Origin: an uncultured bacterium
Lineage (GTDB): Bacteria; Zixibacteria; MSB-5A5; JAABVY01; JAHJOQ01
Assembly (NCBI GenBank): GCA_965369655.1
Contig: CBDUQR010000024.1
Span: forward strand, 1-43,884
Direction: 5' to 3'
Length of the DNA stretch: 43,884 nucleotides
Part shown: piece by piece, positions 1 through 43,884 of the stretch
How the letters are laid out: each line of letters opens with the position of its first letter
Numbering within the stretch: the first letter of the stretch is position 1
The notes under the pieces: generated by a model
Databases searched by the model: none
What the model was told of the DNA's origin: nothing
What the model saw: only the letters and a program-made list of their open reading frames with translations
Translations under genes and position numbers: made by a program

Positions 1-9
1 TATTCTTCA

Positions 10-121
10 GTAGGTCGGCGTTCCGCAGCAGGCGAAGCCTGCAAGAAACCCGACTACCGGTCAACAAGATAGAGGTGTCGCGTTTCTCACCTGATTGCAT
101 CATGTTCGGAACACGACCTAC
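10..121. repeat. Inverted pair of GTAG-type REP-like palindromes (REPIN-like doublet)
   Basis: 10-54 GTAGGTCGGCGTTCCG...GAAACCCGAC and the reverse complement of 77-121 GTAGGTCGTGTTCCG...GAAACGCGAC share both arms; internal hairpin GCAGGC-GAA-GCCTGC at 28-42. Confidence 0.65.
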
Positions 122-146
122 TTTTTCGGACAGCCTTAATTAGCGC

Positions 147-175
147 TTGCGGATACTACCGATATGGGTTATGAT
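147..175 (+). promoter_or_regulatory. Putative sigma70 promoter of the membrane protein gene
   Basis: TTGCGG-17 bp-TATGAT; AGGAG at 199-203 downstream. Confidence 0.5.
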
Positions 176-238
176 TATCTCTAAGTTTGTCGCAAAACAG
201 GAGTTAGTATCATCGAAAAAGCTGCCGCACATAAGTTT

Positions 239-2551
239 ATGTTCACACTGACAGCCGCTCTCTGCGTGATCGCAATTGCAGCGCTTGTAACGGGTCATCT
301 CATTGAGTTCGACCTGTGGGGAATGTCTGCCTCGAAATGCCTCGGATCCGCGGTCTTCTTCCCGTTGATCGCAGTTGGAGTGATAGCGTTTCTGCTGACC
401 GCTTTTCGAAGAGAATCGAACATCGAGACCGAGATCGAACGCTCGCCCAGCATAATCGTTGCGGGTGCGATCGTTGCAATAGTCGGTGCGATAATCATCT
501 GGCTCACCTCCTCCGGGGGATTCTTCTGGCGAAACATTTTCTCAGGACCGATCTCGATATTCGGCAGCTACAGCGATGTTGTTCGCGCCTACTCCGATCT
601 GCCACCCGATTTCGACTTGATCGATCTCTGGCAGCAGACAGCGTTCCAGCGAATCCTCGCAGCGCTACTCGGCGGTGTATACATTTTCCTGACAGCGCTT
701 CTGACCAGAGAGATATTCGAGAAAGCCGGAACCAGATTCCTGGCGTTTCTATTCATTGCCACAACCGGAATGATCGCTGTCTTCAGCCGTCCCGGCGATT
801 TCGCGGTTATGCTGGTTCTGATGATTCTGAACGCATACCTGACGATTCTATTCTTCAAAGGTAAGACATCATTCTATGTCGCTGGGATCGTGCTGCTGAT
901 CTCAGCCGTTTTTCATCCCATGTTCGTGCTATTCGCCGTGTCACTTCTCTATGTGAGACTTTCAGGCAGACTCCTCGGCGGCGGCAAAGCCGGGCTGCCG
1001 ATCCTCATGCTCATAGTCCTGGCCATACTCGGCGCCGCACTGTCCCTGCTGCAAATCGAGCCATTCACCTCGGTATTCCGCCCCGAGACATCGGCGTCGC
1101 CGGTATTCGGCTCTGCGCACATCTGGGGACTCGCCAATCAATTGATGATGGTCTCGCACATCATCTGGCTGCTTTCGCTGATCACTTGTATCTACGCGTT
1201 TGTTTCCGCGCGAGTGACCGACCTGCACGGCATGCTGTTTGGCGCATGGTTCATCGCATCATCATCGTTCTACGTATTCAGTTATTCACACTATGGCTGG
1301 GTGTTCGGCTACCCCGGCACAGTTATTGTCCTCCTGCCGTCGGTGTTGTGGCTCGCTTATTTCCTGGTCGACATGGCTCCAGGGCGAGCGCAGAAATCCC
1401 TGACGCTGCTGATTATCGTCAATGTCCTGACCACCGTACCACTGCTCGCGGCCGTACACTCCAGCGACACATCGGTCGATCTGTACGCCGACATCCTGAA
1501 TCAGGATAATGCTTTCAATAAGAGTTTTGAGGACGGAAAAGGCGCGCTCCTGATGGGAATCATGCTCAGCGAGGAGCTTCAGGAATACGACAGAGCGCTG
1601 CCTTATTTGCAATCATACAGACAGAGCTACCCTATCGATCCGGTCGGACGCTATCACTACGGCTGGACTCTTACAAACGTTGACAGGGGGCTTGTTAAAG
1701 GCGTCGATGTTCTCAAGAAACTCGAGGGACACCTCGCAGAAACCGGCAAGCTTTTCTGGGAATTCAATTACCGAATCGGCTGGAAGCGGGTGGTTGGACA
1801 CAATTATGTGTACGGCTCTATTGCGCTGGAGCGTGCTGCGACCGAGGATAATACACTTGAAATATCAAGGTTGCTTGCCTCCGCCTACGAGAACATGAGA
1901 GTTTGGGATTCGACGGCCTCGAAATACGAGCAGATGATCGACTTCGGCGACTCGTCGAAGGAGAACTTCCATAAGGTCGCCATCGCTTCGGCAAGTCTCG
2001 ATGATTCGACAAGAGCAATCGAGTATTTCAAGTATGGTATCGAGCATTTCCCCAACTACATGGATAACTATGAATACATGGCACGCTACTATTTCCAGAA
2101 AGAGATGTATGATAGTCTCGAAATGCTGGCGGAGCACGGCCTCAAACACCTCGGACACTCTATTGAACTTGAAGCGTCTATGATACTGGTCTACCACTAC
2201 ACTGATCGACCCGAACAGCGCGACAGTCTTTATGCCGAATTCATGGACTATTTCCGCATATACCCGACCGCTCTTTATGACTGGGGGATTTTCCTTGAAG
2301 AAAATGGCCTTGTATACCAAGGTCGAAAGATGCAGGCTGCCGATATGACTGTCGCTAACTCCAATCTGCGTGTAATCCTCGGCTTTTATCACCACTACAA
2401 AATGACCGGGATTCCAGATTCGGCAAGAATTCTAATCGATCGCTTAATCGAATTCGATTCTGCGGGAGTTTTCATTGAAGTGACTGACGCGGTTCGGCAT
2501 TTCGATACGATCCTCTGGCCGGATGAACGATTCAGACGCGACTCCGACTGA
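239..2551 (+). CDS. Polytopic membrane protein with C-terminal TPR-like helical domain (possible GT-C-type glycosyltransferase-like)
   Basis: 770-aa ORF; about 11-13 hydrophobic segments in the first ~410 aa, then helical repeats with TPR-like patterns (YDRALPYL, RAIEYFKYGIEHFPNY). Confidence 0.7.
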   Translation: MFTLTAALCVIAIAALVTGHLIEFDLWGMSASKCLGSAVFFPLIAVGVIAFLLTAFRRESNIETEIERSPSIIVAGAIVAIVGAIIIWLTSSGGFFWRNIFSGPISIFGSYSDVVRAYSDLPPDFDLIDLWQQTAFQRILAALLGGVYIFLTALLTREIFEKAGTRFLAFLFIATTGMIAVFSRPGDFAVMLVLMILNAYLTILFFKGKTSFYVAGIVLLISAVFHPMFVLFAVSLLYVRLSGRLLGGGKAGLPILMLIVLAILGAALSLLQIEPFTSVFRPETSASPVFGSAHIWGLANQLMMVSHIIWLLSLITCIYAFVSARVTDLHGMLFGAWFIASSSFYVFSYSHYGWVFGYPGTVIVLLPSVLWLAYFLVDMAPGRAQKSLTLLIIVNVLTTVPLLAAVHSSDTSVDLYADILNQDNAFNKSFEDGKGALLMGIMLSEELQEYDRALPYLQSYRQSYPIDPVGRYHYGWTLTNVDRGLVKGVDVLKKLEGHLAETGKLFWEFNYRIGWKRVVGHNYVYGSIALERAATEDNTLEISRLLASAYENMRVWDSTASKYEQMIDFGDSSKENFHKVAIASASLDDSTRAIEYFKYGIEHFPNYMDNYEYMARYYFQKEMYDSLEMLAEHGLKHLGHSIELEASMILVYHYTDRPEQRDSLYAEFMDYFRIYPTALYDWGIFLEENGLVYQGRKMQAADMTVANSNLRVILGFYHHYKMTGIPDSARILIDRLIEFDSAGVFIEVTDAVRHFDTILWPDERFRRDSD

Positions 2552-2609
2552 TACATCATCCACTACAGGTGTGTTGAATAACCCGTGAAACTCGGAAGCT
2601 GCAACCGTC

Positions 2610-3004
2610 GTCATCACGAGGAGCTACAGCGACGTGGTGATCTCACTCGTCACCCCTGCACAGGCAGGGGTCCAGACAAGCTTTTCCAGTCTGTAACATT
2701 GCGCTTTCTGAAGCTGGTTCTGGATTCCCGTCTTCACGGGAATGACGAGGACCAGTAACTGACATGCTTGATATTGCCACACTCCCTGCGGTCGCTCGCA
2801 ATGACAGCAAGACTCAGTGGTACTGTGGGTGGCAGACGTCCTCGCGAGTCCTGAGCTTCGAAGGGTCTGCCCCATCTTGCGCTAACATCGGCGGGGTGGC
2901 ATGCACAAACTTGTTTGGGCATGAGTACCAACACGCCCAAGCACAGCTTGAGCGTGCCACCCATCGGCATTCTGCAGGTCAAGCGGGCAGGCCGCTTGAC
3001 CTAC
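2610..3004. repeat. Mosaic of REP-like palindromic repeats (nested inverted pairs of several families)
   Basis: Pairs 2610-2644/2770-2805, 2646-2676/2719-2749 and 2894-2923/2932-2962; GGCAGAC...GTCTGCC at 2831-2871; 11-bp hairpin at 2976-3002 followed by AC (GTAGGTC start on minus strand). Confidence 0.8.
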
Positions 3005-3009
3005 ATGGA

Positions 3010-3462
3010 CTATTCGGACCCTGGTTTTTTTCGTTTCATCCGGATTGCGACTTCATCGGTATCTTTCTGCAGCGCGAGATTGAGATCATGAGTATACTGG
3101 TCTCTCCTGATCTCCTTGAGGCGTTCGTATTTTTTCACTTCTCTTGATGATTCCTCCAGCTCCTTACGGCGCTTGTCGGTCTCTTCCGACTGGCGCTCCA
3201 CGACCCCTGACTGATGCCTGACGAGGAAGCCAAGCTGGCCCATGTATTCGCTGGTTCTGCGGAGATTCTCCGGCTCGACTCTGCGCAGACGTTTGGAGCG
3301 GTCTTTTGCGCGACGCAGTGAGACCTCTGTCTTGAGCGTCTCGAGTCTGCTTCGTTCCTCAGCTTCCTGTTGCTTAGCCTGCGCGAGGCGACGCTGAGAT
3401 TGTTTCTTCCGATCCTCTTTCAGCTTCTTCAACTTGTCGAGGCGGAACTTGAATTTCTTCAC
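3010..3462 (-). CDS. fliJ: Flagellar export protein FliJ
   Basis: 150 aa coiled coil, N-terminus MKKFKFRLDKL, C-terminal QKDTDE, directly after fliI; GTG start. Confidence 0.9.
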   Translation of the reverse strand: MKKFKFRLDKLKKLKEDRKKQSQRRLAQAKQQEAEERSRLETLKTEVSLRRAKDRSKRLRRVEPENLRRTSEYMGQLGFLVRHQSGVVERQSEETDKRRKELEESSREVKKYERLKEIRRDQYTHDLNLALQKDTDEVAIRMKRKKPGSE

Positions 3463-4771
3463 GGTCGATTATTGCCTTGAGATGTTCGATGTCTGCTTCA
3501 AAGTCACTCGTTTCCGTCATATCCTGAGTAAGGAAATTGTTGATGTCGCCAAGTTTCGCGATTGCCTCGTCCGTGAGCGCATGTGATCCTTTCACATAGG
3601 CACCGATGGTGATGAGGTCTTCCGAGTCGCGATATGCTGCGAGCAGTTCCCGCACTCTTCCCGCGACTCGACGGTGCTCATCGGTGACGATATCGGGCAT
3701 GACTCTCGACACGGAATCGAGCACATCCACCGCAGGATAATGATTGCGATTCGCGAGTCTCCGCGACAGCGTCACATGTCCATCCAGTATGGATCGCACG
3801 GCATCGGATACCGGCTCATTGAAATCATCACCCTCGACCAGTACCGTGTATATACCGCTGATGCTTCCCTTCGCGGTGACACCCGGCCTCTCGAGAAGCT
3901 TCGGAAGAAACGCGAAGACCGATGGGGTGTAGCCTTTGGTTGCCGGCGGTTCGCCAACCGCCAATCCGATTTCGCGTAACCCCATTGCGATCCTCGTGAT
4001 CGAATCGATCATCAGGATAACATCTTTGCCCTGATCTCGAAAATACTCAGCGATCGTAGTTGCAACGAGTGCGCCCTTGACTTTAATCAGGGCTGGCTGA
4101 TCCGATGTCACAGCCACAACGACAGAGCGTTTCAAGCCATCCTCGCCAAGGTCTCGTTCGAGGAAATCCCTCACTTCGCGCCCGCGTTCGCCGATCAGGC
4201 CGATCACGTTCACATCCGCCCTCGAATGCCTGGCGATCATGCCCATCATAACGCTCTTCCCTACACCTGATCCGGCGAAAATTCCGAGCCTCTGCCCCTT
4301 GCCGCATGTTACCATTGAATCGAGTGAGCGCACGCCTGTGACGACAGGCTCGGCAATCCTGATCCGCTTCAGTGGATGGGGCGGCGTGGCGTACACATAG
4401 CTTTTATTGTCGCAACAGAGAGGTCCTTTGTCATCGAGTGGCTTTCCGAGACCGTCGAGGATTCTCCCGAGGAGTTCATCTCCGGTTTCGACACAAAATG
4501 TCTCGCCAGTCGCCTCTACAACCGAACCCGGATTGATACCGCTCATATCCCCCAGCGGCATCAACATAACCTGCCGGTCCTTGAATCCGACCACCTCGGC
4601 GAGAACAGGCTCACCTCCCTCGCATGGGAGTATCCTGCAGAGTTCGCCGATTGACGTTGAGGGTCCCGTTGAGGAAATTACAAGGCCGATAACCCGCGCA
4701 ACTTTCCCCTGCTGTCTGAGGGTCACGGCGCCTTCCACCGCGTCGCTGTATTTTCTGAAGATATCCGGCAT
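3374..4771 (-). CDS. fliI: Flagellar export ATPase FliI
   Basis: Walker A GIFAGSGVGKS, GERGREV, GEPPATKGY, ILDGH motifs; between fliH and fliJ. Confidence 0.96.
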   Translation of the reverse strand: MPDIFRKYSDAVEGAVTLRQQGKVARVIGLVISSTGPSTSIGELCRILPCEGGEPVLAEVVGFKDRQVMLMPLGDMSGINPGSVVEATGETFCVETGDELLGRILDGLGKPLDDKGPLCCDNKSYVYATPPHPLKRIRIAEPVVTGVRSLDSMVTCGKGQRLGIFAGSGVGKSVMMGMIARHSRADVNVIGLIGERGREVRDFLERDLGEDGLKRSVVVAVTSDQPALIKVKGALVATTIAEYFRDQGKDVILMIDSITRIAMGLREIGLAVGEPPATKGYTPSVFAFLPKLLERPGVTAKGSISGIYTVLVEGDDFNEPVSDAVRSILDGHVTLSRRLANRNHYPAVDVLDSVSRVMPDIVTDEHRRVAGRVRELLAAYRDSEDLITIGAYVKGSHALTDEAIAKLGDINNFLTQDMTETSDFEADIEHLKAIIDREEIQVPPRQVEEAERGSEETISASPRAG

Positions 4772-5415
4772 CAGTTGTCGGAATGGCTGGCGTTGGCTTT
4801 TCTCAGGGAGTCTGTGATTGCCTGAATCTCTGTTTCGATGCGTGCATCGACATTTCCCGAATCAGTTTCGAGCACGCATCCTCCCGGAGCAATTCGTCTG
4901 TCTGATTCGATCGTCACGCGTTGAATCCTGTCATCTATCGCGTACAAATCATCGAGCCTTTCTCTCACGAATGATTCCTGCTCCGGCGACACTTTGATTA
5001 CGAGTGTCGAACGATCAAGCAACAGACGAACTGCCTTGCGCGCAGCATCGATCACCAACTCCGGATCGAATTCAGCCTTGACTCCAATGATCTTCTTCGC
5101 AATTTCCATCGCCAGATCGATGACCTCAGACTCAGCCTGCCGGTAGATTTCCGCCCGCTGAGCCTCGACGTCGGCTGCGAGTCTATTGAAACTTTCGGCG
5201 ACCTTGCGGGCCTCCTGCATCCCATCTTCGAGTCCCGACCTGCGGCCTTCCTCATGACCCCTGCGGTACGCTTCTTCTTTTTCGACTCTGGATCGCTCCA
5301 GAAGTTCGATGTATTCTTTTTCAAGGACGTATTTGGGAGCGGTGACTGCGTCGTCTCTCAGACCGATTGTGAACTTCTCGTCAGAGACGCGAACTCTGCT
5401 GAGAAGGTTAGACAA
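4771..5415 (-). CDS. fliH: Flagellar assembly protein FliH
   Basis: GxxxG repeats (AYRRGHEEGRRSGLEDG), C-terminal GGCVLETDSGNVDARIE; start moved to TTG at 5415 overlapping the fliG stop, with GGAAGG upstream. Confidence 0.9.
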   Translation of the reverse strand: MSNLLSRVRVSDEKFTIGLRDDAVTAPKYVLEKEYIELLERSRVEKEEAYRRGHEEGRRSGLEDGMQEARKVAESFNRLAADVEAQRAEIYRQAESEVIDLAMEIAKKIIGVKAEFDPELVIDAARKAVRLLLDRSTLVIKVSPEQESFVRERLDDLYAIDDRIQRVTIESDRRIAPGGCVLETDSGNVDARIETEIQAITDSLRKANASHSDN

Positions 5416-6424
5416 CGATGTCTTCCTTCCCGCCGCGACCCGATATGACAATCTGCCCTTCCTCTTCAAGCCTGCGGATCGACTCAACGATTCGTTGCTG
5501 TGCCGCTTCCACATCGGAGAGCCTCATCGGACCCATGAATTCCATTTCTTCTTTGATCATCACCGACACTCGCTCCGACACATTGCTGTATATCTTGCTT
5601 TTGACTTCATCCGATGTCGCCTTGAGGGCAATCGAGAGGTCCTTCGTTTCGACTTCCTTGAGAAGGCGCTGCACAGAGCGATCATCGAGAAGCACGAGAT
5701 CCTCGAAGATGAACATCATATTCTTGATTTCCGCTGCCAGCTCAGAGTTCTCGGCCTCCAGCGTTTGAAGGATGTTCTTCTCTGACGAAGTCTCCACCAG
5801 ATTGAGAATATCTGCGATGGCTTTCGCTCCTCCGGACACCGAGAGATCGCGCATGGAGCTGCTCGCAAAGTGAGACTCAAGCGTGCTCTCTATCTGCTTG
5901 AGTATCTCAGGGGAGATTTTCTCCATGGTAGCGACCCGTATGGCAACTTCCGACTGGAGCTCGGGAGGTAACTCGGAAAGGACCGCAGCCGACTGCTGTG
6001 CATTAAGTTGTGTCAGGATCAGCGAAATGGTCTGTGGGTGCTCATGCTGAATAAACTGGACAAGTTGTTTCGGATCGATATTCTGCAGGAGTTTGAAGCC
6101 GGAAGTGATCAATGAGCTCTCCAGCTTGTTCAATAGCCCGACTGCCCTGCTCTTACCGACAGCTTTCTCAAGGATCTCCCTTGCGAAATCTATGCCACCC
6201 TGCGAGATATACTGTCTCGCAAGGTAAATATCATGGCACTCTTCTATGACCTGATCCTCGATTTCCGACGGCACGTCTCGCATATTCGCGATCTCGACAG
6301 TCAACTTCTCGAGATCGACTTCTCCCAAATCCTTAAGAACCTCAGAGGCGATCTCTGTGCCAAACGCGATCAGCGCTATGGCAGCTTTTTGTGTGTTTGT
6401 CAACTCTTCGTATTTGACCGACAT
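5408..6424 (-). CDS. fliG: Flagellar motor switch protein FliG
   Basis: QKAAI, GGIDFA, EHPQTI, MFIFEDL, GPMRLSDVEAAQQRIV motifs. Confidence 0.97.
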   Translation of the reverse strand: MSVKYEELTNTQKAAIALIAFGTEIASEVLKDLGEVDLEKLTVEIANMRDVPSEIEDQVIEECHDIYLARQYISQGGIDFAREILEKAVGKSRAVGLLNKLESSLITSGFKLLQNIDPKQLVQFIQHEHPQTISLILTQLNAQQSAAVLSELPPELQSEVAIRVATMEKISPEILKQIESTLESHFASSSMRDLSVSGGAKAIADILNLVETSSEKNILQTLEAENSELAAEIKNMMFIFEDLVLLDDRSVQRLLKEVETKDLSIALKATSDEVKSKIYSNVSERVSVMIKEEMEFMGPMRLSDVEAAQQRIVESIRRLEEEGQIVISGRGGKEDIVV

Positions 6425-6430
6425 ATCATG

Positions 6431-7966
6431 CTACTCAGTCATTATTGTACGAATTACACGCGCTATTTCGTCCGGCTTTTCTTCGGCAGTCTTCTTCATC
6501 TGATCGACAAGCCGCGCTCTCTGGGGTTGCACCACCACTGAGGCTTCTTCAGGAGATGGAGGCGGAGGTGGGGTCGGAAGCGACGGCATGTATCTGAAGA
6601 ACGCCTGTATGGTCTTCTTGATCTTCTTCTTACTGTAGAAGAAGATTAATATTCCGGCAAGCACCATCAGCACCTTCTTGCCAACATCCATGTAGAAGGT
6701 CCGGGTGGCGATCTCATCGAGTCTCTTCTGCTCCTCGAGCATGCCGTTGTCCTGGAACTGCATATTCATCACTTCAATTTTGTCGCTTCGCGTATCATCG
6801 TAACCAACCGCGTTCTTCACGATCGCCGTGATTCTGTCAAGCTCCTCACTGCTTCTCGGTTGATACTGCAGGACTTGTTCACCTTCTTCACCCGGCGCCA
6901 TTTCATAGTTGCCGTCGACAAGCACAGCCACAGTCAGCTTGTCTATGCCGCCGACGGAACTGACAACTCGCTGGATCGTCTTGTTCACCTCGTAGTTCGT
7001 CACCGTAGTCTCGATAGTGCTGGAATTCTGCACGTTTGACGAATCGAGACCGCTGGAACTGGCGTCGGAATTCGTCTCCGATGTTCGTTCCTCGCTCCTG
7101 ACTGCAAGGTTGTCGGGATCATACGTCTCCGATGTCTCTTCGACCTGATCGAAATCGAGCTTTGCTGTGATTCTAACGATCGATTTGCCGACTCCGAAGG
7201 AATTATCGAGCAGGCTCTGGGCTTTGCGCTCAAGGTATCTTTCGACGCTCTGTCGGAGTTCGAGCTGCGAACTGGAAAGCACCGCAATGTCATCCGACCC
7301 ACCGGGCTGTGTCAGCAGATTTCCGTCATAATCGATAATCGATATATTCCCGGGCGAAAGCCCTTCAACGGAAGATGCAATCAAGTGAGATATGCCCCTG
7401 ACCTGTCGCTTCGTAAGCGAGCCGCCCGCCGACAACTTCACGAGCACAGATGCAGTTGCGGGTTCTTTGTCTTCCTCGAAGAGATGATCCTCCGGCATGA
7501 CGACATGCACCCTCGCGGCTTCGACGTCCGAGAGTTCCATAACCGACTTTGCGAGTTCACCCTCGAGGGCACGGCGGAAATTGATTTTCTGAAGAAACTC
7601 TGTCATGCCGAGATTAGTCTTGTCGAACAGCGAATAGCCGACAGTTCCCGACTTGGGAAGGCCGAGAGCCGCCAGCCGTATTCTCGCCTTGTAGACAACG
7701 CTCGAAGGAACCTCGACCGCCTGTCCGCCGTCTGTAATCCGGTACGAAACATCCATTTCGTCAAGCTTTTCGAGCACTTCCGAAACTGAGGCGCTGTCGA
7801 GGTCTTTGTACAGGGTGACATATGTCACGCTCTTGAATACGCCGAACAGAAAACACGATGCAACGATCAACGCTGCAACAAACGAGACTATCAGAATCAT
7901 CTGCGATCCTGTCATGTTCCTGACTATCGCAGAGAAGTGATTATAGGTGTGTCTTAAAATATCCAT
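6431..7966 (-). CDS. fliF: Flagellar M-ring protein FliF
   Basis: Two TM segments, GYSLFD, RALEGELA, ARVHVV, ASV, NYEVNK motifs. Confidence 0.96.
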   Translation of the reverse strand: MDILRHTYNHFSAIVRNMTGSQMILIVSFVAALIVASCFLFGVFKSVTYVTLYKDLDSASVSEVLEKLDEMDVSYRITDGGQAVEVPSSVVYKARIRLAALGLPKSGTVGYSLFDKTNLGMTEFLQKINFRRALEGELAKSVMELSDVEAARVHVVMPEDHLFEEDKEPATASVLVKLSAGGSLTKRQVRGISHLIASSVEGLSPGNISIIDYDGNLLTQPGGSDDIAVLSSSQLELRQSVERYLERKAQSLLDNSFGVGKSIVRITAKLDFDQVEETSETYDPDNLAVRSEERTSETNSDASSSGLDSSNVQNSSTIETTVTNYEVNKTIQRVVSSVGGIDKLTVAVLVDGNYEMAPGEEGEQVLQYQPRSSEELDRITAIVKNAVGYDDTRSDKIEVMNMQFQDNGMLEEQKRLDEIATRTFYMDVGKKVLMVLAGILIFFYSKKKIKKTIQAFFRYMPSLPTPPPPPSPEEASVVVQPQRARLVDQMKKTAEEKPDEIARVIRTIMTE

Positions 7967-7979
7967 GCTACTAGTCTAC

Positions 7980-8285
7980 CTACACTGGTGTCCTGATGAT
8001 TTCTCTGTATGAATCGAGCAACTTATTCCTGATTTCCATGAGAAGCTCAAATGCAACGGAGGCTTCTTCGGCAGCGAGCATTACCTGATGTACATCAGTA
8101 ATTTCACCTACTAAAAATTTCTTCTCGATCTCACTTGAATTCATCTGCAGATCGTTGACATCCTTGACAAATGATTTCAGCATAGATCCAAATGACTCAC
8201 CGTCAACCTTTTTCATCGCACTCAGTTTATCGAGTGCCGGCAAGGGCGAGATATGACTGACCGGATTGACTTTGAATGAACTCAT
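7980..8285 (-). CDS. fliE: Flagellar hook-basal body protein FliE
   Basis: DVHQVMLAAEEA...EIRNKLLDSYREI C-terminus. Confidence 0.95.
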   Translation of the reverse strand: MSSFKVNPVSHISPLPALDKLSAMKKVDGESFGSMLKSFVKDVNDLQMNSSEIEKKFLVGEITDVHQVMLAAEEASVAFELLMEIRNKLLDSYREIIRTPV

Positions 8286-8563
8286 GCTTTGACATCCAGG
8301 AGCTTGCCGAGAGTCTGGCTTGCAGAGCCACCCGTCGCACGCGCTGATCTTCTCGTATTCGCTGTAAACACCTCGGAGAGAAACTGCCGCTCAGCCTTCG
8401 ACAGGTAGTCAAGAAACTTCGCGCCATCGATCTCGGCATTAGCACCGACAGACGAACCTTCCTGGTGAACCTTGCTCACATCGGTCGTCCGGGTGGACGT
8501 ACTTCTCTTGAATTGCGAGGCGATGTCTCTGTATGCCTGAACGGGATCAGAATGTATCTTCAC
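8282..8563 (-). CDS. Small hypothetical protein in the flagellar operon
   Basis: 93 aa, GTG start with AGGAGG RBS, ATGA overlap with fliE; C-terminal LGKLLDVKA. Confidence 0.8.
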   Translation of the reverse strand: MKIHSDPVQAYRDIASQFKRSTSTRTTDVSKVHQEGSSVGANAEIDGAKFLDYLSKAERQFLSEVFTANTRRSARATGGSASQTLGKLLDVKA

Positions 8564-8571
8564 GGAGCCTC

Positions 8572-9066
8572 CTAAATATCCATCGCTTCCGAGATCATCT
8601 CTTTTGTAGCATTCGCCGCCGTGACATTGGCCTCGAACGCTCTTGCCGCAACCATCATATTCACCATCTCAGTCACGACATTGATATCCGGCATTGCAAC
8701 ATAGCCATCCGCATCCGCGTCAGGATGAGACGGATCATGTACCATTTTGAATTTGTTCGACCGATCGGCAAGTACTCTGGCGCTTGCTTCAGAAACACTG
8801 AGATTGCCGCTGCTCCGCCGTGCCGATGTCGATTTGTGTCCTGTATGTGTGCGACTGAGCTGCACTCTCGCTCTGCCAAGTTCTCCGGAGAACGTGACGG
8901 AGCGTTCATTCGAGCTGACCAGAACCTGTTTGCGACGATACGGTTTCCCGTCAGGCGTCCGTGTCGTCTCCGCATTGGCGATGTTCTCGGCTGTCGTGTT
9001 CATCTTCATCCTCTGAACCGACATCCCTGATCCCGAGATTTTCAGTGAAGAAAACAGATCACTCAT
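8572..9066 (-). CDS. flgC: Flagellar basal-body rod protein FlgC
   Basis: AENIANAETTRT, PYRRK, DPSHPDA, GYVAMPDINVVTEMVNM, RAFEAN. Confidence 0.97.
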   Translation of the reverse strand: MSDLFSSLKISGSGMSVQRMKMNTTAENIANAETTRTPDGKPYRRKQVLVSSNERSVTFSGELGRARVQLSRTHTGHKSTSARRSSGNLSVSEASARVLADRSNKFKMVHDPSHPDADADGYVAMPDINVVTEMVNMMVAARAFEANVTAANATKEMISEAMDI

Positions 9067-9083
9067 CGCTCTCTCCAGTCATA

Positions 9084-9506
9084 TCAGGCCTTACGTCCAC
9101 GTATGGCTGACCTGATTCCATCAAACTTGTTACCGGCAAGCTTCGCCGCCAATTCGAACAGGAGGCTGTTCTGCGCCAGGTTTCCCATCTCTCGATCAAT
9201 ATCGACGTCATTGACAGCCGTCGAATTCTCACTTGCCTCAGAGACCTTGACCTCCGGCCCTTTGTTTCTCGCTGAACCGACAGGTATATGCCTCGGATGA
9301 GTCACTGCGATCCTCGAATTCTTAGACGCCGTCGCTTTGCGCAACTCCGAATCGAAGTCTATCGATTTGCTGCTGTATCCCGGAGTCGTTACATTGGCGA
9401 TGTTTGACGCAATCAGCTTGTGTCTGAAGGCGGAAAGATCCATCATCCGCTTCAGGGCAGGCAACGATGTTTTGTTCAGTACTGCGTCTTTTACAATATT
9501 ACTCAT
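9084..9506 (-). CDS. flgB: Flagellar basal-body rod protein FlgB
   Basis: ASNIANVTTPGY, THPRHI, NDVDIDREM; start set at ATG 9506 after AGGAG. Confidence 0.95.
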   Translation of the reverse strand: MSNIVKDAVLNKTSLPALKRMMDLSAFRHKLIASNIANVTTPGYSSKSIDFDSELRKATASKNSRIAVTHPRHIPVGSARNKGPEVKVSEASENSTAVNDVDIDREMGNLAQNSLLFELAAKLAGNKFDGIRSAIRGRKA

Positions 9507-9530
9507 GACACTGCTCCTGACCATCACTTC

Positions 9531-9546
9531 GCAATTGCAATGCCAA
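9531..9546 (-). promoter_or_regulatory. sigma54 (-24/-12) promoter of the flgB operon
   Basis: Minus strand TTGGCATTGCAATTGC, exact GG-N10-GC spacing, about 25 bp upstream of the flgB start. Confidence 0.8.
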
Positions 9547-9678
9547 AACGAAACCCACCTGACGCACTATCGCAACCGCATGCAGCGCTGCATCTTATGG
9601 AATCGCACGATATGGGTCTGTGGGCAGAATCTAAGATACAGTGGAAGTTTTTTCCTTGAAGGCGGGATGATATTACAT

Positions 9679-9709
9679 AAAGACAAAGAGGCGACACAGG
9701 TCGCCTCTT
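9679..9709 (-). terminator. Rho-independent terminator after rplQ
   Basis: AAGAGGCGAC-CTGT-GTCGCCTCTT perfect 10-bp stem followed by TGTCTTT. Confidence 0.75.
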
Positions 9710-9736
9710 CCAAGAATATTGAAGTCGTGAAGAACG

Positions 9737-10288
9737 CTACTGATCCGGCTTCTCAGGCTCGTCGGTCTCAGCAGCGTCATCCTGCGAGACATCAGCCTCA
9801 GGCTTTGTCTCAACAGTCTCCTCGGCCACTGTTGCAGACTCGGCTGCCGGTGCCTTCTCTGCCTTTGGTGCGGCCTTCCGTCCGAAGAACTTCTTCTTGC
9901 TCTTCTTCCCGGTCCCCTCCTCCGCAACTTGCTGATCCATTATCAACTCTATTACGACGATCTCTGCACCATCTCCAGACCGAGTACCGACTCGCATGAT
10001 TCTGGAGTAGCCTGAAGTCCTGTTGAGCATCCCAGGCGCGATTTCATCGAAGAGCGTCTTGAGCGTTTCTTTCTGTTTTACCATCTTTGCCGCAAGACGC
10101 CTGGCACTGACAGTGTTCTTCTTCGCCGTAGTAATGAGATCATCGATCACCGGCTTGAGAGCTTTCGCTTTGGACTCGGTCGTCTTTATCCTCTTGTGAG
10201 TAATCAGAGCTGAGACCAGATTCGTCATCAGCGCCCGACGGTGCTCGCTTGGACGCTCCAGCTTGTGTATTTTCTTCCCATGTCGCAT
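9737..10288 (-). CDS. rplQ: 50S ribosomal protein L17 with C-terminal extension
   Basis: MRHG, HRRALMTNL, RIKTTESKAK, GYSRI; after rpoA. Confidence 0.97.
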   Translation of the reverse strand: MRHGKKIHKLERPSEHRRALMTNLVSALITHKRIKTTESKAKALKPVIDDLITTAKKNTVSARRLAAKMVKQKETLKTLFDEIAPGMLNRTSGYSRIMRVGTRSGDGAEIVVIELIMDQQVAEEGTGKKSKKKFFGRKAAPKAEKAPAAESATVAEETVETKPEADVSQDDAAETDEPEKPDQ

Positions 10289-10294
10289 CGTCGG

Positions 10295-11281
10295 TTATTC
10301 CTTCTTCTTCGGTTCCAGAAACTTATCGACATCCATGCCGAACGAAATACCGAGATCTTCGAGGATTCCAGTCAACTCATTGAGCGACTTGCGCCCGAAG
10401 TTGCGGTACTTCAGCATATCGGATTCTGTCTTCCGGACGAGATCCGCAAGAATCTGAATGTTAGCGGCCCTGAGACAGTTCGAGGATCTGACGGATAGTT
10501 CGAGTTCTTCGACGCGAGTCTGGAGCAATTGCCTTATCCTCACAGTCTCTTCGTCCTCAACCTCTTCCTCTTCGACTTCGATCTCCTCTTCAGTGTGGAT
10601 CAGGAGTTGAAGATGGTCCTTGAGAAGTTTCGCTCCAAATCCGACTGCCTCTTCCGGCTCAAGAATACCGTTAGTCGTGACTTCAAGTGTCAACCTGTCA
10701 TAATCCGTCTTCTGGCCGATTCGTGTGTTCTCGACACTGTAGTTGACATTCACAACCGGCGAAAAGAGCGAGTCGACAAAGATAGTACCCTTGGGGGCGT
10801 CGGGACGCTTATTGTGATCCGCAAGAACATAGCTGCGACCAGTGTCAACATCCATCTCAATCTTCAGTGTGACGTCATCGGTCAACTCCACGATGTGCTG
10901 ATCGAGATTCGTGATCTCGATTTCGGAGGGACACTGTATGTCCTTAGCCGAATACTTGCCTTTCCCCTTGCACTCGAGCGTCATGGTCTTCATCTCATCG
11001 GCATCCAGTTTGACCCAGAGATTCTTTATGTTGAGTACGATGTCGGTCACATCCTGATAGACGCCAGGAATGCTGGAGAACTCATGAGGAACGCCTTCGA
11101 TCCTGAGCGATACTACAGCAGCCCCCTGCAGAGATGACAGCAGCACCCGTCGCAGGGCGTTGCCGATCGTATTACCGAATCCGCGCTCCAGAGGCTCCAT
11201 AACGAATCTGCCAAAAAACCGCGGATCTTCCGCATCTTCCCTGATCACCTCTTTAGGCATCTGAAGATTCTTCCATTTCAT
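10295..11281 (-). CDS. rpoA: RNA polymerase alpha subunit
   Basis: EPLERGFG, GNALRRVLLSS, LELSVRSSNCL, RNFGRKSL. Confidence 0.98.
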   Translation of the reverse strand: MKWKNLQMPKEVIREDAEDPRFFGRFVMEPLERGFGNTIGNALRRVLLSSLQGAAVVSLRIEGVPHEFSSIPGVYQDVTDIVLNIKNLWVKLDADEMKTMTLECKGKGKYSAKDIQCPSEIEITNLDQHIVELTDDVTLKIEMDVDTGRSYVLADHNKRPDAPKGTIFVDSLFSPVVNVNYSVENTRIGQKTDYDRLTLEVTTNGILEPEEAVGFGAKLLKDHLQLLIHTEEEIEVEEEEVEDEETVRIRQLLQTRVEELELSVRSSNCLRAANIQILADLVRKTESDMLKYRNFGRKSLNELTGILEDLGISFGMDVDKFLEPKKKE

Positions 11282-11299
11282 GAATCTGCCTCCCTTGCC

Positions 11300-11932
11300 C
11301 TACTTGGAGTAAAGCTCCACGATAAGCTGCTCTGATGCGATCACAGGAATGTCTGCGCGTTTCGGCACCTCAAGCAGTTCACCCTCCAAGGCAGCCTTGT
11401 TCAGGCGGAGCCATGGTATATCAGCCGATCTGTCTGCATCTTTGAGAGCAGAATGAATTATATCGAGGTTCTTTGATTTGTCTCGCACTTGTACAACATC
11501 GCCGGGCTTGAGACTGAAAGACGGGATGTCTACGAGTCTGCTGTTGACCGTGAAATGTCGATGCAGGACCAACTGCCTGGCAGATGCACGAGACGGCGCG
11601 AATCCGAGTCTGTACACGAAGTTGTCGAGTCGTCTCTCGATTAAAGCCAGAAGATTCTCGCCGGTGACGCCCTTGGCGCGTGCGGCCTTCAAATAATAGT
11701 TGTGGAACTGCTTCTCGAGAATGCCGTAGATCCGACGGACTTTCTGCTTTTCGCGCAACTGTGTGCCGTACCCGGAGACTTTCCTTCTGCGCCTCGAGTT
11801 GCCGTGCTGTCCTGGCCCATATTCTCTTCGCTCTATCGAGCATTTCTTGCCATAACACCGGCTGCCCTTCAGAAACAACTTCTCTCCCTCTCGTCTGCAC
11901 TGTTTGCAGACAGGACCAGTGTATCTCGCCAT
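11300..11932 (-). CDS. rpsD: 30S ribosomal protein S4 (Cys/Zn form)
   Basis: [35 protein letters not shown]; start moved to ATG 11932. Confidence 0.98.
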
Positions 11933-11936
11933 AGAA

Positions 11937-12329
11937 CTAAACTCTCCTTCTCTTTGGTGGACGGCATCCATTGTGCGGAATCGGGGTGACATCCCTGATG
12001 AAAGTAATATCGAGCCCTGCCGCCTGCAGGGATCTGATCGCTGCCTCACGGCCCGATCCGGGACCTTTCACCCAGACTTCCACTTTCCTGACGCCCATGT
12101 CCAGGGCCTCTTTGGCTGTCGACGTGGCTGCAAGCTGTGCCGCGAACGGCGTGCTCTTCTTGGAGCCTTTGAAGCCAGCCTTGCCTGCAGATGCCCACGA
12201 GAGGACATTACCACTGGTATCCGTTATGCAGACAATAGTATTGTTGAACGTCGCCTTGATGTGCGCGATGCCAAGCGCTTCAGCGCGTTTGGCTTTTTTC
12301 TTGGTACGTTTGCGTTTAGGATCCGCCAC
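11937..12329 (-). CDS. rpsK: 30S ribosomal protein S11
   Basis: [31 protein letters not shown]. Confidence 0.98.
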
Positions 12330-12364
12330 GAAATCTCCTCATATGATATATCGATAATACTCGA

Positions 12365-12748
12365 TCACTTCGGCGATGGAGCTCTCTTCTTTCCACCGAC
12401 AGTCTTCTTCGGACCCTTTCGGGTGCGAGCGTTGGTCTTGGTCCTCTGTCCCCGGAGCGGGAGACCGCGACGATGGCGAAGACCGCGGTACGAACCGATG
12501 TCGATGAGCCGCTTGATATTCATCGCCACTTCGCTCCGCAGTACACCCTCCACCCTGTGCTCCGCCTCGATGACAGCTCGCAGCTTGGCGACGTCCTCAT
12601 CGGAGAGCGAATGCACGCGAGTGTCGGGATTCACTCCGCTTTTCTTCAGTATGGCCCTGGAGGACGTGAGACCAATTCCATAGATATATGTCAAACCTAT
12701 TTCAATCCTCTTGTCTCTGGGCAAATCGACGCCTGCTAAACGAGCCAC
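12365..12748 (-). CDS. rpsM: 30S ribosomal protein S13
   Basis: [29 protein letters not shown]. Confidence 0.98.
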
Positions 12749-12757
12749 GTTTCCTCC

Positions 12758-12871
12758 TTAGCCCTGTCTCTGCTTGTGACGAGGGTTCTTGCAGATTACC
12801 CTCACGACGCCCTTGCGCCTGATAATCTTGCAGTGCTCACAACGCTTTTTTACAGATGAGCGAACTTTCAT
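12758..12871 (-). CDS. rpmJ: 50S ribosomal protein L36 (not in ORF track)
   Basis: Hand translation [37 protein letters not shown], 37 aa. Confidence 0.97.
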
Positions 12872-12884
12872 ATCGACCTCTAAT

Positions 12885-13103
12885 CTATTTGTAACGGTAC
12901 GTTATCCTGCCTCTGTTCAAATCATACGGGGAAAGTTCTACAGTGACTCTATCCCCGGGGAGAATCTTGATATAGTGCATTCTCATCTTGCCGGAAATAT
13001 GCGCGAGCACTTTGTGCCCGTTTTCCAGCTCGACTCTGAACATCGCGTTCGGTAAAGGTTCAACTACCGTGCCCTCAACCTGAATTGTTTCTTGTTTGGC
13101 CAT
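12885..13103 (-). CDS. infA: Translation initiation factor IF-1
   Basis: [32 protein letters not shown]. Confidence 0.98.
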
Positions 13104-13104
13104 A

Positions 13105-13851
13105 TTACAGTGACAAAATCCTTGGTCCGTTATCGGTTATCGCAACGGTGTGTTCAAAATGAGCCGAAAGCGAACCATCGGCCGTAACAACCGTCCATTT
13201 ATCGGGCCTGGTCTTAACCTCGAAACCGCCAGCGTTGACCATCGGTTCAATCGCAATCACCATGCCTGTCTTAAGCAGCACACCTTGTCCGGGAACGCCG
13301 TAGTTCGGGACTTGAGGATCTTCATGCATTTTTCGGCCGATCCCGTGGCCCACGAGGTCTCTCACAACGCTAAACCCAGCTTTCTCTGCAGTCGACTGAA
13401 TCGCGTACGAGATGTCCCCAAGCCTGTTACCGTTTCGAGCCTTGCTGATTCCTTTCTCGAGTGCCTGCTTCGTTACTTCCAGCAATTTCCGGGCTTCATC
13501 GTCGATCTCTCCGATTGCGTATGTTCTCGCAGAGTCGCCGTTGAATCCATCTATGAAACTTCCGATATCGACCGAGACTATCTGACCTTCCCTGACTTTG
13601 CGGTCCTTCGACGGGATTCCGTGAACAACCTCGTCATCAATCGACACACAGATAGACTTGGGATAGTCGTGATACCCAAGAAACGCGGGCTCTGCGCCCT
13701 GCGAACGGATATAACCCTCGGCTATCTCATTAAGTTCCGCAGTCGATATCCCCGGCCTTATCTCCTCTCCGATCAGATCGAGCGTTCTGGCGACAATCTC
13801 TCCCGCCACGCGCATACGCTCTATTTCTTCTTTCGTCTTCAGTTCTATCAT
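13105..13851 (-). CDS. map: Methionine aminopeptidase type I
   Basis: VVHGIP, GDSART, GHGIG..MHEDP, AIEPM, AHFEHT. Confidence 0.97.
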
Positions 13852-13853
13852 TT

Positions 13854-14498
13854 TCAGCCGATTGCGCTGTCGAGCATCGAGACGAGGTCATTAAAGATCG
13901 CCTCTATGTCCCTCTCTCCGTTGACGCTCTTGAGCAGACTTTGATTCCGATAGTAGTCCTGCAGTGGCTGTGTCTGATCCTTGTAAACTTCCAGTCTGTT
14001 CTTGACAACTTCTTCGGTGTCGTCCCTCCGTTTCGAGAGAGCGATCCCGCACTTGTCGCAGATGCCTTCCCTCTTTGGGAGTTTGCTCGGATAGTTATAG
14101 GTCGCCTGACACGAAGAGCAGAAATACCTTCCGGAAAGACGATTGACAACTTCCTTATCTGACACAGCGAGGTCGAGAACAATATCGATCTTGGAACCCA
14201 TATCTGCAAGCATCGCATCGAGCCCTTCGGCCTGCGGAACCGTCCGAGGAAAACCGTCGAAGAGAATCTTCTCGTCACCTTCGATGCGCTCTCTGATGAG
14301 ACCGAGTATCAGGTCGTCAGGCACCAGATCGCCCGCATCCATGAATGACTTCGCTTTCAATCCGAGCTCGGTTTCATCCTTCACCGCACTGCGAAGAATA
14401 TCTCCGGTCGAGAGATGCACAAGTCCCTTCTTGTCGGCAAGCTTAGCAGCCTGAGTGCCCTTTCCGGACCCCGGTGGACCCAGCATGATTGCCAGCAT
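13854..14498 (-). CDS. adk: Adenylate kinase (Zn-binding LID)
   Basis: GPPGSGKGTQA, STGDILR, DGFPRT, CSSC...CDKC. Confidence 0.97.
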   Translation of the reverse strand: MLAIMLGPPGSGKGTQAAKLADKKGLVHLSTGDILRSAVKDETELGLKAKSFMDAGDLVPDDLILGLIRERIEGDEKILFDGFPRTVPQAEGLDAMLADMGSKIDIVLDLAVSDKEVVNRLSGRYFCSSCQATYNYPSKLPKREGICDKCGIALSKRRDDTEEVVKNRLEVYKDQTQPLQDYYRNQSLLKSVNGERDIEAIFNDLVSMLDSAIG

Positions 14499-15811
14499 TA
14501 CATCGACCTCCCTCTGATACGACCCTTTTTCATGAATCCGTCGTAATGGCGCATAATGAGATGTGATTCCATCTGCTGAAGCGTGTCGAGCGCGACACCG
14601 ACGACAATCAGGATACCCGTTCCACCGAAGTAGAATGTGACCCCTGCAAACCTGATCAGCAGGTTCGGCAGGATCGCGATGATCGCGAAAAAGACAGCAC
14701 CAGGAAGAGTAATCCGTGTCAGCGTTTTGTCAATGTAGTCGGCGGTTCTCTTGCCAGGTCTTATCCCAGGAATGAAACCGCCCTGCTTTTTCATATTGTC
14801 AGCCAGCTCAATCGGATTGATCACAATCGCTGTGTAGAAGAATGCGAAGAAAACAATTACCGTTCCGAAAATCAGGTTATAAGTAACAGCGCTTGGATCG
14901 AAATAGGATGTTATGAGCGTGACAAATTCGTTGTTCGGGAAAAATGTCGCCAATGTCGACGGAGCAAACATGATCGACTGAGCAAAGATAATTGGAATAA
15001 CACCGGCTGTGTTGACACTCAGAGGAAGATGTGTCGACTGGCCGCCGTAGACTTTTCGACCGACTACTCGTTTTGCATATTGAACAGGAATCCTCCGCTG
15101 CGCCCTCGTAACCAGGACGATTGCCGCAACTACGGCTATCAGGAACGCGACGATTATCACCTCGGTCATGATGCCGCGCACACCAGCAAAGAGAAGCTGA
15201 ATCTCGTCGATAACTGCGGGCACGAACTGCGCGATAATACCGATGAAGATTATCAGCGATATGCCATTGCCTATTCCTCGCTCCGTAATCTGTTCACCGA
15301 GCCACATGATGAAAATCGTGCCGGAGGTAAACGTCAGCACTGTCAGAGCGACAAATCCCATGCCGGGGTTAGTGACCACCGAGACTCCCGACTGGAGATT
15401 AATACTCTGCAGGTAGATGGCTGTGCCCCATGCCTGCATAGCTGCGATCACCACCGTCCCGTATCGAGTATACTGCGTGATCTTCTTCCGACCTTCCTCA
15501 CCTTCCTTTTGAAGCTTCTGGAAGTATGGTACGATCGGAGTCAGGAGCTGCATAATGATCGATGCGGAAATGTACGGCATTATGCCGAGCGCGAAGATAG
15601 TCGCCTTCTGAAAGGCGCCGCCGACAAACAAATCATACAGTCCGAAAAGCGTTCCCGCCTGCGACTCGAAGAAGCTCTTGAGCGCAACGGCATCAATGCC
15701 AGGCGTCGGAATATGGCCGCCAAGACGATAAACGATCAGAATAAAGAGAGTGAAGAATATCCTGTTCCTCAACTCCTTGATCTTAAATGCATTTTGAAAA
15801 GACTCGAGCAT
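14498..15811 (-). CDS. secY: Preprotein translocase SecY
   Basis: LGIMPYISASI, WLGEQITERGIGNGISL, IPGIRPG. Confidence 0.98.
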   Translation of the reverse strand: MLESFQNAFKIKELRNRIFFTLFILIVYRLGGHIPTPGIDAVALKSFFESQAGTLFGLYDLFVGGAFQKATIFALGIMPYISASIIMQLLTPIVPYFQKLQKEGEEGRKKITQYTRYGTVVIAAMQAWGTAIYLQSINLQSGVSVVTNPGMGFVALTVLTFTSGTIFIMWLGEQITERGIGNGISLIIFIGIIAQFVPAVIDEIQLLFAGVRGIMTEVIIVAFLIAVVAAIVLVTRAQRRIPVQYAKRVVGRKVYGGQSTHLPLSVNTAGVIPIIFAQSIMFAPSTLATFFPNNEFVTLITSYFDPSAVTYNLIFGTVIVFFAFFYTAIVINPIELADNMKKQGGFIPGIRPGKRTADYIDKTLTRITLPGAVFFAIIAILPNLLIRFAGVTFYFGGTGILIVVGVALDTLQQMESHLIMRHYDGFMKKGRIRGRSM

Positions 15812-16255
15812 TTAGATTGTCTCCACTTTCCCCCCTGCCGCCTCCAGCTTCTCTCTGGCGGACGCACTGAAGGCCTGAGCCATCACAGTGCATGCAACGG
15901 AGATATCACCGTTGCCGAGTATCTTGACAGGCTTATTGAGTGTGCTGATCAGTCCGGTTGATTTCATCTGTTCTGGTCCAATCTCCGCTGGCTCAGCAAA
16001 CTTAGCAGCTATTTGTCCTATGTTCACGACCTGATAACACGTCGGATCCAAGCTCTTGAACCCTCTCTTGGGAAGTCGCCTGTGAAGTGGCATCTGGCCA
16101 CTTTCACGCCAGGGTTTCCTCTTGACGCCGGAACGACTCAGTTGTCCCTTATGCCCGCGGCCACAGGTCTTTCCTTTGCCGCTGCCGGGACCACGTCCGA
16201 CTCGCTTTCGCTTCCTGGTGGAGCCTTTAGGCTTCTCCAAATTACCGAGATCCAT
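15812..16255 (-). CDS. rplO: 50S ribosomal protein L15
   Basis: RVGRGPGSGKGKTCGRGHKGQ, RRLPKRGF. Confidence 0.98.
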   Translation of the reverse strand: MDLGNLEKPKGSTRKRKRVGRGPGSGKGKTCGRGHKGQLSRSGVKRKPWRESGQMPLHRRLPKRGFKSLDPTCYQVVNIGQIAAKFAEPAEIGPEQMKSTGLISTLNKPVKILGNGDISVACTVMAQAFSASAREKLEAAGGKVETI

Positions 16256-16440
16256 CAGGATATCTCCTCAACCTTCAACAGGTGTTGAATTTTCTTCACC
16301 ATGCCTCTTATCTGAGGCGTATCGTTGTGAACTACGGTCTGATGCATCTTTTTGATCCCGAGCGCGCGCAATGTCGCTCCCTGATCCCACCTGCGACCGA
16401 TCGAGCTTCTGGTCTGAGTAATGCTCAACTTCATCGTCAC
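16255..16440 (-). CDS. rpmD: 50S ribosomal protein L30
   Basis: [20 protein letters not shown]; alternative start 16434. Confidence 0.95.
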
Positions 16441-16946
16441 TCACCCTTTTCGGTCGGCATTCCGCGATACTCGAGCGCTTGCTCTTTTGTCCGAAGAGAT
16501 CTCAGGCCGTTCACCGTTGCCTTGACAACATTGTGAGGATTCGGAGAGCCGAGCGATTTCGTAAGGATATCCTGTATCCCCGCAGCCTCGAGGACTGCCC
16601 TGGCGGCGCCACCGGCAATCACGCCGGTTCCGGGCGATGCCGGCCTCAGCAAAACGCGAGCCGCACCGAATCGTCCGATAACCTTATACGGAATCGTTCC
16701 GCCCTTCATTGCTATCTTGCTCATATTCTTGCGCGCCGCTTCGGTGGCCTTTCGAATCGCATCCGATACTTCCGAAGCTTTGCCAAGACCTACACCAACC
16801 GAGCCCTCACGATCTCCAACCGACACAAGAGCGGTAAAGGAAAACCGCCGTCCGCCCTTCACCACCTTGGCGACGCGGTTCACGTGAATGATTCGCTCTT
16901 CGAGATCGAAGCCGTCAGATTCATACCTGGGTTTATTTTGCCACAT
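16437..16946 (-). CDS. rpsE: 30S ribosomal protein S5
   Basis: [23 protein letters not shown]. Confidence 0.98.
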
Positions 16947-16962
16947 ATTCGATCCTTAAACT

Positions 16963-17346
16963 CTAAAACTGCAGGCCACCCTTGCGGGCACCCTCAGCAA
17001 CGGCCTTGACCCTGCCGTGGTAAAGATACCCGTGCCGGTCAAACGAAACCTTTTCAATTCCCTTCTCTCTGGCAAGCTCGGCTATTCTGAGACCGACCTT
17101 GAAACTCTTTGCGGTCTTGGTATCCTCAGCCCCGAAGGCTTCTCTGAGAACCAAGTCTCTGGTACTCGCTGCAACCAGAGTCACACCCTGGGAGTCATCG
17201 ATCACCTGCGCGTAGATTTCCTTCAGACTCCTGCTCACGCATAACCTCGGCATCTCTGAAGTACCCTTGACCAGCTTGCCCACGCGCATTTTTCTGCGAT
17301 TGCGAGTGCGAACCTTCCGCAAATGTTGTATTCTCAAATCAGACAT
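16963..17346 (-). CDS. rplR: 50S ribosomal protein L18
   Basis: [30 protein letters not shown]. Confidence 0.97.
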
Positions 17347-17364
17347 AGCTCAATACCGAACAGC

Positions 17365-17901
17365 TTAGGCAGCGGTCTTGCCGGCTTTCCGCCGAATCTG
17401 CTCGCCTTCGTATTTGATTCCTTTACCCTTATAAGGCTCAGGCCGACGGAAGCTCCTGATCTTTGCCGACACCTCGCCCACCAACTGCTTGTCTATCCCA
17501 TTGACGATGATCTTATTGTTGCCCTCCAGCACAAACTCGATACCCGGAGGAGGAATGACAACAATCGGGTGCGAATAGCCAAGCGCTAACGTTAGATTCT
17601 TGCCCTCAAGCCCGGCGCGATAGCCGACGCCTACGATCTCCAGGGTCTTCTTGAATCCTTCACTGACTCCAAGCACCATGTTATTGATCAACGCCCGAGT
17701 CAGACCATGAAGAGCCTTGTTGGTCTTGCTGTCTGATGGTCTCTCAACCCTGATCTCCGAGTCATCTACAATCACCTTCATCTTGGGATGGTGATCGAGC
17801 TTGAGCGTTCCTTTCGAACCGCTGACCGTCAGGGTCGCCCCCGAAAGTTCCGCCTTGACTTTGTCCGGCAAACTGACCGGAGATTTGCCTACACGAGACA
17901 T
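17365..17901 (-). CDS. rplF: 50S ribosomal protein L6
   Basis: MSRVGK, GVGYRA, PEPYKGKGI; start moved to ATG 17901. Confidence 0.98.
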   Translation of the reverse strand: MSRVGKSPVSLPDKVKAELSGATLTVSGSKGTLKLDHHPKMKVIVDDSEIRVERPSDSKTNKALHGLTRALINNMVLGVSEGFKKTLEIVGVGYRAGLEGKNLTLALGYSHPIVVIPPPGIEFVLEGNNKIIVNGIDKQLVGEVSAKIRSFRRPEPYKGKGIKYEGEQIRRKAGKTAA

Positions 17902-17911
17902 CTTATCTCCT

Positions 17912-18310
17912 TTACCACACCCTGAGAAGGGCTTCTCCACCGACGCCGGCTTTAATCGCCTGTTCGTGGGTCATGATTCCACGAGACGTCGAGAGTACAG
18001 TCGTACCGACCTGGTAGCCGAGTTTTTTTATTTCGTCAACCGTCGCGTACCGGCGTAGACCGGGTTTCGAGACGCGCTCCAGGCCGAGAATGACACTTTC
18101 GTCCTTCTTCGTATACTTGAGAAACACCCGAATCATGCCCTGCTTGCTGTCGGGAACGACAGTAAAATCATGAATAAAACCAAGCTCGTTCAGGATTCGC
18201 GCAATCTCCTTCTTGATATTCGACGACGGAATATCTACGGCCCTGCGCTGCGCCTTGGCGCCGTTCCTGATACGAGTCAGCATATCTGCAATCGGATCTG
18301 TCATGCTCAT
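17912..18310 (-). CDS. rpsH: 30S ribosomal protein S8
   Basis: MTDPIADMLTRIRN, SKPGLR, STSRG, GGE; start moved to 18310. Confidence 0.98.
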   Translation of the reverse strand: MSMTDPIADMLTRIRNGAKAQRRAVDIPSSNIKKEIARILNELGFIHDFTVVPDSKQGMIRVFLKYTKKDESVILGLERVSKPGLRRYATVDEIKKLGYQVGTTVLSTSRGIMTHEQAIKAGVGGEALLRVW

Positions 18311-18321
18311 CTGATAAACTC

Positions 18322-18507
18322 CTACCAACTCGCCTTGACGACACCCGGAATCTCGCCAAACAGAGCGAGTTCGCGGAAGCAAATCCTGCAGATGCCGAAT
18401 CTACGCATATAGCTTCTGGGACGACCGCACCTGCGACAACGGCTGTACGCCCGCACTTTGAATTTTGGTTTCCGCCTCTGCTTCACTATCAAACACTTCT
18501 TCGCCAC
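18322..18507 (-). CDS. rpsN: 30S ribosomal protein S14, short Zn-binding type Z
   Basis: 61 aa, CRRCGR...[15 protein letters not shown]. Confidence 0.97.
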
Positions 18508-18508
18508 T

Positions 18509-19054
18509 CTATCCCTTCTTTCTAAACGGCATCCCCATCTCCTTCAGGAGATGAAAAGCTTCCTCGTCTGTCCTGGCCGACGTGACTACAGTGACGCCAA
18601 AGCCTCTGATCTTATCGATCTTATCGTAGTCAATTTCGGGGAATATGATCTGCTCCTTTATTCCGAGAGTGTAGTTTCCCCGTCCATCGAAACCTTCAGG
18701 TGACGATCCGCGAAAGTCCCTGATTCGCGGCATCGCAGCATTCGTCAGGCGATCAAAAAACTCGTACATCCTCTCGCGCCTGAGCGTCACGCATGCTCCG
18801 ATCGGCATGCCTGCCCGCAACTTGAAATTCGAAATCGACTTCTTCGCACGCCGAATCACAGGCTTCTGGCCGGTAATGCGAGTCAGATCACTCACCCCGG
18901 ATTCCAGCGCCTTTGAATTGCTTATGGCCTCGCCAAGTCCCATGTTGACCACGATCTTCACGAGTTTCGGTACCTGCATTATATTCTTGTAACTGAGATC
19001 CTTCCGAAGCTTCGGGACAACTTCATTGTAGTACCTATCTTTCAAGCGCGACAT
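18509..19054 (-). CDS. rplE: 50S ribosomal protein L5
   Basis: [27 protein letters not shown]. Confidence 0.98.
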
Positions 19055-19371
19055 CAGATCATCTCTCCACTCTTCACGGATATCCGGACTTTCGTTTTCG
19101 TCCTCTTCTCCTTGTCCTCTATCATCCTGTAACCGACGCGTGTCGGACCGTCATTCGAGTAATACATGACATTCGAGACATGGAGCGGCCCCTCTTTCTC
19201 GATAATCCCACCCTTGGGATTCTTCTGAGTCGGTCGCGAATGCTTGAATATGAGATTCACACCTTCGACGAGGACCCTGTTCTTGTCCGTCAGGACCTTC
19301 AACACTTTGCCTGTCTTGCCGCGATCCTTGCCGGAGATTATCTTAACATGGTCACCTTTTTTGATCTTCAT
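19054..19371 (-). CDS. rplX: 50S ribosomal protein L24
   Basis: [28 protein letters not shown]; alternative GTG start 19374. Confidence 0.97.
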
Positions 19372-19378
19372 CACACCC

Positions 19379-19747
19379 TCACAGGACTTCCGGCGCCAGA
19401 GACACTATCTTCGTAAATTTCTTTTCTCGCAACTCCCGGGCGACCGGACCGAATATACGTGTGCCGCGCGGCTCATTCTGTTCATTTATTACAACTGCCG
19501 CGTTATCTGAGAACCGGATGTAACTCCCATCCTTGCGTCCTATGCTGGAAGTTGTTCTAACAACAACGGCTCTTACGATCTCGCTTTTTTTCACTGTGCC
19601 GTTCGGTATCGCGTCTTTCACGGCGCATACTATGATGTCGCCGACTTTAGCATACCTCCGTCTGGTACCGCCAAGTACGCGGAAACACATCACTTTCTTA
19701 GCGCCTGTGTTGTCGGCAACCGTCAGTCTTGTGTATTCCTGAATCAT
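19379..19747 (-). CDS. rplN: 50S ribosomal protein L14
   Basis: [27 protein letters not shown]. Confidence 0.98.
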
Positions 19748-19748
19748 C

Positions 19749-20006
19749 TTACCTGGCCTTCTCCACTATCTTTAACAACCGCCAGCGTTTCATCCTGGAA
19801 AGCGGTCGACACTCCATAACTTGCACCTGATCGCCGACACCGCACTGATTCTGCTCGTCATGGGCATACAGCTTCGAACGCTTCTTCACGACTCTTCCAT
19901 AGAGCGGATGACGCATCGTCCGGGTCAACTGCACTGTGATGGTCTTGTCCATCGCGGCAGAAACGACCACGCCCTGACGTGTCTTTCTCATATTTCGTTC
20001 TGCCAT
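19749..20006 (-). CDS. rpsQ: 30S ribosomal protein S17
   Basis: GVVVS, MDKT, HPLYG, AHDE, ECRPLS; alternative start 20009. Confidence 0.97.
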
Positions 20007-20009
20007 CAT

Positions 20010-20267
20010 CTACTCCTTGTCCTCGGAGCCCTTGTCGACCGAATCGAGGATCTTCGATGATGCCGACAGTTTCCTGATTTTCAACTTATGCTCGTGCAGT
20101 ACCGTCATCATGCGGGCCTTGTCGCGGCGAAGGACACGGAGGCGCAACGGATTATCCAGTTTCTGCACTCGACGTCTGAGATTGAGATTGAACACTTCCT
20201 CTTCGATTTCCAGAAGTCCGTGTTCGACCTCCTCAATAGACATATCTCGTATCTGACCCGGTTTCAC
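20010..20267 (-). CDS. rpmC: 50S ribosomal protein L29 with C-terminal tail
   Basis: Between rplP and rpsQ; FNL, LDNPLRLRVLRRDKARMMT; start moved to GTG 20267 just after the rplP stop. Confidence 0.9.
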   Translation of the reverse strand: MKPGQIRDMSIEEVEHGLLEIEEEVFNLNLRRRVQKLDNPLRLRVLRRDKARMMTVLHEHKLKIRKLSASSKILDSVDKGSEDKE

Positions 20268-20268
20268 C

Positions 20269-20691
20269 TCATACTCCTTTAAGGTCACTGCGACTGACGA
20301 ATCTGCACTTGATCGGCAACTTGTCTGCAGCCAGTTTCAAAGCCTTACGCGCCAGATCCAAGCTGACGCCTTCCAGTTCAAACATTATTCTCCCAGGCTT
20401 GACAACCGCCACCCAGTATTCCGGAGCGCCCTTACCCTTACCCATACGAGTCTCGGCAGGCTTCTTGGTGATGGGCTTGTCCGGGAATATCCGAATCCAG
20501 ACCTTTCCGCCTCTCTTGATCTTTCGCGTTAAGGCTACGCGAGCAGCCTCGATATGGCGATTCGAGACCCAGTGCGGCTCGAGCGCCTTGAGACCATACT
20601 CGCCGAACACGATTGTAGATCCGCGGTAGGCTTTACCTCTTCGATTTCCGCGCTGCTGCCTGCGATATTTGACCCGCTTGGGCATTAACAT
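20269..20691 (-). CDS. rplP: 50S ribosomal protein L16
   Basis: [23 protein letters not shown]. Confidence 0.98.
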
Positions 20692-20725
20692 ATCAGTACT
20701 CCAACCAACTCAACGAAAAACCTTT

Positions 20726-20754
20726 ATAATACCTGATTTCGTCTATAAAGTCAA
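20726..20754 (-). promoter_or_regulatory. Internal sigma70-type promoter upstream of rplP
   Basis: TTGACT-17 bp-TATTAT in an AT-rich 75-bp spacer, with a second TTGACA directly upstream. Confidence 0.65.
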
Positions 20755-20766
20755 TGTCAAAATTGA

Positions 20767-21648
20767 CTAACTCGTCGATTCCTCATGCTTATCCTTCCGG
20801 TCAGAACCGCTTTGAGGCCGACTCACGCCGTCCGCACCTGCTCCACCCCTGAATGACGGACGCTCACCCGGATGAGGCTTCTTGCGAAGGACTTTTCTCA
20901 CTTTGCCTTTTTGGGGAGGACGTCTCCGTCGCCCACGGTCAGCCTTGCCGGATTCCCTCAGCTTCGCATCCAGCCTGTTCTCGGCCTCCTCGGTCACTCT
21001 ATCCTTCGCCGATTCTCCCCACGGGTCGAGAATTTCACCTCTACATATCCACACCTTGACGCCGATGCACCCATAGGTGGTGTGAGCAGTCGATGTGGCA
21101 TAGTCAATATCCGCCCGAAGAGTGTGCAACGGCACGCGGCCTTCCATGTATTTTTCCGAGCGCGCGATTTCCGCGCCTCCGAGCCGTCCACCACAAACGA
21201 CCTTGATCCCGTCTGCACCCATCCTCATTGTCGCTGCAAGCGACTTCTTCATCGCCCTGCGAAATGAGATGCGACCCTCGAGCTGTCGCGCAATCGAGTC
21301 TGCTACGAGCTTTGCCGAAAGCTCCGGTCTCTTGACCTCGACTATATTGAGCGTTATGTCTTTCTTTGTCAACAACTGCAACTCGTAGCGAAGTTTGTCG
21401 ACCTCGCTACCCTTTCTGCCGATAACAATCCCGGGACGAGAAGTGTGAATATCGATCGTCACCTTCTTGGGTGCGCGCAAAATCTCTACGTTCGCCAGAC
21501 CGGCATTTTCGAGCCTCTTTGCGATGTATCGCTTGATCTTGATGTCCTCGTTGAGCAGATCAGCGAAGTTCTTATCGGCGAACCACTTCGAATTCCAGGT
21601 CTTTATGACTCCCAGGCGCAGACCGATCGGGTTTGTCTTCTGTCCCAA
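20767..21648 (-). CDS. rpsC: 30S ribosomal protein S3 with long C-terminal extension
   Basis: [44 protein letters not shown] start. Confidence 0.98.
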
Positions 21649-21674
21649 GATATCCTCCTTCAGGAATTACCCTG

Positions 21675-22091
21675 CTATTCCTCTTCTGCGGCAGCCTTGC
21701 GGCGCCCTTTTTTGCGCTTTTGGGCTGCTTCACGACTGTCGGCTCTGCCTTCGTCGGACAGCAGGACGGAAACGTGACATGTCCGCTTTCTGATACGATA
21801 CACGCGGCCCATACTGCGGAACCTGATCCTCGGAAGGATCGGCCCACCGTCGATTTTCAACTCGATCACCCGCATGTCCTCAGCCTTGATTTTCGCCGAA
21901 CCCATCTCTGCGATGGCATTTGAGGCCGCGGACTTGATCGTCTTGTGCAACGGCTTCGCTGCGCGCTTCGGACTGAACTTCAGGATATCGAGCGCATCCT
22001 GAACCATCTTCCCACGCACCAACTCAGCAACTCGTCTCACTTTGCGCGCCGACATGCGCACGTATTTGGCTCTTGCTTTCGCCTCTATCAT
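21675..22091 (-). CDS. rplV: 50S ribosomal protein L22
   Basis: SARKVR, SAASNA, GRVYRIRKRTCHV. Confidence 0.96.
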   Translation of the reverse strand: MIEAKARAKYVRMSARKVRRVAELVRGKMVQDALDILKFSPKRAAKPLHKTIKSAASNAIAEMGSAKIKAEDMRVIELKIDGGPILPRIRFRSMGRVYRIRKRTCHVSVLLSDEGRADSREAAQKRKKGRRKAAAEEE

Positions 22092-22099
22092 CTCGCTAC

Positions 22100-22396
22100 C
22101 TACTTGAAGCCTTTCAACGTGCTCGATCTCTCGGCCAACTTGCCGCCATGACCCCTGAAAGTCCGAGTCAACGCAAATTCTCCAAGCTTATGGCCAACCA
22201 TGTTCTCAGTTATGTACACCGGCACAAACTTGTTGCCTGTATGGATGGCTATCGTGTGACCCACGAAGTCAGGCGATATAGTCGAACGTCTCGCCCAGGT
22301 CTTAATGACCCGCTTCTCACCGGTCTGGTTCATCGCCTCGATCTTCTTGAGAAGACTCTGCTCGACATATGGTCCTTTCTTAAGCGATCTCGCCAT
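22100..22396 (-). CDS. rpsS: 30S ribosomal protein S19
   Basis: [16 protein letters not shown]. Confidence 0.98.
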
Positions 22397-22414
22397 CCAA
22401 TTTCCTCCCGAGTA

Positions 22415-23239
22415 TTATCGCTTCCGACGCTTGACTATCAGCTTGTCGGAAGATTTTTTCCGCCTCGTCTTGAATCCCTTGGTCGGCTTACCCCATGGCG
22501 TGCATGGATGACGTCCGCCCGACGACCTGCCTTCACCGCCACCCATCGGATGGTCGACCGGATTCATCGCAACACCACGAACGCGAGGTCTGCGGCCAGC
22601 CCAGCGCGAGCGGCCCGCTTTGCCCCACACAACACTTTCGTGATCTATATTACCAACCTGGCCGATCGTGGCGAAACACTCAAGCCTTACGAGCCTGACT
22701 TCGCCTGACGGCAACTTAATGTGCGCGTACTTACCCTCTTTGGCAGCGAGTTGAACCGTCGCACCTGCAGACCGCGCAAGCTTACCACCCCTGCCCGGAG
22801 TAAGCTCCACATTGTGGACTGATGTACCGAGCGGCATATTATTGAGCTTGGTAGCATTGCCGATCTTGATCTCAACGCTCTCGCCAGACATCACAGAGTC
22901 ATCAACATGCAGCCCGTGGGGCGCCAGGATGTACCGCTTCTCGCCATCGGCATAATGCAGGAGCGCGATGCGGCACGATCTGTTAGGATCATACTCGATT
23001 GTCGCCACCCTCGCCGTAATATCATGTTTATCTCGTTTGAAGTCTACGATCCGGTAATACCTCTTGTGACCGCCGCCACGTCGCCTGGCGGTGATCCGAC
23101 CCTTGTTATTGCGGCCCCCGGACTTCCTGAGTATCTGGATCAGCGAACGTTCCGGCTTGTCCCTGGTAATCTCCTCAAAAGTCGGAACAGTACGATACCT
23201 GCTTGAGGGAGTCGTCGGTTTGAACTTCTTAATACCCAT
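22415..23239 (-). CDS. rplB: 50S ribosomal protein L2
   Basis: [33 protein letters not shown]. Confidence 0.98.
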
Positions 23240-23380
23240 TCTTCTGCCTTCGCTTCACCGTAAGTCGCTATTGGTGTTTGTCTCAGAAAACGTTCAATCT
23301 TCAGGCAATCAGATTCCAAACTCTCTCATGAACCGGCTTTGCAGGGAAAGCGTCCCTATACCTGTCCGGACCAGTAGCAA

Positions 23381-23671
23381 TCAGATGTTTTCAAGTTCGG
23401 AGATAGTGTCACCCCTGGCAAGCGTGACGATCGCCTTTTTCCAATTCGGTCTCTTTCCTGTAAACCGCCCGAGACGTTTCACCTTGCCCCGGACATTGAT
23501 TGTAGCGACATCCTTTACGTTAACGTTAAAAAGCTCCTCTACAGCGCGTCTGATATCTATCTTATTTGCCTCTCTGATCACCTCGAAAACATAGCAGTTC
23601 TGCTTGTCTCGCAATATGTGAGACTTCTCGGTGGCAATGTGCGACCTTATGATAGTGTGTGGAGACTTCAT
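23381..23671 (-). CDS. rplW: 50S ribosomal protein L23
   Basis: [28 protein letters not shown]. Confidence 0.97.
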
Positions 23672-24297
23672 TTTCCGAAGACCTCCTTCATGGATTCCAG
23701 ACCTTCTCTCGTTACGAGCACATACTCGGCTCTGACCAGATCATAAGCATTGACGAGCCTGGCACGCTTGAACTGTACCTTCGGAAGATTGCGGCAAGAC
23801 AACGGCATGCGACTCTCGCGATTCTCATCGAGAATCAACACCTGCTTATCGCTCAGTTCCAAAGCGTCGAGCAATTCGTACACCGTCCTGGTGCTCGGCT
23901 TTTCGAGTGCAGGCAGATCGATGACAAAGATATGCTCTTCGGCAGCTCGCTCGGTAAACATCGAAAGCAGGGCGTTCCGCCTCATAGCCTTCGGCATTGT
24001 CGATGAATAGCTTCTCGGCTTCGGGCCGAAAACTATGCCGCCGCCTTCCCACAAGGGGGAGCGGTTTGTCCCGGCACGCGCACGACCGGTACCCTTCTGA
24101 CGCCACGGTTTTGCCCCACCGCCGCGAACTTCCGACCGAGTCTTTGTCGAATGCGTACCCTGTCGACAATTCGACAGATGGGTCTTCACATATTGATAGA
24201 CCTGATATTTCCGCGGCGTCTGTTCGAACAGGGCAGGATCAAGTTCGATCTCGCCCGCTGCGCCGCCGCTGCCGTTAAATGCTCTTGCCTTAGCCAT
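23668..24297 (-). CDS. rplD: 50S ribosomal protein L4
   Basis: [33 protein letters not shown]. Confidence 0.97.
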
Positions 24298-24302
24298 CGT
24301 CT

Positions 24303-24935
24303 CTATCTGCTCTTCCTGATCTTGACGAACGTATGATTCTTCCCTGGAACTGCGCCACGAACACAGATCAGGTTGTTCTCCGTATCGATCTTAGCCACGA
24401 GGAGATTCTTGACAGTTATTCTGTCGCCGCCCATTCGTCCCGACATCCTCGTGCCTTTGAAAACACGCGATGGATACGAACTTTGCCCGATAGATCCGGG
24501 CGCCCTCCAGCGATCAGACTGACCGTGAGACTTGGGACCGCCTTTGAAACCGTGACGCCTGACAGTGCCCATGAAACCGAGTCCCTTCGAGACGCCGCTC
24601 ACATCGACGCGTTCACCCTCATGAAACACATCGACCTTGAATTCGCCGCCGACCTCGATATCGTCGACACTCTCCATACAGACTTCGCGAAGAAAGCGCG
24701 TCGGCTTTACATCGTTATTCTTGAAATGCCCGGTCATCGGCATATTGACCAATGTCTCGCGGATTCCCTCGAATCCGAGTTGGACGGCATTGTACCCGTC
24801 TTTCTCCTCGCTCTTGACCTGAACCACAGAGCAGGGTCCCGCCTGAATCACGGTAACCGGCAATGCAGAACCGTCTTCGAGGAAGATACGGGTCATGCCA
24901 ATCTTTCTGCCAAACAGCGTATTCATCGAACTCAT
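24303..24935 (-). CDS. rplC: 50S ribosomal protein L3
   Basis: GRKIGMT, DGYNAVQ, RAPGSIG, GRMGG; alternative start 24926. Confidence 0.98.
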
Positions 24936-25243
24936 ACCTTGATCTCAACATCCACACCAGCCGGAAGGTCCAGCTTCATCAGAGCATCGACCGTCTGAGG
25001 AGTCGACTCACAGATGTCGATCAGTCTCTTGTGAATTCTTGTTTCAAACTGCTCCCGAGACTTCTTGTCGACATGCGGCGACCGAAGCACCGTATAGACC
25101 GTTCGCTTTGTCGGCAGCGGTATCGGACCGACAAGCTTGGCGCCGGTACGCAGCACAGTGCGAGCTATCTCCTTGGTCGACTTGTCAAGGGAATGGTGAT
25201 CGTATGCCTTGAGACGAATCCTGATTTTCTGACTAGCGGCCAT
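24932..25243 (-). CDS. rpsJ: 30S ribosomal protein S10
   Basis: [30 protein letters not shown]. Confidence 0.98.
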
Positions 25244-25247
25244 ATCG

Positions 25248-26453
25248 TTACTCCAGAATTTCCGTTACGACGCCGGCGCCGACTGTGCGACCACCCTCAC
25301 GGATGGCGAAACGAAGCTCCTTCTCTATCGCAACCTCAGTGTGAAGCTCTACTTCCATCTGGATGTTGTCGCCTGGCATAACCATCTCGACATTCTCAGG
25401 AAGCTTGATCGAACCGGTTACATCCGTCGTACGTAAATAAAACTGTGGACGATAACCATTGAAGAACGGCGTGTGACGACCACCCTCCTCTTTCTTCAAC
25501 ACATAAACCTCGCCCATAAACTTCTTGTGGGGCTTGATGCTCCCTATCTTCGCGACCACCTGACCACGCTCGATCTCATCCTTGTCTACGCCGCGAAGAA
25601 GCAAACCTACATTGTCGCCAGCCTCACCGCTGTCAAGAATCTTACGGAACATCTCGACGCCTGTCACAACAGTCTTGCGAGTCGCCTTGAATCCCACGAT
25701 CTCCACCTCTGTGCCTGTCGTGATTGCGCCACGCTCGATTCGACCCGTAGCTACCGTACCACGACCCGTGATCGAAAAAACATCCTCGACAGGCATCAGG
25801 AACGGCTTGTCGGTCTCACGCTCAGGAGTCGGGATGTAATTGTCGCAAGCATCCATCAACTCATAAACACACTTGAACGAAGGATCATCCTTGATGTCAG
25901 GATCTGCCGCTTTAGTCATCGCCTCGAGCGCACTGCCGCGAATGATCGGAATGTCGTCGCCCGGAAAATCATACGCCGACAAAAGCTCGCGAACCTCAAG
26001 CTCTACCAAATCCAAAAGCTCTGGATCATCAACCTGATCGACTTTGTTCATGAATACTATCATATACGGTACGCCCACCTGACGAGCAAGAAGAATGTGC
26101 TCGCGGGTCTGAGGCATCGGACCATCCGCGGCTGATACCACAAGTATTGCGCCGTCCATCTGAGCCGCGCCCGTGATCATGTTCTTGATATAATCCGCGT
26201 GACCCGGACAATCTACATGAGCATAGTGACGATTCTTTGTCTCGTACTCAACATGAGCCGTCGCGATCGTGATACCGCGCTCGCGTTCTTCGGGGGCATT
26301 GTCAATCGAATCAAATGTACGTATCTCACTCAAACCGTCGCGAGACAATATCATCGTCATTGCCGCTGTCAACGTAGTCTTGCCATGGTCAACGTGACCG
26401 ATAGTTCCTACGTTAACATGTGGCTTCGTCCTCTTATACTTTTCCTTCGCCAT
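25248..26453 (-). CDS. tuf: Elongation factor Tu (str-operon copy)
   Basis: [23 protein letters not shown]; start moved to ATG 26453 after GGAGG. Confidence 0.99.
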
Positions 26454-26494
26454 ATCCGACACATCCTCCAGAAAAAAGAATAACTCGTCTAATA

Positions 26495-26518
26495 AATGCG
26501 GTAAATCTCTCTTGTCAA
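26495..26518 (-). promoter_or_regulatory. Possible internal promoter for tuf and the S10 cluster
   Basis: Perfect TTGACA (26513-26518) followed 16-18 bp later by an imperfect AT-rich -10 (TTTATTAG) in a 102-bp spacer. Confidence 0.4.
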
Positions 26519-26555
26519 GCTCTTAACACGCAGTTAGTCGCTTTTTTCTTAGTTC

Positions 26556-28628
26556 CTAAGTCGCCACCTTCCAGTTCGTTTCGCTCCTCACTGCCTGATC
26601 GTAATGTGAGAATTCCATGGTGTAAACAGCGCGACCCTGAGAGAGCGATCGAACCCTCGTTGCATACCCGAACATCTCCGAGAGAGGTACTTCCGCGTGA
26701 ACGACCTGAGCATCGGATCGACGCTCGATTCCGGTGATCTTGCCTCTCCTCGACTTGAGGTCACCGATGATTTCGCCTACGCACTCATCCGACGCCACAA
26801 CTTCGACTTCCATAAACGGCTCGAGCAACTGTGGCTTCGCCTTCCTCGCGCCTTCCTGGAAAGCGTTTGATGCGGCAATCTTAAACGCCATCTCTGATGA
26901 ATCGGCGTCATCATACGATCCGCTCAGAAGCGTAGCAGCCACTCCGGTTGTCGGATAGCCTGCAAGCACGCCGAATTCCATGGCGTCCCGTACTCCGCTC
27001 TCGACTGCCGGCACGAACTCTGCCGGCACCTCCGACGGGCTGGCCTCGTTATTGAAGATAAAATGCGACTCACCCTCGGTCGGCTCGAATCGCATTACGA
27101 CATGTCCATAATGTCCTCTGCCACCGAGCTGTTTGATGAACTTTGCTTCAGCCTCACCAACGCCGGCGATGGTTTCCTTGTACGCTACCTGCGGTTTGCC
27201 GACATTCGCTTCGACAGAGAATTCGCGGGTCAGCCTGCCAACCAGTACCTCGAGGTGAAGTTCTCCCATTCCGGCGATCACTGTCTGACCGGTATCTTCA
27301 TCGATCTTCACCTGGAATGTAGGATCCTCATCTGAGAGTCGCGCAAGCGCAAGTGATAGCTTGTCCTGATCTGCTTTCGTCTTCGGCTCGATTGCGATCC
27401 AGATAACAGGCTCGGGAAATTTCATCTTTTCGAGCAGGATGGGATGCTTCAGGTCTGTAAGCGTACTTCCGGTTGTTGTGAAACGAAGCCCAACCGCGGC
27501 GACGATGTCGCCGGTTTGAGCAGCCTTCAAGTCTTCACACTTATTGGCATGCATAGCCAGTATCCGCCCGATTCGCTCTTTCTTTCCGGAAGCGACATCA
27601 AGCGCGGTGCTTCCGGCGGCAACAGTGCCGGAGTAGACGCGGAAATATGTCAGCTTGCCAACGTAAGGATCAGATATAATTTTGAACGCGAGCGCAGAGA
27701 AAAATTCATCGTTCGATGGCCGCCTCGATTCCTCGCGCTTCGTTTGAGGATTCACTCCGGTTATCGGAGGCAGTTCGTTGGGAGATGGCAAATAATCTGC
27801 GATAGCATCCATCAGAAACTGCACGCCCTTGTTCTTCAGTGCTGCGCCGCAAAACACCGGAACCAGCCTGCATTCGATCGTGCCTTTTCTTATCGCTCGA
27901 TTGAGTTCATCGACCGATACCTCCTCACCATCGAGAAACCTCTCGGCGAGTTCATCGTCGACGTCCGCAGCGGCCTCAAGAAGTTTCTCGCGGTACTCAT
28001 TTGCGAGCGGGAGGATATCCTCCGGAATCGGAATATCCTCGAATGTCTTGCCCATATCCTCTTCGCTGTAGACACGGCATGTCATGTTCAGAAGATTCAC
28101 GATTCCCTTGAATTCATCCGACTCGCCGTGAGGAATCGTCACGCAGACAGGATTCGCGCCGAGCTTCTCTTGAATCATGCGAACCGCGTTGAAAAACGAT
28201 GCGCCGATACGGTCAAGTTTATTAATGAAGGCAATCCGAGGTATCAGGTACTTGTCGGCCTGTTTCCATACTGTCTCGGTCTGAGGTTCGACGCCGCCAA
28301 CCGCACAGAATACTCCGATGGCGCCATCAAGTACACGCAGCGACCTCTCGACTTCCGCGGTGAAATCGACATGACCCGGTGTATCGATAATGTTGATCTG
28401 GATGTCTCGCCAGTAGCAGGTGGTGGCAGCCGAAGTGATCGTAATCCCGCGCTCTTTCTCCTGCTCCATCCAATCCATGGTCGCAGCGCCGTCGTCAACC
28501 TCTCCGATGCGATGTGTTCTGCCGGAGTAGTAGAGAATCCGCTCGGTAGTAGTCGTCTTACCGGCATCGATATGCGCCATTATGCCGATGTTTCGGACCT
28601 TACCTATTTTCGTCCTGCGAGTCATCAT
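26556..28628 (-). CDS. fusA: Elongation factor G family GTPase (divergent domain IV)
   Basis: [30 protein letters not shown]; str-operon position; start moved to ATG 28628 after GGAGAG. Confidence 0.96.
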
Positions 28629-28676
28629 AAAAAAACTCTCCACTGTCAACTTGACATGCAAATATTCAGTGGAGAG
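28629..28676 (-). promoter_or_regulatory. Terminator-like hairpin sequestering the fusA RBS
   Basis: CTCTCCACTG...CAGTGGAGAG perfect 10-bp stem, then T7, then ATG. Confidence 0.6.
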
Positions 28677-28720
28677 GGAAATCTGATTCCGGGAAACGAT
28701 TCAGAAGCGCGGAAAGATGG

Positions 28721-29191
28721 TTACCACCTGAAGTGCGCGAAAGCCTTGTTTGCCTCCGCCATGCGGTGAGTATCTTCTCTCTTCTTGATCGAAGCGCCCT
28801 CGTTCTTTGCCGCCGCCATGAGTTCTCCTGCCAGCTTCTCGGCCATGGAGTGTTCGCTGCGCTTATGCGAATGCAGGATAAGCCATCTCACAGCAAGCGC
28901 GTTGCGGCGATTCGGACGAACCTCGACTGGAACCTGATATGTAGCGCCGCCGACTCGCCGAGATTTCACTTCGACTACCGGCTTTACGTTGGTTAGCGCC
29001 TTGTGGAAAATATCTACGCCTTTCTGGTTCGTCTTCTCTTCGATGATCTCAAGAGCGCCGTAGAAAAGCTTCTCAGCTGTAGACTTCTTCCCCTTCTTCA
29101 TCAGGTTGTTGAGGAAGTAGGTGACGGTGGTGTCGCCGTAAACGGAATCAGGCGGTCGTTCCCTCTTCTGTATTTTCTTTCTTCTTGACAT
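28721..29191 (-). CDS. rpsG: 30S ribosomal protein S7
   Basis: [33 protein letters not shown]. Confidence 0.98.
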
Positions 29192-29198
29192 ATACTAT

Positions 29199-29573
29199 CT
29201 ACTTTTTCGGTTTCTTGGTTCCGTACTTGGAACGACTCTGGTTGCGATCATCGACCCCCGAAGTATCCATCGTACCGCGAATAATGTGATAACGAACTCC
29301 GGGAAGATCCTTGATTCTGCCGCCTCTGATCATCACGATCGAGTGTTCCTGAAGGTTGTGGCCCTCACCCGGGATATAGGCGGTCACTTCAATGCCATTG
29401 GTCAGGCGAACACGTGCAACCTTGCGAAGGGCCGAATTCGGCTTCTTCGGCGTCGAAGTATACACGCGTGTGCAGACTCCACGCTTCTGAGGGCAGTTCT
29501 TCATTGCCGGCGTGTTTGTCTTCGTGATGACACGCTTGCGCCCGAATCGGATCAACTGATTAATAGTCGGCAA
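29199..29573 (-). CDS. rpsL: 30S ribosomal protein S12
   Basis: [28 protein letters not shown] start. Confidence 0.99.
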
Positions 29574-29617
29574 ACTCTACCTCTTCTCCTAACATTCAAA
29601 TTCAAAAACGGAATGCT

Positions 29618-29645
29618 ATTATAGGCTCCTGACCGCTATTGTCAA
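29618..29645 (-). promoter_or_regulatory. Consensus sigma70 promoter of the str operon
   Basis: TTGACA-16 bp-TATAAT; the -35 hexamer overlaps the rpoC TGA stop. Confidence 0.85.
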
Positions 29646-32600
29646 GTGTTTTCTTCGATCAACTCCATCTCCTCAGTACCCGTTACTTCCGGTACAGGCT
29701 TCGGCTCAACCAATTCAACCGACCTGTAGAGATCGAGACCTGTTCCTGCTGGAATGAGATGGCCAATAATCACGTTCTCTTTCAGACCCTTCAGGTAATC
29801 TGTCCTGCCGTGGATCGCAGCCTCTGTCAGTACCTTGGTCGTTTCCTGGAACGATGCGGCGGAGATGAAACTGTCGGTCGACAGCGAGGCCTTCGTGATT
29901 CCGAGGAGAAGCGGCTGGAACGTTGCGGCTTCTCCGCCCTCGGCGATCACACGATCGTTTTCATCTTTGAATCTATGCTTGTCAATCTGCTCGCCTTCGA
30001 GGAAGTTGGTGTCTCCAACTGTCTCGACTCGCACTTTCTGCAACATCTGGCGAACAATGACTTCGATATGCTTATCGTTGATCTTCACGCCCTGCAGCCT
30101 GTAAACCTCCTGGACTTCATTCACCAGGTACTCCTGAACCGCGTTGGAACCCAGAATACTCAGTATGTCGTGCGGGTCGATAGCGCCCTCACACAGCTTC
30201 TCGCCGGCATGAACAAAATCGCCTTCGTGCACACGCATATGCTTGCCGTGCGGGATAAGATACTCCCTGCGCTCGCCCTCTTCGCCGGTCACCAACACCT
30301 GCTGGTTCCCACGAACGATTTTGCCGAACTCCATTGTGCCGTCGATCTCTGAGATAACCGCGAGATCGCGCGGCTTTCTCGCTTCGAACAACTCTGCTAC
30401 TCGTGGCAGGCCACCGGTAATGTCCTTTGTCTTGCCGATCTCGCGCGGTATCTTCACGAGTTGATCACCCTTGAATACCTTATCGCCATCCTTGACCATG
30501 AGTTGCGCTCCGGTCGGAATCGAATAGGTGGCCAGTTTTCTCCCGTCCTTATTGAGAATGTCCATCGCAGGCATCAGCTTCTTGTCCCGCTCCTCGATAA
30601 TCACCCATTTCCTGAAACCGGATTTCTCGTCGAGTTCCTCGCGGACCGAGGAATCTTCGACGATGTCTTTGAAAACGACAACGCCGGATCTCTCGGTGAG
30701 GATAGTATTGCTGTATGGATCCCACTCGAACACCGTATCGTTTTTCTCCACCGTATCACCGTCTTTGACACTCATAGCGGCGGCATACGGAATTTTGTAA
30801 CGCGACCTGGTCCTGTCCTTGTCGTCGATAATCAGAAGTTCAGCTTCGCGATTCACGACTACAGAGCTACCATCTTTTCGATTAATGGTCTTTGCGTTCG
30901 CGATTTTGACTATACCCTCGTATTTGGCTTCAACCTTCGACTGCTCGGCAATTCTCGCCGCAGTGCCACCGATGTGGAATGTCCTGAGTGTAAGCTGCGT
31001 GCCGGGCTCACCGATTGACTGCGCCGCGATCACGCCCACAGCCTCTCCAAGATGTACGGGATTACGAGTCGCCAGATCCCTGCCGTAGCAGTTACTGCAC
31101 ACGCCCCGTCTTGTCTCACACGTAAGCACCGACCTGATGCTCACGCTGTCGATGCCGGAATCTTCGATCCGAGCCGCGGCCTCTTCGTCGATTTCCTCTC
31201 CCGCCTCAACAATGGTCTCGTCGGTGATCGAATCGAAAACATCTTCTAAAGCAACGCGGCCGACAATTCTATCGGACAAGGCCTCGATTATCTCTTCTCC
31301 CTCTTTCAGGGCGGTCATTGTAATTCCGAGGATCGTGCTACAGTCCTTCTCGGTGATGATCACGTCCTGAGCAACATCCACCAGTCGGCGTGTAAGGTAG
31401 CCTGCGTCGGCAGTCTTGAGAGCCGTGTCTGCAAGACCCTTTCTGGCGCCGTGCGTCGAGATGAAATACTCGAGAACGTTCAAGCCTTCTCTGAAATTCG
31501 ATATGATCGGGGATTCGATGATCTCACCGACCTGACCGGTCATCCGCTTCTGTGGCTTGGCCATCAGTCCACGCATTCCGGCAAGCTGTCTGATCTGCTC
31601 TTTCGATGAACGCGCACCGGAGTCAGCCATCATGTAGACCGGATTGAAACCGTAGTCCTGTTTAGACATTTCCTCAAACATCGCTTCGGCAACATCCGAG
31701 GTGGTGCGAGTCCAGATGTCAACGACCTTGTTGTACCGCTCGCCGTTTGTGATAACGCCCTTCTCGTAGAGCTTCTGAATCCCCTTGACTTCCTTCTCCG
31801 CTGCAGAAACGAGAGCGTCTTTTTCTTTCGGGATCAGAAGATCATCGATGCCGACCGTGAACCCCGCAAGCGTTGCATACTCGAAACCGAAATCCTTGAG
31901 CTTGTCGAGAAAATCGGCGATTCGATCTGTTCCGAGAGCGATGTAGGCCTGGAGCACCAACTCCTCCAGCCTCTTTCTGGAGGCCGTCTCGTTGAAGAAC
32001 GGCAGTTCATCAGGTACGATAGTATTGAACAAGATGCGTCCCATGGTTGTCTCGACACGCTCACCGTTTATCCGCACGGTAACCATAGCGTGTAAATCAA
32101 CCTGATCTGCCGCATGCACGCATAAAGCCTCTTCACATGACGAAAAGATCGCACCGTTACCCTTTGCGTCCGGCCTCGGCTTCGTCAGGTAATGTATCCC
32201 AAGGACTATATCCTGCGACGGCGTAGCCACCGGTCTGCCGCTCGACGGCAGCAGGATGTTATTCGTAGAGAGCATCAGCAACTTCGCTTCGAGTTGGGCT
32301 TCGAACGACAGCGGAACATAGGCCGCCATCTGGTCACCGTCAAAATCAGCGTTGAATGCAGCGCAGACGAGCGGATGGAGTCTGATGGCTTTGCCTTCGA
32401 TCAACACCGGGTAGAACGCCTGGATGCCGAGACGATGGAGTGTGGGTGCACGGTTGAGCAGGATGGGATGATCGGCGATGATCTCTTCAAGAATATCCCA
32501 TACTTCCGGCCGCTCGTGTTCCACAAGCCGCTTCGCGGATTTCACCGTCTGTACGTAGCCCTTCTCCTCGAGCTTCATTATGATAAACGGCTTGAACAGT

Positions 32601-33715
32601 TCCAGTGCCATGTTTTTCGGCAGCCCGCACTGGTGCAGCTTCAGTTCCGGACCGACCACGATGACCGAGCGCCCGGAATAATCGACACGCTTTCCGAGAA
32701 GATTCTGGCGGAATCTCCCCTGCTTCCCCTTCAACAGATCTGAGAGGGATTTCAGAGGGCGCTTCGAATCACCACGGACCGAATGCGTACGTCTTCCGTT
32801 GTCGAACAGAGCGTCAACCGATTCCTGAAGCATCCTTTTTTCGTTTCGCAGAATAACTTCAGGCGCCTTAATATCAAGAAGCTTCTTCAGCCTGTTGTTG
32901 CGATTTATGACCCGCCTGTACAGGTCGTTGAGATCGGATGTCGCGAACCTGCCGCCCTCAAGCGGAACAAGCGGGCGCAGATCCGGAGGAATCACCGGTA
33001 TTAAATCAAATATCATCCACTCCGGCTTGTTGTTCGACTGCCTGAATGCCTCGACGACCCTCAGCCGTTTCAGGATGTCTTTCTTCCTCTGTGCGGATGT
33101 CTCCACCTTGACCCGTGCACGCAGATCGATCGACACTTCCTCGACGTCGATCTTCCTGAGAAGCTCGCGTACAGCTTCGGCGCCCATGCGCGCGTCGAAC
33201 TCCTTACCGGCTTCGACAAGCTCCCGGTATTCCTCCTCGGCGATAATGTCTTTCTCTTTATAAGAGGTGTTGCCGGGATCGATCATCAAGTAAGCTTCGT
33301 AGTACAATACTCTCTCGAGCTGGCGCACGGTCAGGTCGAGCAGATAGCCAATCCTGGTTGGGAGTGACTTGAAATACCAGATGTGAGAAACCGGGACGGC
33401 GAGCTTGATATGCCCCATCCTCTCCCTGCGGACTCGCGAGTTAGTCACCTCGACGCCGCAACGGTCACACACAATGCCCCGGAACCGAACGCGCTTGTAT
33501 TTACCGCAAGAGCATTCAAAATCCTTGACCGGACCGAAGATTCTCTCGCAGAAAAGACCATCGCGTTCAGGCTTGAAAGTCCTGTAGTTGATTGTTTCCG
33601 GCTTGGTCACCTCTCCGTGAGACCAGGATTCGATGACTTCCGGCGAAGCAAGCTGAATCCGGATAGCCGAAAAATCTGACGGTCGCATTATCTGCCGCGG
33701 AATGAAATCGACCAT
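29642..33715 (-). CDS. rpoC: RNA polymerase beta' subunit
   Basis: N-terminal Zn finger (C-S-C...CDRC), [34 protein letters not shown]. Confidence 0.99.
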
Positions 33716-33770
33716 TTAAGAACACTCCTTAGATATTGAGTGCGCCTGCAACCTGACCCAGTCAGGCACG

Positions 33771-36700
33771 TCAGTTCTCTATCAAGTCAACATCCAGCCC
33801 AAGCGACTGGAGCTCTTTGACCAACACATTGAATGATTCAGGAACACCCGGCTCCGGCGGGTTTTCTCCCTTAACGATCGCCTCGTAAACTTTCGAACGG
33901 CCCAGGACATCGTCGGATTTCACCGTGAGCATCTCCTGGAGAGCGTAGGCAGCACCGTACGCTTCCATCGCCCAGACCTCCATCTCTCCAAATCTCTGTC
34001 CGCCAAATTGAGCCTTGCCACCGAGCGGCTGCTGCGTGACCAGAGAGTACGGCCCTATCGAGCGAGCGTGGATTTTGTCGTCGACAAGATGCGAGAGCTT
34101 CATCATGTACATTGCGCCGACCGTGACCTCGTTATCGAACGGCTTGCCAGTCTCGCCATCGATCAGCATGGTCTTCCCGCTCTCGGGCAGTCCGGCTTCT
34201 CTGAGTTCCTGACGAATCTCATCGAGTGCCGCGCCATCAAAAACAGGTGTGGCAATATGTTTGTTGAGCTTCTTGACAGCCCATCCGAGATGTGTTTCGA
34301 GTATCTGACCGACATTCATTCGAGACGGCACGCCAAGCGGGTTCAGAATAATATCCACCGGTCGGCCATCAGGCATATACGGCATATCCTCGACAGGCAG
34401 AATCTTCGCTAAAACGCCCTTGTTGCCATGCCTGCCGGCCATCTTGTCACCTACGGACAGCTTACGACGGATTGCGACTTTGACTTTCACGAGCTGTTTA
34501 ACTCCAGGAGGCAGTTCAGCGCCGCGAACGACTTTGTCAATCTCATTCTCCATCTGTTCGCGCTTCCGAGTGATCAGTCTCTCGGCCTCTTCGAGAACAG
34601 CATTGACTTTCTTGTTGACCCTGCTCTCCTGACACCAATCGTCTTCGGCGACTGCGAACTCGAGATCAATCTCATCGAGAGAGTCTTCTCGATATGTGTG
34701 CCCTGTCCGTATCAGCACGGAACCGTCGTCCACACGGCGAACCGTATTTGATGTATAGCCGGTCAGCAGCTCCGAAACCTTCTTGTTGCGAAGCTTACCA
34801 ATCTCATTGATCATCGCCGTATAAGTTCTCTTAAGTCTTGCGATCTCAGATTTTTCTGTCTTTTTCGCTTCCTCCGTGCGCTCCTTGCGCGTGTAAACTC
34901 TGGTATCAATAACGATCCCCTGCAGTCCGGGCGGAGCCTTGAGCGAAGCATCGCGAACGTCACCGGCCTTCTCGCCGAAGATCGCTCGCAGCAATCTTTC
35001 TTCAGGTGAGAGTTCGGTCTCGCCCTTCGGTGTCACCTTGCCGACGAGAACATCCCCTGCCTCGATTTCGGTGCCGACCACCACGATTCCACACTCGTCC
35101 AAATGCCGCAATGCCTCTTCGGAGACATTCGGAATCTCACGGGTAACTTCTTCGGAACCGCGCTTCGTGTCTCGCACCTGAAGTTCGAATTCCTCGATGT
35201 GAATCGATGAAAAGATGTCGTTGTGTATCAGTCTCTCGGATACGATTATCGCATCCTCGAAGTTGTATCCTCGCCATGGCATGAAGGCCACGAAGGCATT
35301 GAATCCGAGCGCAAGTTCTCCACCGCGTGTAGCCGGACCGTCAGCTATCACAGCACCGGCTTCGACTTCATCGCCAATTTCCACTATCGGCTTGTAACTG
35401 ATACAAGTATTCTGGTTGGACCGTTTATATTTGATGAGGTTGTAGTGATCTTCCTCGACGAAGCCAAGACCGAGATCTGTACCGCGCTTTTTCGGTTTGA
35501 TCCTGATTGTATCAGAATCGACATACGTAACCTGGCCGGCATTCCGGGCAAGCACAGATGCACCGGAATCGCGAGCGACGCGCTCCTCCATCCCAGTGCC
35601 AACAAGTGGAGGCTCGGTCTTGAGCAACGGCACAGCCTGTCTCTGCATGTTCGAGCCCATCAGCGCGCGGTTGGCGTCGTCATGCTCGAGAAACGGTATA
35701 AGTGCGGCGGCAACTGAGACGACCTGCTTCGGGGAAACGTCCATGAACTCGATCTTCTCCGGAGCCACAACAGGGTAATCACTCTTGAAGCGAGCGGTGA
35801 TGAGTTGGTTGACGAACTGGCCCTTCTCATCGAGCGGCTCGTTAGCCTGCGCAATAACACATTTATCTTCCTGGTCGGCTGAGAGATAGACTATTTTGTT
35901 GGTCGCCTTCCCTCGGACAACTTTCCTGTAGGGAGTCTCGAGAAAACCGTACCTGTTGATTCGTGCAAAGGTAGCCAGAGAAGCTATCAGCCCTATATTG
36001 GGCCCTTCAGGCGTCTCAATCGGACAGACTCGACCGTAGTGAGTATGATGAACATCTCGCACCTCAAATCCAGCGCGCTCACGCGTGAGCCCGCCGGGAC
36101 CCAGCGCCGAAAGCCTTCTCTTGTGCGTCAATTCCGACAGCGGGTTCGTCTGGTCCATAAACTGCGAAAGCTGTGACGAACCAAAGAAAGTGTCGACAAC
36201 GGCCGAAACGGTGCGCGCATTCACCAGATCGTGAGGAGCGATGTTTTCGGCGTCTTTAAGACTCATCCGCTCACGGATAGTCCTCGCGACACGGGAAAGG
36301 CCGACCGAAAACAAGTTCGAGAGCAACTCGCCGATGGATCGCGCACGGCGATTGCCGAGATGGTCGATATCGTCGATGTAGCCCTCACCGTTTTTCAATC
36401 TCGCGAGATAATCGATGATGGCCAGGAAATCCTTGATATCCAGAGTGGTTTTGTCAAGCGGCAGGTCGAGCCCGAGACGCTGGTTGATCATAAACCTGCC
36501 GACCTCCCCAAGATCATAACGCTTCTCAGAGAAGAACATCTTCTCGACCAGTCCCTGCGCCACCTCAGCAGTCGGTGGTTCGCCGGGTCTGATCTGGGAG
36601 TAGAGTTTTATCAGGGCTTCATCAGTCGATGTCGTCGGATCCTTGCGGAATGTATTTGCGATGACCCTGACTTCCCTCGCGCTCTCTACCTTGATGAGCT

Positions 36701-37541
36701 TGACCGACTTCAACTTCAACTCTTTGAAGCGTTCTGCCACCTGCTCGGTGATCTCGTCGCCCGCAAGCAGCACAATCTCGCCAGTCTCGGTGTCGATGAC
36801 GTTATCGGCTACAAACCGTCCGATGGCCTTTTCGAGTTTCTTGCCTGTCAGGCTGTACTTCTCGGTATCATAGAACTGCTCCAGAATATCGCCGTTGGAC
36901 GAAAACCCGAGTGCCCTCAGAAGCATCGTAACCGGTACTTTCTTCCGCGAGTCAATATGCACGTACATCATGTCGTTGATATCGATTGTAAACTCGACCC
37001 AGGAACCGCGGAAAGGAATAATGCGCGCGGAGAATATCTTCTTTCCATTCGGATGAATATCATCATCGAAGAAAACGCCCGGAGAGCGATGGAGCTGCGA
37101 CACTATCACCCTCTCTGCGCCATTGATGATGAAAGTGCCCTGATCGGTGAGAAGCGGAAGTTCTCCGAGAAACACATCCTGCTCGATAATGTCTCTGACT
37201 TCTTTGCTCTTGTCTTCCTGCTCCCTTGCGATCAGACGGAGAGTCGCCTTCAGTGGAGCCGCATGCGTCATGTTGCGGTCCTGGCATTCCCTTACGGAAT
37301 ACCGCGGAGTCCCGACGCTGTACTTGACGAATTCGAGTGAGAAATTCTCACGGATGTCGCTGATCGGAAATATCTCCTTGAACACCTGCTGCAGTCCCTG
37401 TTTCATGCGTTTCTCCGGCTGAACATCCAATTGAAGGAAATCATCAAATGATTTCAACTGAACGTCGAGCAGGTTGGGCATTTCAGCAGGCGACCGCAAC
37501 TTGGCATAAGAATGCCTCTTCACCTGGGTTACCTTAGCCAA
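33771..37541 (-). CDS. rpoB: RNA polymerase beta subunit
   Basis: [41 protein letters not shown] start with GAGGAGG RBS. Confidence 0.99.
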
Positions 37542-37808
37542 TACTGTTACCCTCCTCGCTAGGGTATCAGGTCAATGAATATCTCTCCCTCTTATCGAAG
37601 AACATGGAGGGACTCGACAACATCCTGACACTCACCACCATAATGTGAGCTTACACGAAATAGTTCCGGCGGCAGATAAACTGCCAACCCTGCAACCGGA
37701 ATGAATGTAGTCGTGGGAATACTGCTTTCTCCCGCGACTGTTGAGCTACCTGTCACTACTTTGTCAAACTCTAACGGGAAGTCCCGGATTATTTCACCCG
37801 GAACTCGC

Positions 37809-38189
37809 CTACTTGATTTCAATCTGAGCGCCAACTTCTTCAAGCTTAGCCTTGGCGGCTTCAGCTTCTTCCTTGCTGACGCCTTCCTTGACCGGACCAG
37901 GAGCGCCATCCACGACTCCCTTGGCTTCCTTGAGCCCCAAACTCGTGAGTTCGCGCACAACCTTGATTACCTGGATCTTCTTGTCGCCGATTGCAGTCAG
38001 CACGACATCGAACTCGGTCTGCTCTTCGGCCGCCTCATCAGCGGAACCAGCGGCAGGTCCAGCGGCAGCAACAGGCATAGCAGCGGAAACACCAAACTTG
38101 TCCTGAAGCTGCTTCGAAAGATCAGCTAACTCCAGCACTGTCATCTTTTCGATCAGATCGATAACCTGACCAACCGATTCTTCTGCCAC
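37809..38189 (-). CDS. rplL: 50S ribosomal protein L7/L12
   Basis: [26 protein letters not shown] start. Confidence 0.98.
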
Positions 38190-38295
38190 AATATTTCTCC
38201 TTGACGTTCTGTTTCAACTTCAGATTGCCGGGAGTACCTCCGGGCAACGCCCGCTCCCTATTCGTCTATGTTGAACTTAAAAGCAGCTCTCTTTC

Positions 38296-38826
38296 TCAGT
38301 TCTTTTCCGCAGCGATCGCGTCGACAGTCATGATAAACTCCCGAATGATCCCATCGAGCGTACCGACAAGCGAAGACAGCGGCGATGTAACCACGCCGAC
38401 CACCCTTGCAAGCAATTCATCCCTGCCGGGAAGCTTGGCGAGTCGCTCAAGCTGATCCTTGTCGTAGAACACGCCATCAACGATACCCGCTTTGAACACA
38501 GGTTTCCCGAGCTTCCTGGTACTCTTCGCAAACTCGAACAGAGCCTTGGCTCCCACAGACGGATCACCCGAAGTAAACGCAACGGCGGTAGGACCATTCC
38601 AATAGTCAGCGAGTTGCTCCAGCCCGTCGCCCGAGGAGTCGGCAGCGATTTTCAAGAGAGTATTCTTCGCTATCAGGTATTTGACTTCTTTCTCCCTGAG
38701 AGACTTGCGAAGTTTGTTCATCTGTTCTACGGTAAGTCCGGCATAATCCGAGAGAAGTACCGCATTCGCCGAATCCATGTATTCCTTGAACCTGGCGACC
38801 AGTTCTATCTTTTCCGGTTTTGGCAT
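38296..38826 (-). CDS. rplJ: 50S ribosomal protein L10
   Basis: DYAGLTV, KNTL, GPTAVAF, LAKLP. Confidence 0.96.
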   Translation of the reverse strand: MPKPEKIELVARFKEYMDSANAVLLSDYAGLTVEQMNKLRKSLREKEVKYLIAKNTLLKIAADSSGDGLEQLADYWNGPTAVAFTSGDPSVGAKALFEFAKSTRKLGKPVFKAGIVDGVFYDKDQLERLAKLPGRDELLARVVGVVTSPLSSLVGTLDGIIREFIMTVDAIAAEKN

Positions 38827-38864
38827 TTCCTGAGCTCCTCAAAGCATGCACTGAGATGATCTGA

Positions 38865-39569
38865 TTACTGTCTCAGCTTCGTAAGAAGATCCTGCGTATC
38901 GAGTTTTATTCCCACTCCCATACTGGAAGTGATCGATGCGTTGCGGAGATACAACCCTTTCGACGAGGAAGGTTTCATCCTCATCACAACATCGAGAAAC
39001 GAAAGAGCATTCTCCGAAAGCTTATCATTATCGAATGACACCTTGCCGATAGGAACCGCAATATTGCCGGTCCGATCGACACGGAATGCGATCTTGCCTT
39101 TCTTGATTTCCTTCACAGCCTTTGCCACATCCGGCGTCACAGTGCCGGATTTAGGATTCGGCATCATCCCCTTCGGTCCGAGAAGCTTACCGATCTTCCC
39201 GACCACCGACATGGCGTCAGGAGAGGCGACGATCACATCGCAGTCGAGCCAGCCTTCTTTGATCTTCTCGATCATATCCTCCAGACCGACATGGTCAGCT
39301 CCCGCGTCTCTTGCTTCCTGCACTTTCTCGCCTTTGGTAAGAACCAGAACTTTTACCTCTTTGCCGGTTCCGTGAGGAAGCGTGACCGTACCGCGAATCA
39401 TCTGATCGGCTTTCTTCGGATCAACTCCCAGCTTGACGACGAATTCGACGGTCTCGTCAAACTTCGCAAAAGAATTATCCTTGACCATCTGAACTGCATC
39501 TCCAACTACGAATGCAGTCTTGCGGTCAACCTTGTCCTTTATTGCACTGTATTTCTTGCCATGCTTCAT
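38865..39569 (-). CDS. rplA: 50S ribosomal protein L1
   Basis: KFDETVE, LPHGTGK, LGPKGMMPNPKSGTV; start moved to ATG 39569. Confidence 0.98.
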   Translation of the reverse strand: MKHGKKYSAIKDKVDRKTAFVVGDAVQMVKDNSFAKFDETVEFVVKLGVDPKKADQMIRGTVTLPHGTGKEVKVLVLTKGEKVQEARDAGADHVGLEDMIEKIKEGWLDCDVIVASPDAMSVVGKIGKLLGPKGMMPNPKSGTVTPDVAKAVKEIKKGKIAFRVDRTGNIAVPIGKVSFDNDKLSENALSFLDVVMRMKPSSSKGLYLRNASITSSMGVGIKLDTQDLLTKLRQ

Positions 39570-39590
39570 CTTATCCAAACCTCTCAGATG

Positions 39591-40016
39591 CTATTCAGCT
39601 ACCTCGATACCCATACTCCGCGCCGTTCCTGCGATCATCTTCATGGCGCCTTCAACATCCGCTGCGTTGAGATCAACCATCTTCAACTCAGCGATTTCCT
39701 TTATCTGATTCATGGTCACACTGCCGATCTTGTTTCGATTAGGCTCGCCGGATGCCTTCTCCAGCTTTGCAGCCTTCTTCAAGAGCACCGCAGCCGGAGG
39801 AGTCTTGGTTATGAACGAGAAACTCTTGTCAGCATAGACCGTAATGACCACAGGAATAATCATGCCAGCCTGCTTCTCGGTCCTGGCATTGAAAGCTTTG
39901 CAGAACTCCATAATATTGACACCGTGCTGACCGAGCGCCGGGCCGATAGGCGGCGCCGGGTTTGCATTGCCGGCGGGAATCTGAAGCTTGATGTATCCAC
40001 TTACCTTCTTAGCCAT
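39591..40016 (-). CDS. rplK: 50S ribosomal protein L11
   Basis: [25 protein letters not shown]. Confidence 0.98.
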
Positions 40017-40025
40017 TCTGCACTC

Positions 40026-40562
40026 CTATGAAACGCTTTCAACCTGAAGGAAATCGAGCTCTACCGGCGTGGGGCGACCGAAGATAGAAACCATCACCTT
40101 CACCTTCTTGCGCTCCATATTTACCTCTGACACGAATCCTGAAAAATCGGAAAACGGGCCGTCTATCACTTTTACCGCATCGCCGGATCTGAATGGGAAG
40201 TCGGTGATCTCCTCGACCCGCCCATCATCCATCTGGCCCATAACACGATCAACTTCTTCCTGAGTCACGGGAACAGGCTTACCTGCAGTGCCAACAAAAC
40301 TGGTAACTCCAGGCGTATTCCTGACGATATGTTCAGTCTGCTTGTCGAGTTCCATCTCGATCAGCATGTAGCTCGGCAGAAACTTCTTGGTGGATGTTGA
40401 GCGTTTGCCATGCTTCATCTCAGTGACCTCTTCAGTCGGGATCAGTATCTGACCGATCTTGTCTTCGAGAGCATACTGCGCTATCGAAGATTCGAGATGA
40501 CGCTTCGCCTTCTGCTCATGCCCGGAATATGTATGCACTACATACCACTTCAGGTCAGCCAT
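40026..40562 (-). CDS. nusG: Transcription termination/antitermination factor NusG
   Basis: WYVVHTYSGHE, TPGVTSFVG, KOW motif GDAVKVIDGPF, IFGRPTPVEL; alternative GTG start 40571. Confidence 0.98.
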   Translation of the reverse strand: MADLKWYVVHTYSGHEQKAKRHLESSIAQYALEDKIGQILIPTEEVTEMKHGKRSTSTKKFLPSYMLIEMELDKQTEHIVRNTPGVTSFVGTAGKPVPVTQEEVDRVMGQMDDGRVEEITDFPFRSGDAVKVIDGPFSDFSGFVSEVNMERKKVKVMVSIFGRPTPVELDFLQVESVS

Positions 40563-40580
40563 CTGCAGCACCTATCGTTC

Positions 40581-40766
40581 TCAGCTCAATACCAGAGTGA
40601 TCAGGGCGTTCAGCGCCTGATCGACTATGAAAATGAACACCGCCATGACGAGCGATACGAAAATGGTCACAATCGTCGAGCCGACAATCTCATCCTTGCT
40701 CGGCCACGTGACTTTCTTGAGCTCACTCACGGTCTCTTTTACGTACTTTACAATTTTATCTTTCAT
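40581..40766 (-). CDS. secE: Preprotein translocase SecE (single TM form)
   Basis: ELKKVTWP followed by one TM helix; between tRNA-Trp and nusG. Confidence 0.96.
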   Translation of the reverse strand: MKDKIVKYVKETVSELKKVTWPSKDEIVGSTIVTIFVSLVMAVFIFIVDQALNALITLVLS

Positions 40767-40783
40767 CTCGCCTGTCTCATAAG

Positions 40784-40856
40784 CAGGTCTGGAGGGACTC
40801 GAACCCCCAGCCCCCGGTTTTGGAGACCGGTGCTCTACCAGTTGAGCTACAGACCT
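40784..40856 (-). tRNA. tRNA-Trp (CCA)
   Basis: AGGTCTG...CAGACCT acceptor stem, anticodon loop CT-CCA-AA, GGTTCGAG T-loop; 3' CCA not encoded. Confidence 0.97.
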
Positions 40857-40867
40857 GTCAAGTTAGT

Positions 40868-41020
40868 CTACCGTGTCTCCTTGTGCATGGTGTGCTTGTT
40901 GCAGAAACGACAGTACTTCTTGTAGCTCACCCGGTCCGGGTGCGTTCGTTTGTTCTTGTTCGTAGTATAGTTCCTGCGCTTGCACTCACCGCATGCAAGG
41001 ATAACTAAGTCCCTTGGCAT
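40868..41020 (-). CDS. rpmG: 50S ribosomal protein L33 (Cys/Zn form; not in ORF track)
   Basis: Hand translation [50 protein letters not shown], 50 aa. Confidence 0.97.
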
Positions 41021-41026
41021 TTATCG

Positions 41027-42232
41027 TTACTCCAGAATTTCCGTTACGACGCCGGCGCCGACTGTGCGACCACCCTCACGGATGGCGAAACGAAGCTCCT
41101 TCTCTATCGCAACCTCAGTGTGAAGCTCTACTTCCATCTGGATGTTGTCGCCTGGCATAACCATCTCGACATTCTCAGGAAGCTTGATCGAACCGGTTAC
41201 ATCCGTCGTACGTAAATAAAACTGTGGACGATAACCATTGAAGAACGGCGTGTGACGACCACCCTCCTCTTTCTTCAACACATAAACCTCGCCCATAAAC
41301 TTCTTGTGGGGCTTGATGCTCCCTATCTTCGCGACCACCTGACCACGCTCGATCTCATCCTTGTCTACGCCGCGAAGAAGCAAACCTACATTGTCGCCAG
41401 CCTCACCGCTGTCAAGAATCTTACGGAACATCTCGACGCCTGTCACAACAGTCTTGCGAGTCGCCTTGAATCCCACGATCTCCACCTCTGTGCCTGTCGT
41501 GATTGCGCCACGCTCGATTCGACCCGTAGCTACCGTACCACGACCCGTGATCGAAAAAACATCCTCGACAGGCATCAGGAACGGCTTGTCGGTCTCACGC
41601 TCAGGAGTCGGGATGTAATTGTCGCAAGCATCCATCAACTCATAAACACACTTGAACGAAGGATCATCCTTGATGTCAGGATCTGCCGCTTTAGTCATCG
41701 CCTCGAGCGCACTGCCGCGAATGATCGGAATGTCGTCGCCCGGAAAATCATACGCCGACAAAAGCTCGCGAACCTCAAGCTCTACCAAATCCAAAAGCTC
41801 TGGATCATCAACCTGATCGACTTTGTTCATGAATACTATCATATACGGTACGCCCACCTGACGAGCAAGAAGAATGTGCTCGCGGGTCTGAGGCATCGGA
41901 CCATCCGCGGCTGATACCACAAGTATTGCGCCGTCCATCTGAGCCGCGCCCGTGATCATGTTCTTGATATAATCCGCGTGACCCGGACAATCTACATGAG
42001 CATAGTGACGATTCTTTGTCTCGTACTCAACATGAGCCGTCGCGATCGTGATACCGCGCTCGCGTTCTTCGGGGGCATTGTCAATCGAATCAAATGTACG
42101 TATCTCACTCAAACCGTCGCGAGACAATATCATCGTCATCGCCGCAGTCAACGTCGTCTTGCCATGGTCGACGTGACCGATAGTACCTACGTTGACATGC
42201 GGCTTCGTCCTCTTAAACTTTTCCTTCGCCAT
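41027..42232 (-). CDS. tuf: Elongation factor Tu (tRNA-linked copy)
   Basis: Same protein as the 25248-26453 copy except F for Y at residue 6. Confidence 0.99.
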
Positions 42233-42294
42233 CTATCGACTCCCTTCCTCAAGGGTTAGGCAAAAAACTTTTCTTGCTCCTCAAACGCACTCAG

Positions 42295-42367
42295 AGCCCA
42301 CGACCAGGATTGAACTGGTGACCTCATCCTTACCAAGGATGTGCTCTACCAACTGAGCTACGTGGGC
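42295..42367 (-). tRNA. tRNA-Thr (GGT)
   Basis: GCCCACG...CGTGGGC acceptor stem, anticodon loop TT-GGT-AA, GTTCAAT T-loop; CCA not encoded. Confidence 0.97.
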
Positions 42368-42428
42368 ATCCCTATTCAAACGCATGGCCGCCCATAAAAA
42401 AACGGACACGTGCCCAAAGTAAACCATG

Positions 42429-42456
42429 AATTTACGAACCCAGGAAATCTTGTCAA
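42429..42456 (-). promoter_or_regulatory. sigma70 promoter for tRNA-Thr/tuf
   Basis: TTGACA-16 bp-TAAATT with an A-tract upstream. Confidence 0.7.
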
Positions 42457-42590
42457 GCGGTTTTTTCTGATTTTCTGCCCGAACCCGACGTTTCTCAACA
42501 AGATATACTGCTCCACCCGGTTCTATCGGCAGAAATGCGGCTCCCTTCAGGCACATTTTTTGTTTACCGCGGAATTTCGCCACCGGGTCA

Positions 42591-42667
42591 TGGAGCGGGA
42601 GACGGGATTCGAACCCGCGACCAACAGCTTGGAAGGCTGTGACTCTAGCCAACTGAGTTACTCCCGC
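42591..42667 (-). tRNA. tRNA-Gly (TCC)
   Basis: GCGGGAG...CTCCCGC acceptor stem, anticodon loop CT-TCC-AA, GGTTCGAAT, encoded CCA. Confidence 0.97.
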
Positions 42668-42677
42668 ACGGCGAATG

Positions 42678-42706
42678 AAGATAATCGCAGGCGTCACGAC
42701 TGTCAA
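42678..42706 (-). promoter_or_regulatory. sigma70 promoter for tRNA-Gly
   Basis: TTGACA-17 bp-TATCTT ending 10 bp before the tRNA 5' end. Confidence 0.7.
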
Positions 42707-42790
42707 GCCCGTTTCGGGAGATGTCCTGCGAAGAGACTCGTCCCAAGCCCGTCCGTCCACGTAACTTCTTCTAATGACTCAGCCAAAATG

Positions 42791-42819
42791 TTGACACCGC
42801 AACGTTAATGCAGCATATT
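42791..42819 (+). promoter_or_regulatory. sigma70 promoter for the TIR-domain gene
   Basis: TTGACA-17 bp-CATATT, divergent from the tRNA-Gly promoter. Confidence 0.65.
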
Positions 42820-42916
42820 CCGTTTATTGGCACTGGTCCAATATGTTGTCACGAATCGGACTTGGAAGTGCAGGGCAGAAAAGACAGTATTTGGAACTAC
42901 AAGTGAGGTAAGCTTG

Positions 42917-43834
42917 ATGTTATATCATATCAGAATACTCCTACCTAAAGAAATGCAGAGCCGCTACAAGTTAGATGTGACTGAAAAAATCCTTATGAAG
43001 AGGATCGTCACTCCATACAAGAACGGCCAGAGTTTTACGTTGTCTGGAAAGACCATAGCACCCACTGATATCAAAGAAATCCAGATAGTACGGACAGAGA
43101 AATCGTCCGAAGAGCTTATGCCATCTATTCGTGCCAAGATACAAGCTGACCAAGAAGCAAGCGGAGTAGGCGCCGCAATCCCCGACGAATATTACTTGAT
43201 GGAACATGGCACAGACGTTACAGATGAATTGTTAACTCAGCCACCCAAGAGCTCGTCAGACAAACAGGCACAAGAGGTCAGTAATACTGTTACGTCGGAT
43301 AGGGAAGTATTTGTTGTGCATGGAAGGAACGATAAAATCAATAAGGCAATGTTTGATTTCCTGCACTCGATTGATTTGAAACCTACTGAGTGGGCCAAAG
43401 CCATCCAGCTTACAGGGAAGAGTGCACCTTACGTGGGCCAAGTCCTAGATGCGGCACTTCCAAATGCACAAGCTGTGATAGTCTTATTGACTCCAGACGA
43501 CATTGTGTATCTGCGAGAGTCTCTCCGTCATCAGAATGATCCCCCTTACGAGAGTGAGCCAACCCCACAAGCGCGGCCGAACGTGCTCTTTGAGGCTGGT
43601 ATGGCCATGGGCCGAAGACCCGAAAGAACGATAATAGTTCAAATAGGGAATTTACGACCTTTCAGCGATATTAGTGGTATACATTTAATCAATATCGATA
43701 GTTCAACTTCCTGGCGCAAGGACATGGCTAATCGACTTCAGAGCGCGGGCTGTGCAGTTGATTTATCTGGAACTGAGTGGTTAACTGCCGGTGTTTTTGA
43801 GTTTGAAGAGCCGAATGAAGAAGAGTTGGTATGA
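42917..43834 (+). CDS. TIR-like (CAP12/Pycsar-type) nucleotide-binding domain protein with unassigned N-terminal domain
   Basis: VFVVHGR, AVIVLLTPDD, QARPNVLFEAG, PFSDISG motifs in the C-terminal half; start moved to ATG 42917 after GAGGT (305 aa). Confidence 0.88.
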   Translation: MLYHIRILLPKEMQSRYKLDVTEKILMKRIVTPYKNGQSFTLSGKTIAPTDIKEIQIVRTEKSSEELMPSIRAKIQADQEASGVGAAIPDEYYLMEHGTDVTDELLTQPPKSSSDKQAQEVSNTVTSDREVFVVHGRNDKINKAMFDFLHSIDLKPTEWAKAIQLTGKSAPYVGQVLDAALPNAQAVIVLLTPDDIVYLRESLRHQNDPPYESEPTPQARPNVLFEAGMAMGRRPERTIIVQIGNLRPFSDISGIHLINIDSSTSWRKDMANRLQSAGCAVDLSGTEWLTAGVFEFEEPNEEELV

Positions 43835-43884
43835 ACCTCCCCCGATTAAGTGGACACATCGAGAAGATAGAGTTTTATTCTATT
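43832..43884. mobile_element. Possible IS3-family terminal inverted repeat (element would run off the window)
   Basis: TGAACCTCCCCCGATTAAGTGGACAC resembles IS3-type ends (5'-TGA...AGTGGACAC); no transposase or partner repeat visible. Confidence 0.5.

Follow-up and report, generated by a model that had tools for sequence, protein, structure and literature searches.

The str operon and its elongation factor G gene

The window (the whole stretch of DNA analysed, 43,884 nucleotides) belongs to an uncultured marine-sediment Zixibacterium, whose metagenome-assembled genome (MAG) consists of 100 contigs and is 99.54% complete. On the minus strand, the gene for elongation factor G (EF-G) lies between those for ribosomal protein S7 and EF-Tu:

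29199-29573, minus strand: rpsL (S12), first gene of the str operon (TIGR00981, 231 bits)
28721-29191, minus strand: rpsG (S7), adjoining fusA upstream (TIGR01029, 219 bits)
26556-28628, minus strand: fusA, EFG I-type elongation factor G of 690 amino acids, referred to as P0001 (open reading frame and translation, stop codon counted in)
25248-26462, minus strand: tuf (EF-Tu), adjoining fusA downstream (TIGR00485, 733 bits)
24932-25243, minus strand: rpsJ (S10), start of the S10 operon (TIGR01049, 153 bits)

The start of fusA was placed at an ATG-ATG pair by matching the gene to a 690-residue relative, P0005. The frame runs for 690 codons with no interruption, and motifs G1 to G4 are all intact, RGITI, the switch II histidine and NKLD among them, so that the translation bears out what the first-pass annotation had said of the GTPase motifs. 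P0001 scores 1009 bits against TIGR00484, the equivalog model of EFG I (cut-off 659.4), which places it in that subfamily, and its nearest solved structures are the EF-Gs of E. coli and T. thermophilus, both at 848 bits. Its neighbours S12, S7, EF-Tu and S10 (NCBIfam) provide the str-operon context of EFG I, for which the placement of fus in rpsL-rpsG-fus-tuf is a criterion (Margus 2011, PMC3150367). The str-operon fusA of 26556-28628 is a genuine, intact gene of the EFG I type. A gene for the ribosome recycling factor (RRF) is found in the same genome.

The altered tip of domain IV

Tip residues were mapped by residue-by-residue alignment with E. coli EF-G (PDB 2rdo_7), whose numbering is used here without Met1, as in the literature. 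Both of the unusual loop motifs that had been picked out at first reading are confirmed in the DNA, from the codons and the alignment:

27099-27134, minus strand: domain IV loop I, with Q507 kept (27129-27131), S508L (27126-27128), Gly-Gly kept, and Q513H (27111-27113, CAT)
26883-26921, minus strand: domain IV loop II, with H583D (26910-26912, GAT), V585A (26904-26906, GCC), and D586-S587-S588 kept

Compared with E. coli EF-G, the tip of P0001 carries S508L, Q513H, H583D and V585A, and the codons of the last three are each one base away from the usual residue. A conserved tip (Q507, Gly-Gly, H583, D586 and S587) is a feature of the EFG I family that lies outside the criteria of the curated model TIGR00484, and P0001 departs from it by H583D, with V585A alongside. 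H583D, together with V585A, is the key change in this protein. To say that it “lacks” the tip residues, in the plural, was an overstatement, since Q507, both loop I glycines and D586-S587-S588 are kept. The accompanying view that the loop I glutamine and the loop II histidine are conserved and critical holds for His583, which is indeed conserved and here replaced, but it misplaces the glutamine: the one that is replaced is Q513, and the one that has been studied, Q507, is retained.

His583 is present in all 125 sequences of the canonical EF-G set (where V585 and Q513 are each conserved at 96%), in 119 of the 121 nearest homologues of P0001, and in 26 of the 27 relatives from its class. Five of these 27 have Q513H, which is thus not unusual in this lineage. 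Judged against these alignments, the tip change of P0001 exceeds chance variation. The tRNA is contacted by Q507 and H583 of EF-G (Peng 2019, PMC6924986), and the E. coli tip residues are described as required for translocation and frame keeping and mostly not for RRF-dependent splitting (PMC7749637, PMC6924986, PMC4666400); recycling survives the deletion of loop I and most single loop mutants (Zhang 2015, PMC4666400). In E. coli EF-G, the mutations Q507H and H583R are each dominant-lethal and lead to more -1 frameshifting (Niblett 2021, PMC7749637), and the effect of H583A on translocation is reported as small (Peng 2019, PMC6924986). H583D itself is absent from the main text of the latter paper and is not named in the passages of PMC7749637 and PMC4666400 drawn on here.

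P0005, which comes from another source, is 96% identical to P0001 over 690 amino acids and shares H583D; its tip, with GSYDDSDSS and KHLGG, has Q507H in addition. Both known members of the genus have Asp583, with Val585 changed to Ala or Ser, and in this genus the tip residues that contact the tRNA are no longer maintained. The two proteins differ at 27 positions, 6 of them at columns with a conservation of 93% or more, the top share among 163 close EF-G pairs; four of the listed conserved-column differences are in domain IV. The lineage is not generally fast-evolving, since the private changes in S7, S12 and EF-Tu (0/53, 1/77 and 3/272) are similar to those of family mates. Outside the tip, P0001 has 6 private changes in 238 columns, against 5 in each family mate. 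Its stem branch of 0.21 is ordinary in a FastTree tree (these trees were built without named spdEFG2, E. coli or Borrelia references), and its 8 deviations in 55 domain IV columns are typical of the class, where the range is 3-15. Across the class, these deviation counts have no clear link with the presence of the second EFG I paralogue described below, when read against a canonical set that is biased, as it was picked by likeness to the domain IV of P0001. A metagenome scan with P0001 returned 80 loci, none above 63% identity, and the contig of P0005 and other near relatives were absent from it.

Asp583 and the other EF-G genes

A search of 185,579 species genomes with a degenerate DNA pattern for G-S-[YF]-[DE]-[DE]-x-D-S-S-[DE]-x-[AS]-[YF] found 48 further loci, every one of them an EF-G with Asp583 and with intact motifs wherever the frame reached them. 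The flanks are rpsL/rpsG and/or tuf/rpsJ in 45 of these loci, the other three being too short to judge. Paralogues were searched in 35 of the 48 genomes, and all 35 have a second EF-G-family gene. Thirty possess a further non-EFG II paralogue, with His583 seen in 29 and one sequence ending before the tip; the remaining five have only an EFG II-type copy, with His583. As a background, at least two EFG_IV genes are found in 26 of 80 sampled genomes (one gamma-type class), and a frequency of “up to 30%” is given by Palmer et al. (2013, PMC3832671). Asp583 in the str-operon EF-G is a recurrent state that is tightly linked to a second, tip-intact EF-G-family gene.

The str-operon EFG I appears to have lost its tip repeatedly, in at least 14 lineages. 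Asp583 lineages include Desulfobulbales-type deltaproteobacteria, KSB1, Eisenbacteria, Anaerolineae, several Gammaproteobacteria, Sulfidibacter, Bacteriovoracaceae and Zixibacteria, and nearly all of them have a tip-intact partner; these partners differ in kind, being mitochondrial-EF-G1-like, a gamma-type second EF-G, or of the “b” type described below. Independent origin of Asp583 is demonstrated within the Zixibacteria (G006, and G000 with P0005); in other phyla it rests on the differing partners and loop sequences. Over 14 Asp583 lineages, the columns most often changed are 583 (14/14), 585 (12), P0001 residues 596 and 532 (10 each) and 569 (9). P0001 is changed at 583, 585, 532 and 569, and P0005 additionally at 596. 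Gly-Gly is also lost in many of the Asp583 copies that have partners. Two related groundwater deltaproteobacterial MAGs (G049 and G055) combine Asp583 and an intact loop I with only an EFG II copy besides; Asp583 hence does not require a non-EFG II partner. The named, cultured strain Sulfidibacter corallicola M133, whose genome is listed as complete, has Asp583 in its str copy and two other paralogues, one mitochondrial-EF-G1-like and one EFG II. A rule pairing an Asp583 str EF-G with a tip-intact paralogue was not found stated in the literature searched, and the supplementary per-genome lists of Margus 2011 and Atkinson 2015 may already record some deltaproteobacterial cases.

The Zixibacterium itself has two EFG_IV-bearing genes, the str copy and a gene on contig C7 (P0002). 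The census of paralogues that had been proposed as a check does therefore find a second EF-G, but one of the EFG II type, as in the five census genomes that have no other partner. In it, the tip of domain IV is intact and Phe replaces the catalytic His of switch II. Members of EFG II have no RGITI, a P-loop with Gly and Leu at its ends, and a basic patch before the loop I Gln (Margus 2011, PMC3150367); P0002 correspondingly has RRISIS, GHNSSGKTTL (first Gly, last Leu) and RYKKQSGG. It scores 874 bits against NF009381 (cut-off 583) and falls under the NCBIfam cut-off for the Bacteroides EF-G2 family (657 against 1000). It has 13 private changes at columns without variation in the nine other EFG II proteins of the Zixibacteria, where family mates have 1, 1 and 5. 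Codon adaptation is 0.638 for the str copy and 0.637 for EFG II (82nd and 81st percentile of 1233 crude ORFs), so that EFG II is not visibly the higher-expressed copy. The runs listed as containing the str gene included no RNA run.

No second EFG I, inside or outside the str operon, and no spdEFG1-like gene was found in this assembly. A normal-tipped second EFG I (“b”, 982 bits against TIGR00484) is carried by a MAG of the same genus (G001) and by 8 other class relatives, that is, by 9 of 30. Its identification as spdEFG1 was considered and rejected, as it is closer to T. thermophilus EF-G (811 bits) than to mitochondrial EF-G1 (573). When Logan contigs from four runs (X1, the probable source, and X2-X4) are placed on the same-genus “b” locus (L046) at a likeness of at least 80%, X1 yields only pieces of 186-372 nt, which over the “b” gene have a depth of 2-7 and a likeness of 81-91%. 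One 36-kb Logan contig, with a depth of 24.6 and probably derived from this window itself, matches L046 over only 90 nt. None of the four runs gave a long Logan contig with the “b” gene, which leaves its absence unproven. For the neighbours of “b” in G001 (solute-binding protein, ChrB, DUF1080-like), no homologues were found in this genome at E 1e-10, and synteny therefore cannot tell whether “b” was lost, fell into an assembly gap or sits on a mis-binned contig.

A proposed division of labour and its alternatives

We lean towards a division of labour, to which we give a probability of slightly under one half, and in which the jobs of the str EF-G would be shared with another EF-G-family protein. 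Fast, frame-accurate translocation, the job that depends on the tip, would be carried at least partly by this partner, and the str copy would keep the jobs that need an intact GTPase and not the tip side chains, chiefly the RRF-dependent splitting of ribosomes. From the sequence patterns, we infer both the loss of translocase duty by the str copy and the identity of the partner. Within the assembly, contig C7 carries the only candidate, the gene of the EFG II type, and a partnership with it is conceivable, if rather doubtful; it is somewhat less likely that the partner would be a “b” gene present in the organism and absent from the MAG. Between the two in likelihood, and still improbable, is a stronger form of the idea, in which EFG II, with its intact tip and no catalytic switch II His, would be the housekeeping translocase and the str EFG I would mostly serve to split ribosomes at the expense of GTP. 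The EF-G in charge of routine elongation would in that case probably be unable to hydrolyse GTP in the usual way, and this pairing of a “GTPase without tip plus tip without GTPase” would also exist in G049 and G055. Several observations count against a division of labour: the 13 private changes and missing catalytic His make P0002 unlike a newly essential translocase, the tip of the str copy is only mildly altered, and constraint outside the tip, branch length and domain IV count are ordinary or class-typical. The first-pass annotation's picture of a recycling-specialised str copy, with a translocase paralogue elsewhere, finds partial support, as Asp583 goes with tip-intact paralogues, but this copy is of the EFG I type and the assembly has neither a second EFG I nor an spdEFG1.

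Nearly as probable is that the str EF-G remains the single housekeeping factor, both translocating and recycling, and that H583D, V585A and Q513H form a tolerated or compensated variant of the lineage. These changes may then be left over from a period with “b”, which was later lost, and EFG II would be accessory, as it is elsewhere. This is what would be expected from EFG I membership and position in the str operon, from the intact G motifs, Q507, Gly-Gly and D586-S588, from the ordinary branch length and private-change count, from the equal codon adaptation of the two copies, and from a MAG that is 99.5% complete and has no other EFG I. The same set-up is found in G049 and G055, and E. coli EF-Gs with H583A, H583R or H583K still translocate, some only about 2-fold slower (PMC7749637, PMC6924986). 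However, a viable state could hardly be rarer than Asp583 is (2 of the 121 nearest homologues, 48 pattern matches in 185,579 species), Asp583 stands beside a non-EFG II paralogue in most of the genomes searched, and both known members of the genus keep it although reversion takes one base. The sister P0005 adds Q507H, which is dominant-lethal and frameshift-prone in E. coli (PMC7749637), and the share of changes at conserved columns between the two proteins is elevated.

There is a small chance that the altered tip is adaptive for another task (lineage tRNAs, the decoding center, bridge B2a, or programmed frameshifting) and does not reflect a lost duty. Private changes sit beside the loop II His position in both EF-G genes (YDDAD in the str copy; GKTHP in EFG II, against GSSHS in its family), the neighbouring translation genes have none of this kind, and the same few columns change repeatedly across Asp583 lineages; the recurrent link with a tip-intact paralogue is nevertheless more simply explained by relaxed constraint. 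An assembly or sequencing artefact, or a decaying pseudogene, is very improbable. The fragmentation of the MAG into 100 contigs would speak for it, but the open frame of 690 codons has all its motifs and normal constraint outside the tip, H583D recurs in P0005 from a separate source, and of the words sampled from the gene, two further runs contain 85% and 83%.

In EF-G, maintenance of the reading frame during translocation is ascribed to the side chains of His583 and Gln507, whose natural, fixed replacement is a test of how far they can be dispensed with. As tip loss has recurred alongside tip-intact paralogues, it is unsafe in these groups to label the fusA of the str operon “the” translocase. 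Whether EFG II can act as a primary translocase becomes testable in genomes where it is the only partner, and Sulfidibacter corallicola M133 could serve as a laboratory model of the Asp583 state.

Comparison with known EF-G systems

P0002 can be likened to the EFG II subfamily (T. thermophilus EF-G-2 and Bacteroides EF-G2) in the features described for it, which are the absence of RGITI, the P-loop Gly and Leu, and the Lys-Lys before the loop I Gln. Bacteroides EF-G2 is reported to need no GTP hydrolysis for translocation.

In Pseudomonas aeruginosa, EF-G1A and EF-G1B are both of the EFG I type; the str-operon copy is described as a poor translocase that appears to act with RRF, and the non-str copy translocates (Palmer et al. 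2013, PMC3832671). This two-paralogue pattern is matched in the 30 of 35 Asp583 genomes and in the Zixibacterial relatives with “b”, whereas the present assembly has no second EFG I. The two P. aeruginosa proteins have moderate domain IV differences only, and loss of the tip His is not mentioned in the passages of that paper used here (PMC3832671). By analogy, P. aeruginosa offers a precedent for a str-operon copy that may act as a recycling factor.

The recycling-only EF-G2 of Borrelia burgdorferi and human EF-G2mt (spdEFG2/mtEFG2) combine an intact GTPase center with an altered tip, as P0001 does (PMC3150367, PMC4342817, PMC8203779), and the shared idea is that the tip is needed in translocation and not in splitting. 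An assignment of the str copy to spdEFG2 is rejected, as it scores 848 bits to canonical EF-G (E. coli and T. thermophilus) and 512 to EF-G2mt (7l20_w). Moreover, P0001 keeps both loop 1 glycines (LGGRG), one of which is substituted in recycling-only EF-G2 (Koripella 2021, PMC8203779). Such an EF-G2 and its translocase partner (spdEFG1/mtEFG1) together replace EFG I, whereas in this genome the altered copy is EFG I itself, with no spdEFG1/mtEFG1-like partner.

The E. coli tip mutants Q507H/D and H583A/K/R concern the same two positions, and Q507H occurs naturally in P0005. Those mutants are laboratory-made, and toxic or dominant-lethal, whereas the Zixibacterial changes are fixed in nature.

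The str-operon EF-G and its domain IV tip

The fusA gene of the window, whose product is P0001, has S12, S7, EF-Tu and S10 genes as its neighbours (NCBIfam), and both loops of its domain IV tip are altered:

26556-28628, minus strand: fusA (EF-G, P0001), 690 codons, between rpsL-rpsG and tuf-rpsJ
27099-27134, minus strand: domain IV loop I, with S508L and Q513H
26883-26921, minus strand: domain IV loop II, with H583D and V585A

On the EF-G equivalog TIGR00484 (cut-off 659), P0001 reaches 1009 bits. Its nearest solved structures are the EF-Gs of E. coli and T. thermophilus, at 848 bits; mitochondrial EF-G1, at 569 bits, and the recycling factor EF-G2mt, at 512 bits, are distant. Because of these scores and of the str-operon context, which Margus et al. 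2011 (PMC3150367) use as a criterion for EFG I, the protein is classed here as EFG I-type. The spd-type EF-G1/EF-G2 pair invoked by the first-pass annotation is not the arrangement found. The closest database relatives of P0001 carry names that put it in Zixibacteria, and sequencing runs bearing this fusA are marine-sediment metagenomes. The window also holds tuf twice, at 25248-26462 (minus strand, after fusA) and 41027-42232 (minus strand); the two sequences differ at 8 of 1206 bases (99.3% DNA identity), a likeness suggestive of gene conversion.

Tip positions were assigned by residue-by-residue alignment to E. coli EF-G, with the Met-less numbering of the published work. On this alignment and numbering, the loop I Gln reported as replaced is Q513; the loops are indeed altered, while Q507 stays in place, and neither the two loop I glycines nor D586-S587-S588 are changed. 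In the translation all G motifs are intact, as had been claimed. Work on Q507 and H583 has shown that both touch the tRNA and maintain the reading frame (Peng 2019, PMC6924986; Niblett 2021, PMC7749637).

Homologues were searched with words from residues 470-620. In the set formed by P0001 and its 120 listed homologues, all but P0001 and P0005 have His at position 583 (119 sequences); those two have Asp. Val585 occurs in 119, Gln507 in 120 and Gln513 in 116. P0005 is 96% identical to P0001 over 690 residues (27 differences), with loop II GSYDDSDSSEMAF and Q507 replaced by His. Since it comes from a separate source and has the same His-to-Asp change, an assembly error can be ruled out for H583D. 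His583 is found in 26 of 27 str-type orthologues of the same class, and Q513H in 5 of the 27. The sole exception, G006, has a str EF-G (L015, G006:C26:1-3714) with a far more degenerate tip, RHSGGKPQYGHV and ENATFDENDSTAMAY. This is a second, independent Zixibacterial case of tip loss, in a genome that has the "b" paralogue, a further EFG I-type EF-G of Zixibacterial relatives.

When 14 Asp583 lineages are compared by column with 125 canonical sequences, the conserved columns most often altered besides 583 are 585 (12 of 14 lineages) and, in P0001 numbering, 596 and 532 (10 each) and 569 (9). P0001 has changes at 585, 532 and 569, and P0005 additionally at 596; residues 532 and 569 are already altered in family mates that keep His583. 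As a separate observation, the two glycines of "GGxIP", a conserved domain IV stretch, are lost across the whole family f1 (P0001 and its mates P0006-P0013). This stretch (window ~27030-27045, residues 528-536) reads SPSEVP in P0001 and SVDQIP, RPDQVP or KPQEVP in its relatives, and the column is changed in 10 of the 14 Asp583 lineages.

Other EF-G genes of the genome and its relatives

A separate translocase paralogue had been predicted elsewhere in the genome. A second EF-G with an intact tip does exist, of EFG II type, and the 99.54% complete assembly (100 contigs) contains just two EFG_IV-domain genes; no third EF-G was found by protein search, and tblastn with extra copies from three relatives returned the same two genes only.

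G000:C7:1288-3372, outside the window: EFG II paralogue P0002, 694 aa, 35% identical to P0001

P0002 scores 874 bits on NF009381 and carries GHNSSGKTTL, RRISIS instead of RGITI, and RYKKQSGG; these motif features are EFG II signatures named by Margus 2011 (PMC3150367), and on sequence the protein is assigned to that type. Its tip reads KKQSGGRGQFGEV and GKTHPVDSS, and its switch II DLPGFPDL, with Phe at the catalytic His position. At columns invariant in nine other Zixibacterial EFG II copies, P0002 has 13 private changes versus 1, 1 and 5 in family mates, some of them adjoining its loop II His (GKTHP versus the family's GSSHS). An RRF gene is present in the genome.

The "b" copy occurs in 9 of 30 class relatives (G001, of the same genus, G003, G004, G006, G007, G009, G010, G011 and G026), outside the str operon:

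L046:4605-6671: "b" of G001
L043:1941-4034: "b" of G003

Its tip is canonical, it is 48-52% identical to P0001, and it reaches 982 bits on TIGR00484 and 811 bits against T. thermophilus EF-G; it is marked by DTPGHIDF, KKQxGGKGQ[FY]AHI and AFR[IT]C. These copies form a well-conserved, slowly evolving clade of their own on a long stem, apart from the str copies; sequences labelled as Marinimicrobia, FCB group and Acidobacteriota also belong to this clade. EFG_IV-domain, protein and tblastn searches found no "b" in the assembly of the window's genome. In the probable source run, the Logan contigs that resemble the G001 copy are all short and of low depth, with no long one among them. The accessory genes on the G001 "b" contig have no homologues in the window's genome, so that this contig could belong to a variable region or have been binned wrongly.

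Asp583 EF-Gs across bacterial genomes

A degenerate DNA pattern that describes loop II and allows Asp or Glu at 583 was run over 185,579 species genomes and matched 48 loci, all of them EF-G genes with Asp at 583. This count is a lower bound since the pattern is narrow: a G006-type tip would escape it, and the window itself is not counted. G motifs are intact in every frame extending to them, and rpsL/rpsG and/or tuf/rpsJ adjoin 45 loci, the other three being too short to judge. By their labels, the genomes are Desulfofustis, Desulfocapsaceae, Desulfobulbaceae and other deltaproteobacterial MAGs, KSB1, Eisenbacteria, Anaerolineae, Bacteriovoracaceae, and several Gammaproteobacteria, including a K189A-clade genome and a Methylophagaceae chromosome. 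Many copies have also lost features of loop I, with, for example, TGAG, AAGK or SAGK for xGGx, or Q507 changed to T, M, E or L. One named strain, Sulfidibacter corallicola M133, is listed with a complete genome. Its Asp583 str-operon EF-G (L139) has loop I YERQQGGKRVFARV and stands beside two other EF-Gs, one mitochondrial-EF-G1-like and one EFG II, so that the strain could serve in laboratory work.

Partners were searched in 35 of the 48 genomes, 13 loci being omitted as short, truncated or near-duplicates of searched ones. A non-EFG II paralogue is also present in 30 of the 35, and His583 and Q507 are seen in 29 of these (the G037 copy ends at a contig end). These paralogues fall into at least three kinds: mitochondrial-EF-G1-like (L219: 838 bits to mitochondrial EF-G1 versus 683 to T. 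thermophilus EF-G), a gamma-type second EF-G, and a relative of "b"; the Anaerolineae partner looks like a local duplicate. In the other five (G041, G049, G055, G059 and G064) the second copy is EFG II-type only, with His583. Three of these, whose close relatives do have a partner, may just be incomplete; in the mutually related G049 and G055 a partner is missing from both. As background, at least two EFG_IV genes occur in 26 of 80 sampled genomes from the class of G050, including G102 (25 of 79 without it), and Palmer et al. (PMC3832671) quote "up to 30%".

Desulfocapsaceae-type genomes (L133, L219/L220 and relatives; deltaproteobacterial MAGs G031-G061) have three EF-G-family genes each: an EFG I-like Asp583 str copy whose loop I is shortened and poor in Gly, a tip-intact copy of the mitochondrial-EF-G1-like kind, and an EFG II. 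The deltaproteobacterial Asp583 str copy scores 842 bits to T. thermophilus EF-G versus 518 to EF-G2mt.

Shared or sole translocase duty

In E. coli, tip substitutions slow translocation and increase -1 frameshifting; Q507H and H583R are dominant-lethal, and H583A is mild (PMC7749637, PMC6924986). RRF-dependent splitting survives loop I deletion and most single loop mutations (Zhang 2015, PMC4666400), and P. aeruginosa offers a precedent in which the EF-G of the str operon appears to serve in recycling (Palmer et al., PMC3832671). In line with this, Asp583 persists in the census almost only alongside another, tip-intact EF-G-family protein. We therefore favour by a narrow margin, with a probability of about 0.48, a P0001 tip freed from translocase-grade constraint because translocase duty would be shared between the str-operon EF-G and another EF-G-family protein. 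On this reading the partner would be P0002 or, somewhat less probably, an unassembled "b" copy, each by itself less likely than not.

It is nearly as probable, if short of even odds, that the mildly altered P0001 is still the sole translocase, perhaps after loss of "b". Outside the tip, P0001 is as constrained as its family mates (6 private changes in 238 versus 5 in each mate), and the length of its stem branch (0.21) is unremarkable. Yet between P0001 and P0005, 6 of the 27 differences fall at columns at least 93% conserved, the top share of 163 close pairs, on small numbers and non-independent pairs; S7, S12 and EF-Tu of the same genome have no comparable excess of private changes, whereas P0002 does.

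Sub-functionalised EF-G pairs are already known. What seems new is, first, that His583 has been lost again and again from EFG I itself in the str operon, in different phyla and beside partners of various kinds, and, second, that some genomes, including that of the window, pair Asp583 EFG I only with an EFG II lacking the catalytic His; a literature search, supplementary lists apart, found no paper describing either. Loop 1 glycine loss is the explanation of Koripella et al. 2021 (PMC8203779) for why EF-G2mt and Borrelia EF-G2 do not translocate; many census copies share this loss, whereas P0001 keeps both glycines. In the known spd system, spdEFG1 pairs with spdEFG2 where EFG I is absent (Margus 2011, PMC3150367), whereas in Desulfocapsaceae-type genomes the mitochondrial-EF-G1-like copy stands beside an EFG I-like str copy.

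Follow-up and report, generated by a model that had tools for sequence, protein, structure and literature searches.

A TIR-domain gene of the PDC-S35 family, probably truncated by an IS-like repeat, as a candidate abortive-infection NADase gene in a Zixibacteria genome

The window analyzed here, a 43,884-nt stretch of DNA from an uncultured Zixibacteria bacterium, ends in a gene (42917–43834, + strand) that is most likely a truncated copy of a predicted abortive-infection NADase gene from the large PDC-S35 family (probability about 0.55). The open reading frame is real and encodes 305 amino acids arranged as a sequence-only reading of this DNA had described them: an N-terminal domain, a linker and a TIR domain. 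The 3′ end of the gene is cut by a multi-copy IS-like repeat in which the contig also ends.

The longest frame listed by the ORF program runs from a TTG at 42827 to 43834 (+) and would give 335 amino acids. Homologues begin with M-P-Y-H-V-R-I, which makes the ATG at 42917 the likely start of the 305-amino acid protein. A GAGG ribosome-binding site read from the sequence (42905–42908, +) lies 8 nt before this ATG. The promoter that had been proposed for the gene is present as a sigma-70-like match, TTGACA-17 nt-CATATT (42791–42819, +), located 98 nt upstream of the ATG and agreeing with 10 of 12 consensus positions. This is no more than a match to the consensus, and the region 42200–43884 holds four such promoter-like sites versus 1.9 ± 1.5 in shuffled sequences.

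The TIR domain (about residues 129–296; 43301–43804, +) was delimited by its Pfam match and by Foldseek. The Cap12/Pycsar effector TIR family (PF10137) matches residues 131–261 (E 1.5e-28; 99.6 bits versus a cut-off of 24.7) over profile positions 2–118 of 119. In the AF2 model of the whole protein (mean pLDDT 88), the best structural match of the TIR domain is SfSTING (7un8_A, E 1e-4), followed by a TIR-STING protein (9lmq_B, E 6.3e-4) and then by other TIR domains. The presumed catalytic glutamate, Glu226 of the NVLFEAG motif (codon at 43592–43594, +), is present in all 43 homologues that were aligned and sits within the stretch (residues 216–264) aligned to the NCBIfam model of Cap12. The TIR subtype and its intact glutamate were read correctly from the sequence. 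A PDB sequence search found no sequence-level relative of the protein, so the catalytic equivalence of Glu226 is argued from motif and fold, and a literature search found no paper on the SfSTING E84A variant. The preprint of Yirmiya et al. regards the TIR domains that occur with CBASS, Pycsar and pAgo as effectors that deplete NAD+. By analogy, the protein is a likely candidate for an NAD+-destroying TIR enzyme.

The likeness to CBASS and Pycsar effectors is confined to the TIR domain. Cap12 (TIR-STING, 7un8/9lmq) shares the PF10137 subtype, and the C-terminal domain finds its best structural match there, but the STING domain of Cap12 is absent here, the order is reversed (the extra domain lies N-terminal to the TIR), and the match to the Cap12 model NF050171 reaches 18.2 bits, where the cut-off is 450, and is confined to the TIR region. 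Similarly, the PADLOC model of PycTIR matches residues 130–268 (E 1.1e-7), but the match is limited to the TIR part of the model (153–265 of 288) and leaves out its cNMP-binding part. The absence of STING, SAVED and cNMP-binding motifs noted earlier was borne out, as Pfam and NCBIfam gave no such family match to the protein. The absence of a cyclase from the window extends to the whole genome: at 99.5% completeness, and with the DNA beyond the IS-like element partly known, it has no match to the CD-NTase family SMODS (PF18144) or to class III cyclases (PF00211).

The N-terminal domain (residues 1–112; 42917–43252, +), defined by alignment and fold prediction, is built from two strands, a helix, three strands, one long helix and two short helices. 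When folded alone, it reached a pLDDT of 91.2 and a pTM of 0.80. Conserved positions include H4, D20, P33, G37, G44, T102 and a DVTD..I..PPG motif. It is followed by a low-confidence linker (about residues 113–128; 43253–43300, +), set by pLDDT and alignment, which varies among homologues and in which residues 115–124 have pLDDT values below 50. A fold and sequence check of the first ~110 residues, as the sequence-only reading had suggested, led to no Pfam family and to no clear PDB fold. The label 'RNase HIII-N-like' was also rejected for this protein, as it is unsupported by Pfam (no family matching more than 1 of 31 N-terminal domains), by the PDB (best sequence match at E 0.45) and by the 50 VIA matches listed. 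A search of the ESM Atlas with residues 1–112 gave mere leads, with a best score of 0.76.

A profile of the N-terminal domain retrieved 1263 cluster representatives. Scanning 145 of them identified PF10137 in 55, TIR_2 in 12, a DpnII-MboI restriction endonuclease in 4 and Hypoth_Ymh in 3, with further fusions to PNP_UDP_1, an alpha/beta-hydrolase/DUF7379 and AbiJ_NTD4. As it is joined elsewhere to TIR_2, PNP, restriction endonuclease and hydrolase domains, the N-terminal domain is an effector-independent module. Its recurrence with other effectors is what would be expected of a sensor or adaptor and agrees with the earlier proposal of a different, separate module. A bolder and rather improbable extension is that this ~110-residue domain is an undescribed immune sensor/adaptor that, in copies embedded in restriction-modification (R-M) loci, couples the effector to whatever state the restriction complex is in. 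If so, its partners would span six or more kinds of effector (two TIR subtypes, a PNP-like nucleosidase, a restriction endonuclease, an alpha/beta-hydrolase and an AbiJ-like protein), and the R-M-embedded copies would be TIR-based analogues of PrrC that fire when phage anti-restriction proteins act.

The architecture itself is already catalogued, as the PADLOC profile PDLC05007 (PDC-S35) matches nearly end to end (protein residues 3–284, profile positions 3–275 of 278; E 3.6e-30). Four further PDC-S35 profiles also match (E 1.6e-23 to 4.9e-12), all graded by E value rather than by PADLOC's own cut-offs. The sequence-only reading had named an already described architecture as a possible objection to its proposal; this holds in so far as the protein falls within PDC-S35, but PDC-S35 is itself only an unvalidated candidate. 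It is one of 145 'guilt-by-embedding' candidates, which Payne et al. describe as found through their embedding in BREX, DISARM or Type I R-M loci (bioRxiv 10.1101/2024.01.29.577857). A literature search for PDC-S35 by name found no paper, and a search on TIR domains embedded with hsdR/hsdS yielded nothing on the family among the matches listed. The gene resembles PDC-S35 in its full-length profile match, its single-gene format and relatives that sit inside Type I R-M operons. It differs in lying outside any R-M locus, beside a tRNA-tuf cluster, and in having its 3′ end cut by the repeat.

The family is large, with 5150 proteins at E ≤ 1e-3 (the best 120 each covering 91–100% of the query) and 492 relatives in one-genome-per-species contigs; a scan of metagenome contigs with the protein gave 36 pattern matches and no relatives. 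Its members are concentrated in phyla that have received little study (Chloroflexota/Dehalococcoidia, Actinomycetota and Bathyarchaeota) and occur also in this Zixibacteria genome. Many carry a variable C-terminal module beyond the TIR domain.

The boundary that had been read as an island edge is in fact a contig break at the repeat. The left end of the repeat occupies 43832–43884 (+), and its first three bases are the TGA stop codon of the ORF (43832–43834), a point missed by the earlier note. The same 52–54 nt recur at 12 contig ends of this genome, each with a different flank. The summed contig depth is about 700–790 for the repeat versus about 5–6 for the gene (~100-fold), and many different flanks lie upstream. 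Because the repeat supplies the stop codon, the 305-amino acid ORF is probably truncated. Indeed, the closest homologue (P0002; 459 amino acids, 69% identical) aligns up to the junction and reads on beyond it. Residues 388–456 of P0002 match a second contig of the genome (C90:3986–4204, − strand; E 2.2e-10) at a segment that directly adjoins another repeat, common to nine contig ends. The segment has 46.4% GC versus 52.9% for the rest of C90. We infer that the gene contig (C24) and C90 flank one insertion, with ~80 codons of a P0002-like tail missing between them; the two contigs share no terminal overlap of at least 12 nt, and their junctions have no matching target duplication. A profile of the commonest Dehalococcoidia C-terminal extension (26 sequences) matched neither the P0002 tail nor the C90 remnant, which indicates that the C-terminal extensions are not one family. 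An 18-codon open frame starting at ATG 43831 and overlapping the stop was considered as a coupled downstream gene and discarded, as it lies wholly inside the repeat; by BLASTP, it has no match to P0002. On C90, an ORF of 119 amino acids with an SH3 domain overlaps the stop of the remnant by ATGA.

The mechanism that we favor for the family is reasoned from the TIR subtype and domain logic. Its core would be the conserved ~110-residue alpha/beta domain, a flexible linker and the Cap12/Pycsar-type TIR domain. The protein would stay idle until infection, when the non-catalytic modules (the N-terminal domain, plus the variable C-terminal module in members that have one) would read an infection cue. 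The TIR domains would then assemble and hydrolyze NAD+, stopping the infected cell in abortive infection, and a second-messenger cyclase would take no part. In the copy studied here, the IS-like element abuts codon 305 and provides the stop, and the apparent tail of the gene lies beside the element's other end, on C90. The value lies in the family rather than in this copy; thousands of its TIR proteins are catalogued only as a candidate system. If the cue of the N-terminal domain were worked out, the known bacterial TIR proteins would gain a further sensor module, and the same work would test whether R-M-embedded genes monitor the R-M enzyme.

In length, the retained part equals the short form that occurs naturally in the family, so the 305-amino acid protein may still work; a cut copy without its C-terminal module may equally be decaying or inactive. 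A dead remnant, in which a required C-terminal module was lost to the IS-like element and the rest of the gene is drifting, is a possible though rather doubtful alternative to a truncated effector gene. It would account for a stop codon that comes from the repeat, for the greater length of the closest homologue and of 28 of the 49 genomic N-domain ORFs (at least 390 amino acids), and for a C90 tail that keeps only 79 open codons, with in-frame stops just upstream, within the repeat. Against decay, all 305 codons are open, every family-invariant residue is kept, a ribosome-binding site and a promoter-like site are present, and natural forms of 295–330 amino acids, which end a few residues past the same GDF motif, are common. 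The neighborhoods of the relatives count partly for a defense role and also bear on a second alternative, modeled on PrrC. PrrC, from the prr locus of E. coli, is an anticodon nuclease whose effector is an ABC-ATPase plus nuclease. In a PrrC-like guard, the N-terminal domain would dock the TIR domain on a Type I R-M complex, and a phage anti-restriction protein disabling the complex would fire it. Among 49 N-domain loci, a Type I R-M gene lies within ±10 kb in 23 and an R-M gene of any kind is present in 28, and 15 loci lie between same-strand hsdS and hsdR genes, the position of PrrC, which Payne et al. describe as almost exclusively embedded in Type I R-M loci (bioRxiv 10.1101/2024.01.29.577857). 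Type I genes accompany none of the 25 TIR loci without a detectable N-terminal domain, and the HSDR_N background is 2–4 matches per 3.2–4.4 Mb genome (five such genomes). These counts overstate independent events, as the R-M-embedded loci are mostly from Dehalococcoidia and are kin. Furthermore, the effector here is a TIR domain, this genome has no HSDR_N match (the gene is not R-M-embedded here), R-M genes are missing from 21 of the 49 loci, and distant full-length homologues stand alone on small plasmids amid toxin-antitoxin genes. No fusion to an R-M subunit occurs among the 120 longer relatives listed, and Payne et al. report many unrelated defense genes embedded at such positions, which may simply be an insertion hotspot (bioRxiv 10.1101/2024.01.29.577857). 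A guard of this type is unlikely. The expected association of homologues with defense genes was likewise borne out in part: R-M genes adjoin 28 of the 49 loci, but the other 21 lie among housekeeping genes (their 119 neighboring ORFs are mostly metabolic) and not in defense islands.

The remaining two alternatives appear still less probable. As in Thoeris, where ThsB is also a bacterial immune TIR acting on NAD+, the TIR domain could make a nucleotide signal to which a separate effector, such as the product of a downstream gene, responds. Many bacterial TIRs are presented by Yirmiya et al. as signal-producing ThsB proteins with very diverse effectors, and the SH3-domain ORF that overlaps the stop of the C90 remnant could be such a gene. 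But this ORF has no homologue in 80 loci, and where ThsB signals to a partner effector, no conserved partner is seen here: only R-M genes recur as neighbors across loci, in this genome with the downstream DNA interrupted by the repeat. PF10137 TIRs are also described as a separate clade named after the Cap12/Pycsar effectors, and Yirmiya et al. set standalone TIRs aside as non-Thoeris; we regard a signaling role as very unlikely. Just as remote is a non-immune role, either as a nucleotide- or nucleoside-processing enzyme or as an addiction module of mobile DNA with a TIR/flavodoxin-like fold. Weaker Foldseek rows do point to a nucleoside 2′-deoxyribosyltransferase (9emx, E 2.5e-2) and flavodoxin-like proteins, databases name the homologues merely 'nucleotide-binding protein', and the plasmid loci amid toxin-antitoxin genes and the 21 housekeeping neighborhoods would fit such a role. 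Yet the top fold matches are immune TIRs, the partners of the N-terminal domain are the usual set of immune effectors, and R-M neighbors are in excess.

The gene also differs from its surroundings in base composition. Its GC content is 45.6% versus 52.5 ± 1.7% for the window (mean and standard deviation of tiles), and none of 822 tiles of 918 bp over positions 1–42000 is as low (minimum 47.8%), in agreement with the AT-richness that had been judged by eye. The TIR gene is found in none of five same-family genomes, and 40 genomes of relatives gave only two weak matches, to the TIR part alone. The gene is most likely a horizontally acquired, accessory, low-GC member of its family, and this copy mainly illustrates the gain (low GC) and erosion (IS insertion) of such genes. 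In two related genomes (G003 and G004), tRNA-Gly, tRNA-Thr and tuf are kept and the upstream genes differ, so synteny defines no empty insertion site. Rfam identified two tRNAs and nothing else over 42200–43884, and the TIR gene adjoins the tRNA-tuf cluster in this genome.

The window spans one complete contig (C24, 43,884 nt). The gene for the TIR protein (P0001) reads in the opposite orientation to its neighbours at the window's right end, tuf (41027–42232, minus strand) and the genes for tRNA-Thr(ggt) (42294–42367, minus) and tRNA-Gly(tcc) (42591–42667, minus), all of them upstream of an extensive block of ribosomal-protein, fusA, tuf and rpoBC genes. Of the names in this block, tuf alone was read from its translation and the others are a reading of ORF sizes and order. 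The longest frame of the TIR gene opens at a TTG at 42827 (335 amino acids). Homologues all start M-P-Y-H-V-R-I, and the ATG at 42917 is preceded by a GAGG at a distance of 8 nt; we therefore assign the protein 305 amino acids from this ATG (42917–43834, plus strand). The promoter attributed to the gene in the sequence-only reading corresponds to a TTGACA-17-CATATT sequence at 42791–42819 (10 of 12 positions), but this is a mere consensus match. The AT-richness noticed by eye was borne out by computation: the gene has 45.6% GC versus 52.5 ± 1.7% in 822 window tiles of equal size, the lowest of which (47.8%) lies above it. The contig carries tuf twice (25248–26462 and 41027–42232, both minus; first 333 nt 98% identical), and relatives' assemblies often end at tuf. 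The spacer between the two tRNA genes (42368–42590, ~220 nt) has no Rfam match; two further genera of the family retain it at ~72–73% identity, and its minus strand has matches that resemble promoters and terminators.

The sole Pfam match in the protein is the TIR family of CAP12/Pycsar effectors (PF10137; residues 131–261, E = 1.5e-28). An AF2 model built with 43 homologues (pLDDT 88) has two domains and a disordered linker (115–124), confirming the description of a TIR protein with an N-terminal domain. The best solved structural matches of the C-domain are the SfSTING TIR (7un8, E = 1e-4) and another TIR-STING (9lmq), followed by animal and bacterial TIRs. The glutamate of the NVLFEAG motif, reported as intact, is Glu226 and is conserved in 43/43 homologues. 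As the sequence-only reading held, no STING, SAVED or cNMP domain matched in the protein; the lack of a cyclase extends beyond the window to the whole 99.5%-complete genome (0 CD-NTases and 0 class III cyclases). The protein stops 11 residues past the family's C-terminal GDF motif, like natural short forms, and so we consider its catalytic core complete.

The N-domain (residues 1–112) was modelled alone with a pLDDT of 91.2 and a pTM of 0.80. A Pfam scan of 31 N-domains returned no recurrent family, PDB sequences held no relative (best E 0.45), a fold search over 48,161 chains gave nothing at Z ≥ 5 (best Rv3208A, 7rur, Z 4.6, rmsd 2.9 over 58 residues), and Foldseek found no convincing fold match (best E 0.11). 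A profile of the 31 domains matched 1263 cluster representatives at E ≤ 1e-3 and 588 at ≤ 1e-10. Domains were scanned in 145 proteins from the top 150, of which the remaining five are PF10137 proteins among the best 120 family matches. Partners in these 145 proteins were PF10137 (55), TIR_2 (12), TIR (6) and a DpnII-MboI restriction nuclease (4), and more rarely Hypoth_Ymh (3), WD40 (1) and AAA (1). The ten longest without a PF10137-type TIR comprised five with TIR_2, one each with alpha/beta-hydrolase/DUF7379, PNP_UDP_1 phosphorylase-like, AbiJ_NTD4 and DpnII-MboI domains, and one without any match; 32 of the 88 proteins lacking that TIR type are under 200 amino acids and may be fragments. 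In turn, the TIR part has longer relatives that bear many different N-terminal modules, with no fusion to an R-M subunit among the 120 listed. Module swapping is the usual signature of sensor/adaptor plus effector proteins in conflict systems, and the same logic applied here suggests a sensor or adaptor role for the N-domain, an effector-independent module, in keeping with its earlier description as a separate one. The polar residues H4, D20 and T102 are nearly invariant, even across the set with different effectors, a pattern that would fit a binding or catalytic site better than a simple spacer.

The earlier interpretation was right in part. The architecture is already catalogued. The whole protein matches PDC-S35, a phage defence candidate in the PADLOC library (PDLC05007, E = 3.6e-30, residues 3–284, profile 3–275 of 278), as do four further PDC-S35 profiles; PycTIR and CBASS TIR effector profiles match its TIR part only (E = 1e-7 to 4e-5). 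The profiles thus place it as an additional member of this candidate architecture. The PDC set comprises 145 phage defence candidates drawn from genes lying within BREX, DISARM and Type I R-M loci and was then incorporated into PADLOC (Payne et al., bioRxiv 10.1101/2024.01.29.577857). A later preprint states that PDCs were left out 'because they are unvalidated', and a full-text literature search for 'PDC-S35' returned no paper. Standalone TIR proteins were dropped from a Thoeris survey (Yirmiya et al., bioRxiv 10.64898/2025.12.03.692087), and the class of P0001 therefore falls outside that survey. Beyond the catalogue entry, our analysis adds an effector-independent N-domain of unassigned family, a quantified R-M embedding, variable tails and a probable IS truncation of this copy.

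The family is large. Of 6297 candidates in a 90%-cluster database, 5150 proteins reached E ≤ 1e-3; the top 120 all have PF10137, with 91–100% query coverage and 43–69% identity, and are mostly about 295–310 amino acids long, many reaching 370–525 with extra C-terminal sequence. A one-genome-per-species scan gave 492 relatives, chiefly in Dehalococcoidia and other Chloroflexota, followed by Actinomycetota and including some from Bathyarchaeota, Latescibacterota, Zixibacteriota and Spirochaetia. The gene is accessory in the source organism's family: it was found in 0/5 same-family genomes, and 40 relatives yielded just two weak TIR-only matches. Small Acinetobacter and Bacillus plasmids carry full-length distant relatives (25–30% identity); coverage of the query reaches 80% or more in 9 of 35 plasmid records. 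On a non-mobilizable 10.9-kb Acinetobacter pittii plasmid, a lone homologue (3910–4794; 28.5% identity, residues 1–284) is flanked by toxin-antitoxin genes (a RelE/ParE-HTH pair and a DUF1778-GNAT pair); another plasmid relative sits between two recombinase genes.

Neighbouring ORFs were called crudely (longest non-overlapping, ≥ 70 amino acids) in 80 kept loci of the 492 relatives. An ORF matching P0001 was recovered in 74 loci, six being lost at ORF calling, and in 49 of these 74 BLASTP detected an N-domain. Pfam searches with cluster representatives identified hsdM, hsdS, hsdR, a YgjP-like peptidase, DUF2442, an Eco57I-like Type IIG enzyme and an AAA_21/AAA_15 ATPase among the neighbours, and profiles built from the clusters were searched against all ORFs of the loci. 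A Type I R-M gene lies within ±10 kb in 23/49 N-domain loci and 0/25 loci without a detectable N-domain; for any R-M gene the counts are 28/49 and 2/25. In 15/49 N-domain loci the TIR gene sits between a same-strand hsdS (at most two genes upstream) and hsdR (at most five downstream). The embedded loci are mostly from related Dehalococcoidia, so these counts are not independent. Five such genomes contain only 2–4 HsdR N-domain matches each per 3.2–4.4 Mb, which puts chance adjacency at ~1–2%, a rough estimate from genomes chosen for showing the feature. The surroundings of the remaining 21/49 N-domain loci are unremarkable: most of the 119 flanking ORFs are metabolic, with few toxin-antitoxin (PIN 2, HicB-like 2, DUF2442 2) or defence matches (mad3 2, mad8 2, PDC-S28 1, one DRT-type RT-helicase and one UvrD/GajB-like helicase). 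Dehalococcoidia Type I R-M operons (L008, L012, L013, L021, L024, L030 and others) also hold small genes between hsdM and hsdS, upstream of the TIR gene (DUF2442 and ORFs of 78–130 amino acids), and a YgjP-like metallopeptidase follows hsdR in 13/49 loci.

The C-terminal end of the family varies. At least 390 amino acids are encoded in 28 of the 49 N-domain ORFs, and one ~120-residue extension is common to 26 loci and is a separate ORF in L017. By profile it is unrelated to the tail of the closest homologue (P0002) and to several other extensions, and no Pfam family was found in the extensions. This pattern, in which the core is conserved and the tail is not, suggests a contribution of the tail to specificity.

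The 3' end of the P0001 gene is cut by a mobile repeat, and the gene's base composition is foreign. Contigs of three metagenome runs over 42700–43884 give the gene a depth of about 5–6; across 43832–43884 the summed contig depth is about 700–790 in two runs and 224–272 in the third, making the repeat end about 100-fold deeper than the adjacent gene. Many short metagenome contigs enter at 43826–43832 from differing upstream sequences, and beyond the window the loose contig ends carry a ribosome-binding site and start codon. In the source genome the same 52–54 nt, starting exactly at the TGA, terminate 12 contigs that all differ in their flanks (43832–43884 of this contig, C24, and the ends of C42, C11, C81, C69, C68, C43, C38, C35, C19, C49 and C83). 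A second repeat, the element's 'right' end, is common to C90 and eight other contig ends at 94–98% identity (C91, C63, C7, C80, C16, C53, C89 and C46), and the assembly is broken at no fewer than 12 'left' and nine 'right' junctions. No terminal inverted repeat was seen by eye. The repeat behaves as one terminus of an insertion sequence present in many copies, the body of which is unbinned, and because it begins exactly at the TGA, the element supplies the stop codon. What had been taken for an island edge is a contig end at this IS-like repeat.

P0002 (69% identity, 459 amino acids) aligns with P0001 up to the junction and runs on for about 155 residues. Its residues 388–456 match the end of C90 (3986–4204, minus; 43% identity, E = 2.2e-10), in a match that begins directly beside the second repeat and reads away from it, in a patch of 46.4% GC, C90 having 52.9% GC elsewhere. 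The most parsimonious account has an IS insertion splitting a P0002-like gene; it further requires a deletion of ~80 codons or a second insertion. The ends of C24 and C90 showed neither a terminal overlap nor a matching target duplication. The same low-GC patch contains a 119-residue SH3-domain ORF (3618–3977, minus; variant SH3, SH3_2 E = 8.2e-7) whose ATG overlaps the remnant stop (ATGA) and which has no homologue in 80 related loci. Beyond it lies a convergent surface-protein ORF (3–3122, plus; > 1039 amino acids) with many Cys-rich ~95-residue repeats and a C-terminal tail resembling a T9SS-type sorting domain.

TIR effectors of CBASS, Pycsar and pAgo are understood to work by infection sensing, TIR assembly and NAD+ hydrolysis. 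For the present family we favour, with a probability of about 0.55, self-contained abortive-infection effectors acting via NAD+ hydrolysis. Non-catalytic modules would detect infection, sensing would release TIR assembly, and the assembled TIRs would hydrolyse NAD+, leading to abortive infection. The TIRs of these three systems are treated as NAD+-depleting effectors by Yirmiya et al. (bioRxiv 10.64898/2025.12.03.692087).

The source genome's own copy could already be non-functional, a tentative reading to be weighed between its cut 3' end and its complete catalytic core. A PrrC-like guard of R-M systems would suit the hsdS–hsdR embedding and fit poorly with the ordinary neighbourhoods, and we think it unlikely. 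We give very little credence to a Thoeris-like signal maker, which would share the TIR fold and has to be set beside the effector-type PF10137 match, or to a non-immune enzyme or addiction gene, for which the plasmid homologue among toxin-antitoxin genes speaks and the R-M association does not. Two actinobacterial loci each have two PF10137 TIR paralogues close together (L080, 9869–12125; L082, 10001–13700), and in L082 one TIR gene has the N-domain and the other does not.
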